From: Enterobacteria phage vB_EcoM_IME540
Direction: 5' to 3' (one strand)
Sequence record: MT150133.1
DNA: 64,000 bases
Within the stretch, counting starts at the first letter, position 1, and every line of letters begins with the position of its first letter. Below the pieces are notes generated by a model. It was given only the letters and a program-made list of their open reading frames with translations. It did not search any database and had not been told where the DNA came from. The position numbers and the translations under genes are program-made. Positions 1-64,000 of this stretch are shown here, in pieces.

Positions 1-8
1 ATATTCAT

Positions 9-149
9 TTATTCCTCACCTTCATGTTTATGAGCAATTTCTTCGAATTCGCTGTCACAGTCTAAACAGGTTGCGTTATCCCAAGCATCAAATACCGCTT
101 GGTCTTCATAGACTGAACAACCACATACTACACATTCAAATTCTTCCAT
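9..149 (-). CDS. small Cys-rich hypothetical protein (46 aa, below ORF-track cutoff)
   Basis: ATG at 147-149 directly abuts stop of upstream ORF (TAAATG); GAGGA SD upstream; Cys pairs CxxC and CxxC suggest a zinc ribbon. Confidence 0.35.
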   Translation of the reverse strand: MEEFECVVCGCSVYEDQAVFDAWDNATCLDCDSEFEEIAHKHEGEE

Positions 150-344
150 TTAGATTTCCTCAATGCGAGCATCATGTTCATAAACTTCTACGTCGTCGAC
201 ATAGGCCTTGACTAGAATACTATTGACTTCAGCGAATTGGGTAGCCACCCACACAATATCGTTTTCACGCACTGAAGCTTCTTTGGTAGCGGTATCACCG
301 TTGGCGAAATGGCCGACAAATTTTACTTTAATTGATTCAGACAT
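150..344 (-). CDS. small hypothetical protein, possibly Dmd-like (T4 61.5 region)
   Basis: 64 aa ORF next to gene 41 where T4 has the 61.x/dmd genes; size similar to Dmd; similarity recalled, not verified. Confidence 0.4.
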   Translation of the reverse strand: MSESIKVKFVGHFANGDTATKEASVRENDIVWVATQFAEVNSILVKAYVDDVEVYEHDARIEEI

Positions 345-662
345 TTAGATTTCCTCGCAGAAGGCCCATTCAGCATGATAAACCGTAGCGCCTTTAGTAT
401 CATTTAAACAAACCACATCCACCGGAGCAATTACACGATAAAGACGGGGTTCTCCTCCCACTGAACGAGCTGCACGTCCAGCATAAATCTTAGCCAAACC
501 GATATCTTCAGTAAAGAACACACGATTTAGGTTTTTCTTACGACCGGTTTCAGACAGAACTCCTGTTTCCTCAGGAGGACAAAGCATATTACCGATATTA
601 GCGACACTACAACTTCCATGGTAATACACTTTATATTCTGCTTTACAGTCGATGGTTTTCAT
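345..662 (-). CDS. hypothetical protein (105 aa)
   Basis: ORF-track start is TTG; trimmed to ATG at 660-662 with GGAGA SD; early promoter element immediately upstream. Confidence 0.5.
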   Translation of the reverse strand: MKTIDCKAEYKVYYHGSCSVANIGNMLCPPEETGVLSETGRKKNLNRVFFTEDIGLAKIYAGRAARSVGGEPRLYRVIAPVDVVCLNDTKGATVYHAEWAFCEEI

Positions 663-679
663 TTTGTTCTCCAAGTTGA

Positions 680-716
680 TAGGTCTATAGTATCACGCCT
701 ACAGGAGATGTAAACC
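680..716 (-). promoter_or_regulatory. T4-type early promoter element (GTTTAC-N17-TACTAT)
   Basis: rc reads GTTTACATCTCCTGTAGGCGTGATACTATAGACCTATCAAC; member of a repeated family; sits upstream of ORF 345..662. Confidence 0.6.
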
Positions 717-724
717 CTTAAAAA

Positions 725-746
725 CAAAAAAGGAGCCGAAGCTCCT
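725..746 (-). terminator. intrinsic terminator hairpin (UUCG tetraloop) downstream of gene 41
   Basis: minus strand AAGGAGC-UUCG-GCTCCTT followed by T-run. Confidence 0.5.
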
Positions 747-2185
747 TAAAATTTGATAGATGCTGCTAAATCGTCCAAATCACTTCTATTAACACGCGTC
801 TGTCGATTGACCTCGGCCTGGCGATTCATCTCACCTGTAGCCTCACGAACAGTGTTCACTGGGCCTGGGTTGGAATCATCTTCAACTTCGTACCAACGTT
901 GATTTCCTTTCTTAACGCCAATCTTAAATTTGTTGTAGTAGCTCTTATCGCCATAACGAGATTTAAGCTGCTTAACCATCTGCATACCCATCTGAGCGAA
1001 CTCTTCTGTCTCGACCACACCCAACATGAAGTCTGCAGTATGTGCAATACCAAAGGATTCAGCAATATCGGCCATATCGATTTCGGCTGCAACGTTCGCA
1101 CCACGAGTAGTCTGGGCTGCAGTCCACAACAGTAATTTCTTCTCTACTGCAAGTCCACGTAGTTCTTCAGCAACCATCTTAATCAATCCGTAACTGTTTT
1201 CAGAGAAAACTTTCGTACGAGACGATGCACAGATAGCCAAGTAGTCAACGATAACGACCTGTGGGACAAAGTTTTGTTTGAGCTTGTATTCGTTTAATAA
1301 TGCACGGAATGTATCGGCATTAGCACCGCCAGTAGGATACTGTTTAATCTTTAAACGACCCAAGGTAGCAGTTGAACGCCATTTATCCATCTTAGCTTTA
1401 TATTCAGGCCAAGAGACGTGACCATCGTCAATATCGTCTAGTGATACATCCAGAAGGTTGGCATCGATACGCTTAGCACATACTTCCTCTGCCATCTCCA
1501 TGGAGATATAAAGAACATCGTAACCCGATTGAAGATAATCAGCAGCCAATGAACACAGACCCAGAGACTTACCTACGTTTGTTCCTGCCAACAATACGTT
1601 TTCAGTACCAAACTCAGCACCACCCTTGGTAATCTTATTCAGAATATTAAGACGGAATGGAACCTTACGTGCTTTATCAGAATAACTTTTGAATCGTTCT
1701 TCATAGTCATCCATCCAGTCATGACCTAATTCAGAATCGAAACAAATCGATAATGCATCACGCATGATATCTGGAATAGCACCAATACCTGGAAGTTTTC
1801 TATTTTGTTGCTCAACTGGAAGGTCGGCATTAGTTTGGATTTCAATGATTTTTGAAGTTGCATTATACATCGCTGCTTTCTGAACGTATTTCTCCGTCTC
1901 TTTAACCAACCATTCTTGGTCTTCAGGCCCGGAGTTCAGCGAACTTAAAAGCTCTTTAGCGCCTTGATGTTCAACTTCTGAAAGCGTACTGTTATCTAAT
2001 GCAATGCTCAATGCGTTCTTAGAAGGCACTGCATTATATTCATTGACGTGTTTTTTAATTTCTTTGAAAAGGGTCTTTGCAGGACCCTGGTCAAAATAAG
2101 AATCATTCATATAAGGCCAGACCTTAGTGAAATAATCACTATTGCCTAGCAGTTGAGCCAAAATAGTTTCTACCACTTCCACCAC
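746..2185 (-). CDS. 41: replicative DNA helicase gp41
   Basis: 479 aa; near-collinear with T4 gp41 (MVE...FxKVWPYM..., Walker A GTNVGKS, C-terminal LDxLAxxxKF). Confidence 0.95.
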   Translation of the reverse strand: MVEVVETILAQLLGNSDYFTKVWPYMNDSYFDQGPAKTLFKEIKKHVNEYNAVPSKNALSIALDNSTLSEVEHQGAKELLSSLNSGPEDQEWLVKETEKYVQKAAMYNATSKIIEIQTNADLPVEQQNRKLPGIGAIPDIMRDALSICFDSELGHDWMDDYEERFKSYSDKARKVPFRLNILNKITKGGAEFGTENVLLAGTNVGKSLGLCSLAADYLQSGYDVLYISMEMAEEVCAKRIDANLLDVSLDDIDDGHVSWPEYKAKMDKWRSTATLGRLKIKQYPTGGANADTFRALLNEYKLKQNFVPQVVIVDYLAICASSRTKVFSENSYGLIKMVAEELRGLAVEKKLLLWTAAQTTRGANVAAEIDMADIAESFGIAHTADFMLGVVETEEFAQMGMQMVKQLKSRYGDKSYYNKFKIGVKKGNQRWYEVEDDSNPGPVNTVREATGEMNRQAEVNRQTRVNRSDLDDLAASIKF

Positions 2186-2499
2186 CTCTTAGATTTAATT
2201 TTATCCAGTTCTTCTTGTATTTGCATTGTAACACATTTTTCTACATGAAGCGCTAGCTCTTCTTTTCGGTCTTCGGAAGGTGTTCCGAAATCAACCGACA
2301 CTTTTCCATCTTTCTCAATAACAATATTCATCACATAAACGATGTGAGCAGTGCCATCGGGTAAAGTAAGCATAATTTCCTGCTTAACCGATCCCATTGA
2401 CTTACGGATTATATCTAATGATTTCTCATAATAACGAGGGTCACTAGGACCCTCTTCGGTATCTTTAACGAAATTATCTAAATCAGATAAATCAGTCAT
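2170..2499 (-). CDS. 40: gp40-like head vertex assembly protein
   Basis: 109 aa ORF at the syntenic position between 41 and uvsX; size matches T4 gp40. Confidence 0.55.
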   Translation of the reverse strand: MTDLSDLDNFVKDTEEGPSDPRYYEKSLDIIRKSMGSVKQEIMLTLPDGTAHIVYVMNIVIEKDGKVSVDFGTPSEDRKEELALHVEKCVTMQIQEELDKIKSKRWWKW

Positions 2500-3664
2500 C
2501 TAAATCCATCTCTTCCAAATCGTTTTCGATATCAGCGGCGCTTTGGGCATTACCACCTAATTTAACAGCAACGTTCTTAGAGACACGAGAGTTAATAAGG
2601 TCGTTCACTGCATCGTCAACTTCTTTAATAGAATTAATTGCACCGAGCTTATACTTATTCTCGATTGCTTCACGGAACGGGGCATGTTTAAACAGCGGTC
2701 CCCAGAACTCGACACAATCGGTAGCTTTAGCACGCCATGCTTTTTCTTCTTGAACCATTTCGCCTGTGGTTTCGTCAAGGAATGCACGATTATACCAGCC
2801 AGCTTTAGGTTTCACGACAAAGCCAATATCAGTAGCCATTTCAAGCAATCCACTGAATGGGTCGATACCACCTTCGAAGTTAACGGTGATAGGGAACGTT
2901 GATTTCTCTTTAACCGTACGAGATTTCTCAGCCTTCAGTGTGAAGTCATAACCAGTGAGCTCGGTACCATCTTTAACCTGACGTTTAGAGATAAAGAACA
3001 CGGTAGAAGCAGAGTACAGAATACCAGTACCACCACCCATAATCTCTTTAGGATACATTCCACCAATTTCCATAGCCGTGTGGTTGATTGCTACACAAGG
3101 GATATCTTTGATAGTCAGATAAGGTGTTACGATACGGAACAGAGATTTCAGTGACTTAGCACGGGTCATATCACCTACAACTTTCTCGTTCAAAGCATCT
3201 TCGGTTTCTTTCTTAGAAGCAGTGTTACCAATGGAGTCGATAAAGATAATAACCTTTTCGCCACGAGTAATTTCTTCTAACTGGTTGGTCATATCAACTT
3301 TAAGCTGTTCGACTGACTGGATTGGTGTATGAACCACACGTTCCAAATCAACACCCATCGAACGGAAATAAGATTCTGAAGCACCAAACTCAGAGTCATA
3401 GAACAAACAAATTGCGTCTGGATATTTCTTCATATATGCCGCAACCATGGTAAGTCCAAACAACGTTTTAAAGTGTTTAGATGGAGCAGCAAAGATTGTC
3501 AAACCTGATTGTAAGCCTGCATTCAACGCACCGCCTAATGCAATATTCAGCATAGGGATACGAGTAGGAACTTCGTCACGACCATTAAACAATTTAGATT
3601 TGGTCAGGTCGGCGGTCATTTTAGAAGTAGAAGCTTTAATCAAACGGGATTTTAAATCAGACAT
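2492..3664 (-). CDS. uvsX: UvsX recombinase (RecA-like)
   Basis: 390 aa; N-terminus MSDLKSRLIKASTSK and overall sequence match T4 UvsX. Confidence 0.95.
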   Translation of the reverse strand: MSDLKSRLIKASTSKMTADLTKSKLFNGRDEVPTRIPMLNIALGGALNAGLQSGLTIFAAPSKHFKTLFGLTMVAAYMKKYPDAICLFYDSEFGASESYFRSMGVDLERVVHTPIQSVEQLKVDMTNQLEEITRGEKVIIFIDSIGNTASKKETEDALNEKVVGDMTRAKSLKSLFRIVTPYLTIKDIPCVAINHTAMEIGGMYPKEIMGGGTGILYSASTVFFISKRQVKDGTELTGYDFTLKAEKSRTVKEKSTFPITVNFEGGIDPFSGLLEMATDIGFVVKPKAGWYNRAFLDETTGEMVQEEKAWRAKATDCVEFWGPLFKHAPFREAIENKYKLGAINSIKEVDDAVNDLINSRVSKNVAVKLGGNAQSAADIENDLEEMDLDD

Positions 3665-3741
3665 TATATTTTTCCATAGGCATCATTATATTTTACTCAC
3701 GTTTTAAGATAGGGTAATTATATCACTTCACATTTACAGCG

Positions 3742-4635
3742 TTAAAGGACCACGTCCTCATAACTTGGCATTTCGTGCTCAGAATGGATGTGGGCACCGA
3801 AATAAATGAATTCAGCCAGACCAGGATGGAATACTAAACTGGGATTCTCATGATAAATGATATGAGGTCTTGATTTCAGAATCTGATAATATTCAACCTT
3901 ACTCGGTTTGAATTTAATAATCTCTACATCAGGACGATGGTCTTCACGCTTAAATGAATCATTCGGATCGGTGATATAAAGGCGAGAACCTTCAGCCGCA
4001 GCTTGGTCTACAACTCTTTCGAATTGATAGCATTTATCTGAGATACGGAATGGATGGAAAATACCATCAATTTTAATAGGCGCTAGACCTTCAGAGTAAC
4101 GCTCAATTACTGCGGGATTAATTACCTTTTGGTCTACAAAAATCTTATCAGAGGACGCACCTCGTGACACCAGGACGTCTTTCTGACATTGATTCAAGAC
4201 TGTAGTATAAATCGAACGTTCAACTGAGGACACGTCGGTATCAATAAACTCGTCGATATAATAACGAGGAACTTCAGGGTCCATTGTAATGTTAAAGTTG
4301 AATTGTACAGTCTGAGTGCCATCATAACCTGTGATATCGGTTACCAATCCTGAGCAGTCATAGTATTCGATTAACGAATCAACAACGAACTCGTTTTCAG
4401 ACCAAAAATGTTTACGAGTTTCATAAGCATTTTCTTTATACCAAAGCGGTACAAAATTCAGTTCAGGAAATAATTCAATGCATTCTTTGATATCGCTCGA
4501 ATTTCTAGGATAAGCCAGATAATCACCTGGGCAAGCACGGTTTAAATGGAGTTGAAAATTACCGTCCTTAAGGACGGCATATTCACCTGTTTCGTAACTA
4601 CGCATACTGAAAATAGGAACGATAAACAAACTCAT
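3742..4635 (-). CDS. hypothetical protein (297 aa) at the T4 beta-gt position
   Basis: long ORF translationally coupled to gene 42 (ATGA overlap at 4632-4635); no resemblance to T4 beta-glucosyltransferase that I can recognise. Confidence 0.6.
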   Translation of the reverse strand: MSLFIVPIFSMRSYETGEYAVLKDGNFQLHLNRACPGDYLAYPRNSSDIKECIELFPELNFVPLWYKENAYETRKHFWSENEFVVDSLIEYYDCSGLVTDITGYDGTQTVQFNFNITMDPEVPRYYIDEFIDTDVSSVERSIYTTVLNQCQKDVLVSRGASSDKIFVDQKVINPAVIERYSEGLAPIKIDGIFHPFRISDKCYQFERVVDQAAAEGSRLYITDPNDSFKREDHRPDVEIIKFKPSKVEYYQILKSRPHIIYHENPSLVFHPGLAEFIYFGAHIHSEHEMPSYEDVVL

Positions 4636-5330
4636 TTCAGGAATCCTCGAACGTAGTCAAAATCACGTTCAAATACGTGTGCACTAACCATAGTATGGGA
4701 ATACGTACCCAGACCAACACCACACTGTTCAGCAATAAAGGCCATCAGTTTACCCTGCAGATAGAAATCCAGCTGCATAACAATAGCACAGTTCTGTGAA
4801 CGCATATGGGTATGTGCATAAAGACGTCCATCACGAATATAATATGTCACTGAATCAGTACATGGATATTCTAAGGATTCGTCAGAATCAAGGAGGGCTT
4901 GGTCTTGTTCTTGGAGAATTTGGAACACAACTCGTCTTGAGTTAGGCTTCTCTTTAAGCTCTTTAAGTAAGGCTGGGAGTTGGGCCACAATTCTAGGTCC
5001 ATAGAAAGTGTTGAAGTTTGCAGGCAATACGTCACTTTTCGGCTTATCAATGAACTTAGCAACATTAGGGTATTCCTTAAATGCTTCGGCGGCGTCAGTA
5101 CCACCAGAAATCATAAACTTCCAGAAAGATTCGGCATAATCATAGTTGATACGATTAATACGAGGGTCGGTGAATTTATAGGTGCTTGCATCCAGTACTT
5201 CTACCGAAGCAGAACCAATTTCATAACAACAGCCGATACGAGAATCAACTGCAAACTGTGGAGCTTCCAGGATTTCTTCGTTCATTTGCTTAAACGCGTT
5301 TTCAAAACTAACAGCGGTAATGTGTTTCAT
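4632..5330 (-). CDS. 42: dCMP hydroxymethylase (thymidylate-synthase fold)
   Basis: 232 aa; PCTDSVTYYIRD and RSQN motifs parallel T4 gp42 CTNTVQYLIRD / RSND; syntenic with T4 gene 42. Confidence 0.8.
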   Translation of the reverse strand: MKHITAVSFENAFKQMNEEILEAPQFAVDSRIGCCYEIGSASVEVLDASTYKFTDPRINRINYDYAESFWKFMISGGTDAAEAFKEYPNVAKFIDKPKSDVLPANFNTFYGPRIVAQLPALLKELKEKPNSRRVVFQILQEQDQALLDSDESLEYPCTDSVTYYIRDGRLYAHTHMRSQNCAIVMQLDFYLQGKLMAFIAEQCGVGLGTYSHTMVSAHVFERDFDYVRGFLK

Positions 5331-5863
5331 TTATTCACCTTATTTTCAATATATTCATTCAGACGTTTTAATTCTACCATATCGACGTTAAGCAAGTTAT
5401 TATGGCCGTCGTGATTTAAGATTTTAAACACGTTTTCAAAACATGTTTCATATTGCCGGATAGTTAGGTTGAACTCATCTTTGGTTAATTTAATAAGGTC
5501 ATCTTCAAAGTCTTTATCCAGTGGATTACGGGTTAAAATAACCTCAATAATATTGAATTCAGATTTAAACCCTTTCCAATCTTCCAGTTCTACATAAGGG
5601 TCCATTTCACCACGAAGGAATCCAGAGTAAACAATATTACTAGGATACCCACGGTCTAAGATGTAGACAAAATTAGGGTCTAAAAACTTATACAACGTCT
5701 CGACTAAAGCCTTGTCATTATCAGTCCCTAATGAAATGCATTTGCCATTAATCTTTTTAGGGAAATCAATAAGACGATATTTCTTATCAGATAAAAGTGA
5801 TTCAATTAAAGTAGACTTCCCGGAATTATCCGGGCCGTCGATAACAATGATTTTTGGTTTCAC
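5327..5863 (-). CDS. P-loop kinase, thymidylate-kinase-like
   Basis: Walker A IVIDGPDNSGKST and TMK-like DRGY motif (YILDRGYPSNIVYSG); 178 aa. Confidence 0.65.
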   Translation of the reverse strand: MKPKIIVIDGPDNSGKSTLIESLLSDKKYRLIDFPKKINGKCISLGTDNDKALVETLYKFLDPNFVYILDRGYPSNIVYSGFLRGEMDPYVELEDWKGFKSEFNIIEVILTRNPLDKDFEDDLIKLTKDEFNLTIRQYETCFENVFKILNHDGHNNLLNVDMVELKRLNEYIENKVNK

Positions 5864-6234
5864 GGATGATATGCCTTATAGGTTTCAAGAGTTCCTTCAC
5901 GAACCATTTCTTTAAAGTGGTCAGGACGGATTGCTCGGTCATCGATGATAAAAGTATAACTCGGCTTATGTGTAAGCAGATTGTGATATTTCAATCCAAT
6001 CTTTTCAAGGTTCTTAACTAATGCAGGAACTACTTCAACCAAGATTCGACCTGGGCCGCATGAAGTCATACCACGGGCAGTGAACAAGGTAATCTCGTAC
6101 CCTTCATCATAAAGCTTATTAATCACGGACACCATTTCGGTGTCCGGTTTAAAGTTTTCGTAATCACGGTCATCTTGCCAGTGAGTAATGGTATTATCGA
6201 TATCAAAACACAGATGCATTAAATTTTCTTCCAT
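5860..6234 (-). CDS. HAD-superfamily phosphatase (small, capless)
   Basis: all four HAD motifs: FDIDNT, LFTAR, HKPS, FIIDDR; alternative ATG at 6219 couples to upstream stop (TAATG). Confidence 0.65.
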   Translation of the reverse strand: MEENLMHLCFDIDNTITHWQDDRDYENFKPDTEMVSVINKLYDEGYEITLFTARGMTSCGPGRILVEVVPALVKNLEKIGLKYHNLLTHKPSYTFIIDDRAIRPDHFKEMVREGTLETYKAYHP

Positions 6235-7892
6235 TGTTTGTGGAGTTCGGTAGAACCTGTAGGTTTATATTTTACACCAGTTTCCTGGTCAAGCAAAACC
6301 CACTTATCAGGACAACGAGTGATAATTTGAGCCGTGATAGGGTCGCGAACTTCATCAACGAATTCACCTGTGATAAGCTTACGCTTACGAGGATGCCGCT
6401 TCAGCAGCACACTCAGTTGATATAGCCCATTGTAATAAGCGCCCAGAGCTTTCAGAGGGTTATTTTTAAAGTAACCTGCCAATGCCATCCAGATAACAGC
6501 AATCCAGAGCTTGTGCTTAAATGTACACATCGGAATATCATCTAAAGGCATAACCTTTTCAATATCAACGAATACACGAGTTCCGTTACGAGTTAAGCCA
6601 CCCCATAGAGGGTCAGAGTTAAATTTGTCATAACCATCGATAGAATAAAGCACCTTAGCTTCATCATAAATCGCAGGGCCTTTAGAACTATTACCAAAAT
6701 AACCACGTGGGTCGATGATTTTAATATTACCTTCGTCCGACAACATAATATTACTGTAGTGCGGGTCGCCATGAATAAGTTGGTACGGTTCTTTATGTTC
6801 AGACAGAATTTCTAAGGCGTGACGAAGAAGTTTTTCTGGGTCGCCTACCTTGAAGTCGTTAACATGGGTAATACCCTGTGGAGCAAAGCCTTCAATCAAT
6901 CCGGCAATAGAAGCATTACGAATAAGGACCTTGTCCAATACTTCTTTCTTAACATCAGAATACCATTGCTCATCGGATGGATTATCGATAGTTCCACCGA
7001 ATGAACGTAATGCACTAATGACCTTATAAACCATGAGGACTTTAGTTTCTTTAGACATAAACCGATAGGCGTCTGCCATGGTGCGACCAAAGATACGTTC
7101 CATTTTAATGAATTCACCTGGAGCAAAGTCTACAATGCTAGGAACGAATTCAGAATCAATAGAATTGTACCAATTGATTTCTTTAGATTGGATTTCTTTA
7201 CCTAATTCGTTTGTAGGTACTTTAATAGCTAGATTCTCAGTGAACTCTAATTTATTAAATTCACGGTTAATTTCAGAATCTTCATGGGCCTTAGCCAGTT
7301 TCAGTTTGTCACCAACATCAACTACAAAGTCTAACTTACGTTCAGTCAAATGGACCATTGAATCCAGGTTGTCAGCAAGGTCTTCACCATAATTAGAACG
7401 GTCGAAACCTGTCCAATTAGCCACCTGATACAAGCCAACTACGCCACCACCGGTACCAATTTCACGCAAGTACGGTTCTTCAAATGTAAAACGACAGTCA
7501 GTCCCATAGGTATAACAGTAGTCGTTATCCCACTCAACTTTATGACCTTCAGGAATAATATCACACCAGTTAAACAAGACATTGTGCCCAATGATATCTT
7601 CGGCAATGCAATCGATAGCATGAGCCGAACCATTGGCAACATCAACGTTACGAATAGTGAATTTAGGCTTATCACTATTAATCATGTTAATGGATTTAAT
7701 ATAGCCTTTAACGAGGTCGTTAAATTTGCTGTGAATAACCAGAATAATTTCATCTGATTGATTACTATACAAATCATACAAATGTTTTAATACAGTATGT
7801 TGTTTGTAGTTAACCAGTACCTTCGGGATTTCGTTGGTAATTGGATACAACCGTGAGCCAAGACCCGCGCCTAAAATAACAACCTTTTTCAT
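6219..7892 (-). CDS. bifunctional nucleotidyltransferase (N-terminal) / APH-ChoK-like kinase (C-terminal)
   Basis: N-terminus VVILGAGLGSRL (sugar-1-P/LicC-type NTase glycine loop); C-terminus LIHGDPHYSNIM...IIDPRGY (Brenner HGDxxxxN kinase motif); start trimmed to MKKVVILG with GAGGAA SD. Confidence 0.7.
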   Translation of the reverse strand: MKKVVILGAGLGSRLYPITNEIPKVLVNYKQHTVLKHLYDLYSNQSDEIILVIHSKFNDLVKGYIKSINMINSDKPKFTIRNVDVANGSAHAIDCIAEDIIGHNVLFNWCDIIPEGHKVEWDNDYCYTYGTDCRFTFEEPYLREIGTGGGVVGLYQVANWTGFDRSNYGEDLADNLDSMVHLTERKLDFVVDVGDKLKLAKAHEDSEINREFNKLEFTENLAIKVPTNELGKEIQSKEINWYNSIDSEFVPSIVDFAPGEFIKMERIFGRTMADAYRFMSKETKVLMVYKVISALRSFGGTIDNPSDEQWYSDVKKEVLDKVLIRNASIAGLIEGFAPQGITHVNDFKVGDPEKLLRHALEILSEHKEPYQLIHGDPHYSNIMLSDEGNIKIIDPRGYFGNSSKGPAIYDEAKVLYSIDGYDKFNSDPLWGGLTRNGTRVFVDIEKVMPLDDIPMCTFKHKLWIAVIWMALAGYFKNNPLKALGAYYNGLYQLSVLLKRHPRKRKLITGEFVDEVRDPITAQIITRCPDKWVLLDQETGVKYKPTGSTELHKQWKKI

Positions 7893-7952
7893 TATCTGTT
7901 CCTCAAGTGAATGTAGGTACATTATACACTATTTTTAATAAATTGGTATTGC

Positions 7953-8453
7953 TTAAATCTTATCTTTACCGATTTCAATACACTGTTCTATTGCCGCCGG
8001 TGCTTTGGTCTTGAGCTTATCGATTTGTTTCTTATAATCACGAGCTTTACCGAAGCTCTCGGTTTCGAGCATTTCGTAATAACGAGCCTCGTGGATGGAA
8101 ATCTGTAGATTGATATGGTTTACGCACATCGCATACAGTTTCTGCTTTTTGTACAAATCATCTTGACGCTTCATTTCTGCCTGGTGTTTGGCTAGTACCG
8201 CTTCACGCTTGGACTCTTGTTCACGTTGGAATTCGATTTCTTGTTGAGCATATTTTGCACAGTTATTACCGCATTGATTATTAGCTCGGGTGTACACAAG
8301 TCCAGAACCTGCACGGAATTTCATTTCGCCATCGAATTGTTTCTGTTCAGCTGCGATACGAGCTTTACCAACTTCATCGGCCGAAACTGTATCACCATAT
8401 TGGACCGCGCAACCTGATAGGAGCATACTCATTGCGATAATTAACTTTTTCAT
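7953..8453 (-). CDS. lipoprotein (signal peptide + lipobox LLSGC)
   Basis: MKKLIIAMSMLLSGC lipobox; charged coiled-coil-like mature part; adjacent to imm. Confidence 0.65.
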   Translation of the reverse strand: MKKLIIAMSMLLSGCAVQYGDTVSADEVGKARIAAEQKQFDGEMKFRAGSGLVYTRANNQCGNNCAKYAQQEIEFQREQESKREAVLAKHQAEMKRQDDLYKKQKLYAMCVNHINLQISIHEARYYEMLETESFGKARDYKKQIDKLKTKAPAAIEQCIEIGKDKI

Positions 8454-8460
8454 AATATCC

Positions 8461-8598
8461 TCAATTAAAACAGTTATACTTAATTTGTGCTATAAGAATA
8501 ATCCATCCAATGATGAGTGTCGGAATCATTGGGGGAATTGCCACTGCCCAATAAATGGTAAAGGCAGTCATTATAAGAAATAAAATAATTATTTTCAT
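8461..8598 (-). CDS. small hydrophobic membrane protein (45 aa, below ORF-track cutoff)
   Basis: ATGA overlap with imm stop at 8595-8598; MKIIILFLIMTAFTIYWAVAIPPMIPTLIIGWIILIAQ is almost entirely hydrophobic. Confidence 0.4.
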   Translation of the reverse strand: MKIIILFLIMTAFTIYWAVAIPPMIPTLIIGWIILIAQIKYNCFN

Positions 8599-8831
8599 TG
8601 CTTAACAATAATGATTTGTGCGTTTGATTTACGTTCAGCGACGATAGCCCAGATTAAAGCCACTACCCAACCAATCATCGTCCAGCCTAACAGGAGATTA
8701 AGGAAGAAAATTCCGACATTACTACGAGTGCCTCGCAGAAGAGCCAGAATCCATGGTAAAAAGTAACCGATGAACATAATAACCAGAGAACCGAATCCTA
8801 AAACACCAGCACTAACGATTAAAGCTTCCAT
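8595..8831 (-). CDS. imm: superinfection immunity protein Imm-like (two TM helices)
   Basis: 78 aa membrane protein with GWVVALIWA-type motif; syntenic with T4 imm beside gene 43. Confidence 0.6.
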   Translation of the reverse strand: MEALIVSAGVLGFGSLVIMFIGYFLPWILALLRGTRSNVGIFFLNLLLGWTMIGWVVALIWAIVAERKSNAQIIIVKQ

Positions 8832-8849
8832 TGTAATTTCCTCATGTAG

Positions 8850-8892
8850 TTGATAGGAAGGATACTACCACGTTCCTTGTGGTATGTAAACA
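8850..8892 (-). promoter_or_regulatory. early promoter-like element upstream of imm (degenerate copy)
   Basis: rc GTTTAC-N17-TAGTAT with TG two bases upstream of -10. Confidence 0.4.
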
Positions 8893-8893
8893 C

Positions 8894-11605
8894 TTAAAAG
8901 TCGAACATATCAAATAATGTTGCTTTTTTCTCGTAGTCGATTTTAGCAGACTCAGTAAAACCGGTCAGAGGTTTGATAAAGGTCTTTTGGAACAGTACGT
9001 TGTAGTCCATCCAACGGAGGACTTGGTCACGAATCTGAACCGGAAGTTCAATACCTGACGGCCATGCCATACAAGCTTCACCAAACGGGTTGCCTTCTTT
9101 AAGTGGCAGTACATATACCTTTTCACCATCAACGATACGAGGCATAGTCAAATCACCTGCAGAAGCACGCATGTAAGCTAAGCAACCTTTGATGTGGTAT
9201 GGACATTTAGAACCCGGGAATCCACCTTCATTATATTTCTCGATGTTGTTAGCACTGGATACTGCTGCAATGCTTACATAATCGAGTTCGTTAAATTCCT
9301 TATTAAACTGTTTGAAATATTCTTGCAAAGATGCCTCGCCTTCCTGAAGCATACGACGGATACATTCCTTCAGAGCTTTCTGAACTGCTTTAGGTGTACT
9401 TGATTTCTGAGTTTCGAGACCCATGATTTTCAAGTGTGGTTCAGCATAACGAGTACCTTCCATGTCCCAAACGTTAAGTGCATAACGTTTCTTGCCTGTC
9501 CAGAATCCACCAAGGCCTTTAGAACCAAGTGGAGGACCTGCGATAGCTTCTCGGTCCATGAACATCAAGTGTTGTTTGTTGTTCATGTATTCGCACATCT
9601 CACGGAAGCCTGCATCAATAGCTGGTTCCATACGTTCACGTGCAAATTTATCTAAGAAGTCTACCCAGTGGTTAGTATCACGGAATTTATCTTCGCCTAC
9701 TTTATTGATGATTGCATCTGCCTTAACATAAATGGAGTCAGTATCACCGTAGAGCACGAACTTCTGGTTTTCAGTCTTACACACGCTATTCAGATATTCG
9801 TTAACCTTACGTTCAATCCATTGGAGGGCCATTTGACCAAACAATGTGATTGCAGTTGCGTTCCTGAGGTCATAGTAACGGAACCATACGTTACCAAGTG
9901 CACCATAAAGGGAGTTGATAAGCAACTTACGGTTAATCTGAGCAGTGTTACCTGCAACTTCAGTGAGCTCGGCTTTCTTCAACATTTCTCTTAAAGAAGG
10001 CGCTGACAGTGCTTTAATCTGGGCTTTTATTTCGTCAGAGAAGTCAAAACGATAATCGATATCCAGTGGACTATCAACTGAGAGATTAGGATTTTCCAAT
10101 GCTTCTTTAATTAACTCACCATTACGTTGAGCTGCAAGCATGTAACCTTTATGTTCTTTACGCTGCAAGAATACCTTGGTGATTTCTGTCGGAATCACAC
10201 CTTCACGGTCTTTATAGTACATCATGCCGTTAGGAGAGCAACTGTAGGTGTCGCTAGGACGCTGAGCAGTTCCGGCAATATATTCATGTATCGGTGCGTT
10301 AGCGAATGTCCCTGCGATGGTCTCTGGGCTTATATTCACTTGTCGAATGATACTCGGATACAGAGATGTAAGGTCGAAACTCATTACATATTTGTAAGCG
10401 TTAGGAATCGGTTCCTTAACGAAAGCACCAGGATAAGGTTGGACCACGTGCGAACGAGCTTGTGGAATTACCTTGCCTTGTTCTTTAAGGCTATTAAAGA
10501 TAATAGCGTCCCAAGTCTTAATTGGGCTGAACACCGACTGAATCTGCATCTTGGCATAATAACCCATGTCCAAACTCAGAAGAATGAACTGACGCTTCAT
10601 ATCAATCTGCACTACACGATATACGTCGATAATGTTATAGGAAATATATCGTTGGTGGTTCGTCTCACGTAACTTGGAGATTGGGCCATCATATTTCAAC
10701 TTACCTACTTTCAATTCATATTCAGAAACATAATCCAGAGAATAAGAAGGCTGGTTGGTGAAGCTGAATTTTTTATAGAGGTCGATATAATCCAGAACAG
10801 AGATACCGAACAATGTAATGATTTCACGAGCACCGTACATGTTCTCAATAACTTTAACACGAGTTTTACGATGTGGGCTTAATCGCTTAGCAGTGTTCTC
10901 ACCGAACAGATTTTTCAGACGGTTATAAACGTACGGTACGTCAAACGACTCAACGTTCCATCCAGTCAAAATCACAGGAGTTTTCTGTTGCCAGAAATTC
11001 AAGTACTCAAGCATCATTTCTTCTTCAGAATTAAACGGAAGATAAACGATTTTGTCAATGATTTCCTGTGGAACTTCGTCACCACCTTCGTCTTGGAGTT
11101 TCTCAGCGATTTTAATCGACCACTCTTCAACAGTACCATAAGGCGAAACTAAAAGGTCGAATACATAGAATTTATCGTCAATCGAGTCGTAGTGGGTAAT
11201 GGCATCGATAGGATGTTTAGCCTGAGCTGGTTCAGGGAATCCATCAGGAGATGTTACCTCGATGTCGAAGTTAGCAATACGAATCTTAGAAGAATCATAT
11301 TTGATTTCTTTACGATAGGTATCAGACAAATAGGCTAATTTATAGTCGTCCATACCCAGGGCTTCGAGACCCATATCATCCATACGTTTCATCCATTGGG
11401 ATGCATCACGCATAGAATCGAATTCTTTCTTAACACAACCCTTACCATAGATATCAATGTATTTTACGGCTTGCTCTGGATTAGCATGCATAAACATTGT
11501 AGGCTTGTATGGAACTTCACGACTACGTTCGTTACCATTTTTATCGATGTAACGTTCGAGAATATTATCACCGATTTGTTCGACTGTCAAATAGAATTCT
11601 TGCAT
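8894..11605 (-). CDS. 43: DNA polymerase gp43 (family B)
   Basis: collinear with T4 gp43; ORF-track TTG start trimmed to MQEFYLTVEQIGDN (T4 starts MKEFYISIE) with AAGGA SD. Confidence 0.95.
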   Translation of the reverse strand: MQEFYLTVEQIGDNILERYIDKNGNERSREVPYKPTMFMHANPEQAVKYIDIYGKGCVKKEFDSMRDASQWMKRMDDMGLEALGMDDYKLAYLSDTYRKEIKYDSSKIRIANFDIEVTSPDGFPEPAQAKHPIDAITHYDSIDDKFYVFDLLVSPYGTVEEWSIKIAEKLQDEGGDEVPQEIIDKIVYLPFNSEEEMMLEYLNFWQQKTPVILTGWNVESFDVPYVYNRLKNLFGENTAKRLSPHRKTRVKVIENMYGAREIITLFGISVLDYIDLYKKFSFTNQPSYSLDYVSEYELKVGKLKYDGPISKLRETNHQRYISYNIIDVYRVVQIDMKRQFILLSLDMGYYAKMQIQSVFSPIKTWDAIIFNSLKEQGKVIPQARSHVVQPYPGAFVKEPIPNAYKYVMSFDLTSLYPSIIRQVNISPETIAGTFANAPIHEYIAGTAQRPSDTYSCSPNGMMYYKDREGVIPTEITKVFLQRKEHKGYMLAAQRNGELIKEALENPNLSVDSPLDIDYRFDFSDEIKAQIKALSAPSLREMLKKAELTEVAGNTAQINRKLLINSLYGALGNVWFRYYDLRNATAITLFGQMALQWIERKVNEYLNSVCKTENQKFVLYGDTDSIYVKADAIINKVGEDKFRDTNHWVDFLDKFARERMEPAIDAGFREMCEYMNNKQHLMFMDREAIAGPPLGSKGLGGFWTGKKRYALNVWDMEGTRYAEPHLKIMGLETQKSSTPKAVQKALKECIRRMLQEGEASLQEYFKQFNKEFNELDYVSIAAVSSANNIEKYNEGGFPGSKCPYHIKGCLAYMRASAGDLTMPRIVDGEKVYVLPLKEGNPFGEACMAWPSGIELPVQIRDQVLRWMDYNVLFQKTFIKPLTGFTESAKIDYEKKATLFDMFDF

Positions 11606-11639
11606 TTCATTTCCTTTATAGACGAGTGATTGTCTTTTG

Positions 11640-11686
11640 TTTGTTGATGAATCATTATACTCCAAAAGGGACCGAAGTCCCTTTGC
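11640..11686 (-). promoter_or_regulatory. UUCG hairpin plus TATAAT upstream of gene 43 (candidate terminator / translational-operator region)
   Basis: minus strand AAAGGGAC-UUCG-GTCCCTTT then TGGAGTATAATGA about 45 nt before the 43 start. Confidence 0.4.
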
Positions 11687-11899
11687 TTAAATTTCTATTG
11701 TCTGACGTTTAATAGTTGAATTACCATCTTCGTCTTTAGTTTTAATCATAGCCTGGAAGACTTGCTGGCCAGGATGTAGTAACTTTTGGAGGTCCTTTTG
11801 AAATTCTATTTGGAGCTCTTCGGAAAGGTCAAAAATCGTTTGAGTTGGAGAAAGTCCGTATACCTCTTTAAGACGTTCACACGTTTCAATTTCAAGAAT
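11687..11899 (-). CDS. hypothetical protein (~70 aa)
   Basis: ORF between regA and 43; start trimmed to an internal ATG to avoid a 65-nt overlap with regA. Confidence 0.4.
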   Translation of the reverse strand: MLEIETCERLKEVYGLSPTQTIFDLSEELQIEFQKDLQKLLHPGQQVFQAMIKTKDEDGNSTIKRQTIEI

Positions 11900-11903
11900 C
11901 ATA

Positions 11904-12266
11904 TTAATTACCAATGGTATACTTAGACAGTAGTTCCCAGTCATTTTTCTGCTTAAAGGAAATGACACGGAAATTATTAGTGATTTCGAACAGCTCAGAG
12001 TCGTCTACTATATCAATCAGTCCCCACTCCTTAAGAAGCTGGGCAATTGAATCACGACGTTGGTAGTCTTCACCATCGATATCAACTTGGCGGCCATCCA
12101 TACGTAACATCTCTTTAAAGTGGACGATATAATATAGCCCTTGCTTTTGCAGAATGTGGCAGGATTGATATAGTTTCTTTTCTTTATTATTAGCGATACC
12201 CATACGAGTTAGGGTCTCTTTCACTTTCAAGAAGTCTTCAGGTTGTTTCAGAGTAATTTCAATCAT
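11904..12266 (-). CDS. regA: translational repressor RegA
   Basis: 120 aa; MIEITLKQPEDFLKVKETLTRMGIANNK... nearly identical to T4 RegA. Confidence 0.95.
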   Translation of the reverse strand: MIEITLKQPEDFLKVKETLTRMGIANNKEKKLYQSCHILQKQGLYYIVHFKEMLRMDGRQVDIDGEDYQRRDSIAQLLKEWGLIDIVDDSELFEITNNFRVISFKQKNDWELLSKYTIGN

Positions 12267-12272
12267 TTTAAT

Positions 12273-12845
12273 TTACCATTCCAATGCTTTCTTTTTCAAG
12301 TCTTTTTGTTCTTTAACATTTTTGGTTACGGATTTCAGGAACTCGTCCGTAACCAACCCTTTCATCTTCTTAAGCATCGCCGGAAGATGGCCTTTAATTT
12401 TATAAGTCTCGAGATAACGATAAGCGTCATCATTATTAATTGAATGGTATTTCATCAATAAACGAGTAATAAAAACTACACTAACTTCATCATCATGGGC
12501 CTTAGCCCATTTACCAAATCTCTTACCCTTAGGAACCGCGTGTAAAAGATAGTTAAAATGACTTTGGTCATCAAGTTTCAAACAGTTAACCATTGCAGCT
12601 TGCATAATGCAATCCACATGTTGGCTCAAACTATTATCGAGCCAAAATTGATTGTAGTTTTCCGACTGAGCCAAGTTACGTTGGTTCTTACCATATGTGA
12701 TATCGTTCATAATGGCAAACAATTCGTTTTCAGCCTTTTCTTTAAATGAATCGGCCAAGGCTTGAATAGCGGCATCGTTACGTTGTTTCCAAGCAACTTC
12801 ATGTTCGTTCAGTTCGACGTCATCATCAAAAAGACTTATAGCCAT
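12273..12845 (-). CDS. 62: clamp-loader subunit gp62
   Basis: 190 aa; collinear with T4 gp62 (C-terminal VTDxFLKxVTKNVKEQKxLKKxALEW). Confidence 0.9.
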   Translation of the reverse strand: MAISLFDDDVELNEHEVAWKQRNDAAIQALADSFKEKAENELFAIMNDITYGKNQRNLAQSENYNQFWLDNSLSQHVDCIMQAAMVNCLKLDDQSHFNYLLHAVPKGKRFGKWAKAHDDEVSVVFITRLLMKYHSINNDDAYRYLETYKIKGHLPAMLKKMKGLVTDEFLKSVTKNVKEQKDLKKKALEW

Positions 12846-13795
12846 TGGAGCTCCAGAGCAAGTTGGATGAACAGATAAGTCATGTGAATTTCTGGGTTAG
12901 CCGCAATACCGTGGTATTGGTTATTTTCACCGACAATTTCATACATTCTAACAATGCTTGGCCCAGGCAATTTACCATAGAGTTCGTTAGCCAGCGCCAT
13001 AATAAAGTTGGAATAGTCATTGACATGGCGTGGAGCTAATGCACGGAGTTCTTTAAAGTTTTTATCTTTAAGTGCAGCCACTACTTCATCAATAGGCGAA
13101 TTGGTATTCATTACAATACTCAAAATGCCTGTATCGATTTTACCACTGGATGAGTAACGGTCTAGTTGGTTAACTGTTTTACGGAAGTCAGGAAAGTTTT
13201 GTTTAACTAAGGCAGCAATAACTTTAAGGTCTTCGACTTCGATATTTTCGTTTTTACAGATTGCTACAGCACGATGAATCATTTCTTTCATCATGGATGT
13301 TTGGTCGGCCGGAGTGGCTTCACCAAATTTAATAACACGACAACGGGATTGAAGTGGACCGATAATACCATCAATATTGTTTGCTGTAATAATTACAGAA
13401 CAGTTTGAGGAATAGGCTTCTAAGAACGAACGAAGGTGACGTTGAGCTTCAGCAACACCGGCGCGGTCGAATTCGTCGATAACAATTACCTTACGCTTAC
13501 CTTCGATAGATTTGGAAGATGCAAAACGAGTAAGTTCATTACGAACGAAATCAATACGGCAGTCAGAACCGTTAACAAACAACATGTCTGAATTTGTATC
13601 AGCACACAATGCTTTAGCTACGGTAGTTTTACCTGTGCCTGGTGAAGCAGAGACTAGGATAATGTTAGGGATTAGGCCCTTATTAACAATGGCTTGGAGG
13701 GTTTCTTTATCATGCGCAGGCAGAATACACTCAGATAAAGTACCTGGACGATATTTCTGTTCGAACATGAATTCATTATTGTTTACTGTAAGCAT
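12836..13795 (-). CDS. 44: clamp-loader ATPase gp44 (AAA+)
   Basis: 319 aa; Walker A SPGTGKTT, VIVIDEFDR, SRC motif; collinear with T4 gp44. Confidence 0.95.
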   Translation of the reverse strand: MLTVNNNEFMFEQKYRPGTLSECILPAHDKETLQAIVNKGLIPNIILVSASPGTGKTTVAKALCADTNSDMLFVNGSDCRIDFVRNELTRFASSKSIEGKRKVIVIDEFDRAGVAEAQRHLRSFLEAYSSNCSVIITANNIDGIIGPLQSRCRVIKFGEATPADQTSMMKEMIHRAVAICKNENIEVEDLKVIAALVKQNFPDFRKTVNQLDRYSSSGKIDTGILSIVMNTNSPIDEVVAALKDKNFKELRALAPRHVNDYSNFIMALANELYGKLPGPSIVRMYEIVGENNQYHGIAANPEIHMTYLFIQLALELQWL

Positions 13796-13821
13796 ATTAA
13801 TTTCCTCAGGTTTGTTTTTAC

Positions 13822-13841
13822 ATTATACTCCAAGGGAGGAA
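13822..13841. repeat. perfect 18-bp palindrome GGGAGGAATATTCCTCCC between genes 45 and 44
   Basis: read directly; followed on the minus strand by GGAGTATAATG (-10-like) and the SD of gene 44. Confidence 0.5.
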
Positions 13842-13857
13842 TATTCCTCCCTATGCT

Positions 13858-14556
13858 TTAGAACGAGTGGCTTGAGCCTGCTTCCATAGCCAATACATAA
13901 GAAGCTTGTGAACCTTCAAACTTGGCTGCGAAACGAGCGTCCTGGCCTTCACCACGGGCCCATAACAATACATGGTAATCGGCAGGCATCATTTTCATAT
14001 TAGTTTTGTTGATAATGAATTTGAATTCAGGGCCATCATGGTCTGCAACCACTAAGGAATACAATGGACGGGCCAGGTCCTTATCATCAACTTGTTTGTA
14101 GCCATTGATTACAATTTTACCATTGTCTACAGTAATAGCAAATGTATCAATACTCAGTCCAGAGGACACACGCATCAACTGTTGGTAATCTTCGGCTTTA
14201 AGGTCAAAAATAACTTCAGCCACCGGGAACGGAATAGCTTTGCTTGGGAATGCAATTGTACTTGGGTCGGCAATAGGCCACTTAATAGTTGAACGTTGGT
14301 CTTTAATAATTAGAGTGGTTTGGTCTTCACTTACCGAAACTTCAGCACTATCAGATACCAATGACAGAATACTTAAGAAGCCGTTCAAATCATAGATTGC
14401 GGCTTCGATATCAAAGGTATCACTTACAGTAGCTTCACCATAACTTGCACCCGTTACTGAACGAGTTAGAATAGTGTTACCAGGCTTAAGCATGATACCT
14501 GGGTTAATACTGGAGAAGTTTTTCAGAATGTTCAGAGTTTCTTTAGAGAATTTCAT
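13858..14556 (-). CDS. 45: sliding clamp gp45
   Basis: 232 aa; syntenic and similar in length to T4 gp45 (228 aa); AAGGAAA SD. Confidence 0.9.
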   Translation of the reverse strand: MKFSKETLNILKNFSSINPGIMLKPGNTILTRSVTGASYGEATVSDTFDIEAAIYDLNGFLSILSLVSDSAEVSVSEDQTTLIIKDQRSTIKWPIADPSTIAFPSKAIPFPVAEVIFDLKAEDYQQLMRVSSGLSIDTFAITVDNGKIVINGYKQVDDKDLARPLYSLVVADHDGPEFKFIINKTNMKMMPADYHVLLWARGEGQDARFAAKFEGSQASYVLAMEAGSSHSF

Positions 14557-14580
14557 AATGTTTCCTTATCAAGTCAAAAA

Positions 14581-14994
14581 TTAAGCAATAACGATCATTT
14601 GTTTACGAATGGATTCAGGCAGAGATTCAATATACTCTGGAATCTGGGAAGCAACAATAGCACCAGCTTCAAGCAGTTGTTCGTCAAAATCTACACAATA
14701 ATCATCTTCGAGACGTTCAGAACCATCACGGTCGATAACCAGTTTAGCACCTGCGGCCAGTGAATCATTATAGTGGCGACGCATAATTTCTACCCACTTA
14801 TCGGATACGTCGTTATCAATGATACCGTAGAGCATGAACTTAGTTTCTTGTGGAAGAGACTGCAGACGACGTGCAGAGTCGGTATCAATATTCAGTACCC
14901 ATGATTTACGGATACGGTTTTGATTATGTGGGTTGGAATCAGTACGAATGGTTTTAACTTGGATATCTTTAACAGTAATAGCGTTAGCAAACAT
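14581..14994 (-). CDS. rpbA: RpbA-like RNA polymerase binding protein
   Basis: position between 45 and 46 as in T4; start trimmed to MFANAITV; identity by synteny only. Confidence 0.45.
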   Translation of the reverse strand: MFANAITVKDIQVKTIRTDSNPHNQNRIRKSWVLNIDTDSARRLQSLPQETKFMLYGIIDNDVSDKWVEIMRRHYNDSLAAGAKLVIDRDGSERLEDDYCVDFDEQLLEAGAIVASQIPEYIESLPESIRKQMIVIA

Positions 14995-15054
14995 AATATT
15001 TTCTCTCATTTGGTTGGTAGATGTATTATAAATCAATATTTTAAAGCACTTAAT

Positions 15055-15246
15055 TTAATCAAAGTATTCATAAACGAACCAGGCAGGATTCCTGTTCGAC
15101 ATGATTCTATCATACTCTGACTTAAAAGCATTTCGGAGATAATCTTCAGTAACAAGATGTTCGTCTCCAGAGAAGTTATTAACTAAAACATACCGCTTTA
15201 GTTCAGGAACGGCCAACAAATGCTGGCCTGTTATAAAATCACTCAT
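15055..15246 (-). CDS. hypothetical protein (T4 45.2-like, 63 aa)
   Basis: small ORF tightly packed upstream of rpbA; size and position as T4 45.2. Confidence 0.5.
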   Translation of the reverse strand: MSDFITGQHLLAVPELKRYVLVNNFSGDEHLVTEDYLRNAFKSEYDRIMSNRNPAWFVYEYFD

Positions 15247-16925
15247 TCCAACACCGTGAATCGTCCAACTTTCTTCATTTGAAGATGTTGGCCATAAGCT
15301 TGTGGGTCATGGTCTCGGTGAGAGATAATGAACACGTTCGTATCCTCAAGGCTATTCAAGATGGTTGCAATGGTCTTAACGCCTTCAGCGTCAGTAGCAC
15401 TGTCAAATACCTCATCAAGAATTAACGTGCTGATATTAACACCTGATACCTTAGAAGCAATATCGCGCCATGTAAAAAGTAGTGCGATATCAATACGTGC
15501 TTTCTCACCCTGTGAAAATGAAGCATAACTAAAGTCTTCACGTCCACGTGATTTAATCGTCTCATTGAACTCTTCGTCTAGTGTAAAGACGTAGTCAGCT
15601 TCCATAATCTTCAAATAAGAATTTATCTGCTTATTAAAGATAGGAATGTATTTCTTAATAATGGAACCTTTAATACCAGTATCCTTCAACATTTCTGTCA
15701 GAATTCCACGATGATATTTTTCCATTACTAAGGACGATTTGGTAGAGACGATTTTATCAAGCTCTGCTTGAAGCGCGGCAATCTCTTCGGCATTACTTAC
15801 GAACTCAGCAGCTGCTTGGTCAATTAATACCTTAACTTTTTTGGCTTTCTCTACAGCAGTAATAGCTTGTTGCTTATGAGTAGCTATCTGAGATTTAATA
15901 GCCAGCGCTTTATTACGTTGTTCGGTTACTTGGTCCTTAATGAGCTTGAGTTCTTGGTACTGCTCATTAATCTTATCCAAAGATTTTTGAAGCTCAAAAT
16001 TCTTATCCTTAATTTTAGTAAGGATATTTCCATGCTCTTCCAATCCTTGCATACATGTAGGACAACTACCACCGGTTTCGTATAACTTAACAACCTTAGT
16101 AAAGGTCGCCATATCATTCTTGATTGCAAATCCTTTATTGCTCAGGTCACTCATAGAGTCGCTAGGGTCATCATCGACGATGACATTGAGTAATTCATCA
16201 GTTAGTTTTTCTATATTGCCCTTCGCAGTCCTGGCTTCTTTAACGAGCTCGTCATACATTACTTGTAGACGTGCTGCGTTCTCGCCGGATAATTTACGCT
16301 GTCGTTCTTCGTTATCATTATAAATTTTAATTTGCTGGGTAATAGAATCCTGTTTAACATCGATTACTTGGATTTGGCTATTAGTCTCACGAATCAAAGA
16401 TTTGTTCAACTTATCCATATCCGCTAATACAGAAACCTCTAAGAGGTCTTCGACGAGTTTTCTTCTTGCAGGAGTGGATAGGCCCATAAAAGGGGTATAT
16501 CCAGCTGTGCCGAGTACGACAATCTGTTTGAAGCTTGTGTAGGACATTCCGATAAGCTGTTCAAATTCCGCTTGGAAGTCTTTACTGCTGGCAGATTCAT
16601 CAAGACGTTCACCGTCACAAGAGATTTCAAAAACGTTGGGTTTTTGCCCGCGTTTGATGTAGTATTCTTTGCCATCATATTCCATCCACAGTTCGACCAA
16701 AAGGTCTTTCTTATTACTTGAGTTAATCAACTGCCCTTTCTTAACATCACGAAAAGGCTTACCGAACAGAGCAAATGTAACGGCTTCAAGGAACGTAGAT
16801 TTCCCTGCGCCGTTTTTACCCGTGACTAAGGTCTTTTGGACCTTATCAAGTTGGATTGTAATAGGTTGCTGGCCTACCGACATAATATTTTTATATGTTA
16901 CTTTCTTTAACTTAAAAGTCTTCAT
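15243..16925 (-). CDS. 46: recombination endonuclease subunit gp46 (Rad50/SbcC-like)
   Basis: Walker A TGKNGAGKST, coiled-coil middle, signature FSQGE, Walker B LILDE; start trimmed to MKTFKLKKV (T4 MKNFKLNRV). Confidence 0.9.
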   Translation of the reverse strand: MKTFKLKKVTYKNIMSVGQQPITIQLDKVQKTLVTGKNGAGKSTFLEAVTFALFGKPFRDVKKGQLINSSNKKDLLVELWMEYDGKEYYIKRGQKPNVFEISCDGERLDESASSKDFQAEFEQLIGMSYTSFKQIVVLGTAGYTPFMGLSTPARRKLVEDLLEVSVLADMDKLNKSLIRETNSQIQVIDVKQDSITQQIKIYNDNEERQRKLSGENAARLQVMYDELVKEARTAKGNIEKLTDELLNVIVDDDPSDSMSDLSNKGFAIKNDMATFTKVVKLYETGGSCPTCMQGLEEHGNILTKIKDKNFELQKSLDKINEQYQELKLIKDQVTEQRNKALAIKSQIATHKQQAITAVEKAKKVKVLIDQAAAEFVSNAEEIAALQAELDKIVSTKSSLVMEKYHRGILTEMLKDTGIKGSIIKKYIPIFNKQINSYLKIMEADYVFTLDEEFNETIKSRGREDFSYASFSQGEKARIDIALLFTWRDIASKVSGVNISTLILDEVFDSATDAEGVKTIATILNSLEDTNVFIISHRDHDPQAYGQHLQMKKVGRFTVLE

Positions 16926-17175
16926 CGTTATAAGCATCCTTGATGCATGATTCAGCCATATGAATTAATGTTTCTGGAGTATCATCTACCATTACATTAA
17001 AGCTAAATTCCACAGCCCAATCGGTAGCAACATAGACTTTAATAAGCTCGTTGGTATCGCGAGTGCTCACGGCTTCAAACCAGAACTTGATTGTACTAGG
17101 CTGTCCATCGTCATCAATAACGATACAGTCGTGTTCTAGTTCGAGGCCTGATTTTTTGAATTCATCTAAAGTCAT
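16912..17175 (-). CDS. hypothetical protein (T4 46.1-like)
   Basis: 87 aa ORF between 47 and 46. Confidence 0.5.
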   Translation of the reverse strand: MTLDEFKKSGLELEHDCIVIDDDGQPSTIKFWFEAVSTRDTNELIKVYVATDWAVEFSFNVMVDDTPETLIHMAESCIKDAYNDEDF

Positions 17176-18194
17176 CGTGTAACCTCATTATAAAGTTGTG
17201 CAGCCATGGTCTTAAGGGCTTTAACATCGTCTTCAGTGTGGCCGTCAGGAAGGGCATCGATATAATCATACATCATATCCAAGAGGGACTTGACTTCATC
17301 TTCCTCTTCAGAATCATCGATATCAACACTGTTATCTACCTTAGACACAATACGTAAAGAATGGACGACCTTTTCAAGCTCTGATTCGAACTTGGTAAGC
17401 CCGTCATCAATTTTATCGACTATAACACGAACCGCAATATTTGTAAAATCTTTGTAATCGATAGTCGCATTCGGATAATGAATCTTACGATGCCAACAAG
17501 TTTCATTGATGATGAAATCCATTTTATGGGTTTCTGTATCGAAAATCCAGAAGCCACGAGGGTCGTTCTCATCACCTGCAGTCAGGGTCCATGGCGTACC
17601 AATATACTTAACGTTTGCTGCATCAGAAATAGTGTGGAAGTGCCCAGACCATACCTGCTTATACTTCTTAAGGAAATCAGGTTCTAAACCATGAGATTTC
17701 ATTCCTTTATAGAAATAGAAACCATTTAATTCCCAGTGACCTATACAGAAATCTGCTGTGGTATTTTTGATATGGTCCATGATATCGGTCGTGTTTTCTT
17801 CACACATCCATGGAATCAAATCAATTTCGGTGCCATCAAAGTTAACCGTAGTGGGTTTCTCAATAACCTTGATATGGTCATATTTACCCAGAACTTCAGA
17901 AGCAGCGTTCGGTGTCAAGGTATTTTTGTAGTGGGCATCGTGGTTGCCTACGACAGTATACATGGTAATGCCGTTGGTTTTAAGCAAATCTGAAATATGT
18001 CTAGCAAATTCCATGCACTTATGAGTAATTGCTTTACGAACATCAAATATATCACCGTACTGAATCCATACAGTAATGCCATTTGCTTTAGAATAATTGA
18101 TGGCATCTTTGATGCCGGCCAATTGGATGTTTTGCACCCAAGGGTCGTCGTTCTTCACTCCAAGGTGCCAGTCACCCGTATTAAGAATTTTCAT
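17172..18194 (-). CDS. 47: recombination nuclease subunit gp47 (Mre11/SbcD-like)
   Basis: phosphoesterase motifs GDWHLG, GNHD, GHxH; start trimmed to MKILNTGDWHLG (T4 MKILNLGDWHLG). Confidence 0.9.
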   Translation of the reverse strand: MKILNTGDWHLGVKNDDPWVQNIQLAGIKDAINYSKANGITVWIQYGDIFDVRKAITHKCMEFARHISDLLKTNGITMYTVVGNHDAHYKNTLTPNAASEVLGKYDHIKVIEKPTTVNFDGTEIDLIPWMCEENTTDIMDHIKNTTADFCIGHWELNGFYFYKGMKSHGLEPDFLKKYKQVWSGHFHTISDAANVKYIGTPWTLTAGDENDPRGFWIFDTETHKMDFIINETCWHRKIHYPNATIDYKDFTNIAVRVIVDKIDDGLTKFESELEKVVHSLRIVSKVDNSVDIDDSEEEDEVKSLLDMMYDYIDALPDGHTEDDVKALKTMAAQLYNEVTR

Positions 18195-18798
18195 TACGTA
18201 TTCGTTCCCACATTTTGGAGGCTGCTTTAGAAGCAGAGCCAGGAAGTTTACCTTTGACCCACCCATCAGGAATATTAGATGGGTTAATCAGTTTATGTTC
18301 TATTCCGTTATTATACCACTTCCTGCCCTTATTATGACTAGATGCTTTATAATTAGGTGAACGACCTTCTACGTATCCTTCCGGGACTGTAGGTGCAAAG
18401 GTTTGTTCCAATGTAACAGGATTATAGGAATGAATATACCCTTTAGCATTATGAGAGCCGTAAAGAGGGTGTTGCTCTTTAGGTAGCGAAAGCCCAAAGA
18501 ATCCTTTAGGAGCTGCGACAGCCCTATTAAAGAATAGAGGATTTTGGGCCGCATCGGTTCTTAACTGGTACATTCTTTCAGCTTCTAAAGCCTCTTCTCT
18601 TGTAGGGTGTTCACTTACAATACACGAGTCAAATAATTCTGGATGCTCTAAAAGCTCATTTTTATAGATTTCTTTATATGCTTTAGAAAGGACACTCCCG
18701 TGATATCCTTTTAAATGCTTCTCTAAAGTGGTAGACCCTATATAAAACGGTGGAAGCTTAGTCCCGGAATATATTGTCAGGTATGTGATGTATTTCAT
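18181..18798 (-). mobile_element. homing endonuclease-like gene (GIY-YIG-like N-terminus, NUMOD3 C-terminus)
   Basis: FYIGSTT near N-terminus; C-terminal KGRKWYNNGIEHKLINPSNIPDGWVKG matches the NUMOD3 DNA-binding motif; occupies the slot where T4 has alpha-gt. Confidence 0.6.
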
Positions 18799-18828
18799 AG
18801 ATTTATTTTATCATCCATTCAGAAAGCA

Positions 18829-18852
18829 AAAAAGGAGCCTAAGCTCCTTTAC
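18829..18852 (-). terminator. intrinsic terminator hairpin
   Basis: minus strand AAGGAGC-UUAG-GCTCCTT followed by TTTTTT. Confidence 0.5.
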
Positions 18853-19070
18853 CAACTAATACACCATACAGAGGTTCATGAGAAGACCTGAACTTAATAG
18901 GCTTATATGTAATAGTACCTTCATTTTCTGCTTTAATACGAGCGGCTTCAAATTGAAGAATCATCTCGTTTTTGTCAGATTTAATCTTATCAAAATCCAT
19001 CGAATTCGTCATTCATACAACCTCTTAAACTTTTTCGTATTCGTCTTTCATTAGCCGCCTGTCCACGTTA

Positions 19071-19271
19071 TCATCGTTGCCACCATTTCTTAAGTTGATG
19101 AGAATCTACCCAAACCTTGGCTACGGGCTCAATCCGAAAAATTCCATCGGAATACTGGCCGACCATTTTATATTCGGTTTCGGACTGCTTAATACAGATA
19201 TTACCGTATGAGCGAAGTCTAAAGGCGGCTCCAATAAGAAGCCGTTTAAAGGGTTTATTTACTAGGGCCAT
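19071..19271 (-). CDS. hypothetical protein (66 aa)
   Basis: ORF on the coding strand downstream of 55; no recognisable motifs. Confidence 0.35.
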   Translation of the reverse strand: MALVNKPFKRLLIGAAFRLRSYGNICIKQSETEYKMVGQYSDGIFRIEPVAKVWVDSHQLKKWWQR

Positions 19272-19566
19272 TGACGATTTCCCAAATTTGTTTGCGGGTA
19301 GATTCCCACATCAATTGAACAAGTTCATCAGTAACAGGTTGACGGTAAATACCACGTAATTTAATTAAAGCGTACTTATATGCTTCAAAGTTGTTTTCAA
19401 GTACAGCGCCTTGGGCATGGAGATTTAAACGACGGATTTCACGAGCATTCTTCTTAAGAATCTTGGCCGCTTGAGAATTAGCTTCTTTAATATTGTGCTC
19501 TTCTAAACGTTGCTGGGCTTCTTCAATTTGCTCATCAGTCAATTGAGAAATGTCATGGCTTTGCAT
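19255..19566 (-). CDS. hypothetical protein (103 aa)
   Basis: ORF in the 55.x region, tightly packed. Confidence 0.5.
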   Translation of the reverse strand: MQSHDISQLTDEQIEEAQQRLEEHNIKEANSQAAKILKKNAREIRRLNLHAQGAVLENNFEAYKYALIKLRGIYRQPVTDELVQLMWESTRKQIWEIVNGPSK

Positions 19567-19567
19567 A

Positions 19568-19834
19568 TTAATCCTTTGGAGTCAATTCAATAGTGAAGTA
19601 GAAATTAGCGTTCTCAACATGATAACGGTAATCTACGTTATTGTCAGGAGAAGTGAATTCAATATTCCTGACGTTAAGTGGGTCAATATCAATAGGAAGA
19701 CCTTTAACATCCCGTAATATCAATTTAATAAAATAAGGGAGTGCTTCAAAGTCTTCCATTCCATCTAAAAGTGGAGTGATATTAATCTGATGTTCCATAT
19801 AAAAAATCCAGTTCACCAACTTTAGGTTCGGCAC
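19568..19834 (-). CDS. hypothetical protein (start uncertain)
   Basis: 88 aa ORF overlapping the 3' end of gene 55; ORF-track start is GTG. Confidence 0.45.
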
Positions 19835-20339
19835 TCTTATCAGACCCTGGCGCTTTAGTTAAAGAGGTTTCATACTGTGTCATTTTATCGTAGATATCTT
19901 GGATAAAGGTTTCATCTGCAATACCTACCATATCGTCATCATTACTGTCATAGACATTATGGACGAAGTAGCTATATTTCTTTGCCATTTCTTTACGTTC
20001 TTTTTTGATACGCTGAACGAAGGCATTAAAACAAGCCATAGTGATATATGCATGCGGGTTGTCGTATTTTGTTTCGTCGAAGTTGTGAAGACCTTTAATC
20101 GAAGCTTCGATTCCATCAGCAATCATTTCTTGCTTCCAAGATTGGGTATATCCTGAGAAGTTGAAACGTTTACTTAGTCCTTCAGCAATGAGCATAATAG
20201 CCAAGCCGATAACGTCGTTCTGGCGAACTATTTTATTAGGATCGGTATTTTCTCTAAGCTCTGTTTTCCATTGGGTAATAGCTTTCAGAAGCTCCTTATT
20301 ATTTACATAGTTATTTTTAGTCAGTTTAATTTCGGTCAT
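19782..20339 (-). CDS. 55: late-transcription sigma factor gp55
   Basis: 185 aa; NYVNNKELL...[46 protein letters not shown] matches T4 gp55. Confidence 0.95.
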
Positions 20340-20405
20340 TGTTACCTCAGATAACTCAAATCATAGGTCTATTATATCATAGTATTTGAAGACCCTTTTA
20401 AAGCA

Positions 20406-20669
20406 TCAACGGAGTAAGCAATAAGCCTGAAATACGGTTTCAAGGATTTGTGTGAACTCGGAATAAGAAATTGTATCAGTACATCCATGTTCAGACATAT
20501 ATCCACAAAATTCTTTAAAAAGACCTGGATATTCGCGATGGTTGTATTTGGAAATATGAGACTTCCATACTAAAGAAGTCTCACCACAAACAAACTCAAC
20601 ATCCATACAGTTATCTATTAAGAAAAATCCGAGACCTTCGTAGGCGAGGGTGGTGGATATGGGTTTCAT
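20406..20669 (-). CDS. hypothetical protein (87 aa)
   Basis: coding-strand ORF. Confidence 0.45.
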   Translation of the reverse strand: MKPISTTLAYEGLGFFLIDNCMDVEFVCGETSLVWKSHISKYNHREYPGLFKEFCGYMSEHGCTDTISYSEFTQILETVFQAYCLLR

Positions 20670-20932
20670 TGTAGGAATCGAGCTCCTTCCAAGGCATCAT
20701 CTAGGTTATCGAACTCGTCGACGTAATCAACACCGCCAACCTCATCTTTTGCATACAGCCAATACTGTTTAAACTCGTATTCAATAATAAAGTGGTCGCC
20801 TTCAATTTGAAGAACCCCATCACCATTAAATTGAACTGCATAACCTGTAAAGCGGACATCATTCAAGAGTTCTTCTTTCATAGCAATCATTTCCAAGTTT
20901 TTATCGTAATTAGAGAGTTTTATTTTAATCAT
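20666..20932 (-). CDS. hypothetical protein (88 aa)
   Basis: coding-strand ORF, 4-nt overlap coupling. Confidence 0.5.
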   Translation of the reverse strand: MIKIKLSNYDKNLEMIAMKEELLNDVRFTGYAVQFNGDGVLQIEGDHFIIEYEFKQYWLYAKDEVGGVDYVDEFDNLDDALEGARFLQ

Positions 20933-21258
20933 TTCGCTGCCTTAACAATTTTCAGGTCAACGAATTTTTTCTTACGTTGGTTTTTCATACGACGGATAGT
21001 TTTATCAGAGATTTCACCAGGGGCCCAAGCTTTAGATTCTACACCAAAGGCAGCGACATCGAATTCATCGAGGATATATTGAACCAGAATTTCACGAATA
21101 CCGTTCTTACCAATTTTCTGGTCTTTAGAGTGCATGATAGGTAACAGTTCAGCAACCCATTGGTCAAGAACCTGAGGAGTTACAAAACCAGTTTTCATCA
21201 GTTCGTTTACTTTATCGAAAGCGAAAGAGTTCAGTACGTTTTTAATAGCTTGTGACAT
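20929..21258 (-). CDS. hypothetical protein (~110 aa)
   Basis: start trimmed to MSQAIKNV with GAGGAAA SD, downstream of a consensus early promoter at 21299-21327. Confidence 0.5.
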   Translation of the reverse strand: MSQAIKNVLNSFAFDKVNELMKTGFVTPQVLDQWVAELLPIMHSKDQKIGKNGIREILVQYILDEFDVAAFGVESKAWAPGEISDKTIRRMKNQRKKKFVDLKIVKAAK

Positions 21259-21298
21259 AATAATTTCCTCAGTTTTAAATTTATAATCCGTAGGACCA

Positions 21299-21327
21299 TT
21301 ATACTCTGGTCCCAAGAGTTTGTAAAC
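21299..21327 (-). promoter_or_regulatory. early promoter (GTTTAC-N18-TATAAT) with -10 inside an inverted repeat
   Basis: rc GTTTACAAACTCTTGGGACCAGAGTATAATGGTCC; inverted repeat GGACCA...TGGTCC brackets the -10. Confidence 0.55.
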
Positions 21328-21527
21328 TATTTTTGTGTTTTGGCGCCTTTCCAACCTTCATACATCATTGCTGCGGAAATTAACAAAGCACCTGAGCAAC
21401 TTGAATATTTGTGATTCCAAAACCAGTTCAGAAAAACTTCATCATCAATACCTTGGGCCATCATATTTTCAAAGAACTGACGACGGGCTTCAGCAATTCG
21501 CTGTGATAATTTAGATTCAGGATTCAT
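21327..21527 (-). CDS. hypothetical protein (66 aa)
   Basis: coding-strand ORF. Confidence 0.4.
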   Translation of the reverse strand: MNPESKLSQRIAEARRQFFENMMAQGIDDEVFLNWFWNHKYSSCSGALLISAAMMYEGWKGAKTQK

Positions 21528-21659
21528 TTAAATTTTCCAATTGCCATTTTCATCAATGAATTTAACCCAGTCATTTACTGACCACTTGGTTGTATCGCCT
21601 TTTGGAGCAGAATTTAAAGTATATAGTCCTTGCTTAAAAAGCATTCGTTTGATATTCAT
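21528..21659 (-). CDS. hypothetical protein (~43 aa; may extend to 21752)
   Basis: internal ATG preceded by TGAGGAAAAT, overlapping the stop of the upstream ORF. Confidence 0.35.
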   Translation of the reverse strand: MNIKRMLFKQGLYTLNSAPKGDTTKWSVNDWVKFIDENGNWKI

Positions 21660-21666
21660 ATTTTCC

Positions 21667-21960
21667 TCAGCTGTAACGATAGCACTCGTTTGATTTACGT
21701 TTTGCAACTCGATGAGAAGTATTGTAATCAGGTTCATCATCGTTGTAAACATCTTTTTTCAGCTTTCTTACTTCTTTACGAAGCTGTCGATTCATTTCAT
21801 TCTTAACTTCAGAATCAACGCCTCTCATACGTTTCCACTTGTCAGAACGGAAGATATTTTCTTCAACCAAATCCTGACTTACGCCGTCTGGTGCTTTACG
21901 ACGTCCGGAATAATAAAAATCTTTTACAGACAATTCTTTACGACGGATAGTTTTACCCAT
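21667..21960 (-). CDS. hypothetical basic protein (97 aa)
   Basis: Lys/Arg-rich ORF. Confidence 0.5.
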   Translation of the reverse strand: MGKTIRRKELSVKDFYYSGRRKAPDGVSQDLVEENIFRSDKWKRMRGVDSEVKNEMNRQLRKEVRKLKKDVYNDDEPDYNTSHRVAKRKSNECYRYS

Positions 21961-21962
21961 AG

Positions 21963-22217
21963 TTACCTCAGCAGTTTGTATCCAATAAGATTTTTAATGT
22001 ATTGGACATCTTTGACATCCAAATCCAACTTAATATCTTTCAGGCGTTCAGCCAGAGTAAGAAATGTTACACGTTTCCAATTCTTAACAGGACAGCAATA
22101 AGTTTTTGGGCCGTTAGCGATTTCAATATTTTTATCAGTGATGGTGAGAAAAATCAGGCGCTCATCATCCAGATTAAGGGTGACGATATTTTTCATTGAA
22201 TGTAATTTCAGGCTCAT
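21963..22217 (-). CDS. hypothetical protein (84 aa)
   Basis: ATGA coupling to the upstream small ORF. Confidence 0.5.
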   Translation of the reverse strand: MSLKLHSMKNIVTLNLDDERLIFLTITDKNIEIANGPKTYCCPVKNWKRVTFLTLAERLKDIKLDLDVKDVQYIKNLIGYKLLR

Positions 22218-22390
22218 AATTTGATTTCCTTAGCTATCGAACAAAATACACCACGGTCACAAATCATTTTAATATTAAGATCAATTATGATATACCACAC
22301 ATCCAGGCTAGATATTTCAGTTACTAGAACAGCTTTGCCGTTGATTGAATAATACTGGTCGACTTTAATTTCTTTATCTTGGATAGTCAT
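22214..22390 (-). CDS. hypothetical protein (58 aa, below ORF-track cutoff)
   Basis: ATG with GAGGAG SD just downstream of a promoter element; stop overlaps next start (ATGA). Confidence 0.45.
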   Translation of the reverse strand: MTIQDKEIKVDQYYSINGKAVLVTEISSLDVWYIIIDLNIKMICDRGVFCSIAKEIKL

Positions 22391-22419
22391 AATGTTCTCC
22401 TCATGTGTTGATAGGATAG

Positions 22420-22448
22420 ACTATAACACATGAGGAGAGGAAGTAAAC
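22420..22448 (-). promoter_or_regulatory. early promoter element (GTTTAC-N17-TATAGT)
   Basis: rc GTTTACTTCCTCTCCTCATGTGTTATAGT. Confidence 0.5.
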
Positions 22449-22449
22449 A

Positions 22450-22815
22450 CTAATCTTCAATTAAATCTCGGTCATAACCAAGTTCAATCAAAAGTGACTT
22501 AAAGGCAGGAATATTTTCTATTTTCTTATTATCGACAAAGATGACAGGATAGCGTATCGCTAAGCTCTTGAAACCGGCGCGTTTGGCCAATGATACTATA
22601 AGAGGCTTGTCATATACTGCGCCTGACGGCGTCTGGTTAATCACAGGATAGAAAGTATGTGGGATAGAAAGGGAATTTAGGAGCGATAGAACTGCAATGC
22701 ACCCTGGACAGCGCATGACTGTCTCAGGGATGCCATAGATTTCGATTTTAGTTAACTTTTGGTCCACAGGAAATAACTCCTTGGTAGTCCCAAGTTTTGA
22801 TAACTTCGTCTTCAT
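22450..22815 (-). CDS. glutaredoxin/NrdH-like redoxin (start uncertain)
   Basis: CPGC active-site motif after a beta-strand (KIEIYGIP); C-terminal YPVIFVDNKKIENIP resembles the glutaredoxin fold; upstream extension to 22911 is possible. Confidence 0.45.
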   Translation of the reverse strand: MKTKLSKLGTTKELFPVDQKLTKIEIYGIPETVMRCPGCIAVLSLLNSLSIPHTFYPVINQTPSGAVYDKPLIVSLAKRAGFKSLAIRYPVIFVDNKKIENIPAFKSLLIELGYDRDLIED

Positions 22816-23044
22816 TAGTTCTGTATGGGACGTAAATCTGTACAAGGAAACCTGTGTCATCAAAAGAGAAGTAGACAGTAGGTTTAATACCATGAATCTC
22901 TGACAGAGCATAGATGTCTTTAAGGTCTTCTTCCTTACCTTTAAAGAATTCAGGGTTCAGGTCACAGTCATGGAAGTACCAGTCATCACCGAACTTTTCC
23001 CAAGTGGTCCAATTCAAAGCTACATACTCTTCAAAACGTTTCAT
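22748..23044 (-). CDS. hypothetical protein (98 aa)
   Basis: ORF; its 3' end overlaps the redoxin-like ORF in another frame. Confidence 0.45.
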   Translation of the reverse strand: MKRFEEYVALNWTTWEKFGDDWYFHDCDLNPEFFKGKEEDLKDIYALSEIHGIKPTVYFSFDDTGFLVQIYVPYRTNEDEVIKTWDYQGVISCGPKVN

Positions 23045-23268
23045 TCTTTCACCTTCATCATTTTTGCAATAACACTATGAACAGCCTGGATTCGTTTGTC
23101 GAACTCGGCCCCTTCAAGACCTTTTTCAGTACTCAGAGCACCAATAATCATGAACAGCAATCCAAACGGAATAGCCAGGATTAAAAGGCATACGATAAAC
23201 AGAACCAATGTTATATTAGCCAGGATATCAGAAACAGCATTACGAAATTTATTCATACGATAGTCCAT
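23041..23268 (-). CDS. small membrane protein (75 aa)
   Basis: one long hydrophobic segment ITLVLFIVCLLILAIPFGLLFMIIGAL. Confidence 0.5.
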   Translation of the reverse strand: MDYRMNKFRNAVSDILANITLVLFIVCLLILAIPFGLLFMIIGALSTEKGLEGAEFDKRIQAVHSVIAKMMKVKE

Positions 23269-23362
23269 GTATTAGTTACAACAAATAACCATTGAGCAGG
23301 ATACTCAACACCCATGCGCCGGATAATATCATTCATAGATTCGGTTAAGCCATAAAAATTAA

Positions 23363-23836
23363 TCATTTAAGCGATTTCCTCAGTTGTTTTTTGAATGAAT
23401 CCACCATTTGTTTCTTAGTGTCAGATTCATTATAAGTCATTCCATGTGAAAGCATTTCAGCAATCATTTCTTCCTTACCCAACCTGCTGAACTCTTTGGT
23501 TTTATCAGGAACGAAATTAGGATGAATATTGTTTTCAGTATAATCAGCTTTCAGATAGACCAGCAAATTCTCTAACCATTCGAGGTAGTCAACGTTTTGA
23601 CCTTTAAGACCAGAACGGTTGAACTTATGCTTCATTTGTCCTTCTGCAGCATTGCACAGGTTACATAGTAAACCACGAACCTTACCGGCTTTTGGCCCGT
23701 TTAACTCGTGGTCGTGGTCAAGGTGGTTACTTTGAACATCAGGGTTTAATTCACGTTTACAAATCAAACACTTACCACATTGTGCATCATAAAGTTTTTG
23801 TTTTTCTTCTTTGTATAATTTGCCGGTCAACAACAT
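23363..23836 (-). CDS. 49: endonuclease VII (Holliday junction resolvase) gp49
   Basis: 157 aa; MLLTGKLYKEEKQK...HLDHDHELNGPKAGKVRGLLCNLCNAAEGQ nearly identical to T4 endo VII. Confidence 0.95.
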   Translation of the reverse strand: MLLTGKLYKEEKQKLYDAQCGKCLICKRELNPDVQSNHLDHDHELNGPKAGKVRGLLCNLCNAAEGQMKHKFNRSGLKGQNVDYLEWLENLLVYLKADYTENNIHPNFVPDKTKEFSRLGKEEMIAEMLSHGMTYNESDTKKQMVDSFKKQLRKSLK

Positions 23837-23871
23837 AATAAACCCTTACCATTATTAGATAAGGGTATTTA

Positions 23872-24081
23872 TTATTTTTCAAATGTACTATAAAACGAGC
23901 GATGCAACCGTTTAAATTGTCGAAGCATCTTTTTAGTAGGACGGGTGTATAATCCTACACAGGTGGCCATAAACTGGTCGGTAGGACTTCCTTTAATAAG
24001 AAGTTTCCAGACCTTACCACCGTTTAACTTTTCGGTATAAATCAATTCAGTTTTCATAGTAAAACCCAAACTCCATATCAA
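23872..24081 (-). CDS. hypothetical protein (69 aa)
   Basis: coding-strand ORF. Confidence 0.4.
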   Translation of the reverse strand: MIWSLGFTMKTELIYTEKLNGGKVWKLLIKGSPTDQFMATCVGLYTRPTKKMLRQFKRLHRSFYSTFEK

Positions 24082-24179
24082 TTAAATCATTGTTTGAAGG
24101 TTCATTATACTCTATTTCGGAATCGTTGTAAACAGGTTCCTCTGGCTCGACAGTTTCCCATCGAGCGGTATACCATGGC

Positions 24180-24488
24180 TTAACGGTCACACCACCAACT
24201 ACTTACTTCAAAATCAGGTTCACCGTGTTCCCAGTACCAAGGGCCGACTGGATGCCAATCACCGTGTTCATCTTCTTCAAATTCTTCAGATTCAAGCCCA
24301 ACGTATTGCCATTGGACTTCATAAGCAGTACCACCGATTACAACGGTGTTCTCGCCATATGGATGGGCTACAACAAAGTCAATACCTTCTGCTTTGGCTA
24401 ACCAAACCATATATTCGTATAGTTTATATTCCAGGTCATCTTCGGTGCCATCACCTAGAAAAATGGTTTGTTCGTTTAATTCAATCAT
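24180..24488 (-). CDS. hypothetical acidic protein (102 aa)
   Basis: coding-strand ORF, Trp/Glu rich. Confidence 0.5.
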   Translation of the reverse strand: MIELNEQTIFLGDGTEDDLEYKLYEYMVWLAKAEGIDFVVAHPYGENTVVIGGTAYEVQWQYVGLESEEFEEDEHGDWHPVGPWYWEHGEPDFEVSSWWCDR

Positions 24489-24673
24489 AACTCCACCATA
24501 AATTCAAATAGCTGGCCATGTACACAGGTATCAGTCCAACCCCATTCGTTGGCTTCTTCTTTTAACCAATCCGGGAGATTTGCCAATACGGTTTCTTTAC
24601 TAGGCGCAGGAGTATTAAACTCACTTGCAAACTCTCTTGCGCAGGTTTCATAAGCTGTATCAAATTCGGTCAT
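24485..24673 (-). CDS. hypothetical protein (62 aa)
   Basis: coupled ORF (ATGA overlap). Confidence 0.45.
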   Translation of the reverse strand: MTEFDTAYETCAREFASEFNTPAPSKETVLANLPDWLKEEANEWGWTDTCVHGQLFEFMVEL

Positions 24674-24831
24674 TTAAAGTTCCAGAATGAAGCACCAACC
24701 AGAAATAAAGGCCAACAAATCATAGACGTCAGCCACCAACAAAAATCACCGGAATCATCTAATTTAGCTAGGGTCTTAGCATAACCAATACCGATGATAA
24801 GATACAAAACAACCAACATTAATTCAATCAT
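24670..24831 (-). CDS. small membrane protein (53 aa, below ORF-track cutoff)
   Basis: ATGA overlap with the nrdC stop; two hydrophobic segments. Confidence 0.4.
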   Translation of the reverse strand: MIELMLVVLYLIIGIGYAKTLAKLDDSGDFCWWLTSMICWPLFLVGASFWNFK

Positions 24832-25091
24832 TTGAAATAAGCTCGCAGTCGGTCAAAGCCACCAATAGAAGTTCCGTCCGGAGCAAATACCTGAGGCATA
24901 GTCAAACCTACCTGAGATTCGCGACCAAGAGCAGTCAAGAGTTCAGCAATCTTCTCATCATCAAATACACCTTTTTCCGGCATCACGTTAATGAATTCGT
25001 AAGGTTGTTTCTTAACATCAAGCAGACGTTTGGCATTATCACAGAAAACACAACGGTGGATATTTGAATCGTAACCATAAACTTTAAACAT
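24828..25091 (-). CDS. nrdC: thioredoxin/glutaredoxin NrdC
   Basis: 87 aa; MFKVYGYDSNIHRCVFCDNAKRLL... near-identical to T4 NrdC, CVFC active site. Confidence 0.9.
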   Translation of the reverse strand: MFKVYGYDSNIHRCVFCDNAKRLLDVKKQPYEFINVMPEKGVFDDEKIAELLTALGRESQVGLTMPQVFAPDGTSIGGFDRLRAYFK

Positions 25092-25092
25092 T

Positions 25093-25329
25093 TTAAATTC
25101 CTAATATTTGTTTGAATGCTTCAGAACGGTCGAGTTCTGTTCCATATTTTTCCATGTGCTCATATTTTAAATTATACACATCAGATAGTATATTATTATA
25201 CGAGCGAGTTAAAGCAGATTTTAAAACTGAATAACTGTCTGGGAATTTACCATGCTCTTTATAATAAGCTAGGGTAAGTTCGCGGACCGCCTTATCGGCC
25301 GCCTCTACATATTCTTTGCGCTTTGCCAT
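25093..25329 (-). CDS. hypothetical protein (~78 aa)
   Basis: start trimmed to MAKRKEY; N-terminal extension in the ORF track looks non-coding. Confidence 0.4.
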
Positions 25330-25627
25330 TTTCGTCTCGCTCAAATCGGTGTTTACAATGACGGCATTTGTAACGAAGATTACTAGTCTGCCAATGGACC
25401 AATTGGACCTGTTCTGTACCGCACTCAGGACAGTTAGGAACATCCTTAGAAGCTTGTTCTCGTCGTGCGACCATAGCCATTACAGCATCCCAATTAACGG
25501 CATCACCATAATCATCACAACCATGAATTTTACCAACCAATTCAACTTCAACATCCTCGGCTTTAATAAATTTCAATAAACCAGTATTAGATGCTGAAGC
25601 AATATCTTCAGCTAAACGTTGTTTCAT
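25292..25627 (-). CDS. zinc-ribbon protein (111 aa)
   Basis: CPECG...CRHC four-Cys motif. Confidence 0.5.
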
Positions 25628-26634
25628 TTCAGCAGCTCCAGAGCCTGTTCAAGACGGTCTAAACGATTGGTAGACTCTTCCCAAAGTTTCTTGGCGGCGG
25701 TATATTGGCCAGTCAGTTTTTTGTTGATAGCAAGGGCGTCTTTATACGCTTTTTCCAAGGCAACGACTTCCGGTAACTTGGATTTAGTAATTGGTGTAGG
25801 GGCCATGATAGGGCTGTTCAAGTCGTTAATCAAGTCTTCTAATGTAGCAGGCTCTTTATCAGTGTTCACAATTTCCTCACATTTTTCTTTGTAAATTTCA
25901 GCATCAGTTTTTGGAACGGTACATTTGATTTCACGGACTGTTACTAAGACCTCATATCCTTTCCAGCCTAAGTGGTGTTTAACTTCTTGGGTCTCATATT
26001 TCTCTACGGTATCCATCAGAGCTAAAGCTTGTTCGATAGTATTCAAGGTATCGTAAGCAATATCTTGATACTTTACAACTTCCGCATCATCTTTAGGTTT
26101 CCTATTAGGTGACCAAATAACAGAAATAATAGCTTTTCCTTTATAACTATTTGTTTTAATCATGCAATTAGCCATCGGGTGAATAGTACGACAATCACCG
26201 GAAACTATAGTTTTAGAGGCCGCTTTGAGAATTAATGCAGAGTTAGCCTTGAATTCGCTAACCCAACGTTGCGGAAATAAACTATTAGGGTCCATACCTT
26301 TAATTTTGATATAACCTTTTATGGTATCACCAAACCATTTGTAGCTAACAACACGGTTGGAACCTGGATATTTCTCTTTACCGAACTCAGAAAGGATGTC
26401 CTTATTGACCAGGCGCGAAAGCAGTCGAGAACCTTTAAATGTTTTAATGATATCATGAATGCACAAACGGCCTGCAATCTTTTCGATTTCAGCTTTGAAA
26501 CAGCGCGATAATGCATCATCAATTTGGTCGACCCATTTATTGATATTAGAAACTATTACCTCGTATGGGGTTAACGGAGGGGTGTTGGTAGTGATATACG
26601 TAGTAAAGGCATTGATGTATTCAGTACGAGTCAT
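25624..26634 (-). CDS. hypothetical protein (~336 aa) with C-terminal coiled coil
   Basis: start trimmed to MTRTEYINAF with GAGGAG SD downstream of the promoter at 26662-26690. Confidence 0.55.
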   Translation of the reverse strand: MTRTEYINAFTTYITTNTPPLTPYEVIVSNINKWVDQIDDALSRCFKAEIEKIAGRLCIHDIIKTFKGSRLLSRLVNKDILSEFGKEKYPGSNRVVSYKWFGDTIKGYIKIKGMDPNSLFPQRWVSEFKANSALILKAASKTIVSGDCRTIHPMANCMIKTNSYKGKAIISVIWSPNRKPKDDAEVVKYQDIAYDTLNTIEQALALMDTVEKYETQEVKHHLGWKGYEVLVTVREIKCTVPKTDAEIYKEKCEEIVNTDKEPATLEDLINDLNSPIMAPTPITKSKLPEVVALEKAYKDALAINKKLTGQYTAAKKLWEESTNRLDRLEQALELLK

Positions 26635-26661
26635 GATATTCTCCTCAGTAGATTTAAAAAG

Positions 26662-26690
26662 ATTATACTCCATCCGTCCTTGGATGTAAA
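26662..26690 (-). promoter_or_regulatory. early promoter (GTTTAC-N17-TATAAT)
   Basis: rc GTTTACATCCAAGGACGGATGGAGTATAAT. Confidence 0.55.
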
Positions 26691-26692
26691 CA

Positions 26693-27574
26693 TTATTTTA
26701 GAGCTAATACTGCCGCGCTAAGCTTGTCACGCTGGATTTCCATGTTCTTGATGCGAATCAATACGTCTTGAATACTCTTTTTCTCATCTTCGATCTGGCC
26801 GTTTAAACGGTGGATTGATTCCTGGAGGTGGTCCTCATGATACTTCTCGATAGGTTTCATCGTAGGGTTAGTAACAACCAAAGAATTATCAGGTTTAATT
26901 TTCCAATGATACGGTTCAGAATTGAATGGACTCGGTACAGCCGTGGTTTTGAATCTGTCATAGGCTGCATACTGGCCTACGCTGTCACATGATACTGCAG
27001 AGATACGTCGTTCCATTTCCGGTTCCTTTTGTTGGGATTGATAAGGGGCATAAGACAAAAGATATTCACGAGTTAGTTTAACATTAAAATACACTGCATC
27101 GGGCCGTCCGGAACAATCAGCATATTCATCTGTTGTAACCTTATATGATTCTACAGCCTTAATACGGGTCATTGCTTCCCTGAATAAGGTTTCAAATGCT
27201 TCACGAAGGGCCTTATTACCTTTTGAGGTAGGACGGAAACGAACTTGAATGCCGTCATTCAGAATATTAATGACTAGGTTACGAGCCGTAAAATTAATAT
27301 TCTTGATATTGACAGGAACCGTAGAAATACGTCCCGCGGTAGCCAAGAGGTCTTTGATATTAGCTCGCAATGTTACACCAAACAGGTGGGCTGGGCCACG
27401 GCAATAATCGTTCAAAGAACTAATATAAGTCCCTTTACGACCTACACCATAAGTATAATTACCATTACAAATATGGCCGAAGTCGGCCAGCCGATCGATA
27501 GCGATACGCTTGGTTACACCAAAATCATATCGGGAATATTCTTTACGTGTTTTAATGTTCATATTAAAGTCCAA
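26693..27574 (-). CDS. hypothetical protein (293 aa)
   Basis: coding-strand ORF; C-terminal heptad-like region. Confidence 0.55.
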   Translation of the reverse strand: MDFNMNIKTRKEYSRYDFGVTKRIAIDRLADFGHICNGNYTYGVGRKGTYISSLNDYCRGPAHLFGVTLRANIKDLLATAGRISTVPVNIKNINFTARNLVINILNDGIQVRFRPTSKGNKALREAFETLFREAMTRIKAVESYKVTTDEYADCSGRPDAVYFNVKLTREYLLSYAPYQSQQKEPEMERRISAVSCDSVGQYAAYDRFKTTAVPSPFNSEPYHWKIKPDNSLVVTNPTMKPIEKYHEDHLQESIHRLNGQIEDEKKSIQDVLIRIKNMEIQRDKLSAAVLALK

Positions 27575-27779
27575 ATAATTTTTTATAGAATTTAGCCATA
27601 GGCCACACTATAGCCAGAACAATACCTGTAACCCAGAATATAGGCCAGGCGAGAGTAGTGAACACTGCATCATACTCATCACCTTTTTCAAAACAGCTGT
27701 CAAATTTGTGGATTAATACAGTAGTAATGAATCCTATCACAAGGTATCCAAAAATAGAACCAATAATTAAAGTAGCCAT
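27564..27779 (-). CDS. small membrane protein (71 aa)
   Basis: two hydrophobic helices. Confidence 0.5.
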   Translation of the reverse strand: MATLIIGSIFGYLVIGFITTVLIHKFDSCFEKGDEYDAVFTTLAWPIFWVTGIVLAIVWPMAKFYKKLFGL

Positions 27780-27780
27780 A

Positions 27781-28620
27781 TTAATCCTTAAGAAGATTTA
27801 GGATATCGATATATTTCTGGCGTTCAGCCTTGGCTTTAGCATTCAAACCAGAGAGTCGGAAAATCTCATCATCTTGTTGCTGAATTGTAACATTCAAGCA
27901 AGTAAGCAAATTGCTAAAATACTCGATTTGAGCTTGATGCTTCTCATTGCTGCGCACTGGTACAGGTTCCGGTTTAGGAGCTTCTGAATGACTCTTAACT
28001 TCATTACCTGGCTTAACAAGTTTAATACGCCAGCCTGTACTGGTATTAACATTATCGAAGGTAAGAATACCGCTACGTTCGAGTTCAGACAAAGCCAATC
28101 GAAGATGGAATTTCCAGTTGTCATATTGACAACCACTAAAAGTTGAAGTAAGATACTCGTTTTCGTTACCTGGTTGGTTGACAATATTAAAGATAATCCA
28201 ATCGCCTGAACCATTAGTCTTAAATGGCATTTGCTTATCTTTACCTAAAGCTAGACGAGCACCCAGTGCTAGTAAACGTCGTTGGTTAGTACGAAGGTCT
28301 TTAACAACTTCATCAAATGACATCGCCGGGATTAAACGACCATAGAGGTCATAGCCTTTGTTATAATTTCTAAGAATAATTCTGGCGTTAGCACGAGTCA
28401 ACATACCGGCCCTGTGAAGAGATTTCATGACTCGGTCTTCTAACGTAAACATCCTAGTCTTGTCAAAGATTTTAGTGAATTCATCTACAGAAATACAAAC
28501 TTCAAACTTTTCCCACATCATGGCCAAAACCTTTTCAACCACTTCTTTAGAACTCGGAATACGTCCGAATTTAACAACTTTTTTAACTTCAGAACGAATT
28601 TGATTAATTGCCTGTGACAT
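27781..28620 (-). CDS. hypothetical protein (279 aa)
   Basis: coding-strand ORF with AGGAAA-type SD. Confidence 0.55.
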   Translation of the reverse strand: MSQAINQIRSEVKKVVKFGRIPSSKEVVEKVLAMMWEKFEVCISVDEFTKIFDKTRMFTLEDRVMKSLHRAGMLTRANARIILRNYNKGYDLYGRLIPAMSFDEVVKDLRTNQRRLLALGARLALGKDKQMPFKTNGSGDWIIFNIVNQPGNENEYLTSTFSGCQYDNWKFHLRLALSELERSGILTFDNVNTSTGWRIKLVKPGNEVKSHSEAPKPEPVPVRSNEKHQAQIEYFSNLLTCLNVTIQQQDDEIFRLSGLNAKAKAERQKYIDILNLLKD

Positions 28621-28683
28621 AATAATTTCCTCAGTAAGTAATTAAGAACCTAGAACCATTATACCATCCTTGGTATAAAGCGT

Positions 28684-29208
28684 TTATGCGAGAACCGTCT
28701 TTAAACGCTCTTCAAATTTCTGAAGCAGAGCTTGGCGTTCAGCTCGTTGTGATTTGTACTGCTCGATACGACCTGAAGTGAGGGCGTACTGTTCGTTTAC
28801 TGATTCCCGCATGAATTCAGGAATCTCTTTACAAGCTTTGATTTCGTCAAACTTATCAATAACAGCTTGTTGTTCAGCAATCAGATTATCGAAATAAGCG
28901 ATATCAGATTTAACGTTTGCCAGGTCGGATTCGGTAGGCATTAAACGTTTGTTACGTTCAGCTTGATAAGCTTGATTGGTTTCACGGCTCCAGTGAAGAG
29001 TACGTTTTTTGTTGGTGTTTTTATAGAGCTCTACAATACCAACTGAATCGATGATAACAATCCAGTTCCAACGGCTTTTGTAAATCTCTCCTCCAGATAC
29101 AGTAATCTCATTACCACAAGCAACGTCGTTAAAGAACTTGCTTTGTTTTTCAGATTTGAAATTACCGTTGTTGAAATTAATCAGTGAAAAAATATCTTTA
29201 GCGTTCAT
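28684..29208 (-). CDS. hypothetical protein (174 aa)
   Basis: coding-strand ORF preceded by a promoter element. Confidence 0.5.
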   Translation of the reverse strand: MNAKDIFSLINFNNGNFKSEKQSKFFNDVACGNEITVSGGEIYKSRWNWIVIIDSVGIVELYKNTNKKRTLHWSRETNQAYQAERNKRLMPTESDLANVKSDIAYFDNLIAEQQAVIDKFDEIKACKEIPEFMRESVNEQYALTSGRIEQYKSQRAERQALLQKFEERLKTVLA

Positions 29209-29234
29209 GATAACCTCCAGTAGTTGATATGTCT

Positions 29235-29263
29235 ATAGTATCATTTCTACTGGAGATGTAAAC
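29235..29263 (-). promoter_or_regulatory. early promoter element (GTTTAC-N17-TACTAT)
   Basis: family member: gtctatagtatcatttctactggagatgtaaac. Confidence 0.55.
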
Positions 29264-29265
29264 AA

Positions 29266-29607
29266 CTAATAGAAACTTTTTTCACCTGCTTGTCCACTAA
29301 ACCACGCTGATTGGGTCACAGTTTTCCTTTGTTGAGCGATACGCTCTTGATAATCACTACGAATGGCGCGCTGCTTATCTCTGAAGTCGCCTGCCAACTT
29401 TACCTGCTTGCGGTCTAGATTTATTAAGGCCTGGGTCTTCGCGGCCAAGAGCAATCTCCTGTAGTCTCCTTCTTCGGATTCAGTTTTATAAACTCTATTA
29501 GTATATCCGTCGACAACTTCTTTATCATAGTCCTCGACGGACTGTTTCATGGCATCACGATGGGCCAAACCTGCGTTATAAAGATTGTAAATAAATTGTT
29601 CGAACAT
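29266..29607 (-). CDS. hypothetical protein (113 aa)
   Basis: coding-strand ORF. Confidence 0.45.
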   Translation of the reverse strand: MFEQFIYNLYNAGLAHRDAMKQSVEDYDKEVVDGYTNRVYKTESEEGDYRRLLLAAKTQALINLDRKQVKLAGDFRDKQRAIRSDYQERIAQQRKTVTQSAWFSGQAGEKSFY

Positions 29608-29616
29608 AATTTATCC

Positions 29617-30597
29617 TTATTTCAGAAGTGTAACTTCAGAGATTTCACCCCAGTCATTTTTATCGGTGGCAATGAAATCCGCCAGATAAAGAGCTGTACG
29701 TAATGATACGTTACGAAGACGAGATACATTAGCCTTCATCCATGCTAAAGCTTGGTAAGTCTCGGCGTCAGTCAGACCACGGTTTTGCATCATATCAGTG
29801 GACAGGATAACGTCTTCAACACGAACCATAATCTCTTCGTTCGAGTGAACTCCGAGGTCTAAGTAAACTGAACGCGATACTAAAGCCTGGAGGTGTGGAG
29901 CAAGTTTAGTTCCACGCTCTAATTCACGGTCGATATCAACGTTGGTGATGAACACGATGGTGCCTTCGTATTCGAATTCTTTATCGATGTTTTTATCATC
30001 GAGATAAGAACTTGAAGTGCTCCAGCACACCTTACGTTTTTCACCGGTATCCAATGCCGCTTTCAGAAGGTTCAGGATATCCATATCAGAGAATACATCA
30101 ACATCATCGATAAGAAGAACACTATTAGGGCCGCGGTTATTCCAAAGCTGCTCGTAAAGACCGATTCCACTAATCTTTCCGTTGATTGATTTATATTCGA
30201 TAGTTTCATTTTCGTGGGCATTCTGTAATGCTTTATCCAAAGAATACGTTTTACCAATACCTGCGGCACCAGAGATGATAAGGGAACGAATTTTACCATC
30301 GATGATTCCGTTGGTCATCATGTTCATTACTTTAAAACGTTTGTTGATGCGATGTTTCATTTCTTCAGCGGATTCAGTAACAACTGCAGGAGCTTCAGCA
30401 CCTTCGGTTTCGATATCACATTTGAACACCCATACACCACGTTCAACACCATCAATCTGTACGAATACCTTGCCATCACCGAGGTGAGCTTCGGATTCAT
30501 GAATTTTATTAGGGAACCAGGTTTTACCTGAACTCATGAACGTACCAGAGATTACATTACCGCGATAGATACCTTTGTTGATTTTGATAGTTAACAT
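29617..30597 (-). CDS. P-loop NTPase (AAA-like), unknown function
   Basis: Walker A SGAAGIGKT and Walker B VLLIDDVD; start trimmed to MLTIKINKG with GGAGA SD. Confidence 0.55.
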   Translation of the reverse strand: MLTIKINKGIYRGNVISGTFMSSGKTWFPNKIHESEAHLGDGKVFVQIDGVERGVWVFKCDIETEGAEAPAVVTESAEEMKHRINKRFKVMNMMTNGIIDGKIRSLIISGAAGIGKTYSLDKALQNAHENETIEYKSINGKISGIGLYEQLWNNRGPNSVLLIDDVDVFSDMDILNLLKAALDTGEKRKVCWSTSSSYLDDKNIDKEFEYEGTIVFITNVDIDRELERGTKLAPHLQALVSRSVYLDLGVHSNEEIMVRVEDVILSTDMMQNRGLTDAETYQALAWMKANVSRLRNVSLRTALYLADFIATDKNDWGEISEVTLLK

Positions 30598-30634
30598 TAT
30601 ATTCTCCATTTCACTCAGTAGATTTGATAGGTCC

Positions 30635-30663
30635 ATAATAACATGCTCTACGAGAGTGTAAAC
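30635..30663 (-). promoter_or_regulatory. early promoter element (GTTTAC-N17-TATTAT)
   Basis: rc GTTTACACTCTCGTAGAGCATGTTATTAT. Confidence 0.5.
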
Positions 30664-30702
30664 TCTTTTTTGCACTAAACCCAAAAAGGAACCCGAAGGT
30701 TC

Positions 30703-30891
30703 CTAAATTGCATTCCAATAATTATGGAAGCGGATATTATTAATGGCCCACTCAACAAATCGTCTTATCTGTTTAGGCGTTGGTTTACATACGTACTTGA
30801 TATTGCCGCGGCGTCCAGTTTCTTTACATACTGCTTCAAGATACCATCGGCGAGTTTTATGAGGCCTTCCATATGATAAAAAGACCTTCAT
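30703..30891 (-). CDS. hypothetical basic protein (~62 aa)
   Basis: ORF-track start is TTG; trimmed to MKVFLSYGRPHKTRRW. Confidence 0.4.
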   Translation of the reverse strand: MKVFLSYGRPHKTRRWYLEAVCKETGRRGNIKYVCKPTPKQIRRFVEWAINNIRFHNYWNAI

Positions 30892-30898
30892 TTCTTCG

Positions 30899-31909
30899 TT
30901 ATCGATAATAAGCGTTGTGATTGTCAAGGTATACCTCTTCAACAAACTTGTCCCAGAACTTCATATCTACCTTCTCAGGCATACCGTTCTTAGCAGCCTG
31001 GATGGCTAGGACTTCAACCAAATCAACAGTATCTTCAAGAAGTTCTTGAACTTCTTTAAATGGTAATTCACCGGCTTTAATAAGCTTAATGATAGAGGCT
31101 TCGCGCAATGGGAACACCAGGTCGCCTGTTTGGTAGATTTCCAACAATTGATACCCTGCGCGATAAGCATGGCTCAGAGCTTTCCAGTCAATACCTTCGT
31201 TAGCTTCAGCTTTACGGGCCCGTTCACCATATTCCGCATCGAGCTTATTCAGAGATTGCTTGAGCTCGATTAAAGATAAAGTAGTTTGGTACTTACGTCC
31301 GAGAACAGTATAGAACGTTTGAGGGCCTGTTTTCTCATGGTTATGGAATACCCATTCACAGAACTCGTTTTCAGGGAGTCGATGTTTAATATCTTCTACA
31401 CGAGTACGACGTTGCTTAGTCGAACCATCTTCTTGATAATCGACCCACTGTTCAGGAATCTGGTTGACTATTGCCAATACACCACGCAGAGCAGCCAGAC
31501 GAGAACCCTTAACACCATATTTAGAAGCTTGCTTGCGGACGTACCCTAAATAGGCTTTCATGTTGGTTGTATAGAACCGTGAACGGTTGTCTTGGATAAA
31601 TTTCCATACATCAGGTAAATCAGATTTAACCACCATTTCGGGTGGAGTGTGGAGCATATCCAGAGCAACGGTTTCGCCATCAGCAGCCAGTTTAAAGAAA
31701 TATTTCAGGCTATAAAGCTCATGGTCAACATCATCTTTAGTGTTTTTGGAAGCAGTGTTATTCGTGTTCAGGTTGGTATGGTTCATAGCCGTACCTAACA
31801 GAATATCACGCGGATGCGGAACAAAGATTTCTTTAAAATCGACATCAGATTCCGGAGTACTTGTTCCATAAAGGTGGCTACCGAAGTAGCCCTTCATAAT
31901 TGTTCTCAT
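30899..31909 (-). CDS. nucleotidyltransferase-fold protein (Pol-beta superfamily-like), unknown function
   Basis: GSHLYGTSTPESDVDF fits the minimal NTase GS-x(9-13)-DxD signature; ORF-track start is GTG, ATG candidates at 31909 and 31897. Confidence 0.5.
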   Translation of the reverse strand: MRTIMKGYFGSHLYGTSTPESDVDFKEIFVPHPRDILLGTAMNHTNLNTNNTASKNTKDDVDHELYSLKYFFKLAADGETVALDMLHTPPEMVVKSDLPDVWKFIQDNRSRFYTTNMKAYLGYVRKQASKYGVKGSRLAALRGVLAIVNQIPEQWVDYQEDGSTKQRRTRVEDIKHRLPENEFCEWVFHNHEKTGPQTFYTVLGRKYQTTLSLIELKQSLNKLDAEYGERARKAEANEGIDWKALSHAYRAGYQLLEIYQTGDLVFPLREASIIKLIKAGELPFKEVQELLEDTVDLVEVLAIQAAKNGMPEKVDMKFWDKFVEEVYLDNHNAYYR

Positions 31910-32364
31910 TCTTTGTTCTCGAAGTGGATTACAGGACACATCTTAGATTTACGAGCTTTAATGTATTGAATAACGATATTTTCTTTAATTTCCTTTCCTT
32001 CACGTTTAGCTTTAATTAGTTGCCATTCCTTTTCTTCTTTACGTAAATCATACCAGGACCATAAATTCATTAGGCCATACATTAAACCAACGGCTACCGC
32101 TAGAATAAGAGCCAGTGTAACCAGTCCTAAAATAAAACCTAAACTTAAACCAACAGGAGTACTCAATACAAAGAACTGCTCCAATATACCGGCACCTGCA
32201 ACAGTTAAGCCGAAAATAGTACTACCTGCAAGCACAGAACATATAAAGCACACCCAAACCATTTTCCAGAAGTAAGCACACAAAGAGTGTGGTCGAGAAT
32301 GACGGTCATAAAAACGGTCATGAAGTTTAGCGTGCCAAGAGTTTGCATTGATAATCATAATCAT
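31906..32364 (-). CDS. membrane protein (152 aa)
   Basis: two long hydrophobic helices, charged C-terminus. Confidence 0.5.
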   Translation of the reverse strand: MIMIINANSWHAKLHDRFYDRHSRPHSLCAYFWKMVWVCFICSVLAGSTIFGLTVAGAGILEQFFVLSTPVGLSLGFILGLVTLALILAVAVGLMYGLMNLWSWYDLRKEEKEWQLIKAKREGKEIKENIVIQYIKARKSKMCPVIHFENKE

Positions 32365-32374
32365 AATATTTTCC

Positions 32375-32935
32375 TTAAGAGTTCATAGTTGGGATAACAG
32401 AGTTCAGATAAGAGACTAAAACTTTTAGTTCGTCTTTAGTAAATACCACTTCACTTTCACCATCGTGTCTTTGGGTCAAGGATAGCAAATCACGACCCTG
32501 ATATTGATACACGGTTAATTCAGTATCATAATCCAGTTCTTCTTCGTCGCCTTCAAATGTTTCACTAGAGCGAATTACAGCATCTTGGCCAGGGACTTTC
32601 CATTCGACTTCTGGCTTGCATTCTTCCTGGAACAGTTTGAAAATACAATCAAAGAATTTATCAGAATCGCTGATGCTCAGACATTCAATACCATTTTCCA
32701 GATTAAACCCAGTTTCATTTTTATAGATATAGGCAAACACATCATCATTGATATCGATAGGAGCCCTATGTCGACCGTTAAGATAATCATGTCTATCTAA
32801 AACCATTAAATCATAAAGCGGTTTAATATCAGCGATAGTCAGTACGATTTTATCGTCTTCTTGTGAAAGCTCAATTGCGTTATTAACTACTTCAGCGGAC
32901 AGTTCGCCAAACAATTCAGTTGTTTCAATAATCAT
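32375..32935 (-). CDS. hypothetical acidic protein (186 aa)
   Basis: coding-strand ORF. Confidence 0.5.
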   Translation of the reverse strand: MIIETTELFGELSAEVVNNAIELSQEDDKIVLTIADIKPLYDLMVLDRHDYLNGRHRAPIDINDDVFAYIYKNETGFNLENGIECLSISDSDKFFDCIFKLFQEECKPEVEWKVPGQDAVIRSSETFEGDEEELDYDTELTVYQYQGRDLLSLTQRHDGESEVVFTKDELKVLVSYLNSVIPTMNS

Positions 32936-32945
32936 TTTCTATTCC

Positions 32946-33212
32946 TCAACGGTTATGTTTTAAAATACTATAAAGCTCTTCGACTTGGTCTGCATTCAGA
33001 CAAATCATATCATTTTCTTGTTGGAGCGTAATTCCACCTTTTTCTTCCCAATCTTTAACAAAGACGTCATCGTCAGATTCTTCAACATCTGCTAAAAGGA
33101 CAATCACACCATCTTCAGAACAACCATTTGGGTCATATAACATTACAGTTTCCTCGCTAACCATGAAAAGAATAAACCAATTAAAACAGGCCCTACAGCC
33201 ATTGTTAACCAA
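32946..33212 (-). CDS. hypothetical protein (88 aa; TTG start in ORF track)
   Basis: coding-strand ORF; likely begins at internal MLYDPNG. Confidence 0.4.
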   Translation of the reverse strand: MVNNGCRACFNWFILFMVSEETVMLYDPNGCSEDGVIVLLADVEESDDDVFVKDWEEKGGITLQQENDMICLNADQVEELYSILKHNR

Positions 33213-33262
33213 GCCCAGGGTTCTAAGTAATAAATCATCTCATACTCCTGTGCCAATAGCCA

Positions 33263-33445
33263 TTATGCTTTCAACTCATTAAGATACTCAACCAATGCCG
33301 CTTTAGAGTTATCCAAATCTCGTTTACACTGCTCTATTGCGGAATATGAATAGCCTTCACAATGTTCTACTGCACTATCATAAGAATCACGTTCAATAGC
33401 AGTAGCCAGCTTAAGGATTTGTTCAATCTGTTCAGTAGTTAACAT
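33263..33445 (-). CDS. hypothetical protein (60 aa)
   Basis: coding-strand ORF. Confidence 0.4.
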   Translation of the reverse strand: MLTTEQIEQILKLATAIERDSYDSAVEHCEGYSYSAIEQCKRDLDNSKAALVEYLNELKA

Positions 33446-33449
33446 ATTA

Positions 33450-33686
33450 TCACCAGTATTTGTTGATGGTAGAAATCAATTCTTGGGCTTGAGTAGTCTT
33501 CAGCTTACACCCACAACCCTTTAATGTATCTTTAAGGAGCCATGGTTCCTTGAGCTCGTCCTTTTCTAGGCGAATTCTGTATCCTCGATAATCGACAAAG
33601 ATGCTTCGGTCGTCGAATATCTTAACCTCAAGAAGGCGGTTATTAATTTCATATTCTAATGAAACCGTAGTACTTGTAAGTTTCAT
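33450..33686 (-). CDS. hypothetical protein (78 aa)
   Basis: coding-strand ORF preceded by a promoter element. Confidence 0.5.
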   Translation of the reverse strand: MKLTSTTVSLEYEINNRLLEVKIFDDRSIFVDYRGYRIRLEKDELKEPWLLKDTLKGCGCKLKTTQAQELISTINKYW

Positions 33687-33714
33687 TTTGTTCTCCTCAT
33701 TAGTTGATAGGTCT

Positions 33715-33743
33715 ATAGTATCACGTTCCTAGAGGATGTAAAC
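33715..33743 (-). promoter_or_regulatory. early promoter element (GTTTAC-N17-TACTAT)
   Basis: family member: gtctatagtatcacgttcctagaggatgtaaac. Confidence 0.55.
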
Positions 33744-33756
33744 ACCTAAACGAAAA

Positions 33757-33782
33757 AAGGTCCCACCGAAGTGAGACCTTTG
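33757..33782 (-). terminator. intrinsic terminator (8-bp stem, UUCG loop, T-run)
   Basis: minus strand GGTCTCAC-UUCG-GTGGGACC then TTTTTTCGTTT. Confidence 0.55.
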
Positions 33783-33783
33783 A

Positions 33784-34167
33784 TTATTCTAACGTTAGCA
33801 AATACTTAGTCTGGTAAAAGACCCCAGTGATATCGTCCAAAGTCGACTGGATGGCCTTAGGAAGGGTATCATAGATTTTATCAGATGCTTTAAGAAGCTC
33901 GTCAAGAAAATCTACCGGGTCCTTAGGCAAGTCTGAAGCAGACGGTAATGATGCTTTATATTCTTTGCCACTGAACCCGAGATATTGCTCGCTAAATTGG
34001 TCCAGCGGTCCTTGAACTTCTACATAATAGAAGTCATATGCTTTGTGTCTTGCATAGCTTTTGGTTTCTAAATGGGCTGACTTAAAATAGGCTAAAGAAA
34101 CCAGTAGCCAACCAATATAAGAATCCACTTCAGACCCTCGACCGGGTACGAAATCATTGAACTTCAT
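33784..34167 (-). CDS. hypothetical protein (127 aa)
   Basis: coding-strand ORF ending at the terminator. Confidence 0.5.
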   Translation of the reverse strand: MKFNDFVPGRGSEVDSYIGWLLVSLAYFKSAHLETKSYARHKAYDFYYVEVQGPLDQFSEQYLGFSGKEYKASLPSASDLPKDPVDFLDELLKASDKIYDTLPKAIQSTLDDITGVFYQTKYLLTLE

Positions 34168-34447
34168 CTTCCACCTTCATTAGTTTTGCATAACGCTCTC
34201 CGATGGCGCGACCTTCAATTGAGCACGCTTCTATAGTCCGACAACTTGAAATCTTCCAAGAAGCCGTAACATAGGCCCAATAGTCTTCGGAGGCTTTTAC
34301 GCTGGGTCTACTCATTTGCGCATAAACAGGCATCGCACTACTAGCAAATGCATCCATCAATTTATCGTTGGTACCATTTGCTAGTGAAACTGTAGGGCTT
34401 AAACATCCCGCCATAAGGATACAAGCCGCTGTACGGAAAATATCCAT
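34154..34447 (-). CDS. putative lipoprotein (97 aa)
   Basis: N-terminus MDIFRTAACILMAGC has a lipobox-like LMAGC; TATAAATA late-promoter motif about 95 nt upstream. Confidence 0.45.
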   Translation of the reverse strand: MDIFRTAACILMAGCLSPTVSLANGTNDKLMDAFASSAMPVYAQMSRPSVKASEDYWAYVTASWKISSCRTIEACSIEGRAIGERYAKLMKVEDEVQ

Positions 34448-34538
34448 ACAAAAGTCCTTTGTTGTTTTATACTATTTGCCTTTCGGCCTTAACCGATAGC
34501 GATTACCAAAAGCTAAAGCTCTACGGTTAGTATTATTA

Positions 34539-34546
34539 TTTATAGC
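34539..34546 (-). promoter_or_regulatory. late promoter motif TATAAATA
   Basis: rc of tatttata; upstream of ORF 34154..34447. Confidence 0.35.
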
Positions 34547-34693
34547 TTTTTAAGCTTACGACAATAAGAATAGAACACGTCGTTAAAATTATGCTCAACC
34601 CAATTCCTCTGTATAGGCGAGGTAATGGAAAGCATATAATGCGCTTTAATTAAATCCATCCCATTTTTATTAGGACACTCTTTATTATTAGCA

Positions 34694-34819
34694 TTATACG
34701 TCGCTGCTACAACCTTCTATCTCTCTTTTGTAAGCCACATCATCCATGATAGGCGAAAGAACAATATAAGAAATAGCCACAGCGAACGCTAGAATTAAAA
34801 TCTTTGAATTTAGGTCCAT
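34694..34819 (-). CDS. small hydrophobic peptide (41 aa, below ORF-track cutoff)
   Basis: ATG with GAGGG SD; MDLNSKILILAFAVAISYIVLSPIM. Confidence 0.3.
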   Translation of the reverse strand: MDLNSKILILAFAVAISYIVLSPIMDDVAYKREIEGCSSDV

Positions 34820-34826
34820 AGTACCC

Positions 34827-35399
34827 TCAACTCGTTATTTCTATCCAGTGCTTCCTGCACAATGACACGTAAGAATCGTTGCCACCTATAGAAACTTGGG
34901 CTCCGTCCTTAATTGCGATACCATCTTGGATACGAGCCGTCATAGTAGCTTTACGGCCGCAATGGCACACACCTTTGTACTCAACGAGTTTATCTGCCGT
35001 AGCGAGTAATTCAGCAGAGCCAGGAAACAGTTTACCCTGAAAATCAGTTCTTAGCCCATAACACATAACTGGAACATTATAATTGTCTACTATCTTCGCC
35101 AGTTGTTTTATCTGTGCAGGTTCTAAGAACTGTGCTTCATCCACAAATACACAGTGGATATCTTTTTGAGATTCAGCCCAACGATAGAACTCGTATAGGT
35201 CCATATCCGGAGTCACGGCATTAGCCTCTTGACTAATCCCTATACGAGACGAAATGCTATGGCTTGATTCTCTATTGTCTACCGCGGGCTTTAAAAGGAG
35301 TACGCCCATACCACGTTCTTTGTAGTTATGAGCTGCCGTTAGCAATGAAGCGGTTTTCCCGGAATTCATCGCCGCATAGTGAAACATCAAGCTTGCCAT
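34827..35399 (-). CDS. tk: thymidine kinase
   Basis: 190 aa; P-loop YAAMNSGKT and C-terminal Cys cluster typical of type II TK; syntenic with T4 tk. Confidence 0.9.
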   Translation of the reverse strand: MASLMFHYAAMNSGKTASLLTAAHNYKERGMGVLLLKPAVDNRESSHSISSRIGISQEANAVTPDMDLYEFYRWAESQKDIHCVFVDEAQFLEPAQIKQLAKIVDNYNVPVMCYGLRTDFQGKLFPGSAELLATADKLVEYKGVCHCGRKATMTARIQDGIAIKDGAQVSIGGNDSYVSLCRKHWIEITS

Positions 35400-36124
35400 T
35401 TAAATACAACTCCTCTATAAGAGCAATTAGGATAACCTTTGCTTATAGCTATCTTTTTAAACATATATGCTGAAGGCTTATTGGATTCTTCCCATAAGAG
35501 TTTTAATTCATCGTAAAATTTCCAAGATTCGTTTCTTATAGGAGAAGGTTTTCCTGCCATAGCGCCCTTTTTACCGTACATGGGATTCTTTTTGCCCTTT
35601 TTGGCGTTACTCATATTTTCTATGGTTTCAGCGCTATGTTTAAATCCTTTTAATTTTTTAGAGGCTAATCCTATTTTAGCTTTATGCTCATCACTAAATC
35701 CTATTCTATTGGAATAATGGTTTAAACCTTTATTAGAAGTGGTGAATTTAGAAGCTTCTATTCTGGCTTTGCTCCATTTAACTCCTTTTCTAGACCTAGA
35801 CATTTTCTGTTTAGTTAAATTAGATAATTTGGTTCCTTTCTTTTTACCTCTTCCGCCATCAGCAAAATTTAAAGAATGCTTACCATATTTTAATTTAGCC
35901 TTTTCAACTAAAGGAATTTCGGCGGCATACGCCTCTTCTTCAGATTCGAAGAATTCTAATATACGAGTTTTATAAGGATGCTTTTTACAAATATTTTTAA
36001 CTACCGTACCACTTCCATAATACCCGTCTGAAAGATTATCAGTGGAGTGTTTACCTACATAGTAATAATTTGCCTTATGGGTTTTTATTACAGTCAAGTA
36101 ATTATAATGGAATTCCTTTGCCAT
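35387..36124 (-). mobile_element. GIY-YIG homing endonuclease (Seg-like)
   Basis: YYYVGKHST...DGYYGSG GIY-YIG core plus a basic repeat-rich DNA-binding tail; overlaps the tk start by 13 nt. Confidence 0.75.
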
Positions 36125-36133
36125 ATTACCTTC

Positions 36134-36340
36134 TTAAAGCGTATTCACATAAGCTATTAATTCGTTTTCTTTCTCATCAAATCGATTGACAAATTCTTCC
36201 TGATGTTCGGGAGATAGCGGGCCATATTCATCATAAAAAGAATTTGCTTCTGCATGCTCATCTAGAAGTTCATGGATAAGCTCAAACAATTTATCTTTCT
36301 GTTCTTTACTCAGACTCATAACCATTGTACCTTTAAGCAA
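36134..36340 (-). CDS. hypothetical acidic protein (68 aa)
   Basis: coding-strand ORF. Confidence 0.45.
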   Translation of the reverse strand: MLKGTMVMSLSKEQKDKLFELIHELLDEHAEANSFYDEYGPLSPEHQEEFVNRFDEKENELIAYVNTL

Positions 36341-36528
36341 TATTCTTCTACATGCTGCTTACGTTTATTTTTATCTATAAAAGTATATTCAACATATTCA
36401 CCGATATACCATTTATCGGTGTTGTGTTGACTTTTTATAGGGCATTTAGTTACTCGGGTTTCGGACCAGTGTCGAATAATTTCCGCTTTATTTTTAGGGT
36501 CAAACGGATGCGGGTAATGGGCTTTCAT
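36316..36528 (-). CDS. hypothetical protein (70 aa)
   Basis: coding-strand ORF. Confidence 0.45.
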   Translation of the reverse strand: MKAHYPHPFDPKNKAEIIRHWSETRVTKCPIKSQHNTDKWYIGEYVEYTFIDKNKRKQHVEEYCLKVQWL

Positions 36529-36967
36529 AATCTACCACCACTAAATTAATATCAGGAGTAAACAAATTAATCAATTGGTAAACCTTGTCCCAATCACCAC
36601 CAGCAATACCACAACCGATGCGAGGAATATAAATTCTTGGTTTAAACAAAAGACCTTTTGCTTGTTGATTTAATTCTATCATACAGTTTACTAAAGCACC
36701 GTAATCAAGATTAGGGCCTGGTTCGTATTGGGTGTATAAATTATAGCAAATTTGGCCCTTATTACCTGTGGCTTGAGTAAACGTGCCAAGTTTTTCCAAA
36801 TGGCCTAAATAAGTGGTTTTATCGATAGCGAGAATAGGCGGATAAGCCTTAGCCAATTGCCCAGCTACACCTGAACCCATTGTGTGGAAACAGTTACACC
36901 CGTGTGCAACATTATTACCTTGAAGAAATAGGGCGACAATATCGCCCTTAATATAATCAATAATCAT
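36500..36967 (-). CDS. macro-domain-like protein (ADP-ribose binding/processing)
   Basis: GDIV...NNVAHGCN...GSGVAGQL...IPRIGCGIAGG resembles macro-domain GDIT / NAAN / GGGV / I-P-x-IS-G-GxxG motifs. Confidence 0.5.
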   Translation of the reverse strand: MIIDYIKGDIVALFLQGNNVAHGCNCFHTMGSGVAGQLAKAYPPILAIDKTTYLGHLEKLGTFTQATGNKGQICYNLYTQYEPGPNLDYGALVNCMIELNQQAKGLLFKPRIYIPRIGCGIAGGDWDKVYQLINLFTPDINLVVVDYESPLPASV

Positions 36968-37320
36968 TTAGAGTTTAATCCTCGATTGTATGAATCAACG
37001 AGTCTGTCTACCATAGACGCGCACATTTCTTTGTACTTTTTATCAGATGGAATACATTCAGTAACGTTTAGACGTTGCTCGTATCTTTTAGAAAGAGTTT
37101 TCTCTTTCATTCGACGATGCTCTACGTCGTTCTGCCCATCTTTAAAAGCAGCCGTGATTTTTGAACTGAATTCGATAATGCATTCAGTATTACTCGGATG
37201 ACAATAATCTTTTGCTGTACGGGTAGCATACTCGACAATTGAATTATTACTATCATAAACTTGTGACGCTAATACTCCCGGAGCAATCAACATAAGCGCT
37301 ATAGTCATCTGCTTAATCAT
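36964..37320 (-). CDS. secreted protein (signal peptide)
   Basis: N-terminus MIKQMTIALMLIAPGVLASQ is a signal peptide; Cys-containing mature domain. Confidence 0.5.
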   Translation of the reverse strand: MIKQMTIALMLIAPGVLASQVYDSNNSIVEYATRTAKDYCHPSNTECIIEFSSKITAAFKDGQNDVEHRRMKEKTLSKRYEQRLNVTECIPSDKKYKEMCASMVDRLVDSYNRGLNSK

Positions 37321-37884
37321 TTAATATACCGCCTCAAACATCTTTTTAGATTTTAGATAATTGGCCTTTTCTAGAACTTCAGAAGCATATTTACTGCCTG
37401 CTTCGACGTTCCAGCCCGCATTATAAGAAGCAATCGCTTTTCTCAGGTCACCTTTGTGAACATCAATCCAATAAGACAGTTCAATGTAGGCCCAAGAGGC
37501 ACTGTTCTGTCGTTTTTGGACCATACGAATTATTTCTTTGTCTGACATCTTCCAACCTACCTGTTGAACACGACTTCTTAACGTAGGCAAGTAATTTTGG
37601 AACATGCCATAAGCATGGTGCTTATCTTTATTTAAACCCTGATTAATTCCGGCAGATGATTCCTGCCATAGTAATCCGGCCATAATATATCCTAATCCTT
37701 TTTGATTAGGGGTTTCTTTGAACTTTCCCGACTTTTGGTATTGTTCACCGAAAGCATACGCATAATGTAAATTATCGAGCTGGGTTTCTGTAAATACGGG
37801 TTCTGCTGCACTTACAGAAAACGAACCACACATAATAGCCGCTATTAAAGAATATTTAAGTTTTTTTAGAAAAATCATAATCAA
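37321..37884 (-). CDS. lytic transglycosylase (SLT-domain) with signal peptide
   Basis: LLWQESSAG (catalytic E-S) and AYNAG-like ASYNAGW motifs; N-terminal signal peptide. Confidence 0.55.
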   Translation of the reverse strand: MIMIFLKKLKYSLIAAIMCGSFSVSAAEPVFTETQLDNLHYAYAFGEQYQKSGKFKETPNQKGLGYIMAGLLWQESSAGINQGLNKDKHHAYGMFQNYLPTLRSRVQQVGWKMSDKEIIRMVQKRQNSASWAYIELSYWIDVHKGDLRKAIASYNAGWNVEAGSKYASEVLEKANYLKSKKMFEAVY

Positions 37885-38590
37885 TAAGTCCTCGGTAATC
37901 TACATTAGGGAAGCCGTTCTTAATTGCGATTTTACTAAATCTTCCACACTTGAGCTTATTATTATCTACCCATAATTTATATAATTGTGAATACATCGGT
38001 TCATGCCATATAGGGGATTTACGCAAAGAGGCTTTTTTCCTTTCTATAGTTTCTTTAGAATTTTGTATGGCTTTAAATTTTTGTCTATTTTCAGGATTTT
38101 CAAAATACTTAACCCGTTTTTCAGACATTTTAGCTTTTACTTTTGGCGAATTTAAAATTTCTTTGAGCCGTTCTTTAGAGCCTTCCTTTTCAAAATACTT
38201 TATTAAAGCCATTGAATGAGCAGCCCTATTTTCCTTTTTAGAGAAAAATAAAATTTTATTAATAGATTGCAATTTTGAAAATGATTCTTTAGCCAACTTA
38301 TAATTTTCAGAATCTACAAAATAAGACCTTTGTTTTGAATTTGAAGTAGAGCTCATATTTAACCAGGCAAAATTCAACCCATAGTGGTTTGGATTAGCTT
38401 TGGCTAGATACATATGGGCCAAATAATGTTCATCAGCATAAAGCTCAACTAAATTGTCTTGAGTGTCAGGACCACCAACACAACTCGGAATTATATGATG
38501 CTTTTCTGTATAGGCGTCATTAGGTGTATCCCTAGATAAGGCCGCATTTATTATTTTATAGTAGTCATATGGATATTTTATAGTTTCCAT
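37856..38590 (-). mobile_element. HNH homing endonuclease (Mob-like)
   Basis: EKHHIIPSCVGGPDTQDNLVEL...EH HNH motif; C-terminal tail resembles that of the Seg-like protein at 35387. Confidence 0.7.
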
Positions 38591-38597
38591 ACTGTCC

Positions 38598-39056
38598 TCA
38601 CAAGTAAATTACTTTCGTGCTGGTTTTACCTTCTAAACGTTTAGAGTTAACAAATGCCATACGACATTTAAGGGAATATCCTTTATCAGGATGTTTACGG
38701 TCTACTGTCATACCTAGCCATAAGGTTTTATCGGTAATTTCGAGACGCAATGGCCGATACACTTTACCAGGGACAATTTCGGATTCTACATCAGGCAGAG
38801 GTTCCTGGATTAAGAATTCATGGATTTCTTTAACATGGTTATGGAGTTGCTTGAATAAAGCAAAAACGTATTTTTCGTCGATTTCACGTTGGATAGCACG
38901 GTCCAACAAGTGGTTAGAGTACTTAATAAAGAAGGCTGGGACTCCGCTCTTAATGGCGGCTTTTTTGATGGACGTATTCAGTTCACGGAATTCGGTTTCG
39001 AACTGACGACGTAATTTATTGCGGCGGATGAATACTTCTGAATTAATTTCTGACAT
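38598..39056 (-). CDS. regB: endoribonuclease RegB
   Basis: 152 aa; EVFIRRNKLRRQFE...HLLDRAIQREIDE matches T4 RegB. Confidence 0.85.
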   Translation of the reverse strand: MSEINSEVFIRRNKLRRQFETEFRELNTSIKKAAIKSGVPAFFIKYSNHLLDRAIQREIDEKYVFALFKQLHNHVKEIHEFLIQEPLPDVESEIVPGKVYRPLRLEITDKTLWLGMTVDRKHPDKGYSLKCRMAFVNSKRLEGKTSTKVIYL

Positions 39057-39084
39057 TTTGTAATCTCCTGTAGTTGATAGGTCT

Positions 39085-39113
39085 ATAGTACCACGTCTAC
39101 AGGAGATGTAAAC
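39085..39113 (-). promoter_or_regulatory. early promoter element (GTTTAC-N17-TACTAT)
   Basis: family member: gtctatagtaccacgtctacaggagatgtaaac. Confidence 0.55.
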
Positions 39114-39117
39114 TGCT

Positions 39118-39327
39118 TTATTCTTGGAATGGGGTAAGTTTTCCAGCAGCTGAACAAATTTCTACCAGTACAGGGTAAAACTCTTTCACTTGTTCAAGGC
39201 GTTGGGCTGCATACTGTACTTCACCTTCTTCGAGACAAGCCATTTGGTCGTCAAGCAAGTATTTGTGGTAGCCAGTACAGGCTTCACCGATGATACGCTG
39301 GAAATCTTGTAAACTTTCAATTTTCAT
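39118..39327 (-). CDS. hypothetical protein (~69 aa)
   Basis: start trimmed to MKIESLQDF, giving an ATGA overlap with the upstream ORF. Confidence 0.45.
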   Translation of the reverse strand: MKIESLQDFQRIIGEACTGYHKYLLDDQMACLEEGEVQYAAQRLEQVKEFYPVLVEICSAAGKLTPFQE

Positions 39328-39605
39328 CAGTATTTTTCCTCGGGTTGGAAAACGGAACGACACGCCCACATACTTGCTTCTTTCAGACGGTCAATTGCAT
39401 TACGAATCTGGGTGATGCGTTCATGAGCCTGGTCTAGTTCTTGTTCAGAAACCTCTTCGGTATCTAAGTTCATATAATGAGTAACATGTTCTTCTTCCAG
39501 AGCTTTAAACATTAACCCAAGACGAACTTCAGCATCTTTGATAGCGTTTACTTTACCGATTTTATCGTCGGTATGCGGCTTATAACCCTTGATATCTTCA
39601 ATCAT
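39327..39605 (-). CDS. hypothetical protein (92 aa)
   Basis: coding-strand ORF. Confidence 0.5.
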   Translation of the reverse strand: MIEDIKGYKPHTDDKIGKVNAIKDAEVRLGLMFKALEEEHVTHYMNLDTEEVSEQELDQAHERITQIRNAIDRLKEASMWACRSVFQPEEKY

Positions 39606-39820
39606 TTCACTTCCTCGCCAGTTGCGATATCATATTCTACCAAACGAAGGCCTTCAGTCCAACCTTGCACGGAGATATAGGTAGTCGGGTAAATCATTTC
39701 TTTACCATTCCACCGACCGCCATCCCAGACTTCCAGAAAGTCTTGTTCACCTGGTCCATTAAGCCATTCAACAAATCTTTTCAGAGCTTCTTCAGAACCT
39801 TCAATTGTCAATTTAGACAT
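39602..39820 (-). CDS. hypothetical protein (72 aa)
   Basis: coding-strand ORF. Confidence 0.5.
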   Translation of the reverse strand: MSKLTIEGSEEALKRFVEWLNGPGEQDFLEVWDGGRWNGKEMIYPTTYISVQGWTEGLRLVEYDIATGEEVK

Positions 39821-40106
39821 ATTTTTTCCAATCAGAAATCATATGAATCTCTTGGTCATAAGTCAAGAGACTACGAGCAATAATACCCTTACAAGGCCCT
39901 GAGATGAACTCGAGAGTGAAGTAAGGAACCTGTTTCATTAATCGGATACTAGGAGCATGACATCTAAAACGAGAGCCCTTAAAGGGCCCTGTCATGAATA
40001 CATATTCCAATGGGTAGAAATAAGCATATTCGAAATTTGCAGTAAGGTCCTCTCTTCGAACCTTACGTGAGAAATAACAGAACTCAAAAAGTTCTTCATC
40101 AGTCAT
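39813..40106 (-). CDS. hypothetical protein (~97 aa)
   Basis: start trimmed to MTDEELFEF to avoid a 52-nt overlap. Confidence 0.45.
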   Translation of the reverse strand: MTDEELFEFCYFSRKVRREDLTANFEYAYFYPLEYVFMTGPFKGSRFRCHAPSIRLMKQVPYFTLEFISGPCKGIIARSLLTYDQEIHMISDWKKYV

Positions 40107-40633
40107 CATTGCATTCCTATCACAAAGAACAGAGGCAAAGGCTTGTCGCCTTGGCACATAAATTTATTAATCATTACCTGGTAAGCTTCATAGAACTTAT
40201 CCATCGCTGGAAGGCGCATTGGCTCTTCGATAATAATCAATAATCGAGTAACAGATAGTCCACGATACTTATGGAAATTGTCTTCATCAAGGAAACTGCG
40301 CACAGTATCATAGACAACAAAACCAGGACCTTCGACTTGGAGATGTGGGTGTGCCTTAGAAACCTGTTTTATTACATTACAAATTTCTCGCGAGCGATGC
40401 GAAGAACTCGACATAACAATCACATCATTACCCTTGGAAACCCAATCAGCGGCGAACTGAGCAAGGGCACTTGTTTTACCTGTTTGGCGTCCGCCATCAA
40501 GTCGAAGAGTACCAAACTCTTGCATTCTTGAAGCAGGTTCATACCATGTGTATTGGTCTGAGTCTAAACGTTCAATGGCGCGTTCAGCGAAGGCGTGCAT
40601 TAAGGTTAGATAAATGGGAGTTAAAAATTTCAT
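40106..40633 (-). CDS. P-loop protein (175 aa), unknown function
   Basis: Walker A GGRQTGKTS; hydrophobic Walker B-like LLIIIEEP. Confidence 0.5.
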   Translation of the reverse strand: MKFLTPIYLTLMHAFAERAIERLDSDQYTWYEPASRMQEFGTLRLDGGRQTGKTSALAQFAADWVSKGNDVIVMSSSSHRSREICNVIKQVSKAHPHLQVEGPGFVVYDTVRSFLDEDNFHKYRGLSVTRLLIIIEEPMRLPAMDKFYEAYQVMINKFMCQGDKPLPLFFVIGMQ

Positions 40634-40793
40634 AGTAGTCTCTTAGTGGTGGGGCCATTCCTTGGCACATAATTCGTCCATGTATCCGTATGTAAACCCT
40701 TTACCGCACTTGGGCTCGACCTTATTACAGGTAGGGAAAGGTCCATCACTCAGAGGACGCGACGTTCATGAGGAGAGGGCCGGCTTGCCTTTA

Positions 40794-41093
40794 TTAGAAA
40801 GAACCAGAACCTCTAATTGTGTTCTGGCGACCTTTATTTTCTAATTCGGAGTGGTCGATTTCATATGCTTGTGCTACGCCAAAGGCCTTTTTAACTTTAG
40901 CTAAAGAACCTTTAGATGTAACAATATTAAAAGTATTACCTTTGGTAAAATCAACAAAATCGACTTGTACGCCCTGTTTACCGAGGCTTGCTACAATAGC
41001 ATCAACATATTCTTGGTCTAAATTGCCTTGAACTCCAATTTGAAATGCTTTAGGAGCTTTGGCTTCTGTGATAAATTCTTGATAAGTTTTCAT
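40794..41093 (-). CDS. internal-protein-like capsid-targeted protein (IPII/IPIII region)
   Basis: N-terminus MKTYQEFITEAK matches the T4 internal-protein capsid targeting leader MKTYQEFIAE; sits beside denV as T4 ipII/ipIII do. Confidence 0.6.
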   Translation of the reverse strand: MKTYQEFITEAKAPKAFQIGVQGNLDQEYVDAIVASLGKQGVQVDFVDFTKGNTFNIVTSKGSLAKVKKAFGVAQAYEIDHSELENKGRQNTIRGSGSF

Positions 41094-41136
41094 TGTTATT
41101 CCTTAAGTTGATAGAAGTATTCTATCACGGATTTAA

Positions 41137-41553
41137 TTAAGCGTAAATAGCCTTGCCATAATGTTTGTACCAGGTAGGACGCTGTGCAATTTTTTCATCC
41201 AAACGGGTCTGAGATATAGCAATAGAAGCTTCGTGTGGAGTATAGTCACCACGGAATTCCTGAGGAATGCCACTAATGTCCTGGACAGTAGTATCCTTGA
41301 TATTAAAACCACGTTTTAAACATTCGGCTATAAGCTCAATTTGTCGCTTACGTAAAAATTCAAGCTTATCGTAAAAGAATGTAACATGGCCTGTGCCAAG
41401 GATAAAAGTAGGACTGATTTTGAAATCACGGACACGTTTACCATTAGCAACATGCTTACGAACTGCACCGAAAACACGTGGTAATTCACGATATTCAGCC
41501 ATTAAGTGTTGGTCGGCCAATTCAGATACTAAGGTAAGGTTGATACGAGTCAT
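41137..41553 (-). CDS. denV: endonuclease V (pyrimidine-dimer DNA glycosylase) DenV
   Basis: 138 aa, essentially identical to T4 DenV ([29 protein letters not shown]...). Confidence 0.95.
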
Positions 41554-41581
41554 TTTTTAATCTCCTGTAGTTGATAGGTCT

Positions 41582-41610
41582 ATAGTATCATGCCTACAGG
41601 AGATGTAAAC
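41582..41610 (-). promoter_or_regulatory. early promoter element (GTTTAC-N17-TACTAT)
   Basis: family member; the adjacent TATAAATA at 41612-41619 is formed by the last codons of the upstream ORF. Confidence 0.55.
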
Positions 41611-42009
41611 TTATTTATAGGTTTTCATCCAATTCTTGAACAAAGCTGCGACGTCTTTCTCTTTAACGTTCAGTTTAACGTCCAACATTTTACCACCGGC
41701 AGCACGTGTCTGACGAATCTTAGCAGTACCGGTTTCGCCATTCCACTCAACATAATACTGTCCGGTGTTCATTGCAATACCGTCGCCGTAGTCTTCATTT
41801 TTAGAAGTGGTGAATGCCAGCTTCATAGTCTTAGATACACGAGCCTGCATGCCTGTCTGAAGGGCATTACGAACGCGAATAACCTGAGGAGTGGCCTGGG
41901 TCAGGTTTTCATTCAGTTCTTCAGTGAACTCTTCAGATTCAAACATCGCCAAAAGTTCTTTAGATGCAGGAATTACATTCTCTGCGATAAATTCATTATA
42001 AGTTTTCAT
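41611..42009 (-). CDS. internal-protein-like capsid-targeted protein (132 aa)
   Basis: N-terminus [11 protein letters not shown] (CTS-like leader). Confidence 0.6.
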
Positions 42010-42490
42010 ATGCTTTCCAAGTACCTGTTTTAAATGTGGAAATCACGCGCTTAGCACGATTAGGAGTTTGTTTATACCAACGGGATTGAGCCAGGTTAAC
42101 TGCTGCATCATCCCAACGTTTTTGCTGAAGCATACGCAGAGAGTTAGTGAACCCTGCTACGCCTGCTTCACCCATTTGGAAGACCATGTTAATTAAAGCA
42201 CAACGACGAACTTCGTCCAGTACATCATAAACAGGTTTCAATTTAGGATTACGCAGAATAGCTCTACGAGCATTTTCAACCGACCGGTTAAAGAGTTGTT
42301 CGGCTTCAGCCATAGTAATACGACCATTGCAAACTCGACCCATAAGCTTATCAAGTTCAGCCCGAGCAACATCTTTAGAAGGATTCTTAGTAATCAATTG
42401 GCCAATACCAATAGTATAGTATCCCTCAGTATCCTTATATAAGTCTAATTTACAGCCTTCATCAAGGCGTAACATATCAAAAATATCCAT
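41996..42490 (-). CDS. e: lysozyme (endolysin) E
   Basis: 164 aa; [12 protein letters not shown]...[13 protein letters not shown]...[14 protein letters not shown] matches T4 lysozyme. Confidence 0.95.
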
Positions 42491-42520
42491 AATACCTCCT
42501 GAGTATAGGAGGTATTTATA
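42491..42520 (-). promoter_or_regulatory. gene e leader: late promoter TATAAATA overlapping an SD-sequestering hairpin
   Basis: minus strand TATAAATA-CCTCCTATACTCAGGAGGTATT-ATG; inverted repeat ACCTCCT/AGGAGGT pairs the SD. Confidence 0.55.
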
Positions 42521-42970
42521 TCAAAAGAGCGAGTCTAAAACCTTAAACATCGACGGGCCCATGACATATTCCCATTGAGGTCGTTTAATCAAGGCGAACG
42601 CATCGAATTCAGGAATAGTACGACCCTCAGGGAATGTATGGTAAGCCGTACATTTGCAATCCTTGAACTGCTCGTGTTCCACAGGCACCGTATATAAGAA
42701 CAGATGTAGATTCTTATTGCTTGAATATTTGAACTCACCTAGGTCTTTCAGGAATGCAGGATCGTATGCTGTGAATCCAATCTCTTCTTCGGTTTCGCGC
42801 ATTGCCGCTTGAATAGGCTCTTCGCCTGGTTCGACATGACCTTTAGGAATGTCCCATTTATGACGCATATTCTCTGGATTACGAGAGCCTGTTACACGAC
42901 CCATGACCAGTTCTTTATCAACGGTCATGAATAAAATACCTGCCGATAATTCCTTAGCTTTCTTACTCAT
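42521..42970 (-). CDS. nudE: Nudix hydrolase NudE
   Basis: Nudix box GHVEPGEEPIQAAMRETEEEIG; start trimmed to MSKKAKEL (149 aa). Confidence 0.8.
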   Translation of the reverse strand: MSKKAKELSAGILFMTVDKELVMGRVTGSRNPENMRHKWDIPKGHVEPGEEPIQAAMRETEEEIGFTAYDPAFLKDLGEFKYSSNKNLHLFLYTVPVEHEQFKDCKCTAYHTFPEGRTIPEFDAFALIKRPQWEYVMGPSMFKVLDSLF

Positions 42971-43199
42971 CGTCTCGTTCCCATGATTGTTTAAAAATAT
43001 CTTGCATAATAATTTGAAGTCTATTTTCTGTTGATGGACTTTCACTATCAGACACTTGAAGCATATAGTCACCAATAGGACAGAACATATCCAAGTCGCT
43101 TTCTAAATCTTCTTTGATTTTCTCTTCTGACGTTCCGGTATCATAGGAATACAGATAAGAATCACATGACTCGGATTTAATATAAATCGCAATACTCAT
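42963..43199 (-). CDS. hypothetical acidic protein (78 aa)
   Basis: coding-strand ORF. Confidence 0.45.
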   Translation of the reverse strand: MSIAIYIKSESCDSYLYSYDTGTSEEKIKEDLESDLDMFCPIGDYMLQVSDSESPSTENRLQIIMQDIFKQSWERDDE

Positions 43200-43789
43200 T
43201 TACGGCATTCCTCAATAAACTCATTTAAATTCCGTTTGATTTTACCTTCGTCGTAAAGACGTTGTTGACGACGTAAACGCCATGGCATTTCAATAGCCAA
43301 GCACCAAATACTTAAAGCAGCGCCAGCTGTGAAAAGGTTCATTAATCCAGCACCAATAATAGTTCGTTCTAGCGCATCATTCCAGTTAGCATCGATTAAA
43401 AATGAACTCAACACTAACATTGGAAGTAAAGTAATAAAATATGCTACAACATATCGTCTGAACGTAAGCCATTCAGTATCGATGAGCTTAGCCTTTCCAT
43501 CTTGGAGACAAATATACTTATCGTCAGTGCGGGTGATTTTCTTTACTGGTTGCCAGCCGTTTACGATATAGCCCATTTTATATTCCTCAATTAAAAGCTG
43601 TTTCATTTCGGCAGTACAACCTGACCAATCTATTGTACTGGCTGAAATTCCTTCATCACCGTCATCGATATTTCGCCAGGACTTTTTAATAATCATATGT
43701 TCACCACTTGGGATAATAATTCCAGCATTTTCCGACCGACGGATGAAGTTTGTATCAATACCCATACAACCGGGTTCATAAAGGGCCAT
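43196..43789 (-). CDS. hypothetical membrane-associated protein (197 aa)
   Basis: hydrophobic stretches; C-terminal NLNEFIEECRK motif shared with two other ORFs. Confidence 0.5.
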   Translation of the reverse strand: MALYEPGCMGIDTNFIRRSENAGIIIPSGEHMIIKKSWRNIDDGDEGISASTIDWSGCTAEMKQLLIEEYKMGYIVNGWQPVKKITRTDDKYICLQDGKAKLIDTEWLTFRRYVVAYFITLLPMLVLSSFLIDANWNDALERTIIGAGLMNLFTAGAALSIWCLAIEMPWRLRRQQRLYDEGKIKRNLNEFIEECRK

Positions 43790-44478
43790 TACCAGCCCTC
43801 CATAGGGAATTCCAGATATACTTGAGCATTAACGCGGATTTCATTAGTAATCTTTTTAACTCGGTCGGTATTACGAGACACACGACCAAACCAGCGCCAA
43901 CCGTTACTTACTGCACGAGAACCTGTATGCCATGTCTGCCAATCAAACTGGAGCAACGTGCGGTCGGGGGCATCCCACTTGGTTAATTCATTAGACTCAA
44001 TTTTTTCCAGAACTTCTTTATGCCACTGGCGATAGATAAGTTCGCCTTCAGGAATCTGACTGAATTGTGCAGTTCCGGTTGCAAAATGAGTAGGACACAC
44101 ATCAGCGTTAACAAGACCAAGAATATGTTCAGAATGGTATCGAGGATTATCATAATCAGGTTGCCCTGCGGTAATAAAGTGTTGACCCACCGGAATATCC
44201 GGGCGTGGTACATCATCATGGTGGAAGCCTGGAATTGCAGGGTACCAGCCAGGCATTAACATGTGTACACGGGAATCAAATACAATATCAGGGCCACATT
44301 GCCAATCTTCAGGCAGGTTTTCAATAAAGCTACGAGTAATAGGACCGCCATGTTTATGAGCAAAATAAGCATCGCAATTAAAGAACATAGGCTCATTTTT
44401 AATCATATCATTACTGATATCTTGAGCAAAACCACCTACTGCACGAGCTTTAGAATTAAAAATTTTTGGACCGTTCAT
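43789..44478 (-). CDS. hypothetical protein (229 aa)
   Basis: coding-strand ORF with His/Asp-rich segment PGFHHDDVP. Confidence 0.5.
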   Translation of the reverse strand: MNGPKIFNSKARAVGGFAQDISNDMIKNEPMFFNCDAYFAHKHGGPITRSFIENLPEDWQCGPDIVFDSRVHMLMPGWYPAIPGFHHDDVPRPDIPVGQHFITAGQPDYDNPRYHSEHILGLVNADVCPTHFATGTAQFSQIPEGELIYRQWHKEVLEKIESNELTKWDAPDRTLLQFDWQTWHTGSRAVSNGWRWFGRVSRNTDRVKKITNEIRVNAQVYLEFPMEGW

Positions 44479-44492
44479 AATATTTTCCTCAC

Positions 44493-44705
44493 TTACTTTT
44501 TGTTGAAAAAGTACATTTTACCTTTAGGGGATAAGGATACACGAAGTGCGTTACCAATACCAACTGAACATTTAACCAGGTCAGCAGATTTCAATTCACC
44601 AAATGCTTGACGAAGGTCACCGTCACGAGTGTTAACCATCAGGCATTTAGCACCAGCTGCACGAACTTCGTTTAACATGTTGATTGCTTGGTTAGAAAGT
44701 TTCAT
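44493..44705 (-). CDS. hypothetical protein (~70 aa)
   Basis: start trimmed to MKLSNQ with ATGGAGAATAAAATG leader; promoter element lies further upstream. Confidence 0.45.
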   Translation of the reverse strand: MKLSNQAINMLNEVRAAGAKCLMVNTRDGDLRQAFGELKSADLVKCSVGIGNALRVSLSPKGKMYFFNKK

Positions 44706-44742
44706 TTTATTCTCCATTTCACTCTGTTGTTTTGATAGGTCT

Positions 44743-44771
44743 ATAGTATCACACCTATAGACCTTGTACAC
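44743..44771 (-). promoter_or_regulatory. early promoter element variant (GTGTAC-N17-TACTAT) with perfect inverted repeat
   Basis: ggtctatagtatcacacctatagacc: 9-bp inverted-repeat arms GGTCTATAG / CTATAGACC. Confidence 0.45.
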
Positions 44772-44783
44772 TGTTTTGTGCAA

Positions 44784-45743
44784 TTATTTTTCGAAAGGAC
44801 GAATTAAATGTTGGTTACGCTTAAACCGTTCAATGTAGTCGTTTTCACCTAAAGTCTTGTACATATTAACCACAGCTTGGTAGTTTTCCCATGCATAAGT
44901 GCGGAACCAACCTGAAGTGATTGAGGTGCACACTTTCTCAAGGGCCATATAGAAACTTAATGATGGTGAAATATTGAAGTCATTAGGAACCTGTGAACGT
45001 TCTAGTGCCAGGACACAAGTTTCTTCATACACACCAGCCAGTTTAATAGCTTCAGGCAAAGCCTCGAACTTCTCACGAGAGGTCATGACTTCAGAACCTT
45101 CCTTCATATAAAAGGTATATGCAGGGCGCCCTGCCAATGCCACTGCTTCATGGATAGAGTCGTGGTCCAGAGTATAAATGGGATCATTAAAGAACGATGA
45201 TTTGTTTACATCCAATTTAGGGTGGGAATAGCTCAACGTTTCTTTTTGACGTTGCAACATAATTTCCTGGAGTTCTTCGTTAAGGGTGATACCTTTATTA
45301 CGAAGGTATTTGATGTGGGACATGGTTTTCAAGAAGAACGGATTATTCTTCAAGAAACGATGGGAGGTTTTGATAGCCAGACAGATATCAGGGGTTGCCC
45401 AATAGAAACCTGTAAGACGGTCCTTTTTAATATGATTTTCGGCATATTTCAGGAGACGATAACTTGAGGTGAAATCTTCGTCTTGAAGCTCACCGGTAAT
45501 TTCTCGTACGTTAGTCAGGGCACGAACGATATAAGCTTCAAAATAGGTTTCTTTACCATTGTACATGCATTTAAAAGCCTGGACATCAGGGTTATCCACA
45601 GGAACATGGGCACCAAACATCCGAGCTTTAAAGTGATTCCATGAGCCTTGGTCGGCAATGAAATCCCAATCAGAATTTTCGATATGCTTACTTTCAATCA
45701 GACCAGCGTGGTGCAGTGCACGAGAACCAATAACTAACATCAT
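44784..45743 (-). CDS. hypothetical protein (~320 aa)
   Basis: start trimmed to MMLVIGSRAL with GAGGA SD. Confidence 0.55.
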   Translation of the reverse strand: MMLVIGSRALHHAGLIESKHIENSDWDFIADQGSWNHFKARMFGAHVPVDNPDVQAFKCMYNGKETYFEAYIVRALTNVREITGELQDEDFTSSYRLLKYAENHIKKDRLTGFYWATPDICLAIKTSHRFLKNNPFFLKTMSHIKYLRNKGITLNEELQEIMLQRQKETLSYSHPKLDVNKSSFFNDPIYTLDHDSIHEAVALAGRPAYTFYMKEGSEVMTSREKFEALPEAIKLAGVYEETCVLALERSQVPNDFNISPSLSFYMALEKVCTSITSGWFRTYAWENYQAVVNMYKTLGENDYIERFKRNQHLIRPFEK

Positions 45744-45762
45744 AATATTTTCCTCAGTAAAC

Positions 45763-46002
45763 TTAAATTTCAGCGACGTAATCGTTATGCAATTCCCACA
45801 TATCATCAGAATTATTCTTAATGATAGGAATTATCTCATTAGAGATTTCTTCAGCATAAGGGTCATTGATACAGTGGGCATCTTCAAAACGAACACCGTA
45901 ATCAGACTTCTTATAAGAGAAGCCATAAATCTTTTTAAACTTGGCGCGAGTAATGCGTACCGGTTCATTAGACTTATCGGACATCGGAGCGTAATACCAC
46001 AT
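45763..46002 (-). CDS. hypothetical protein (79 aa)
   Basis: coding-strand ORF. Confidence 0.5.
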   Translation of the reverse strand: MWYYAPMSDKSNEPVRITRAKFKKIYGFSYKKSDYGVRFEDAHCINDPYAEEISNEIIPIIKNNSDDMWELHNDYVAEI

Positions 46003-46045
46003 ATGTTCTCCTCATGTTTGTGTAGGGTAATAGTAACATGATTTT

Positions 46046-46396
46046 CTAGAGTTGTACATCACTTCTGCAATATTCTAAAAATAATTTATCATTGTCTACT
46101 GTATCCCAACGACGCCAAGACGGGTTCCAGACCAAAGCGTTGTCACCACAATCATTGAGCTTAAAATGGTCGTAGTACATAGCTATGTGTCTAGTCTCGT
46201 CACCAGAGAACCCCAGTATAGGCTCACCGTGGGTGTGATACATATGATGGTGCATTGAGAGGTCGCATTTGTAAAACATCTCACGTTTACCACGAACGAA
46301 CAAGAAGGCCTGTCCATTCATATAGAATTCTTTATTTGTTTTCAAAAGATATTTGAATACTGAATCTTTATGCATAAGTCCTCCTACCACATCCAT
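46046..46396 (-). CDS. hypothetical His-rich protein (116 aa)
   Basis: coding-strand ORF; HHHMYHTH segment. Confidence 0.5.
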   Translation of the reverse strand: MDVVGGLMHKDSVFKYLLKTNKEFYMNGQAFLFVRGKREMFYKCDLSMHHHMYHTHGEPILGFSGDETRHIAMYYDHFKLNDCGDNALVWNPSWRRWDTVDNDKLFLEYCRSDVQL

Positions 46397-46405
46397 GTGG
46401 TTAAA

Positions 46406-46633
46406 TTATTTTCCTAACGAAATACGAGTAGGTTTTTTACCGAAATAGTCTTCATAAGAACCATCTAAACGACCTGCTTTAGACCGACAATATGAATCGT
46501 ACTTTTTGTAATAAGTCATCTCAGTATTATAACGCGGGTGTCTATCAGCCATAATAATACTTAACGGCCAACCTTTGGCATAATCGCGAAGACCATTTAT
46601 TTTACGAATGTATCTTTTCTTTAATTTTAGCAT
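46406..46633 (-). CDS. hypothetical basic protein (75 aa)
   Basis: coding-strand ORF. Confidence 0.45.
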   Translation of the reverse strand: MLKLKKRYIRKINGLRDYAKGWPLSIIMADRHPRYNTEMTYYKKYDSYCRSKAGRLDGSYEDYFGKKPTRISLGK

Positions 46634-46851
46634 GAGCTCGGATACCAGATTTTACCATCGGCCTGAGCAACGAAGGTGCGTCCAGCTTCTTCACCATAAC
46701 AAGAGCTATTCAGCCAATCTTCGAGACGAACTTCACCGTCATAATCGTCGAGCTCAACACCAAAACTTTGAGCAGAAGCCATATCTTTTACTTTCTTATA
46801 CAGTGCAGCCAGTTCAAGTGCGGCTTTTTCTAATTCATTAATATCAGTCAT
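46627..46851 (-). CDS. small paralog family member A (C-terminal WYPSSC)
   Basis: start trimmed to MTDINELEK; C-terminus ...GKIWYPSSC. Confidence 0.5.
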   Translation of the reverse strand: MTDINELEKAALELAALYKKVKDMASAQSFGVELDDYDGEVRLEDWLNSSCYGEEAGRTFVAQADGKIWYPSSC

Positions 46852-46861
46852 TTTTATCACC

Positions 46862-47074
46862 TTAGCAAGACATAGAGGATGTAAACCAGAAACCTTCACC
46901 ATCTGGGATACCGTAATCATCACGGGCCCATTCATAATCATCATATTCCGGATTCTTTGGAGAAATGTATTGTCCACGACCAGAAACATGGAACTCTTCA
47001 CCCGTTTCGTCAGCCACGGCCTGGCCTTTACGTACTAATTCGCGGATTTGTTTTTCAATTTCATCAATAGTCAT
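46862..47074 (-). CDS. small paralog family member B (C-terminal WFTSSMSC)
   Basis: 70 aa; N-terminal helix MTIDEIEKQIRELV; C-terminus GFWFTSSMSC. Confidence 0.55.
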   Translation of the reverse strand: MTIDEIEKQIRELVRKGQAVADETGEEFHVSGRGQYISPKNPEYDDYEWARDDYGIPDGEGFWFTSSMSC

Positions 47075-47083
47075 TTTATTTCC

Positions 47084-47365
47084 TTAACATTCAGAAGAAG
47101 AGGACACCCAACCGCCATTTTCTAGGCTGGTGGTGTAATCATGCTGGTTTACAATAGCATACTGGGCTTCACCGTATTCTTCCCAGTGGGCAAGGTCGGC
47201 TTTCAAGGCGCCAGGAGAATAATAGTCACCGCCCATACCGCGAGCAGGGTATATATTAAAATGAGTCTCATATTTGTTAGCAATTTCCTCGGCACGACGA
47301 ATAGCTTTATGGATATCATTTACTGCGTCAGCCAGCTCTTTATTTTTACGGTAATCATTCATCAT
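47084..47365 (-). CDS. small paralog family member C (C-terminal WVSSSSEC)
   Basis: 93 aa; C-terminus GGWVSSSSEC. Confidence 0.55.
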   Translation of the reverse strand: MMNDYRKNKELADAVNDIHKAIRRAEEIANKYETHFNIYPARGMGGDYYSPGALKADLAHWEEYGEAQYAIVNQHDYTTSLENGGWVSSSSEC

Positions 47366-47374
47366 AGCGTTTCC

Positions 47375-56748: not shown

Positions 56749-57185
56749 CCTAATTTTTTCAGTGAGTTTTCGGTAATCAATCTGAAATTAATTCCCATTT
56801 TATCTGCTGTAGCTTTAGCAGCTTTCCATTTATCTTTATTTACACTCCATGTATAATGTTCGTTGATATATCTCTTTTTAGCAGCTGTAGTCATTTTAGC
56901 AGGCGCCGCTGGAGGATGGGTCTCTTTAAAAGGTTTGACTTCGAAAAAGAATTGTTGACCATTGTCGAACTTCACCCAGAAGTCCATAAAATACCGACGT
57001 TTCTTTCCATCAGCGTTACTAAAATATGGAATCACAACCTCTTCCGAGTTCCACTGGACGACATTAGGATGGTTATCAAGCCAACGCATAAGCCATGCTT
57101 CCCAAGAGGAACGATATTGGATTTTCTTCCAATCACCTTTATATTTTTGTAAGTTTGTAGGTTTAAATTTCCCTGAGTAGGCCAT
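56736..57185 (-). CDS. 4: head completion protein gp4
   Basis: 149 aa, syntenic; size matches T4 gp4; GGAGGCACTATG initiation region. Confidence 0.8.
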
Positions 57186-57230
57186 AGTGCCTCCTTATAA
57201 ATATTAATATTATTTATACTCGGAGGCACT
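57186..57230. promoter_or_regulatory. divergent late promoter region between genes 4 and 53
   Basis: TATAAATA on both strands (57196-57203 plus; about 57209-57216 minus) flanked by inverted repeat TAGTGCCTCC / GGAGGCACTA carrying both SDs. Confidence 0.55.
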
Positions 57231-57833
57231 ATGCTCTTCTCATTTTTCGATCCCATCGATTACGAATCAAAAACAGTCAAGCCAGATTCCGGCTCATTAA
57301 CTGATGCCGATGTACTGAGCGTACCGATGACTGATATATTTAGAAACTATAAAGAATATTTTGATAAAGTGGCTAAAAATTATACACTTAAAACATATTA
57401 TATCAGTGGGGCCCCTCGTCCAGAAGAATTAGCCCATCAACTTTATGGTAACGTGCAATTATATTGGGTCCTTTTAATGTGTAACAATATCTATGACCCT
57501 TATTACGGCTGGATTACAGGCCAAGAATCTGCGTATCAAGCAGCTATTCAACGTTATGCTACTGCAGGCGGAAACCAAGTCCTTTATCATGTCAATGAAA
57601 AGGGTGAGAAATTCTGGAATCTAGTAAATACTCCGGAAAATCCTTATACTTGGTACGATAAAGGTGATACAGAAAAACGTTATCCTCAATATGAAGGTCC
57701 TTTGGCTGCAGTAGATATTTACGAGGACGCCATTCGTAAAAATGAATATAAGCGCGAAATAAAGATTATAGACCCTAATGACATCGAGTCCTTTGTTTCC
57801 GCTTTAATTAGAGAAATGGAGAAGTCACTCTAA
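57231..57833 (+). CDS. 53: baseplate wedge protein gp53
   Basis: 200 aa, syntenic immediately before gene 5; late promoter upstream. Confidence 0.8.
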   Translation: MLFSFFDPIDYESKTVKPDSGSLTDADVLSVPMTDIFRNYKEYFDKVAKNYTLKTYYISGAPRPEELAHQLYGNVQLYWVLLMCNNIYDPYYGWITGQESAYQAAIQRYATAGGNQVLYHVNEKGEKFWNLVNTPENPYTWYDKGDTEKRYPQYEGPLAAVDIYEDAIRKNEYKREIKIIDPNDIESFVSALIREMEKSL

Positions 57834-58468
57834 TGTTTTATTACGTCTATAAAATAACCAATATAATTAATGGTAAATTTTATATCGGTGCTCATAGTAC
57901 ATCAAATATGGATGACGGTTATATGGGCTCAGGTAAATTAATTAAACGCGCTATACTAAAATATGGCATTGAAAATTTCAAAAAAGAAATATTAAAATTT
58001 GTTGATTCTAAAAAAGAAATGTATGAACTCGAAAAAGAACTTGTTGTCCTTACTGAAAATTCATACAATTTAAAACCGGGCGGTTCCGGTGGGTTTTTAA
58101 AACATGATAACTTTAAAGGCAGGTCCCATAGTCAGAAAACCAAAGATATTATGAGCGCTAATAACTCAGGCAAAAACAATCCTATGTATGGTAGAAAACG
58201 AGACCAACACGGAGAAAAAGCACCTAATTATGGTAAAAAGTGCTCTGAGGCTAAAAGAAAATTACTTTCTGAAAAATCTAAATCCTATTTTGAAAACCTT
58301 CAAACCATAACTAAAAATCTCGGCTTTGGTCCTACATCGGTTGAAACTAGATATGTATCAAGACATATTAAAAAGCTAGGATTAGATTTTTATAAATTTA
58401 ATCGTGATATAACAGAAACTAATGTTTCCATAGTTAGAAATATTTTAGAACAAAGGAAAGCGCTATGA
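57833..58468 (+). mobile_element. GIY-YIG homing endonuclease (Seg-like) between genes 53 and 5
   Basis: YKITNIINGKFYIGAHST...DGYMGSG; shares a nucleotide with the gp53 stop (TAATG at 57833). Confidence 0.8.
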
Positions 58469-60207
58469 TTAACATGTCTGATAATGTAAGTTGGTTCGTC
58501 GGTGTGGTTGAAGACCGTATGGACCCACTCCAACAAGGACGCGTTCGAGTTCGTGTCTGGGGCCTGCATCCTTACGAAAAGGTCCAAGGTCCTGTAAAAG
58601 GCCTTCGTACAGAGGATTTACCGTGGATGTCCGTATTAATGCCTACATCTTCTGCCTCTGTTTCTGGTATCCAAACCGCTATGACTGGTATGGTTCCAGG
58701 TACTCAGGTTTATGGGCACTTTCTTGATAAGTGGAAATTAAACGGGCTTGTCCTCGGTACATATGGTTCCGCTTCAAGACAAAAGGCTAATCCTAATGAA
58801 GGTTTTAGTGACCCGACAGGTCAATACCCACTTTATTTGGGTAATGATGCTGCAGCACTAAACCGAGGTGGTGAAGTTGGATACGATGCCACTTCTAACG
58901 TAATACAAGATGCAAACACCGATGTAGGTATTAACCCAGACGGTTTGGATTTGAGCCAAGTCAAGCCTGATGATAATCCTAATTTCACAATAGAAAACAT
59001 GCTTCATCGTGATGAAGGGCTTAGACTGAAGGTATATTGGGATACCGAAGGTTATCCTACTATAGGTATAGGCCACCTTATCACACCACAACCTATTAGA
59101 GATATGAATCGAATAAACAAAATATTATCTAATCAGGTAGGACGAGAAGTTAAAGGTAACCCTGGTGCAATATCAATGGATGAGGCTTCTAAATTATTCC
59201 AAGAAGACCTTAAAAAAGTCCAAAACGATATAGGTCGGCATAGTGTTGTAGGTCCTGTTTACAATAAAGAAAACCGTTCAAGACAAATGGCTCTTGAAAA
59301 CATGGCTTTCCAAATGGGATTAGGTGGATTGGCTAAATTCCGTGGAATGCTTAGTGCAATGCTAATAGGCGATTATAAAAAGGCATTTGAGGAAGCTCGT
59401 AATTCAGTATGGTTTAACCAAACTAAAGGTCGCGCATCAAGGGTGTCAATGATTATCCTCACAGGTAACATGGAATCATATGGTATTATGGCCCCTAAAG
59501 AAAGGTCATTTAATGGCCGTTCGTATAGAATGATTCAAACCTTTGTGGCCCCTACAAATTCAGACCCTGCCGACCCGTGGACTCCAGAAGACACAAGGAT
59601 TCTTTTTAAAGAACCTGATTCTAGTTATAAAGGCGAATATCCATATGTCCAAACCATGCAAACTGAAGGCGGGCATATCCAAGAATTCGATAATACCCCA
59701 GGGCAAGAACGATACCGTTTAATCCATCCTACCGGTAGTTATGAAGAAGTTGCTCCTGACGGACGTAAAACTTCTAAGACGGTAGCCGATGGTTATTATA
59801 TGACCCAAGGCGATTCAAATACTTATGTTGGTGGTAATAATAAGGTCAATATAGGCGGCGATGAAACCTATTATAATATGGCAAACGTTCGTCGTCAAAC
59901 TGACGGGTCTGAAAGCATCCATATTCGTGGTAATGAAACTAAAACAGTAGAAGGTGACGGAACCCTTATTGTTAAAGGAAACGTAACAATTCTTGTCGAG
60001 GGTAGTGCTGATATAACTGTTAAGGGCGATGCTAAAACATTAGTTGAAGGCAATCATGACTATACCGTAAATGGAAACGTTAAATGGTCTGTAAATGGAA
60101 ACGTTGATATGACTGTTGCAGGTAATTGGTCTGAAACTATGTCAACTATGAGTTCTATTGCATCAGGTCAATATACTATTGATGGTTCGAGGATTGACAT
60201 TGGCTAA
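58465..60207 (+). CDS. 5: baseplate hub / tail lysozyme gp5
   Basis: 580 aa; N-terminal NVSWFVGVVEDRMDPLQQGRVRVRVWGLH OB-fold region, central lysozyme domain, C-terminal beta-helix repeats. Confidence 0.95.
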   Translation: MINMSDNVSWFVGVVEDRMDPLQQGRVRVRVWGLHPYEKVQGPVKGLRTEDLPWMSVLMPTSSASVSGIQTAMTGMVPGTQVYGHFLDKWKLNGLVLGTYGSASRQKANPNEGFSDPTGQYPLYLGNDAAALNRGGEVGYDATSNVIQDANTDVGINPDGLDLSQVKPDDNPNFTIENMLHRDEGLRLKVYWDTEGYPTIGIGHLITPQPIRDMNRINKILSNQVGREVKGNPGAISMDEASKLFQEDLKKVQNDIGRHSVVGPVYNKENRSRQMALENMAFQMGLGGLAKFRGMLSAMLIGDYKKAFEEARNSVWFNQTKGRASRVSMIILTGNMESYGIMAPKERSFNGRSYRMIQTFVAPTNSDPADPWTPEDTRILFKEPDSSYKGEYPYVQTMQTEGGHIQEFDNTPGQERYRLIHPTGSYEEVAPDGRKTSKTVADGYYMTQGDSNTYVGGNNKVNIGGDETYYNMANVRRQTDGSESIHIRGNETKTVEGDGTLIVKGNVTILVEGSADITVKGDAKTLVEGNHDYTVNGNVKWSVNGNVDMTVAGNWSETMSTMSSIASGQYTIDGSRIDIG

Positions 60208-60241
60208 TATCCTACCGATGAGCACTGATTTAGGAGATTCC

Positions 60242-60739
60242 ATGGAAGGAAGCTCTATCGATGTTACGTTTACCGCTCAACTAGAAACAAACGAAACATT
60301 AGTCGAAATAAATATAACAGAATATGAGCCAACAGAAGGCATCACAGTTGATGGAGCTCATTTATATGGAACCTACGAATCGGTATTTGGATTCTCTGAG
60401 GATGCATTAAAATACCGATTAGGTGACGAATTTAAAACTGCTGGTTCATGGAAAGATTTACCGGAGGACGAGAGCACCCAATTATACCTCTGGAAAGCCC
60501 CTAGTAATCTCCAGAAGACTTTTTCTTATACGGTCACATTAATCTATGACTTTCAGGAAGAGACGTCAGGAGGTGATACAGGGAACTCAGGAGGTAGTAA
60601 TTCCAGAGCCGGTAACGAAACCGATCCGCCTCCTGCTCCAATAAGAAAAACCCTTACTAAGGTTTATACCAAGGTTATAGTGGGTAATTGGAGTCGCTGG
60701 GGAGACCAATTAAGAGAATATGTATATGCGAGGCCATAA
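60242..60739 (+). CDS. gp5.1-like protein
   Basis: start trimmed to the ATG after AGGAG SD at 60232-60236; syntenic between 5 and 5.4. Confidence 0.5.
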
Positions 60740-61032
60740 TGTCGGGCTTAAGTTATAACCAATGCGTAACCGCAGGTCATGAAGCATGGCCTCCTACAGT
60801 AATAAACGCCACCCAAGGTAAAGTATTTACGGGTGGTATTCCTGTATTAGTAGATGGTGACCCTATTACAGAACACACCGAAATTAAAAAACCATATGAA
60901 ACCCATGGTGGGGTAACCCAACCTAGAACATCAAAGGTATATGTTACAGGCAAAAAGGCCGTCCAGATGGCAGACCCTATTTCGTGCGGAGATACAGTCG
61001 CACAAGCCTCATCTAAAGTATTCATAAAATAG
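60739..61032 (+). CDS. 5.4: PAAR-repeat spike tip protein gp5.4
   Basis: [21 protein letters not shown]... near-identical to T4 gp5.4; start trimmed to the internal ATG (97 aa). Confidence 0.9.
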
Positions 61033-61040
61033 GAATTAAA

Positions 61041-62999
61041 ATGGCTACTCCTACGAATTACCAATTAACAAGAACCGTTAACGCTATCCCAAAAGTATTT
61101 GTGGGAGCTACGTTTGAAGAGATTAAAAAGAATATTATCGATTGGCTTTCTAGTCAGAAAGAATTCCAGGATTATGATTTCGTAGGTTCGCGAATGAATA
61201 TCCTGATTGACATGTTAGCTTACAATACCCTGTATATGCAGCAATTTGCTAACACTGCTGTATATGAATCATTTATTGGCACAGCTAACTTGCGTTCCTC
61301 TGTAGTCCAGGCTGCACAGGATAATGGCTACCTTCCTAGTTCTAAATCAGCAGCAAAAACAAGTATCATGTTGACCTGTACCCAGGCTCTTAATGAAAAG
61401 AATATTCGTATCCCACGTGGTACTAAATTCTTGGCTTATGCCCGTGATACTTCGGCCGACCCGTATGCTTTTGTTACCACGGAAAACGTTATTGCCGTAC
61501 GTGATGTTAACAACCAATATCTTCCTATTGTATCTTTAGCACAGGGTCGTATTATCCGTACCGAACTCAAGTATGACCCTAAAACTCCTATTCTTATTCG
61601 CGACCCGGATATCGACCGTCAAGAAGTTAAGCTTTATGTTGATGGTGCAGAATGGATTAACTGGACTAATAAATCAATGGTTCACGCTGGTAGCACATCT
61701 ACCATTTATTATATGCGCGAAACCGTAGATGGTAATACAGAATTCTTCTTTGGTGAGGGTGAAGCTGAGAAATCTGTTGCTGGTGGAGTATTGGAAGCTA
61801 ATTATATTGGTGGTCTAAAACCGGTTAAAGATTCTACCATTGTTATAGAATACCTTCGAACAGATGGTGAAGTTGCAAACGGTGCAGTTGACTTTAGTTA
61901 TGCTGACTCCTTAGCATATATTACGGTAGAAAAAATTACTGAAAACTACAACAACGACCCTGATTATGTGGGTGCTGATGGTGGTGGTGACCCTGAAGAT
62001 ATTGAACGTATTCGTGAATTGGCTGTAGTTAAGCGCGAAGCCCAGATGCGTGCTGTAACTGGTACAGATTATGATACATTCGTTTCGGAACGATTTGGGT
62101 CTATTGTACAAGCAGTACAAACCTTTACCGATTCAAATAAACCAGGTTATGCTTTTGTTACTATTAAGCCTAAATCCGGATTATATTTGACGGCGGTACA
62201 ACGCGAAGATATCCAAAATTATCTTTCAGAATTTAACTTGGCACCTATTACTCCTTCGGTTATTTCTCCTGACTACTTGTTCTTGAAGCATAAAATTAAG
62301 GTTTCATATGCACTGAACAAATTACAGGAATCTGAACAGTGGTTGTCAGCCCAAATCCTTTCCCAAATAGACCGTTATTATATTAACGAAGTTGAGATAT
62401 TCAACCATGGGTTCGCTAAGTCTAAAATGTTGTCTTATATTGATAATGCCGACCATAGTATCCTTGGTTCTTCTGCTACGGTGACCATGGTTCGCGAGGT
62501 ATTGAACTTTTTCAAAACACCTGAATCAGGTATTAAATACTATAATCAATACACCAACCGTTCTGTAGCTTCTAGTGAATTTGAGTTCGTCCCAACAAAC
62601 GTATCTGATGATATTAAATCTTATAACGTGCGTATTGTTGCTACAGATAAAGACGAACGGGGCGATGGTAAAATGGTTATAGGTCCTTTCCGACCTGGTG
62701 ATGTAATTGAAAACCAATACATCCAACCTTATACCGGAGATGACTTCGATAAAATGGCAGCGCCTGCAGACCAATCAGTTTACTATGTTATTGGCGAAAT
62801 TGATTATTACTCAGACTTTATTTTCTGGGATATCGCCGCAATAGGCCTTACTTCAGATCGTTTTGAAGTCCAGTCTATTGAACTTTATGCAGGGCCAGAC
62901 CAAGACAACATCTTTACCAAAGACGGTTCTTTAATCGTATTTGAAGATGACCTTCGCCCTCAGTACACAACTATAGAGTTGGAACCCATTACAATATAA
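61041..62999 (+). CDS. 6: baseplate wedge protein gp6
   Basis: 652 aa, syntenic; size matches T4 gp6 (660 aa). Confidence 0.9.
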   Translation: MATPTNYQLTRTVNAIPKVFVGATFEEIKKNIIDWLSSQKEFQDYDFVGSRMNILIDMLAYNTLYMQQFANTAVYESFIGTANLRSSVVQAAQDNGYLPSSKSAAKTSIMLTCTQALNEKNIRIPRGTKFLAYARDTSADPYAFVTTENVIAVRDVNNQYLPIVSLAQGRIIRTELKYDPKTPILIRDPDIDRQEVKLYVDGAEWINWTNKSMVHAGSTSTIYYMRETVDGNTEFFFGEGEAEKSVAGGVLEANYIGGLKPVKDSTIVIEYLRTDGEVANGAVDFSYADSLAYITVEKITENYNNDPDYVGADGGGDPEDIERIRELAVVKREAQMRAVTGTDYDTFVSERFGSIVQAVQTFTDSNKPGYAFVTIKPKSGLYLTAVQREDIQNYLSEFNLAPITPSVISPDYLFLKHKIKVSYALNKLQESEQWLSAQILSQIDRYYINEVEIFNHGFAKSKMLSYIDNADHSILGSSATVTMVREVLNFFKTPESGIKYYNQYTNRSVASSEFEFVPTNVSDDIKSYNVRIVATDKDERGDGKMVIGPFRPGDVIENQYIQPYTGDDFDKMAAPADQSVYYVIGEIDYYSDFIFWDIAAIGLTSDRFEVQSIELYAGPDQDNIFTKDGSLIVFEDDLRPQYTTIELEPITI

Positions 63000-63026
63000 G
63001 CCTCTTCGGAGGTTTAAGGAGATTTA

Positions 63027-64000
63027 ATGTCTGTACAAGCGCCTTATGTTACTAGTCTGAGAATTGATAAACTCTCGGCTAACCATGTGAGCATTCTTTG
63101 GGATGACGTAGGCGCCAACTTCTATTATTTTGTAGAACTGGCCCAAACGAAGGATGCGGGTGTAGAAATTCCCGACGATAGATTATTTTGGAGAAATTTA
63201 GGTTACACCCCTAACAACGAATGGTTTGAAGAGGCATTCATTTCTCCTAATTCGTTTTATAAAATGCGAGTTGCGGTGGCAGCCCAGGGGTTTGAGCAGT
63301 CTGAATGGGTTTATACTGAAGAATTTGAAACTTTCTCTACCAACGCATATACATTTGAGCATATGCGTGAATTCACTTTGTCTAATAAGTTTATTGAAGA
63401 AAAATTCACAAACAATAACCAGAATTATGTGAACTTTAATACTGACGCCATTATGGCTTCTTTGATGAGTGAAGATTTTAACTTTACCCCTGCATATTCG
63501 CATTTGTCATCTATATCGAATTATGTTTTAAAAGCCGATCGTTTCCATGAAATCCAAGGAAGCATCCAAGCTGTTTGTAAAGACCCTAAACGTTCTATTT
63601 TAATGGAACTTGGTGGTGTACTTTACCTTTTAGAAAGATTCCAAAGCACCGCTAAGGTTTCTAATGATAAAGGGCAGAACTGGCATTATATCCGTTTGTT
63701 TAATGACCGGGTAGGTAATCCTGTTTCACGTACGGTACATTACCAAACCGACACGACCACTTATGTTCTAGGTTATGACCAAATATTTTACGGGCGTAAA
63801 TCAAGTGATATTCGTTGGTCTGCTGATGATGTTAGATTTAGTTCCCAAGATGTAACATTTGCTAAAATCGGTAGTGATATTGACCTTCCATTTGAAATCG
63901 AGATATTTGGTTCTTATGCGAAACTTCCTTTGCCTATTTCCACTATTGCTGAAGCTATGTGTGCTTCGGACGATTTCATTTATGTTGCAGGTAGAGACAG
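63027..64000 (+). CDS. 7: baseplate wedge protein gp7 (5' partial, runs off window)
   Basis: open frame from the ATG at 63027 (AAGGAG SD) to the window end; syntenic after gene 6; not in the ORF track because it has no stop. Confidence 0.8.
   Translation, partial: MSVQAPYVTSLRIDKLSANHVSILWDDVGANFYYFVELAQTKDAGVEIPDDRLFWRNLGYTPNNEWFEEAFISPNSFYKMRVAVAAQGFEQSEWVYTEEFETFSTNAYTFEHMREFTLSNKFIEEKFTNNNQNYVNFNTDAIMASLMSEDFNFTPAYSHLSSISNYVLKADRFHEIQGSIQAVCKDPKRSILMELGGVLYLLERFQSTAKVSNDKGQNWHYIRLFNDRVGNPVSRTVHYQTDTTTYVLGYDQIFYGRKSSDIRWSADDVRFSSQDVTFAKIGSDIDLPFEIEIFGSYAKLPLPISTIAEAMCASDDFIYVAGRD

Follow-up and report, generated by a model that had tools for sequence, protein, structure and literature searches.

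Organization of the Gene 4/Gene 53 Junction

The segment studied shares 99.5% identity with Escherichia phage vB_EcoM_FB and 98.6% with QL01, which are members of the genus Dhakavirus of the Straboviridae, and the window (the whole 64,000-nucleotide stretch of DNA that was analyzed) is itself Dhakavirus, i.e., T4-like, DNA. Two divergently transcribed genes meet at the junction described here. Gene 4 (56736..57185, minus strand) codes for a 149-amino acid head completion protein, with a start codon that appears as CAT on the plus strand (57183-57185). Gene 53 (57231..57833, plus strand) codes for a 200-amino acid baseplate wedge subunit, and starts with the ATG at 57231-57233. The gene 4 product is 62% identical to T4 gp4, matches Pfam family PF08722, which has a TnsA-like nuclease fold, and is annotated as "head completion protein" in relatives that include vB_EcoM_FB. 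The gene 53 product is likewise 62% identical to its T4 counterpart, gp53, and matches Pfam family PF11246 (Phage_gp53) with an E-value of 8e-73. The original prediction placed the two gene starts 45 bp apart on opposite strands, and the spacer between them (57186-57230, AGTGCCTCCTTATAAATATTAATATTATTTATACTCGGAGGCACT) is exactly 45 bp long.

Read along the plus strand, the spacer is composed of AGTGCCTCC-T-TATAAATA-TTAATAT-TATTTATA-CTC-GGAGGCACT. Its outer parts, together with the two start codons, form an inverted repeat whose arms match at 12 of 12 positions and are separated by 27 nt. The left arm (57183-57194) reads CATAGTGCCTCC on the plus strand and GGAGGCACTATG on the minus strand, where it holds the Shine-Dalgarno sequence GGAGG (57194..57190), a CACT spacer, and the gene 4 ATG. 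The right arm (57222-57233) reads GGAGGCACTATG on the plus strand, and holds GGAGG (57222-57226), CACT, and the gene 53 ATG. The identical initiation context that had been claimed for the two genes is thus present in full; the 10-mer by which it had been described (TAGTGCCTCC/GGAGGCACTA) is the core of the perfect 12-bp repeat. An imperfect extension lengthens the repeat to 21 nt at 86% identity (57174-57194/57222-57242), and reaches into both coding regions.

Between the arms, a 24-bp core composed of A and T only (57195..57218) contains two copies of TATAAATA, one on each strand, as had been predicted. The first copy (57196-57203, plus strand) faces gene 53, and the second (57218..57211, minus strand) faces gene 4; the two are separated by the 7-bp sequence TTAATAT. 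The whole near-palindrome comprises the 21-nt outer arm and an inner stem made of the two boxes, and occupies 57174..57242. The description of the region as symmetric holds for the arms of the repeat and fails for the boxes, which are shifted by 2 bp relative to the repeat axis: the start codon of gene 53 lies 27 nt from its box, and that of gene 4 lies 25 nt from its own.

Several of these features were compared with chance expectation. The motif TATAAATA occurs six times in the window, where 7.9 occurrences are expected, and since it is not enriched, the motif alone is weak evidence for a promoter. Perfect inverted repeats of at least 12 bp with arms within 60 bp are found at two loci, compared to 0.4 expected, and 28% of Markov resamples of the window contain at least one such repeat; taken alone, the inverted repeat is only mildly unusual. 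The arrangement GGAGG-N4-ATG is present at four sites in the 64 kb (1.2 expected), and two of the four are the junction pair, which has identical N4 sequences. The combination of these elements on two divergent start codons, with boxes 25–27 nt upstream, is not due to chance, because the same placement recurs in T4 and in dozens of its relatives.

Late Promoter Elements and Predicted Transcription Start Sites

T4 late promoters consist of an 8-bp TATA box located about one helical turn upstream of the start site, without a −35 element (PMC2988020). The box occupies positions −13 to −6, and a CTAAATA variant is known (Nolan et al. 2006, PMC1524935). Variants with A at −13 are known as well, late transcripts of either polarity are made, and an AT-rich stretch downstream of the box is typical (PMC2988020). 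Both copies of TATAAATA at the junction agree exactly with this definition of a T4-type late box (8 bp at −13 to −6, A tolerated at −13), and the 7 bp that follow each box are all A or T (TTAATAT and ATATTAA, respectively). The −35 positions of both promoters fall within the coding sequence of the opposite gene. With this spacing, the predicted start site of the gene 53 transcript is the A at 57209, which would give a 22-nt leader, and that of the gene 4 transcript is the A at 57205, which would give a 20-nt leader. The other boxes in the window, including that of the lysozyme gene e, have box-to-start distances of 22–29 nt, and the junction box at 57196-57203 is the only TATAAATA on the plus strand of the window.

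T4 late promoters are read by gp55-containing RNA polymerase, with gp33 and the DNA-tracking clamp gp45 as activators, and the clamp needs to be loaded in the correct polarity (PMC2988020, PMC1524935, PMC7892883). Two of these factors are encoded within the window. Gene 55 (19782..20339, minus strand), whose product is the late sigma-like factor expected to read TATAAATA, is 100% identical in tblastn to QL01 gp55, annotated as "RNA polymerase sigma factor, 55 gene product". Gene 45 (13858..14556, minus strand) encodes the sliding clamp and is 98.7% identical in tblastn to QL01 gp45; the role of gp45 is the activation of late transcription (PMC2988020, PMC7892883). Gene 33, for the co-activator gp33, lies outside the window. 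Both junction promoters would be expected to be active late in infection.

The GenBank records of T4 carry no promoter features at the 4/53 junction, and no 5′-end data for this junction were found for any phage in the literature consulted. The published list of T4 late promoters reportedly includes those of genes 4 and 53.

Conservation of the Junction in T4 and Other Relatives

The original prediction proposed a comparison with the same junction in related phages, and this comparison, made with T4 and about 40 junctions from its relatives, recovered the same parts. The 47-bp T4 junction can be written as CAT-TGGATTCTCC-T-TATAAATA-GATAATA-TATTTATA-AACA-GGAGGGCCC-ATG. All 20 loci recovered via gp4 that also have gene 53 have a conserved layout within 45–56 bp: a Shine-Dalgarno sequence, a plus-strand box, a gap of 6–11 bp, a minus-strand box, and a second Shine-Dalgarno sequence. 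The plus-strand box in these loci is TATAAATA or AATAAATA, the latter being a known A(−13) variant of the late box (PMC2988020).

In the 21 junctions of this first comparison and in further genera, about 40 relatives in all, two opposed late boxes (TATAAATA, AATAAATA, or CTAAATA) and two Shine-Dalgarno sequences were found in spacers of 33–67 bp, with box-to-start distances mostly of 25–35 nt. The arrangement is present in Gaprivervirus, Kanagawavirus, Mosigvirus, Krischvirus, Slopekvirus, Muldoonvirus, and Schizotequatrovirus, and also in cyanophages syn9 and P-SSM2 and rhizobiophage phiN3. Boxes of the TATAAATA type are retained in Krischvirus JSE, Mosigvirus PNJ-6, Kanagawavirus 305, and SonariX; in Slopekvirus KP27 and Pseudotevenvirus GAP161, a consensus CTAAATA box is found on the gene 53 side only. 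The gene that faces gene 4 varies at the greatest distances: it is gene 48, followed by gene 53, in vibriophage phi-ST2, syn9, and phiN3, and an unnamed ORF in P-SSM2. All four of these phages have opposed CTAAATA-type boxes within 33–67 bp. The relative order of the boxes varies too. They are "crossed", with the rightward box closer to gene 4, in Tevenvirinae, Krischvirus, cyanophages, and phiN3; they are back-to-back and overlapping in Serratia SP1 (TATTTATAAATA), and back-to-back and separate in phi-ST2. Aeromonas phages (Biquartavirus, Tulanevirus) could not be used for the comparison, because they lack the divergent junction; their genes 5-5.1-4-2-3 are colinear.

A metagenome scan with the 37-nt dhakavirus core yielded two contigs, and IMG/VR scans yielded few new lineages. 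A motif scan of IMG/VR revealed the same design (CTCC-NN-ATAAATA ... TATTTAT-NN-GGAG) on several unrelated metagenomic contigs. The junction is therefore an old, conserved feature of T4-like genomes, of which the window holds one more copy.

Variation of the Spacer among Dhakaviruses

In 13 dhakaviruses, the 45-bp spacer is invariant apart from one position in each arm, and the flanking coding sequences of the same phages vary at third codon positions. Of the four bases between the Shine-Dalgarno sequence and ATG, three are conserved on both sides. The spacer as a whole is under strong constraint. Such near-total conservation is not obviously demanded by promoter and Shine-Dalgarno function alone. 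Co-conversion with the nearby GIY-YIG homing endonuclease gene was considered as its cause and rejected, as a distance of 600 bp separates that gene from the spacer, and the intervening gene 53 varies normally.

The variable positions were followed in 16 dhakavirus junctions, taken from genomes and two metagenome contigs. The segment between the Shine-Dalgarno sequence and the start codon is CACT, CAACT, or CGACT on the gene 4 side, and CACT, CCCT, or CTCT on the gene 53 side. Eight of the nine possible combinations were observed, and there was no covariation between the gene 4 and gene 53 alleles in the 16 junctions. A perfect 12/12 mirror characterizes the window, FB, QL01, and MX01; 11 of 12 positions match in KIT01 and in one of the metagenome contigs, and the remaining dhakaviruses have a one-base bulge. 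Since the spacer alleles reassort freely, the exact mirror is not needed, and initiation regions that agree at 12 of 12 positions are a polymorphic state of a sub-lineage rather than a requirement. The view that the mirrored, identical initiation context is a designed feature was not upheld: to the free reassortment of alleles without covariation can be added the T4 junction, where only 6 of 12 positions mirror each other, and the 2-bp displacement of the boxes from the repeat axis.

Predicted Structure of Read-Through RNA

The two boxes are complementary to each other, as are the two initiation regions, and a single long hairpin is therefore predicted for any transcript of either strand that crosses the junction. 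For a 101-nt RNA crossing the junction, folding energies of −35.6 and −36.3 kcal/mol were calculated for the two strands, with z-scores of −7.2 and −6.9, and none of 200 shuffled sequences was as stable. The predicted stem consists of a 12-bp outer and an 8-bp inner part, the latter formed by TATAAATA and TATTTATA, and pairs the downstream Shine-Dalgarno sequence and AUG. The probability that the segment from the Shine-Dalgarno sequence to AUG is unpaired is <0.01 in read-through RNA; for the predicted late mRNAs, the value rises to 0.58 with gene 4 and to 0.33 with gene 53. The putative start sites at 57205 and 57209 lie between the arms, and late RNA would, by geometry, lack the 5′ arm.

An Rfam scan of 56900-57500 detected no family; there were only sub-threshold chance matches to hairpin-shaped families. 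A terminator-like hairpin on the minus strand (57296..57278), within coding sequence, was rejected as a candidate, its stem varying at third codon positions among dhakaviruses.

Similarity of the Two Initiation Regions across Lineages

The initiation regions of genes on the two sides of the junction were compared within and between phages by permutation, using 18 lineage representatives. Pairs from the same phage had on average 5.2 identities of 12, and pairs from different phages 4.0 (permutation P 0.003). The permutation P values, 0.003–0.007 overall, are optimistic owing to the non-independence of the lineages. Of the 18 within-phage pairs, 3 had 8 or more identities out of 9, as did 3 of the 306 cross-phage pairs. 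Phage-specific Shine-Dalgarno preferences are incompletely controlled in this comparison. The mirrored sequences themselves differ by genus: GGAGGCACTATG (with GGAGGCACT in the spacer) in Dhakavirus, GGAGGCT[A/T]TATG in Gaprivervirus, AGGGTG[C/A]TAAAATG in Krischvirus JSE, and AATAGGAGGCA in Serratia SP1.

Alternative Explanations of the Inverted Repeat

Perfect arms around a central segment could suggest that a dimeric DNA-binding regulator uses the repeat as its operator, or that an intrinsic terminator acting in both directions separates the two transcription units, the more so as the plus-strand stem, which ends at 57242, is followed by TTTTT at 57243-57247. Either function is highly improbable. 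The arms are centered 39 bp apart and are made of Shine-Dalgarno sequences and start codons, and their sequences differ completely between genera, with the architecture remaining the same; the operator was rejected on these grounds. The only T-run corresponds to conserved phenylalanine codons of gene 53 (MLFSFF), which led us to reject the terminator; moreover, the minus-strand stem is not followed by a T-run, and no plus-strand transcription towards the junction is known. A different role would be that of a translational gate, selected to work in both directions, in which putative read-through RNA would hide the downstream Shine-Dalgarno sequence and AUG, and only late RNA, initiated within the loop, would be translated. 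Such a mechanism has been described for T4 genes e, soc, I-TevI, segB, and mobE (PMC2988022). The stability of the predicted hairpin, with its buried Shine-Dalgarno-to-AUG segment that is freer in late mRNAs, agrees with a gate, as does its persistence: every dhakavirus allele retains a hairpin of −26 to −33 kcal/mol (z −5.7 to −8.4), the variable spacer positions are limited to the mirrored, mostly unpaired one in each arm, significant hairpins (z −3 to −4) are predicted in Gaprivervirus, Kanagawavirus, and Krischvirus JSE, and one compensated pair (U-A to A-U) distinguishes Gaprivervirus from Dhakavirus. The window also uses the device elsewhere. Gene e has the classic gate, TATAAATA-CCTCC-N8-GGAGG-TATT-ATG (42520..42488), and hairpins that sequester Shine-Dalgarno sequences and have promoter-like −10 boxes in their loops are found at 22438..22396, 39107..39063, and 41604..41560. 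A candidate source of read-through towards gene 4 exists as well: a σ70-like promoter on the minus strand within gene 5 (TTGACG-17-TATAAT, 59898..59870) matches the T4 oriE-region promoter, and is followed by repEA- and repEB-like ORFs. The oriE of T4 is likewise close to a site where transcription diverges (PMC3016281). We nevertheless consider a selected gate rather unlikely. Any divergent gene pair whose short spacer holds two Shine-Dalgarno sequences and two opposed boxes will show such complementarity automatically, and covariation cannot separate the models, because the same sequence on both mRNAs means complementary arms in the DNA. Shuffled sequences fold as well as the natural ones in T4 and in about half of the genera, Mosigvirus and Slopekvirus among them (z −1.4 to +1.7), and the perfect mirror is dispensable among dhakaviruses. 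Upstream of gene 53, there is no evident plus-strand promoter, the junction's own TATAAATA being the sole one on that strand, and gating of gene 53 would therefore be purposeless.

There remains the question of how the symmetry beyond boxes and Shine-Dalgarno sequences arose. It could reflect a neutral mutation bias, whereby intrastrand template switching copies one arm onto the other. Near-perfect mirrors of unrelated sequence in separate genera fit this idea, and so does the higher within-phage than cross-phage likeness of initiation regions (P 0.003–0.007, values made optimistic by the non-independence of lineages); the perfect state, too, lacks just one bulged base that its sister alleles have next to gene 4 (CACT versus CGACT or CAACT). 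The quasipalindrome model of Ripley ("quasipalindrome correction") was reportedly first described in T4. In T4 infections, mutations templated by strand switching between imperfect repeats have been documented (PMC3016281). The change may, however, have been either a deletion or an insertion, with the outgroup Gaprivervirus already having 4-nt spacers on both sides, and the variable position on the gene 53 side (A, C, or T) has not been homogenized towards the other arm in most dhakaviruses; we regard the mutational explanation as tenable and doubtful at once. Much the same can be said of plain coincidence, according to which identical 4-nt spacers happen to lie next to two strong, equally spaced Shine-Dalgarno sequences and mean nothing further. 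With GGAGG and ATG fixed, just four free positions have to match, the match is lost in T4 and most dhakaviruses, and, as noted above, a perfect 12-bp inverted repeat arises in 28% of resampled 64-kb sequences. Coincidence accounts less readily for the rarity of GGAGG-N4-ATG, with half of its four sites in the window at this junction, for the conservation of three of four spacer positions on both sides, or for the recurrence of mirrors in other genera and the outcome of the permutation test, and we hold it, too, to be possible without being the probable answer. The residual symmetry may thus stem from selection for a hairpin, from quasipalindrome-templated mutation, or from coincidence.

Discussion

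The spacer between genes 4 and 53 is very probably the Dhakavirus ortholog of the T4 4/53 junction, and would contain two overlapping, divergent, gp55-dependent late promoters with short leaders and strong Shine-Dalgarno sequences. The plus-strand TATAAATA would direct synthesis of gene 53 mRNA from ~57209, extending into the GIY-YIG gene, gene 5, and downstream baseplate genes. The minus-strand TATAAATA would direct synthesis of gene 4 mRNA from ~57205, extending into genes 2 and 3. Because of the crossed arrangement, each box would fall within the initially transcribed region of the opposite promoter (about +3 to +10), and only ~4 bp would separate the predicted start sites. Since the boxes are crossed and only 7 bp apart, the two open complexes would overlap; the predicted transcription bubbles share the region around 57203-57211, and a single polymerase could be accommodated per DNA molecule at a time. 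We therefore expect the promoters to exclude one another on one DNA molecule, instead of forming one symmetric unit. The T4 gp45 clamp acts with polarity, in a one-dimensional scanning mode (PMC7892883), and the direction of transcription at the junction would depend on the side from which the gp45-tethered polymerase arrives. The palindrome, in turn, would be largely a by-product of packing two opposed boxes and two opposed Shine-Dalgarno sequences into a minimal spacer. The within-phage likeness of initiation regions (permutation P 0.003–0.007) is not fully explained when the palindrome is viewed purely as a by-product.

The original prediction described a compact, palindromic, bidirectional late control region. 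Its bidirectional late character is borne out by the two opposed boxes, by orthology, and by the presence of gp55 and gp45; the mirrored context as an element of design is not. Comparison of genomes indicates that the junction is a copy of a known, ancient pair of divergent late promoters, and that the perfect mirror is a variable detail of a sub-lineage and not a new control device.

The junction is of interest as the point where the Dhakavirus genome switches coding strands, and where two late units start: 4-2-3 in the leftward direction, and 53-(homing endonuclease)-5 with the baseplate genes in the rightward direction. Cyanophages and a rhizobiophage share, with CTAAATA-type boxes, the divergent late promoters ahead of gene 4, which are thus of great age. 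With two promoters expected to be mutually exclusive, the junction offers a good natural test case of how a clamp-tethered polymerase chooses its direction. The mirroring seen in several genera could report either quasipalindrome-templated mutation or selection for occlusion of ribosome-binding sites. A more speculative proposal, which we think improbable, combines both: the palindrome would be kept as a symmetric, two-way translational insulator at the coding-strand switch, where it would silence read-through RNA (for example, early antisense RNA from an oriE/repEA-type promoter in gene 5), with each ribosome-binding site serving as the anti-site of the other and translation restricted to RNA started at the late promoters in the loop, and quasipalindrome-templated mutation would regenerate the symmetry in separate genera.

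The closest known system is the 4/53 region of T4 itself (NC_000866, 77338-77384). It shares with the window the orthologous flanking genes, the order of parts, the 7-bp gap between boxes, TATAAATA on both strands, a spacer of 45–47 bp, and box-to-start distances of 25–28 nt. The two differ in the degree of symmetry, with a 6/12 mirror and a hairpin of −14.6 kcal/mol (z −1.4) in T4, compared to a 12/12 mirror and a read-through hairpin of about −33 kcal/mol in the window, and in the order of genes, as genes 53 and 5 of the window flank a gene for a GIY-YIG homing endonuclease.

The junction also resembles, by prediction, the translational gates of T4 e, soc, I-TevI, and segB and of Aeh1 mobE, where a hairpin covers the ribosome-binding site and the late promoter is placed such that late RNA has no 5′ arm; at the junction, the predicted hairpin likewise covers the Shine-Dalgarno sequence and AUG, with the putative late start site between its arms. 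Those genes, however, are located inside early or middle transcription units, and read-through into them is documented. At the window junction, in contrast, the upstream arm is the ribosome-binding site of another gene, and the strength of the structure varies across genera.

Finally, the junction can be compared with the bacterial bidirectional promoters described by Warman, Grainger, and colleagues, in which opposed −10-type elements similarly share a short, AT-rich, pseudo-symmetric segment, and polymerase bound in one orientation excludes binding in the other (PMC12825309). The bacterial promoters are σ70-dependent, and their divergent start sites are most often 18 bp apart, with distances of 10 and 23 bp also being common. 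In the window, the corresponding elements are 8-bp gp55 boxes without −35 elements, the predicted start sites are separated by ~4 bp, and activation would be by a DNA-tracking clamp.

Comparative Analysis of the Gene 4 Junction

Four distant phages were found to keep the divergent arrangement at the 5' side of gene 4, in which late boxes of the CTAAATA type face opposite ways within 33-67 bp: cyanophages syn9 (gene 4 locus L042) and P-SSM2 (L055), rhizobiophage phiN3 (L043), and vibriophage phi-ST2 (L034). In each case, the junction lies around locus position 1430-1500. The partner of gene 4 is gene 48, rather than gene 53, in syn9, phiN3, and phi-ST2, and an unnamed ORF, also not gene 53, in P-SSM2. 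In syn9, the late box shares bases with the gene 4 start codon (CATAAATAG). A different arrangement was observed in the genera Biquartavirus and Tulanevirus, where the colinear loci of Aeromonas phage avDM10-HWA (L035) and Stenotrophomonas phage IME13 (L036) have the single-strand gene order 5-5.1-(homing endonuclease)-4-2-3. Rearrangement has removed the 4/53 divergence in both genera, and the bidirectional promoter with it.

Among 13 dhakavirus sequences, the first ~85 nt of gene 4 (about 57100-57185) contain 4 variable columns, and the following ~94 nt contain about 20, mainly at third codon positions. No similar conserved stretch was seen in gene 53 of these sequences past its first 17 nt. 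The low variation at the start of gene 4 may reflect extra constraint or a recent sweep.

Genes 53 and 5 are separated by a homing-endonuclease-like ORF of 211 aa (57833-58468, plus strand) with GIY-YIG and NUMOD3 domains. Its ATG shares bases with the gene 53 stop codon (TAATG), and its own stop codon shares bases with the gene 5 start (ATGA); because of these overlaps at both ends, the ORF looks like a promoter-less cassette carried by the gene 53 late transcript. The ORF is missing from T4, MX01, and ESCO10; at the same position, KIT01 has an ORF of the same length, and vB_EcoM_FB a shorter one.

An Antisense Unit in Gene 5 and Shine-Dalgarno Hairpins

Within gene 5, a σ70-like promoter, TTGACG-17-TATAAT (59898..59870, minus strand), aligns with TTGATG-17-TATAAT of the T4 oriE region. 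Located 3' of it and antisense to gene 5 are weakly matching repEA-like (59749..59606, minus; 50% identity, E 2e-9) and repEB-like (58597..58490, minus; 47% identity, E 3e-6) reading frames. Thus, this Dhakavirus appears to have retained an early antisense unit of the oriE type.

Several leaders in the window, all on the minus strand, contain Shine-Dalgarno hairpins. The hairpin ATCTCCTGTAG...CTACAGGAGAT is a leader module present twice (39107..39063 and 41604..41560); both copies bury the Shine-Dalgarno sequence AGGAGA close before an ATG, are preceded by GTTTAC, and contain TACTATAG in the loop, while the 41604..41560 copy has an additional TATAAATA box upstream (41619..41612, minus). A perfect 14-bp inverted repeat, TCTCCTCATGTGTT / AACACATGAGGAGA (22438..22396), is predicted to hide a Shine-Dalgarno site 5 nt ahead of an ATG (-27 kcal/mol). 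Its loop contains a -10-like hexamer, TATAGT, and the hairpin may represent the gating trick of gene e with a middle or early promoter in place of a late one. In the lysozyme gene e leader (42520..42488), TATAAATA is immediately followed by CCTCC-N8-GGAGG-TATT-ATG, which places the predicted late start immediately past the anti-Shine-Dalgarno arm, as in the textbook T4 gate.
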